DNA of 11,942 bases from a bacterium (GTDB taxonomy: Bacteria; Electryoneota; Electryoneia; Electryoneales; Electryoneaceae): positions 1 to 11,942 of the forward strand of contig JAZDLX010000017.1 of the NCBI GenBank assembly GCA_043801585.1. The letters run 5' to 3'. The notes beneath the pieces are model-generated. The model saw only the letters and a list, made by a program, of their open reading frames with translations. It made no database searches and was not told the DNA's origin. Below are positions 1-11,942 of this stretch, piece after piece. How positions within the stretch are numbered: the first letter of the stretch is position 1; each line of letters begins with the position of its first letter. The position numbers were made by a program, and so were the translations under genes.

Positions 1-18
1 GGTGACCCGGCCATAATT

Positions 19-149
19 TGTCATTCCCGCGCAGGCGGGAATCCAGCACGTAGGCCGGGTTCTCCGAACCCGGCGCGGTGTGGCGCGGAGGGTAGCCCGG
101 CTGCCCCGCTTGTCATGTCGCAGTAACTCGTTGACAGGCCAGCCGGGAA
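19..149. repeat. Cluster of REP-like palindromes downstream of the minus-strand operon
   Basis: TGTCATTCCCGCGCAGGCGGGAATCCAG at 19-46 (ATTCCC-N8-GGGAAT core); GTAG+GCCGGGTTC-tcc-GAACCCGGC at 50-74; GTAG+CCCGGCTG...CAGCCGGG at 92-147. Confidence 0.8.
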
Positions 150-158
150 CAGCATGAA

Positions 159-395
159 TCAAACCTTTGACCGGAACGCCTGTTCCAGCCGCGCCAGAGA
201 CGTCTGGATGTCCGCCAGCCTCGCCCGTATCTCCAGTCCGAACTGTTCCACTTCGCTGCGGTTTGCTTTCACATCATCGAGGTGGCGCAGGTCCGAACGA
301 AGCCGTCCGAATGCCAGCGAAACGGTAACAACCAGCGATCCAAAATAGATCAGGTCGCGAAGCGTGATCGCAAAGTGTGAGGGGTCGGCGATCAT
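159..395 (-). CDS. Small protein with one N-terminal TM helix and a C-terminal coiled coil (78 aa; lysis-accessory or holin-associated-like)
   Basis: 3' part of track ORF 159..1382. ATG at 395 with GAGGGAG SD, in an ATGA overlap with the stop of the upstream gene. Hydrophobic LIYFGSLVVTVSLAFG followed by heptad-like LADIQTSLARLEQAF. Confidence 0.75.
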   Translation of the reverse strand: MIADPSHFAITLRDLIYFGSLVVTVSLAFGRLRSDLRHLDDVKANRSEVEQFGLEIRARLADIQTSLARLEQAFRSKV

Positions 396-622
396 TTCGC
401 TCCCTCTGTGGCTGTCCCGCTGGTTTTGGCGGTTTGCGACGAGTCCGTTTGAGAGGCGGCTTTGGCGATGCCATCGCGAAGCAGCAGGGCCATCAGCGCT
501 GGAATCGCGATCTGCAACCCTTCTGTCAGCGTGCTTTGTCCGGTTGCCACCCGTTCCGTGGCGGCGATCAGAGCGGCAATCGCCGCCCAGAACGTTTTTG
601 TTTTCAGAAGTCGCTTCAGCAT
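392..622 (-). CDS. Putative holin-like small membrane protein (76 aa)
   Basis: AAGGAG SD. Basic N-terminus MLKRLLKTKTFW, two hydrophobic segments (FWAAIAALIAA; LQIAIPALMALLL), then LRDGIAK and a polar tail, the layout of two-TM phage holins. Function is inferred. Confidence 0.65.
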   Translation of the reverse strand: MLKRLLKTKTFWAAIAALIAATERVATGQSTLTEGLQIAIPALMALLLRDGIAKAASQTDSSQTAKTSGTATEGAK

Positions 623-649
623 GGAATTCTTCTCCTTTTCGAATGGGTG

Positions 650-1990
650 TCAGGGATGAGATGGAAGCCCGTCTGAACGGCTCCAGGCCGGTCGACCCCA
701 CGACGTCGGGATCTGAGTAGCGACGGGCTGGGCGCCGATGGTTGTCTTGTCCTCGGCGTAATGAGCGGCGGGCGAGATGGGCATCAGGCGAAAGTCGCTG
801 GAGGCCGGGGAGAGGAAGAGCGGGTTGCGCCGAAGCACATGGTCGGGAGCGGCAACTCCATCCAGATCCGCAGAGTTGTTCCAGAACAGAATTGACGAGA
901 GGAGGAGGCTGCCCAGAGTAGCCTGCGCGCCAGTGGTGCAGTGGGTAATGATCGAACGGGTTGTTGTCAGCGTGCCGCTGCCTCCGCAAAGGAGTCCGGC
1001 GGCGTGGTTCAGGCCGTGAATGGTGACACGGTCCGCTTCGCAGGTAGCTGAACCCAGGTATGCTACAGCCGTCGCACCCGGACCAGGCGTGCAGAAAATG
1101 AGCCGGGACAGAACAATGTTGGTCGTGTCTTCTGAAGTGCCGGTTATACCGTAATCGCTGAAGGTTGAACAGACACCACCTTCCACGATGACACTGTCGG
1201 CGTTGTTTGTAAAGATGCCGAAACCGTTGTCTTCCAGAACGCAATCGGTCAAACGGGTTGTTGATCCGGAAGAGACATACACTCCGCTTGGATTTCCGCT
1301 GGCCCTGCAAGACTCGAGAAGCATCATCGAGGTGGCGCCCGCGAAAAAACCTTTTCCAGCGGAGTTGTTCAGGCTCAGGCAAGCAGTGAGAGTCATCGCG
1401 GAGTTCGATGTCACTTTGAAGCCGTCCAACTGATTGTCATGGGCGGTGCAGCCAAATGCCCGAAGATCGCCGGACAGGTTGGAGTAGTATCCCCAGTCGC
1501 TTGTGCCGTCAGCGGAGCAGCCGTGAAGAGTGAGGATTGCGTGGTCACGGGAATAGAAACCCGCCCGGGCTGCAATGCCCCCTTCGTTGGCGTGAACGGC
1601 GCAGTTCCAGAAAGTGGCATCCGCCGTGGAGCCGTTTGCGTAGACTACGAAGCTGTTCGATATGCCGGAATTGATCAGGTGGAAACCGCGACAGGATCGC
1701 TTTATCGAAAGGCTGTCGGCTGGTTCAATCGCCCACACCTGGACGGTGCCGCTGATTGTCTGTCCGGTGGCCGATCCGATCAGGGTGTCGCCCGCGACGA
1801 CAAGCAGTGTATCGCTCCCTGCGGAGTTGCTCGCCGAGTCGATGGCGGCGGAGAAGGTGGCCAGGGCTTCGCTGTAACTCCGGCCGGAATTACCATTGTC
1901 GCCGTGCGTGCCGACAAACCAGAGTTCCGCCGCAGAGACAGAGGGACCGAATGCCAGGATCAAAACGAAAAGCTGTACGGTTCGTTTCAT
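650..1990 (-). CDS. Secreted right-handed parallel beta-helix (pectin lyase-like fold) protein, 446 aa
   Basis: Start re-called to ATG 1990 (GGAGGAGG SD, ATGA overlap with the upstream gene). Signal peptide MKRTVQLFVLILAFGPSVSA; cap motif WFVGTHGDNGNSGRS..ALATFSAAI..DTLLVVAG; repeated C-x-A-x-x-N...G-F/Y coils; C-terminal NPLF..DFRL..SPA. Confidence 0.85.
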   Translation of the reverse strand: MKRTVQLFVLILAFGPSVSAAELWFVGTHGDNGNSGRSYSEALATFSAAIDSASNSAGSDTLLVVAGDTLIGSATGQTISGTVQVWAIEPADSLSIKRSCRGFHLINSGISNSFVVYANGSTADATFWNCAVHANEGGIAARAGFYSRDHAILTLHGCSADGTSDWGYYSNLSGDLRAFGCTAHDNQLDGFKVTSNSAMTLTACLSLNNSAGKGFFAGATSMMLLESCRASGNPSGVYVSSGSTTRLTDCVLEDNGFGIFTNNADSVIVEGGVCSTFSDYGITGTSEDTTNIVLSRLIFCTPGPGATAVAYLGSATCEADRVTIHGLNHAAGLLCGGSGTLTTTRSIITHCTTGAQATLGSLLLSSILFWNNSADLDGVAAPDHVLRRNPLFLSPASSDFRLMPISPAAHYAEDKTTIGAQPVATQIPTSWGRPAWSRSDGLPSHP

Positions 1991-2310
1991 CGCCAAACCT
2001 CCTCCGCAATGGGGATTCCCCGAAAACGGCTCTCCCAGTCCTCGTACTGGACGACCACCGTGTCTCCCGTGACTGGATCGAGTCCGGCGCGAATGCGCAG
2101 GCTGTCGGGCCAACGGGCGGGGTAAGGCGAACGGAGATACCATGCCGGGAGAGTCAGCGACGAGGTGTCCACGTCTCCGATGGCAACGACCTGTGCGGGG
2201 GTCCAAAGCAACACGTCGGGCGCCTCGCGATCCTCGCTCGGATCGGCTGCGGTCAGAGATCCGCTAAAACACACGAACAACAGGAGCAGGTACGCCGTCA
2301 ACTTTATCAT
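1987..2310 (-). CDS. Hypothetical protein with signal peptide (107 aa)
   Basis: GGAGG SD, ATGA overlaps with both neighbours, N-terminus MIKLTAYLLLLFVCFSGSLTA|A. Confidence 0.75.
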   Translation of the reverse strand: MIKLTAYLLLLFVCFSGSLTAADPSEDREAPDVLLWTPAQVVAIGDVDTSSLTLPAWYLRSPYPARWPDSLRIRAGLDPVTGDTVVVQYEDWESRFRGIPIAEEVWR

Positions 2311-2849
2311 CGAACCCTCCAGAGATCCAGCCGCACGTTGGCGCTGTCAGCCGAGACAATGATGAATCGCAAGTAGCCTCCTCCGTACACTGGAATCGGC
2401 AGCGAAACTCCCGTCCCTGCGATTGTCAATGGATCGGTTGTGGGAATCAGGATCAGCGACTCATCCCACTGCTCGTAGATCACAGTCGTATCGTCGAGAG
2501 CCACCTGTGCGCTCACTGTGATTGAAGGATCGGCCGCATGCGCCACCGTAGCGGTGTCGACCTTCACGAAGAGGGTGAAACGGGTTGGGGCAAACACCCG
2601 TTCGGATGCCAGGTCCGCCGTGTGGGTTCCGAAACGGAGCCAGGAGGTGGTGTCGGCGGCAGCCTTGATAATGCCGTCGTAAAGAGTCGTCACACGGGCA
2701 ACACGTTCGCCCTGAAGGAGTCCGGCGGTGGACGAAAAACTCTGGGCGTTTGCGGACAGGGCGCAAAAATAGAGAAGGACAGCGGTCAGGATCGCGAAGC
2801 CAAGCTTCAGGGCGTGACGTTGACGTTGGGAAAGGGATGGGGAGATCAT
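2307..2849 (-). CDS. Hypothetical beta-sandwich protein with signal peptide (180 aa), possibly jelly-roll/capsid-cement-like
   Basis: Start re-called to ATG 2849 (GGAGG SD). Basic n-region, hydrophobic LGFAILTAVLLYFCAL, ANA|Q cleavage site; alternating beta-strand pattern ending GGGYLRFIIVS...VRLDLW. Confidence 0.75.
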   Translation of the reverse strand: MISPSLSQRQRHALKLGFAILTAVLLYFCALSANAQSFSSTAGLLQGERVARVTTLYDGIIKAAADTTSWLRFGTHTADLASERVFAPTRFTLFVKVDTATVAHAADPSITVSAQVALDDTTVIYEQWDESLILIPTTDPLTIAGTGVSLPIPVYGGGYLRFIIVSADSANVRLDLWRVR

Positions 2850-2902
2850 GGTTCCTCCGGAAAAGCGGTGGGTACAATGCAATGAATCGAAATGGAAGTG
2901 GG

Positions 2903-3664
2903 TCACTTTCCGTTCTTGTTGGAAATGCAGGTTTTCTGTGTGACCGGTTGAACGGAGCGGATTGGTGCGAGGAGGGCGGAATAGCGGATGCCACGGTGTT
3001 TGATCAGCAATTTTCGTTCGGTCCCGTCGTCGTCGATGCCGTTCTCTTTTTCGTCTTTCGCGGTGGCGTGGTCACAGGCGAGTTCGATGCCGGTGCCGGG
3101 GGCCGCGCCACGGTAGACCAGCGACCCTTCGGTGACCCGTTCGATCCCGTCGTACCAGAAAAAGCAGAGCTGGCCGTCATAAGTGCGCCCCGGCCAATGA
3201 GGACAGCCGCGCAGATCCTGCTCGCAGATGGAGCAGATGGGTGCGCGATAGACGAAGGCGATGGAGGCTTCGTTGTAGACACCCGCGTCGATCATCACCC
3301 TAAGGTCGTCCGCCTGAGAATGGACGCGCGGCCAGTAGAAACGGGGAACGATCCAGGAGATGTCGTCCCGTTTCTCGACATCGCCTCCGAAGAATCGTGC
3401 GATGCCAAGTGTGCGTCGGTCGTGCCCGATCAGCACGGGCGCACCCTGGACAAGCTCGAGCAGGCGGGGGAGGTTCTCGGTGCGGAATCGACCGTAGCGG
3501 CTGTCTATCTGGTCGCTGGCGAGACGGCAACGGCGAACGTAGATCTCGCTGGCGGAAAGAGGCAGCAACGGCGGATTGGCCAGTCCGTGAATAATTTTGA
3601 GATCCTGCTCACTGACCGTACACGGTTCACGCAGGAGGGTGCCCGAAAGATGCTGCGAAAGCAT
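2903..3664 (-). CDS. Prohead maturation protease (HK97-like fold) with Cys/His metal-binding insert
   Basis: AAAGGA SD. Motifs DQIDSRYGRF, VLIGHD (His), IDAGVYNEASIAF (Ser), EGSLVYRGA, plus CSIC-x6-CPHWPG-x-x-YDG-x-x-C. Lies directly after the portal. Confidence 0.8.
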   Translation of the reverse strand: MLSQHLSGTLLREPCTVSEQDLKIIHGLANPPLLPLSASEIYVRRCRLASDQIDSRYGRFRTENLPRLLELVQGAPVLIGHDRRTLGIARFFGGDVEKRDDISWIVPRFYWPRVHSQADDLRVMIDAGVYNEASIAFVYRAPICSICEQDLRGCPHWPGRTYDGQLCFFWYDGIERVTEGSLVYRGAAPGTGIELACDHATAKDEKENGIDDDGTERKLLIKHRGIRYSALLAPIRSVQPVTQKTCISNKNGK

Positions 3665-3694
3665 AGGGTGATTCCTTTCGTTGAAGGCGATGTC

Positions 3695-3812
3695 GGGTGG
3701 CCCGGTCGGCTTGATGGCCGGGTCTCAACTCTGAAGTATGGCCCGGCTGCCCCGCCAGCCAGGTTCACCACGGCTATGTGCCCTTTTCATTGCCGTCGGG
3801 TGGCTCGAGCAG
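3695..3812. repeat. Degenerate REP-like palindromes between portal and protease
   Basis: GGGTGGCCCGGTC...GGCCGGG at 3695-3722; GCCCGGCTGCCCCGC at 3741-3755 is identical to 95-109; CGGGTGGCTCGA near 3797-3808 matches the reverse complement of about 11685-11696. Confidence 0.6.
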
Positions 3813-3847
3813 TCAGTTGACTGATCGGGTTTCATTGTCGAGAGATG

Positions 3848-5119
3848 TCACTCCGGACGGAACGCTTTGTCATAACCGAGCTCACGGGCAGCCTGGTCGC
3901 GCGAGAGAATTCCGGCGGCGATCAGACGCTCCGCGCGCTCCATCTCCAGCATGCGGGCACGGTTGCGCTCGACAATGAACGGATCCTGGTTTGGTGCGAA
4001 CTTCCACGTGGGGATGGCGAGGTTGCCCGCGAGGCGAAGTTCAAGGCGGAGCAGCCATTCGGCGAGGTCGCTGCCGAGTTGCTGCAAAGCGTCCACGATC
4101 TGCATCAGCAGGTTGTACTGGGAATAGATCCAGTTCTTCGTCGTGCCGTGACTGCGGCCAAGTGTCCACGGAAAGAGTTTCAGGCCGGTGATCACATCCT
4201 CGATCACCTGCTCACGGTTCAGCTTCCAGATGCCTGCTTCGTCGCCGGTACCGCCGATCAGTTTCACCTCCACACCAGACCAGGTGAAAACGTTGTCATC
4301 CGGACCCAGGTCCTGGAACTGGCGCACGGTGGCGTCGAAATAGCTGTTGATCCGTTGCGTGTAACTCTCCTGGTCTTCGCCGGGAATACGTTCCGGGGGA
4401 GCGAGCTTGATCTGGAGACGGGGGGTGCCGGCGTTGTGGCTGCTGCGGGCCATGTCCTCGAGCATCTTCTGCTCGATTTCCACGACAAACGGGATGCTCG
4501 CCAGCGGGTCGATTCCCTCGATCTGGTGCAGGTCGCTGATCAGCGTTCGATGGAAAAACATCAACGGTGGCAGGGATTTCAGCGATCCATCCTCGAGCTC
4601 ATAGAACGGCTCGCTGCGGCCATCCGGATGTTTTCGCCAGCGGATCTGGAAGGGGTCCAGCGCTTCCACATGACTGATCCCCGTTCCATCCGGAAACGGG
4701 TGTGCGAGCAGGGCGACACGGCCGAGGGTGAACAGATCGAGGAAGAAGGATTCCACAAGGCGTTCAAGTCCACGGGTGTGGCCGTCACGTTTTGGATAGA
4801 CCCGCCTTTGCAACTGGTCGGCGAGGGAGTTGGCGCGCCGCACCTCCATTTCAGGTCCCCGGAAATCGAGACGCTGGGGTGTCGTACAGAGGTGTACCCA
4901 GGTCCAGATGCCGGCACTGACGATGGGGATGCGGTCCCGGAGAAACCGGTAGTATTCGGCGCGGTTCGCCCCCGTGTACCGGAACTCGCGTCCTGTCGCG
5001 AGTTGGGCGAGTGGACCGTCCGTGATGATCAGATCGTTGCGGGTAACGGAGGGCCGCCCCGCGAACACCTTGGGGTGGACGATCGGTTCGCGCTTGCGTG
5101 AAAAGAATCGTGCGAGCAT
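3848..5119 (-). CDS. Phage portal protein
   Basis: About 423 aa, directly downstream of terminase. YRFLRDRIPIVSAGI, DLFTLGRVAL, EGIDPLASIPFV, AGTPRLQI, QVITGLKLFPWTLG-like segment, C-terminal GILSRDQAARELGY. ATG 5119 preferred over GTG 5125 because GAGGTG forms its SD. Confidence 0.85.
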   Translation of the reverse strand: MLARFFSRKREPIVHPKVFAGRPSVTRNDLIITDGPLAQLATGREFRYTGANRAEYYRFLRDRIPIVSAGIWTWVHLCTTPQRLDFRGPEMEVRRANSLADQLQRRVYPKRDGHTRGLERLVESFFLDLFTLGRVALLAHPFPDGTGISHVEALDPFQIRWRKHPDGRSEPFYELEDGSLKSLPPLMFFHRTLISDLHQIEGIDPLASIPFVVEIEQKMLEDMARSSHNAGTPRLQIKLAPPERIPGEDQESYTQRINSYFDATVRQFQDLGPDDNVFTWSGVEVKLIGGTGDEAGIWKLNREQVIEDVITGLKLFPWTLGRSHGTTKNWIYSQYNLLMQIVDALQQLGSDLAEWLLRLELRLAGNLAIPTWKFAPNQDPFIVERNRARMLEMERAERLIAAGILSRDQAARELGYDKAFRPE

Positions 5120-5155
5120 GGGCACCTCTATCTGAGATTCGTAAACGAGCCTGGG

Positions 5156-6493
5156 CTAACGGTGGGTGCGGGAGTCGATCCCCGCGACACGGGGTGTTGC
5201 GGGGAGGGGGCTTCGTTGAAAACGTGGGAGGTTGATAACCAGATAGCGAAGAGCGTCCATCAGGTGGTCGTGTTCACCGTCCTTGACCGGACTCTCTCCG
5301 CTGGCATCCCAGGCATACGCCTGAAAGGCGGTGATCAATGGAGCGCAGCGCTTGTGGACACGCAGCTCAATCTCGCCGTTGGCGTCGCGAAGCAGGGCAC
5401 GCAACGCCTCGATGCCGGGTGAGACCGAAGAGGGTCTATGAACGGTCTTAATGCCGATCTGCTGAAACGCCTCCTCGGGGCTGATACCGAAATCGTTGTT
5501 CGCTGCTCCGGCGGGGTCCACGGCTGTGTGGGTGAAATCTCGTTCGTGTAAACCGTACCGTGCGTCCACATGGGCGATCCTGTCCAGAAGTAACGGAATC
5601 GGCAAGCGGTCCCCGACGAGACAATCGAACACGGTCAATTGTCCTTTGGCATCCTCTTCCGCCCAGATAACCGCCGGGCGACGGTAGCCGAAATCCACAC
5701 CACGGTAGAGACGCACTCCCCGCCGTGAACCGGGACGCGGGGTACGTTTGACCACGTGAAATTCCACCTCGAACTGATCGTAGACACGTCCCTCCGCTCC
5801 CTCGAAGGAGAGCTCCTGTTCGCGCCGCCAGCGCGCTTCGGAGAGGCCGGACCGGGCGGATTCCTGCCACTCGCAGCTTTTTTCGGGATTCTGCGAATAA
5901 TGCAGCCGGTACTTGAAGAAATGGGAGTTCTTGTCGTGCACGAGACGGGCGAAAACTCCGGCGGGACCGTTGGGCGTAGAGACTCCCAGAAATGAACCGC
6001 CGGAATCCACGGCGGGCTTCACCGCTGTCCACACCTCTTCGTCGTAGGGTGTAAACGCCATTTCGTCCCAGAAAACCGTGCGCGGGGAACGGCCCCGGAC
6101 GGCGTGGGGTGTCGTTGGCAGCGAAAGGATCTGTGTGTTCCGCTCCGGGAACACAATGCCGTCCGCCTTGACACGGATCTTTTCATCCATCAGGTCGGAC
6201 GGGAGGTGGTCATAGAGAAAACGGACTCGGTCAATCAGCTCGCGGGCGGACCGCTCCTCCTTGGAGAGGACAAGGTGCTGTCCGGGACCGCCGGTGATTG
6301 CACGATGCAGCAGCCAGGCACATCCGATCCAGGTCACCATCATCTGGCGGCTTTTGACAACGAGGACCCGGTCGCAGTTTTCCAGGGTTTTCGCCAGTTC
6401 GTAGATATAGCTCCAGTCTGGAATGGCGCGTGGGGTGTCGTGACCGGGGTCGTGAGTCTGGCAGTGCTGGAGAAAAGGCGGGAAATCAAGCAT
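5156..6493 (-). CDS. terL: Terminase large subunit
   Basis: Walker A-type VKSRQMMVT, Walker B VFWDEMAF, coupling motif STPNG, nuclease GVDFGY, DPAG, and KDGEHDHLMDALRY. All catalytic motifs look intact. Confidence 0.95.
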   Translation of the reverse strand: MLDFPPFLQHCQTHDPGHDTPRAIPDWSYIYELAKTLENCDRVLVVKSRQMMVTWIGCAWLLHRAITGGPGQHLVLSKEERSARELIDRVRFLYDHLPSDLMDEKIRVKADGIVFPERNTQILSLPTTPHAVRGRSPRTVFWDEMAFTPYDEEVWTAVKPAVDSGGSFLGVSTPNGPAGVFARLVHDKNSHFFKYRLHYSQNPEKSCEWQESARSGLSEARWRREQELSFEGAEGRVYDQFEVEFHVVKRTPRPGSRRGVRLYRGVDFGYRRPAVIWAEEDAKGQLTVFDCLVGDRLPIPLLLDRIAHVDARYGLHERDFTHTAVDPAGAANNDFGISPEEAFQQIGIKTVHRPSSVSPGIEALRALLRDANGEIELRVHKRCAPLITAFQAYAWDASGESPVKDGEHDHLMDALRYLVINLPRFQRSPLPATPRVAGIDSRTHR

Positions 6494-6647
6494 AGAGTGT
6501 CACAGCTTTCGTCTTATTGTACGTTTTGTCTCGAAAAGCATGAGGCTTTCCTTGTCGAAACCGACAGGTCCACTCGATGGGATTAAATCCCCGGGTTTCA
6601 ATCACTGCTTAGGTTACTTCCGCTCCTTCTGTCACCCTCACTCCTTT

Positions 6648-6724
6648 TGTCACCTCCGCGAAGGCGGGGGTCCAGTCAGTGAACGAGGTAAAACATCTGG
6701 ATTCCCGCCTTCGCGGGAATGACA
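6648..6724. repeat. Inverted pair of REP-like palindromes (GTCAYYCCCGCG..GCGGGAATCCA type)
   Basis: TGTCACCTCCGCGAAGGCGGGGGTCCAG (6648-6675) faces CTGGATTCCCGCCTTCGCGGGAATGACA (6697-6724); same family as 19-46. Confidence 0.85.
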
Positions 6725-6750
6725 ACTGGAGGAATATCGTCCGATCCCGG

Positions 6751-6814
6751 GGGTGGCCCGGGACTCTTGTCCGCCGAATCCCGAACCGTCGGGAGAAGGC
6801 GGATCAGTCCCTGG
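6751..6814. repeat. Nested REP-like hairpin
   Basis: GGGTGGCCC head, then nested stems GGGACT/AGTCCC, TCCGCC/GGCGGA and TCCCGA/TCGGGA. Confidence 0.6.
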
Positions 6815-6904
6815 TTTCATAAGGACTAATTGTTGCTCGAACGTGTGGTCCGACGGCCCCGCTTGCCATGTCGTAGCAACACGAAGACAGGACAGTCGTG
6901 TATC

Positions 6905-7753
6905 CTACCAGTTGTGGGGCGGTGTGTTCGACTGAAGCGATGGGGCGGCGGGAAGCGGCTGTTTCAGGAATTTGGACAGGGTGGTCGTCGCCCGTTCGCG
7001 GAAACGGATGGAAAGCTCCATGAATCGCCGGGCGCGATCGTCCGCGGAGGGATCGCCGACGGAACTGAGCGTGCGCAACGCGAGATCGTCACAGAGCTGG
7101 GAAAGCGTCAGTTCCGTCGCGCCGATCACCAGTCCTTCATCGGTGGAGCTGGCGCTGTAGCCGTCACGGAGACGGTCGACAATCTTCGCTTCCGCCTCGC
7201 TGATCGCCTGTCCGATCAAAGCGTCGGAGGTGCCCGCTGCGTTGGTGGAGTAGGAGACGAGGACACGCGCCGGGTCAGGGAGGTTGCCGGTGACAATTCG
7301 TGTCACAGTTCCGGCGGCGTAGTCCACCTCGAAGTCCACACCTTCGGCGAACAGATCCAGTGGGAGCAGGTACGCCTGCACGGTGTCGCCGGAGCCGATC
7401 GCTCCCGAGGCGATCCGTTTCACTTGAGCGGTCTCGTCGAGGACGGCGTAATCCACTCCCTCGATGAAACGTGACAGCGGCGGGTCGGAGGGAGCGATCA
7501 CGATGCTTCCGGGGGCGTTCGCGTCATATCCGGTGGCGTACCAGCTTTCACCGGAGAGGGTGAGCGGGACAGGTCCGGCAGGATCGGTGACATGCAGGGC
7601 GTAGACACGGACGCTGCCGGGGGAGAGGGTGCCGTGGGGAAGTTGGATCGCGCTGGCACCGCTGAGCACGAAGGGAAGAAACCGCACCTCGAGCGAATCC
7701 ACGCTGAGTGCCTGCAGGTGCAGCTTGATGGTTGTGGCATCGGTCCAGGCCAT
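6905..7753 (-). CDS. Head-tail adaptor (head completion)-like protein with large internal beta-rich insertion, 282 aa
   Basis: GAGGA SD. N-terminal MAWTDATTIKLHL and C-terminal DALIGQAISEAEAKIVDRLRDGY...ATELTLSQL resemble HK97 gp6 / Mu gp36-type adaptors. Downstream of the capsid gene. Confidence 0.65.
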   Translation of the reverse strand: MAWTDATTIKLHLQALSVDSLEVRFLPFVLSGASAIQLPHGTLSPGSVRVYALHVTDPAGPVPLTLSGESWYATGYDANAPGSIVIAPSDPPLSRFIEGVDYAVLDETAQVKRIASGAIGSGDTVQAYLLPLDLFAEGVDFEVDYAAGTVTRIVTGNLPDPARVLVSYSTNAAGTSDALIGQAISEAEAKIVDRLRDGYSASSTDEGLVIGATELTLSQLCDDLALRTLSSVGDPSADDRARRFMELSIRFRERATTTLSKFLKQPLPAAPSLQSNTPPHNW

Positions 7754-7754
7754 G

Positions 7755-8126
7755 TCAATTCCTCGAGAATAGCAGGCCGACGCTCGCCTGGAGAGTTGAG
7801 TTGGCGGGCACGCCGGACACCTGCACGTTGGTGAAGTTTCCGTTGCGGATCACAGAGACGGTGAACGTACCTCCCGAGTAGGTGGCGAAAAGGGTGATCC
7901 GGTCATTGGCGCTGACGGACAAGGTCCGGGTGTCGCTGCGCAGGGTGCTGCCATCCCATACGGAAAGACCGGTGATCGTTCCCGAAAAGGGCAGCGGGAC
8001 GCCATCCGCGCCAATCCCTCCGGCTCCCTTAAGGAAGGTGGATGAGGTGGCTACGGAAGCGGAGAAAGGAAGCAGCGATGGAGACATCCTCGCTTCGAGA
8101 AACGCTGCTGTCAGATTCAATGCCAT
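7755..8126 (-). CDS. Hypothetical beta-rich protein (123 aa), probable virion component
   Basis: GGAG SD; Ser/Thr/Gly-rich beta-strand pattern (GVPLPFSGTITGLSVW, ANDRITLFA); lies between capsid and adaptor. Confidence 0.75.
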   Translation of the reverse strand: MALNLTAAFLEARMSPSLLPFSASVATSSTFLKGAGGIGADGVPLPFSGTITGLSVWDGSTLRSDTRTLSVSANDRITLFATYSGGTFTVSVIRNGNFTNVQVSGVPANSTLQASVGLLFSRN

Positions 8127-8158
8127 GAGGTCTCCGGGTCAGGGGAAACCGGCGGGAG

Positions 8159-8206
8159 TGGGGCCTCGAGCGGAGGGGTCAGGGTGTGAGGATACTCGAG
8201 GCCCCA
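8159..8206 (-). terminator. 12-bp stem-loop right after the major capsid stop (transcript stabiliser or partial terminator)
   Basis: TGGGGCCTCGAG (8159-8170) / CTCGAGGCCCCA (8195-8206), 24-nt loop, no U-tract. Confidence 0.45.
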
Positions 8207-8218
8207 AGCCGGAAAACA

Positions 8219-9298
8219 TCAATAATCGCAGGCTTTTCTGGCATCGTCGACCATCACGGTGTAAACCGATTCCTTGGAAACGACGGCCGTTTCCAGCTTG
8301 CGTTCGATGACCTTGTCCGCTTCGATCATCAGCGGCTGGCTGACCGATTCACGCACGGCGAAACGGCTGTCCAGGGCGATCATCTCGGTGGCTGTCGCGG
8401 AGGGAACGGCGACGAGGCGGGCGTTCATCGGAAGCAGGTTCGCGTAGCTTCCAGTGGTTTGCATCAACTCCTTGGCGGCGAAAGCCTGTGCGTCCTGGAA
8501 CTGGTTCATGTTGAGGATGGTTTCGATGTCGCTCTTGTCCGCGAGGATGTGCGTCATCTTCGAGGGGACGTCGAAACTGGAGGCGAGGTGGACCAGGTCG
8601 GTGTAAGTGAAGCTGCCCCCCGTTCCGCTGAACACATTTGTTGCGGCGGGGCTGGTGCCGTCGCCGTTGTAGAGCACATCGTAGATCGCGTCGATTTCGT
8701 CATAAGCGAGCTGAGCTCCGATCCACCAGAGGAAAACGCGGAACTCTGCAAGCTTCTGGTTCTTGACGATTCGGTAAGAGAAATCGAACTGTCGTCCACG
8801 ATCGACAATCGCCGCTTCCTTGTCACGGTAGAGGAGTTGAACGCGGGGGTAGGCGCTGCCGCCGGAGGCACGCTTGCCTGCGGTCTTCTTTGCCTCGCTG
8901 GTCTGGATGTAGATGGGGCGGACAGTCGGTCCGACTTCGGGCACGGAGACGGCGATCAGGTCGGTGGGATCCTGGACCATCTTGTAACCCTTGCGGATTT
9001 CGCGAAGGATGTATTCCGGAAGCAGGATCAACGCGCCGCCGACAAAGAACTGTTCGACCGTGATCGAGCCGTTGCCTCCGGTGACAATTTCCTGTACCGC
9101 AAGTTGCCGCTCAAAGGCGTCCAGCTCGCTGCTGACTCGTCCCGTGGCATCTTGTGGCGAGGGATCCTGTTTTTCGAGCCAGTCGGTCAGGCTCATCCCC
9201 TGTTCCTGCGCTTCGTGGTAGAGCGAGAGGTTGCCCGAGCGGGAGTGCTCGATGATGGTGGCTTTCAGGGCCTGGGCCCGTGTGAGGTCAAGCGACAT
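8219..9298 (-). CDS. Major capsid protein (probable HK97 fold), 359 aa
   Basis: Start re-called to ATG 9298 (AAAGGAG SD). ELDAFERQL, VEQFF..ILLPEYILREIRKG, GRQFDFSYRIVK..L..F...IGAQLA, VLYNGDG, IEADKVIERKLE. Size and context (terminase, portal, protease, decoration) fit. Confidence 0.88.
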   Translation of the reverse strand: MSLDLTRAQALKATIIEHSRSGNLSLYHEAQEQGMSLTDWLEKQDPSPQDATGRVSSELDAFERQLAVQEIVTGGNGSITVEQFFVGGALILLPEYILREIRKGYKMVQDPTDLIAVSVPEVGPTVRPIYIQTSEAKKTAGKRASGGSAYPRVQLLYRDKEAAIVDRGRQFDFSYRIVKNQKLAEFRVFLWWIGAQLAYDEIDAIYDVLYNGDGTSPAATNVFSGTGGSFTYTDLVHLASSFDVPSKMTHILADKSDIETILNMNQFQDAQAFAAKELMQTTGSYANLLPMNARLVAVPSATATEMIALDSRFAVRESVSQPLMIEADKVIERKLETAVVSKESVYTVMVDDARKACDY

Positions 9299-9335
9299 GG
9301 TGGGTTCTCCTTTGGGGTGGGTGCATACCCGGGAG

Positions 9336-9471
9336 CAGGATGCACAGGATAACAAGGATAGACGGAATGTGTTTGAACGGACTCGGACGGAGAGGGGAGC
9401 GGGAACGACGTCCGTCATGTCGGTTCTGGATGAGTGCATTCTGCTGAAACAGGATGCACAGGGTTGACAGG
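9336..9471. repeat. Two copies of a CAGGA(T)-periodic repeat
   Basis: CAGGATGCACAGG at 9336-9348 and 9450-9462, each followed by a further degenerate ACA(A)GG unit. Confidence 0.6.
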
Positions 9472-9707
9472 TGCGGGGACCATGACTTGAGTGGTTCTTC
9501 GGTCAGGTCTTCGTTGCGCTAACGACCTGGCGCAACCGGGAATGTTTTGAACAGGGGTGTCCGGAGAAAGGTGCTGGAAAAGCGTTCCGGCGGGCTGATT
9601 TGTCTGGTAGCGCCTTGGAGGTTTGGCGCCACGATGGGCGTATGGTTCCGAACTTGCTGCGCGAGTGGCGCAGCCACTCCAAGCCGCCTTTGGCGCCCGA
9701 CTCCGGG

Positions 9708-10142
9708 CTACCCGAGCCAGACGTCGCATGTGGAATTGGTGGAGTCCACGGCGATCACCTGGCCGCGCATCAGGTGTCCGCCGGCGGCGATGTCCGTGTC
9801 CGCGGAGGCCTGGCGGACCTTTCCGGTGCCGGCGACTTCGACCATCTGATTGACCTGTGGCGCCGTAGCTTCGTAAGCGAAACGGGCGACGCCGCGGGCC
9901 TGCACTGCGCAGGAGGCGGGACGGGTTGTTCCGGGCACGAGGTCTGTCGAAACCCAGACCAGTTTGCCGAACAATTTATCACCCGCCGACCCCTTAGAAA
10001 CCTCGTTGTTTCCGGAAATCCTGCAGGCGGTGGTGTTGTTGTCGATGTCCTCCTGCGTGAAGCCGCTGGAGGAGTTGATGGTCATCGAGAGGAAGGGCCC
10101 TCCCCCGATGCCTTCGTTGTCAATGACGTACGGTGTGCTCAT
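9708..10142 (-). CDS. Putative head decoration / capsid cement protein (144 aa)
   Basis: GGAG SD. Gly/Val-rich pattern ISGNNEVSKGSAGDKLFGKL, CAVQARG, VEVAGTGKV, GQVIAVDSTNSTCDVWLG, typical of the small protein encoded just before major capsid genes. Confidence 0.75.
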   Translation of the reverse strand: MSTPYVIDNEGIGGGPFLSMTINSSSGFTQEDIDNNTTACRISGNNEVSKGSAGDKLFGKLVWVSTDLVPGTTRPASCAVQARGVARFAYEATAPQVNQMVEVAGTGKVRQASADTDIAAGGHLMRGQVIAVDSTNSTCDVWLG

Positions 10143-10190
10143 GGAATCGTTCTCCGCATGGTTGTTGAAAAGGATGTGTGACAGAGGGAG

Positions 10191-10571
10191 TCATCGTCCG
10201 CTGGCGAACTTGTCGCTCAAGTCACGCTGTGCTGGAGTGCCGGTGGCGGGCGGGGTTGGAGCGGTGGGGTCGCTGTCGATTAAACGGTGGCGGAGGGCGT
10301 GGTCGAGCTCCGCTTCCAATTCCTCGAGTTGAGCGAGGTTGCCCTCACGTGCGTGCTGAACGTCATGCTCGGGACGTTCGAGCAGCTCGCATCGGGCGAG
10401 CAGGCGTTGACGCATCCGCTCGACGAGATGGTCTCGTTCACGGATGGCGTCAGGCCGGTTGGCCAGTTCGTCCGCGGCGTAGCGGAGAAGAAACGCGAGT
10501 TCGTCGAGGTTGACCTCCTCGCCGGCCTCGCACATATCCGCGGCAGCGTGAAGTTTGGGTTGCAGGTCCAT
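10191..10571 (-). CDS. Helical charged protein (126 aa), putative capsid scaffold
   Basis: AAAGGA SD. E/R/L-rich coiled coil, Pro/Thr linker, short terminal DLSDKFASGR; sits directly before decoration and capsid genes. CDS well supported, function inferred. Confidence 0.6.
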   Translation of the reverse strand: MDLQPKLHAAADMCEAGEEVNLDELAFLLRYAADELANRPDAIRERDHLVERMRQRLLARCELLERPEHDVQHAREGNLAQLEELEAELDHALRHRLIDSDPTAPTPPATGTPAQRDLSDKFASGR

Positions 10572-10881
10572 CCTGGTTCCTTTCCGGTTAGATGAGGCGG
10601 AATACCTCGGTGGCTTCGGTTGACAGGGAAGAGCTCGGGACGGACGGACGTGCGGGGTTCCGTCCGTCCCAAGCCGGACCGTCAGCGCATGCTTCCAGAA
10701 TCGGCCAGCCCGAACGGACGGTCCGGTGCCTTTCAGAAAGCATGAACTTCCCGTTGAATAGCAGGGGTGCGTGCGCGTGGTGATGGCAGGCCGGGTGACG
10801 GAAGGGATCGTGGCCGGAGCGGGGCGGCGGGGAAGGTGAGATCCCGGGAGAAATGCGCACGCGGCAGGTTGTCAACGCTAA

Positions 10882-10897
10882 CTGAACAAATGTTCAG
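10882..10897. promoter_or_regulatory. Operator palindrome with GAAC-N4-GTTC core (LexA/Cheo-box-like)
   Basis: CTGAACA-AA-TGTTCAG perfect 7-bp inverted repeat, 11 nt downstream of the predicted -10 on the minus strand. Confidence 0.6.
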
Positions 10898-10908
10898 AAA
10901 GCGAAACC

Positions 10909-10937
10909 AAGATAGCTTGTTATCGATATGTTGTCAA
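10909..10937 (-). promoter_or_regulatory. Sigma70-type promoter for the capsid operon
   Basis: Minus strand TTGACA (10937-10932), 17-nt spacer, TATCTT (10914-10909), within the only markedly AT-rich stretch of the window. Confidence 0.7.
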
Positions 10938-11034
10938 TACCCAACACAACACAGGCTCCATCGATGGCTCTGTTTGATTCTATTTTTAGTATTAATAAGG
11001 AATAATCAAGTTCTTAAGGAGAGGCATCTTTTTC

Positions 11035-11074
11035 AGCGTAAATGTTGCGATAACGCAACGCAATACGCTATCTT
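11035..11074 (+). promoter_or_regulatory. Promoter of the XRE gene overlapped by an inverted-repeat operator
   Basis: TTGCGA (11045-11050)-N18-TATCTT (11069-11074); GTTGCG-ATAA-CGCAAC (11044-11059) flanked by AGCGTA (11035-11040) / TACGCT (11064-11069). Confidence 0.55.
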
Positions 11075-11098
11075 CCGGTGAACAGTGGAGTTCCGGCT

Positions 11099-11590
11099 AT
11101 GGAGAGAATCCTTGAAGAGAGTCAACTCGGGCGCAACCTGCGTGCGCTGCGGATCCGTGCGGGGTTGACCCAAAAGCAGCTTGCGGACCTCGCCCGTCTT
11201 GACCGTGCGACCATCAGTCTGATCGAGAACGGCCGCGAGAGTCCCCGCGCCCATACCGTGGTTACGCTTGCGGAGGTGCTCGGTGTGCGCCCTGCCGACC
11301 TCTGGCGTGAACGGTCGATCGGGTTGGGACCGAGCGGTGCGATGGCGACCGGACGGGTTCATTCAACGGTCGGCGAGGGAACGGAGACGGTTTATGAACC
11401 GCTCGAACAGCACGTGTTGCATCCGGGGTTGGAGGGGCTGCTGAGCGACGACAAAACCCGGACCCTGATGCAGATCACCGACGAGGAGGAGGCGGTATTG
11501 CGCTCGATCCGGACACGTCTGAACGCTCCACTCGACAAGGAATTTTTCATTGACGTGCTGCTCGCCTACCGCCGCAGCCACAGCAGGTGA
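11099..11590 (+). CDS. XRE/Cro-CI family helix-turn-helix transcriptional regulator (163 aa)
   Basis: LGRNLRALRIRAGLTQKQLADLARLDRATISLIENGRESP..HTVVTLAEVLGV is a canonical XRE HTH. ATG 11099 has a GGAG SD and is preferred to GTG 11078. Confidence 0.92.
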   Translation: MERILEESQLGRNLRALRIRAGLTQKQLADLARLDRATISLIENGRESPRAHTVVTLAEVLGVRPADLWRERSIGLGPSGAMATGRVHSTVGEGTETVYEPLEQHVLHPGLEGLLSDDKTRTLMQITDEEEAVLRSIRTRLNAPLDKEFFIDVLLAYRRSHSR

Positions 11591-11753
11591 CACGATGCAA
11601 TATCAAGTAGGCCGAGTTCACCGACTTGTACACCCTTTGCGGAACATGGCTTCTAACTGACAAGAAACCCGACTTGCGAGCAAGTCGAGCCACCCGTCGC
11701 AAAAGTCATAGCAGGTGAATTTGTGGTGGGGTGGGAAAAGAGGGACAGCGAGC

Positions 11754-11822
11754 GTAGCCCGGCATCACCGCATGCCGGGAAACATGGAATTGTATTCCCG
11801 GGACACGGTGGTCCCGGGCTAC
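11754..11822. repeat. Inverted pair of GTAG-type REP elements (REPIN-like)
   Basis: GTAGCCCGGCATCACCGCATGCCGGGAA (11754-11781) and the reverse complement of GTAGCCCGGGACCACCGTGTCCCGGGAA (11795-11822). Confidence 0.8.
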
Positions 11823-11891
11823 ATGCTGACGAATTAGAATAAACCCTGTTTGCACGCTGCGCTAAGCAAACAGGGGCACATACCCTTCCTC

Positions 11892-11927
11892 GTCATCCTG
11901 AATGAAGCGTAGCGAAGTGAAGGATCT
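11892..11927. repeat. GTCATCCTGA...GAAGGATCT type REP-like element
   Basis: GTCATCCTGAATGAAGCGTAGCGAAGTGAAGGATCT; shares the GTCAT head and GGAT-type tail with the elements at 19-46 and 6648-6724. Confidence 0.6.
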
Positions 11928-11942
11928 CTCGACGTGACGTTC

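Follow-up and report, generated by a model that had tools for sequence, protein, structure and literature searches.

A domesticated phage head-and-packaging cluster in the Electryoneota, a candidate damage-inducible GTA-like lineage

Uncultured bacteria of the phylum Electryoneota carry a phage-derived cluster of head and DNA-packaging genes, and the case that they have domesticated it is strongly supported. Its purpose has to be read from its genes. The reading we favour, and think rather probable, is that the cluster represents a new lineage of damage-inducible particles resembling gene transfer agents (GTAs). It probably packages the cell's own DNA for neighbouring cells and, to judge from its promoter, appears to be switched on after DNA damage. 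Few GTAs have been traced to their genes, and most of those belong to Alphaproteobacteria. Our candidate is kept in about nine of every ten genomes of one phylum, and the capsid of a sister cluster is found in 145 of the 151 genomes of a second (records labelled Zixibacteria). A literature search found no published description of the cluster.

We picture its working as follows. A caudoviricete head-and-packaging module would have been domesticated before the phylum radiated, becoming a damage-inducible, GTA-like particle with no long tail. LexA, acting at the box at 10883-10896, is predicted to repress the promoter at 10937-10909, and RecA-triggered cleavage of LexA would turn the cluster on; an XRE regulator with its IrrE/ImmA-like peptidase may be a second switch. 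Going by what is known of these families, scaffold, portal and capsid would build a prohead, the protease would mature it and decoration proteins would stabilise it. TerL, working without a sequence-specific TerS, would pack headfuls of host chromosome into it from no particular site, and the adaptor would cap the portal. More speculatively, a holin-like protein (with an amidase in one family) might release the particles, exported beta-helix or LamG proteins might be the spikes, and recipients might take in the DNA by ComEC-type uptake for use as a repair template.

The locus and its inheritance

The window is the whole stretch of DNA analysed, 11,942 nucleotides, and contains these features (coordinates, strand, description).

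1..151, no strand: host REP-like repeats at the contig end; 42 blastn matches on 22 other contigs
159..395, minus: small membrane-anchored coiled-coil protein; hydrophobic segment, found with the cluster in 7 loci
392..622, minus: 76-aa membrane protein, holin-like in size and hydropathy
650..1990, minus: 446-aa right-handed beta-helix protein; PF13229 E 1e-16, signal-peptide-like N-terminus
1987..2310, minus: 107-aa protein, signal-peptide-like N-terminus (hydropathy)
2307..2849, minus: conserved beta-sandwich protein g199; look-alikes mostly viral, dN/dS 0.24
2903..3664, minus: prohead protease with Zn-ribbon insertion; invariant motifs, profile homology
3689..3844, no strand: host repeats between portal and protease; matches on 25 other contigs
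3848..5119, minus: portal; phrog_3753 E 1e-28
5156..6493, minus: large terminase TerL; phrog_2 E 2e-30
6616..6904, no strand: host repeats in the slot that holds a short TerS-like gene in other families; matches on 24 other contigs
6905..7753, minus: head-tail adaptor, gp6/gp15/T4 gp13 fold with two inserted beta domains; model pLDDT 84
7755..8126, minus: 123-aa jelly-roll protein; model pLDDT 86
8219..9298, minus: major capsid protein, 359 aa; phrog_3922 E 5e-50, PF25209
9497..9707, no strand: intergenic stretch with host repeats; matches on 4 other contigs
9708..10142, minus: decoration/cement-position protein; phrog_4588 E 6e-7
10191..10571, minus: helical scaffold-like protein, by position
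10883..10896, no strand: palindrome TGAACA-N2-TGTTCA, predicted LexA (SOS) box by motif match
10909..10937, minus: sigma70-type promoter TTGACA-17-TATCTT; matched in 7 of 9 family-f1 intergenic regions
11099..11590, plus: divergent XRE regulator; family match
11655..11942, no strand: host repeats at the contig end; 72 matches on 43 contigs

A sequence-only reading had already named the scaffold, decoration, capsid, adaptor, TerL, portal and protease genes, and all are there, on the minus strand and in open frames. As it had said, there are no frameshifts or internal stops (all 14 translated ORFs have a terminal stop only), the right side carries one sigma70-like promoter and a divergent XRE gene confirmed by family search, and the repeats at the left end recur on other contigs. 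Scans of the 14 window proteins matched no tail, TerS, endolysin, integrase or replication family. Two of its descriptions needed amending. The head genes of the "head-only" cluster are real, but the five left-hand genes (159-2849), with their hydrophobic N-terminal segments, are not head genes; and the "mutational debris" does lie between genes, but consists of host REP-like repeats inserted inside the cluster. Where the window has repeats between portal and protease, a same-genus genome has a gap of 20 bp.

The distribution is near-universal rather than patchy. Among 79 genomes of the phylum, capsid is found in 70, TerL in 68 and portal in 66, all essentially single-copy; rpoB is found in 77. 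Nor is the phylogeny phage-like: the gene trees follow host RpoB. Capsid and RpoB trees have 27 of 53 splits in common (shuffles give at most 3), six of seven families are monophyletic in both, and the capsid evolves no faster than RpoB (tree lengths 8.5 and 9.3). A five-gene concatenate has 26 of 37 splits in common with the RpoB tree, and each comparison, capsid and concatenate, contains one strongly supported conflict. Low dN/dS had been proposed as a test, and purifying selection is what we found, with values of 0.058-0.239 in all ten genes tested (capsid 0.058, XRE 0.15) beside 0.058-0.11 for host controls. Outside the genus the adaptor is 28-57% identical, which places it among the most variable core genes. 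Several lineages have host genes inserted into the cluster; the portal of one genome (G019) lies 38 kb from terL, and in family f5 a capsid-jelly roll-decoration block is split from terL and portal. On long contigs of relatives, the 58 flanking or inserted proteins include no tail module and no integrase, the nearest thing being one 49-residue partial tail-fibre match. The head genes are thus intact, single-copy, vertically inherited, under purifying selection and interleaved with host genes and repeats. Distribution, phylogeny, selection and flanks together lend good support to the "maintained host function" proposed from the sequence. The SOS box, the sister cluster and the tail-poor viral relatives described below go beyond that first reading.

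Could the cluster be an ordinary or decaying prophage cut off by assembly? The window is an entire contig and the cluster's own flanks lie outside view, which would suit that idea. It is effectively refuted by single-copy presence in some nine-tenths of genomes, a host-congruent tree, low dN/dS and, on relatives' long contigs, host genes within the cluster and to either side of it. A second locus may have escaped the assembly, since the source genome, a probable Electryoneota, comprises 225 contigs and is 92% complete.

A predicted SOS switch

The perfect box occurs at three sites in the genome, one of them upstream of the dinB operon, identical over 16 bases. A copy with one mismatch lies 27 bases upstream of imuB-dnaE2, and in the three family-f1 genomes examined a copy with one or two mismatches sits between the -35 and -10 of lexA. 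Because the cluster's promoter carries the same palindrome as dinB, imuB-dnaE2 and lexA, we predict direct SOS control. A LexA regulon is recognised by a palindrome that lexA has in common with the canonical SOS promoters, which is what dinB, imuB-dnaE2 and lexA show; no box within one mismatch was found upstream of recA in five of five genomes. Motif class and regulon core are as described previously (PMC3323433). Four of eight genome-wide sites are at unrelated genes.

The box precedes the cluster in 8 of 10 f1 and 3 of 3 f9 genomes scored, and within one mismatch in 1 of 13 f6 genomes. It was not found upstream in f3 (0/11) or f5 (0/4), or before the Zixibacteria portal (0/19). Two-mismatch boxes in the 2.6-kb windows were left out of these counts because chance matches are likely. 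In four related loci the XRE gene adjoins one for an HExxH IrrE/ImmA-like peptidase. With a LexA box on the operon, a simple inducer would be enough to test directly whether DNA repair is what GTAs are for.

Head, motor and delivery

Capsid and decoration genes stand at the 96th and 95th percentiles of codon adaptation. The capsid profile found no relative among PDB sequences; the decoration-position protein is homologous to the gene preceding the capsid in Oscillospirales elements. The scaffold-like protein, which from its position presumably acts as a scaffold, has homologues at the same position in the Zixibacteria cluster (HH 90%) and in virus G234 (E 4e-5). That it is the split-off C-terminus of an Oscillospirales protease-scaffold fusion we did not accept (E 0.037 only). 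The protease call rests on position, invariant His/Ser motifs and profile homology (HH 99.3%) to the gene that occupies the protease position in the Oscillospirales element; all 29 of 29 sequences share His, Ser, CxxC and CxH, and the sole PHROG match is phrog_16951, of unknown function. Fold comparison backs the adaptor call, the best eight VIA rows being phage neck or tail entries (Z 8.3-9.5); Foldseek matched the beta domains to a phi812 baseplate chain and otherwise gave noise. Its jelly-roll neighbour, with a best fold match of Z 5.9 only, is most likely a second decoration protein or spike base, but may instead be a stopper or tube.

TerL retains an invariant Walker B and coupling motif, and its nuclease aspartates do not vary either (42/42 for the nuclease residues and for Walker B). 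Its Walker A is deviant, KSRQM[ML][VA][TS]W, and in 42/42 it lacks the Gly and the internal Lys seen in T4 gp17, so ATPase activity is not assured. This raises the idea of a DNA-free shell or compartment, in which selection acts on the capsid and TerL has given up its motor role to become a nuclease or scaffold. No gene is better conserved or better adapted in codon use than the capsid, f1 lacks TerS, and the f5 capsid block has parted from terL and portal, all in keeping with a shell. We nevertheless consider it improbable: alongside Walker B and the coupling motif, the N-terminal Lys/Arg of the P-loop is invariant, and Lys-shifted Walker A variants are said (Mitchell and Rao, 2004) to occur in active terminases. 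The Zixibacteria sister cluster has a TerL of a different family with a canonical GNRWGKS motif, suggesting replacement rather than loss.

Profile searches found no TerS-like gene in the source genome, which counts against the GTA-like reading, TerS being essential in RcGTA (PMC6854486); clusters of other families have a truncated one. The virus TerS has an N-terminal CxxC domain, and the Zixibacteria gene matches it at E 4e-10, with no such domain in the examples inspected. The viral DNA-binding domain thus seems to be missing from the domesticated forms, and the TerS of RcGTA is likewise reported to lack one (PMC6854486). Truncation or absence of TerS would give indirect support to mostly random packaging of host DNA. 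A short c31 gene was considered as TerS and set aside (DUF5681 below cut-off, E 0.06).

Long-tail families are patchy in the phylum (baseplate J 14/79, tape measure 11/79, sheath 6/79), and none of the three was found in the source genome; the long-tail module is not co-inherited with the head genes. PF05521 and PF10145, both detected in a Caulobacter control, and PF04984 (sheath) and PF04865 (baseplate J), both detected in B. subtilis, were not found in the source genome. Neither the cluster nor the five genomes searched yielded a stopper or nozzle (the nozzle model PF25675 matched nothing in any control), which leaves portal sealing and DNA delivery unexplained. A 31.5-kb virus record with the same head has no recognisable long tail, so the poverty in tails is partly ancestral. 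ComEC is present in five of five genomes. One extension of the GTA-like reading, which we entertain only tentatively, is of truly tailless SOS-induced gene-transfer capsids, ancient, descended from tail-poor HK97-type viruses and near-core in two entire phyla, handing the competence machinery of recipient cells a repair template of host DNA, with host-exported spikes in place of a tail. Should a tail prove dispensable, it would no longer hold that GTAs are always tailed particles.

The missing tail, nozzle and stopper also suit a DNA-filled capsid that never transduces, its SOS-induced shells packing host DNA as stores, matrix material or decoys. PBSX of B. subtilis is a parallel: domesticated, XRE-regulated, packaging random host DNA and under direct SOS control, as predicted here. 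It does not inject its DNA (PMC12946183). PBSX, however, is kept for its contractile killing tail, whose sheath and baseplate J are the very parts not found in the source genome, and phylum-wide retention of TerL, portal and adaptor makes more sense if the DNA has a use; we judge this reading unlikely. Tail piracy, in which tailless heads of host DNA bind the tails of co-infecting phages, we rate lower still. Retention of so variable an adaptor fits it, and cf-PICI satellites, with their own capsid, portal, terminase and adaptor and no tail, offer a precedent (bioRxiv 10.1101/2025.02.11.637232). But cf-PICIs are mobile and self-packaging and encode a connector, integrase and replication genes, found neither in the window nor in relatives' flanks, whereas the cluster is fixed and host-congruent; and the related virus G234 appears to function without a long tail.

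At the left-hand end, the beta-helix protein may be spike- or depolymerase-like; its slot is variable, and it matches a virus spike over 39 residues only. g199 has a hydrophobic N-terminus in 13 of 13 homologues. Signal-peptide-like N-termini on spike-like genes are odd for virion proteins. The holin-like protein, so called from size and hydropathy, has no significant family in family and PHROG scans, and the coiled-coil protein, kept at the cluster end in f1, is a possible lysis accessory. Searches found no amidase in the source genome; clusters of other families have one.

Known systems and free relatives

GTA viriforms are defined by caudoviricete-derived proteins; full endogenisation, often at several loci; vertical, host-congruent inheritance; packaging of mostly random host DNA in a head too small for their own genes; and delivery to cells (PMC9662315). 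PHROG, Pfam and fold matches, with free viral relatives, establish the first for our cluster; single copy, flanking and inserted host genes (flanks read from relatives) and the displaced G019 portal the second; the RpoB-like trees, one strong conflict in each, the third. Like RcGTA and CcGTA (Rhodogtaviriformidae, Alphaproteobacteria), it is endogenous, with vertical TerL, portal, protease, capsid and adaptor. Unlike them, it has a phrog_3922/PF25209 capsid, a different gene order, an unrelated host phylum, no recognised stopper, tube, tape measure or baseplate, and a predicted direct LexA box in place of GafA/RogA control. RcGTA and CcGTA are linked to DNA-damage survival (PMC9632790). FpGTA of Faecalibacterium has a ~10-kb head-and-packaging operon conserved across its host group, and its 40-nm particles, with no visible tail, package 8.4-8.9 kb (PMC12946183). 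Our cluster resembles it in that operon; FpGTA adds another, which encodes baseplate, fibres and lysis functions. By annotation the two are distinct, FpGTA having an N4-gp56 capsid with adjoining Prp protease rather than PF25209/phrog_3922 and a His/Ser protease.

Three free viruses (IMGVR_UViG_3300014309_000087, _3300002231_000781 and _3300032053_014309) share the scaffold-decoration-capsid block, portal (31-33%), protease and an adaptor with a beta-domain insertion (profile E 2e-64 to 1e-73 in two, 1e-30 in the third); tape measure, tube and sheath were not recognised in them. Unlike the cluster, they encode a complete TerS, a TerL of the Zixibacteria type, large fibre/spike proteins and, following the adaptor, a BNR propeller; they also have replication genes, in the first virus a DnaB helicase and an initiator. 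They thereby show what domestication lost: replication genes, the TerS DNA-binding domain and fibres. Searches with P0155 and P0187 found no viral loci. A 474-aa Zixibacteria propeller was rejected as a nozzle, having no family or structure match and E 0.012 only to the virus propeller; in the 79 Electryoneota-phylum genomes it has no full-length match and 10 weak partial ones.

A related chromosomal element occurs in the Oscillospirales, with homologous capsid (33%), portal, TerL (HH 98.9%), protease and decoration genes and no tail in 46 of the 65 genome loci with enough downstream DNA. It differs in having a full TerS (PF03592), two neck-position genes after the adaptor, a contractile tail in the other 19 loci and a separate capsid clade. 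GTA-like packaging has been seen in the gut without its genes being found (PMC12946183). The Oscillospirales element is a candidate source, and its hosts are culturable.

The window and its genes

The genome that carries the cluster, 3.28 Mb in 225 contigs and 92% complete, gives over one entire contig, C209, to the window. Its features are:

159–10571, minus strand: 13 genes, read from 10571 to 159, with the XRE gene divergent
2307–2849, minus strand: g199, the gene for a conserved beta-sandwich protein
10883–10896: palindrome TGAACA-N2-TGTTCA (the predicted SOS box), between scaffold and XRE
18–46, 6641–6731 and 11754–11822: REP-like hairpins of several families, common to dozens of contigs

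All 14 reading frames are open on translation, as the sequence-only reading had claimed in calling the genes intact and free of frameshifts. Host repeats lie inside the cluster as well as at both window ends, and REP-like hairpin families fall at both ends of the contig. Family scans identify TerL, portal, capsid, the structural gene preceding the capsid, a beta-helix protein and XRE. The protease's His, Ser and Zn ribbon are conserved in all 29 homologues compared. The model of the 282-aa gene product (pLDDT 84) is a helical bundle carrying two inserted beta domains. Because its best eight matches among 48,161 chains are all phage neck or tail entries, we take it to be, on its modeled fold, the head–tail adaptor; against T4 gp13 it scores Z 9.5 (rmsd 3.4, 102 aligned). 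Fold comparison gave no decisive match for the 123-aa gene, modeled as a small jelly roll. Among named records, the nearest capsids are those of Ca. Electryonea clarkiae, AABM5.125.24, LCP-89 and 'Calditrichaeota', which makes Electryoneota (AABM5-125-24) very probably the phylum of the host.

Distribution and inheritance across the phylum

Matches across all 79 genomes of the phylum number 70 for capsid, 68 for TerL and 66 for portal (rpoB, 77); in the 51 best genomes they number 47, 46 and 46 (rpoB, 51). Additional matches are split pieces or weak, save one TerL–portal pair in G044, a genome of family f3 (the window genome is of family f1). That pair, on contig C242, is 56–63% identical to the window, hence f1-like, and is either bin contamination or a transfer.

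The sequence-only reading had proposed a test of conserved synteny in related taxa. The order scaffold, decoration, capsid, jelly roll, adaptor, TerL, portal, protease is kept, but in family f5 the block is dispersed and rearranged, and in several lineages host genes interrupt it. The single-contig genome G005 breaks between capsid and adaptor (L137–L138), inside the cluster, and so is not fully closed there.

For the trees, RpoB came from 58 of the 79 genomes, picked for near-full-length matches; leaving out G005 and G031, which have partial capsids, gave 56. Capsid and RpoB trees have 27 of 53 splits in common (1000 label shuffles give at most 3), with six of the seven multi-member families monophyletic in both and one conflicting split with strong support. 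A five-gene concatenate (40 genomes) agrees with RpoB at 26 of 37 splits, also with one conflict. The congruence with the species tree expected of a maintained host function is present, and so is the low dN/dS: 0.058–0.239 against a same-genus genome for the 10 of 14 cluster genes tested, with three host efflux genes at 0.058–0.11 as control. The capsid and decoration genes have low dS and stand at the 96th and 95th percentiles of codon adaptation among 1642 long ORFs, some of which are false. Nor is there an integrase or tail module among 58 proteins flanking or inserted in the cluster in seven long-contig relatives, in line with the head-only cluster originally proposed.

Predicted control and proposed function

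Between XRE and scaffold, TTGACAACA is present in all nine f1 regions, seven of which have the full TTGACA-17-TATCTT promoter pattern, followed by TGAACA-N2-TGTTCA. The window genome holds three perfect copies of this palindrome and eight sites at one mismatch or fewer (two subsample shuffles scale to 0 and 5). The perfect sites are at the cluster promoter, the dinB (IMS) operon and a NUDIX gene, the first two sharing an identical 16-mer; of the one-mismatch copies, one lies before imuB-dnaE2 and four before unrelated genes. In three f1 genomes the lexA promoter carries a copy with one or two mismatches between -35 TTGA(C/T)-type and -10 TA(T/C)CTT hexamers. The Gram-positive LexA motif is given as GAAC-N4-GTTC in one account, which counts lexA, dinB and imuA-imuB-dnaE2 among core SOS genes (PMC3323433). 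Sites C78:159237, C105:11641, C113:64869 and the lexA promoter on C179 outline such a regulon in the window genome, covering the dinB operon, imuB-dnaE2, the NUDIX gene and lexA, not recA; recA has no box within one mismatch in five of five genomes.

Upstream of the cluster, a box with at most one mismatch occurs in 8/10 f1, 3/3 f9 and 1/13 f6 genomes, and in 0/11 f3, 0/4 f5, 0/4 f2, 0/1 f7 and 0/1 f8 (upstream DNA was too short in 12 genomes); Zixibacteria portal regions have it in 0/19. Since the box is common in f1 and f9 and missing or rare in other families, SOS control is well predicted for f1, not phylum-wide. An IrrE/ImmA-like peptidase gene adjoins XRE in four loci and is on a separate contig in the window genome.

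The simplest reading is of damage-induced heads that supply repair-template DNA to neighbours. DNA damage would induce head assembly, TerL would load the heads with arbitrary host DNA, lysis would free them, and neighbouring cells would take the packaged DNA as a repair template, a benefit reported in one account of CcGTA (PMC9632790). Three observations keep three rivals alive. We found no sealing or delivery part, TerS or endolysin in the window genome; the TerL P-loop is KSRQM[ML][VA][TS]W (first M in 40 of 42 sequences), against SRQLGKT in T4; and spike-like genes encode N-termini that are hydrophobic by hydropathy only (for g199, in 13 of 13 homologues). The cluster might therefore make a DNA-filled capsid that does not transduce, which we think unlikely; heads that borrow the tails of other phages, to which we give little chance; or a DNA-free shell, an equally slim prospect.

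A divergent short-tail locus may lie elsewhere in the genome. Baseplate J, tape measure and sheath families match in 14, 11 and 6 of the 79 genomes and nowhere in the window genome; long-tail matches sit apart from the cluster wherever contigs permit comparison. Searches of five genomes turned up no stopper or P22-type nozzle family, and no match to a T7-type nozzle model that had no positive control. Neck and tail profiles from an Oscillospirales element (below) found nothing in the window genome save LysM-type matches of one LysM-bearing profile. A short DUF5681-like gene precedes terL in 16 of 60 tabulated genomes, none of them in f1. An amidase, not found in the window genome, stands at the cluster end in 8 of 12 f3 genomes; f3 cluster ends (L038, L039, L045, L050, L032, L054) carry exported LamG proteins, holin-like genes and an Amidase_2 endolysin. 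ComEC occurs in five of five genomes, yet in 10 of 14 controls too.

Relatives and descent

Judged from genes alone, the cluster shows three of six GTA criteria, and it belongs to none of the RcGTA, FpGTA, PBSX and cf-PICI groups. Literature searches that combined the phylum names with GTA, phage, capsid or terminase terms found no description (subscription journals lie outside their coverage); phage, capsid, terminase, virus and transfer agent have no occurrence in the main text of the Electryoneota genome paper (PMC9324843).

Annotated cultured phages offer no close capsid: 5 of 50,697 records match, at 30–32%. One of the five, MT835508.1 (L056, GenBank 'bacteriophage sp.'), is a piece of Clostridia chromosome with a ribosomal protein operon plus a head-only module. 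The Oscillospirales element, with at least 502 matches (L057–L136 and L257–L335 among the loci), has TerL, portal, protease, decoration and capsid homologous to the window's. Of 80 loci scored for tails, 15 were too short; a contractile tail is present in 19 and absent in 46 of the 65 scorable genome loci. The element is a parallel case of tail loss.

A nearer sister cluster occupies 36 loci (L336–L371) in Zixibacteria-labelled genomes; in a sample of 151 genomes from that phylum its capsid matched in 145, nearly always singly. Portal, protease, scaffold, decoration, capsid and adaptor are common to this cluster and the window, but its TerL comes from another family and it has an additional 474-aa propeller; a truncated TerS and exported proteins complete it. 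In the capsid tree (125 of 138 sequences kept), the window and Zixibacteria lineages separate from the Oscillospirales clade with support of 0.997. In two further genomes (L380, L381), genes for membrane or exported proteins come after scaffold-decoration-capsid, possibly marking a third domesticated lineage.

The same head and adaptor occur in three IMG/VR records. One, G234 (L398–L399), is a 31,492-bp virus record with a 123-bp terminal repeat, DnaB, an initiator and a BNR propeller after the adaptor; none of its proteins scanned could be recognised as tape measure, tube or sheath. Because CheckV rates it 21% complete, the terminal repeat alone argues for completeness. Its TerS opens with a CxxC domain, whereas the Zixibacteria homologues examined have none; the RcGTA TerS is described in one account as lacking a DNA-binding domain (PMC6854486). 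We infer that the ancestors were short-tailed or tail-poor viruses and that replication, DNA specificity and fibres were later lost. G234 encodes its prohead protease and an ATP-dependent DNA ligase domain as a single fusion protein.
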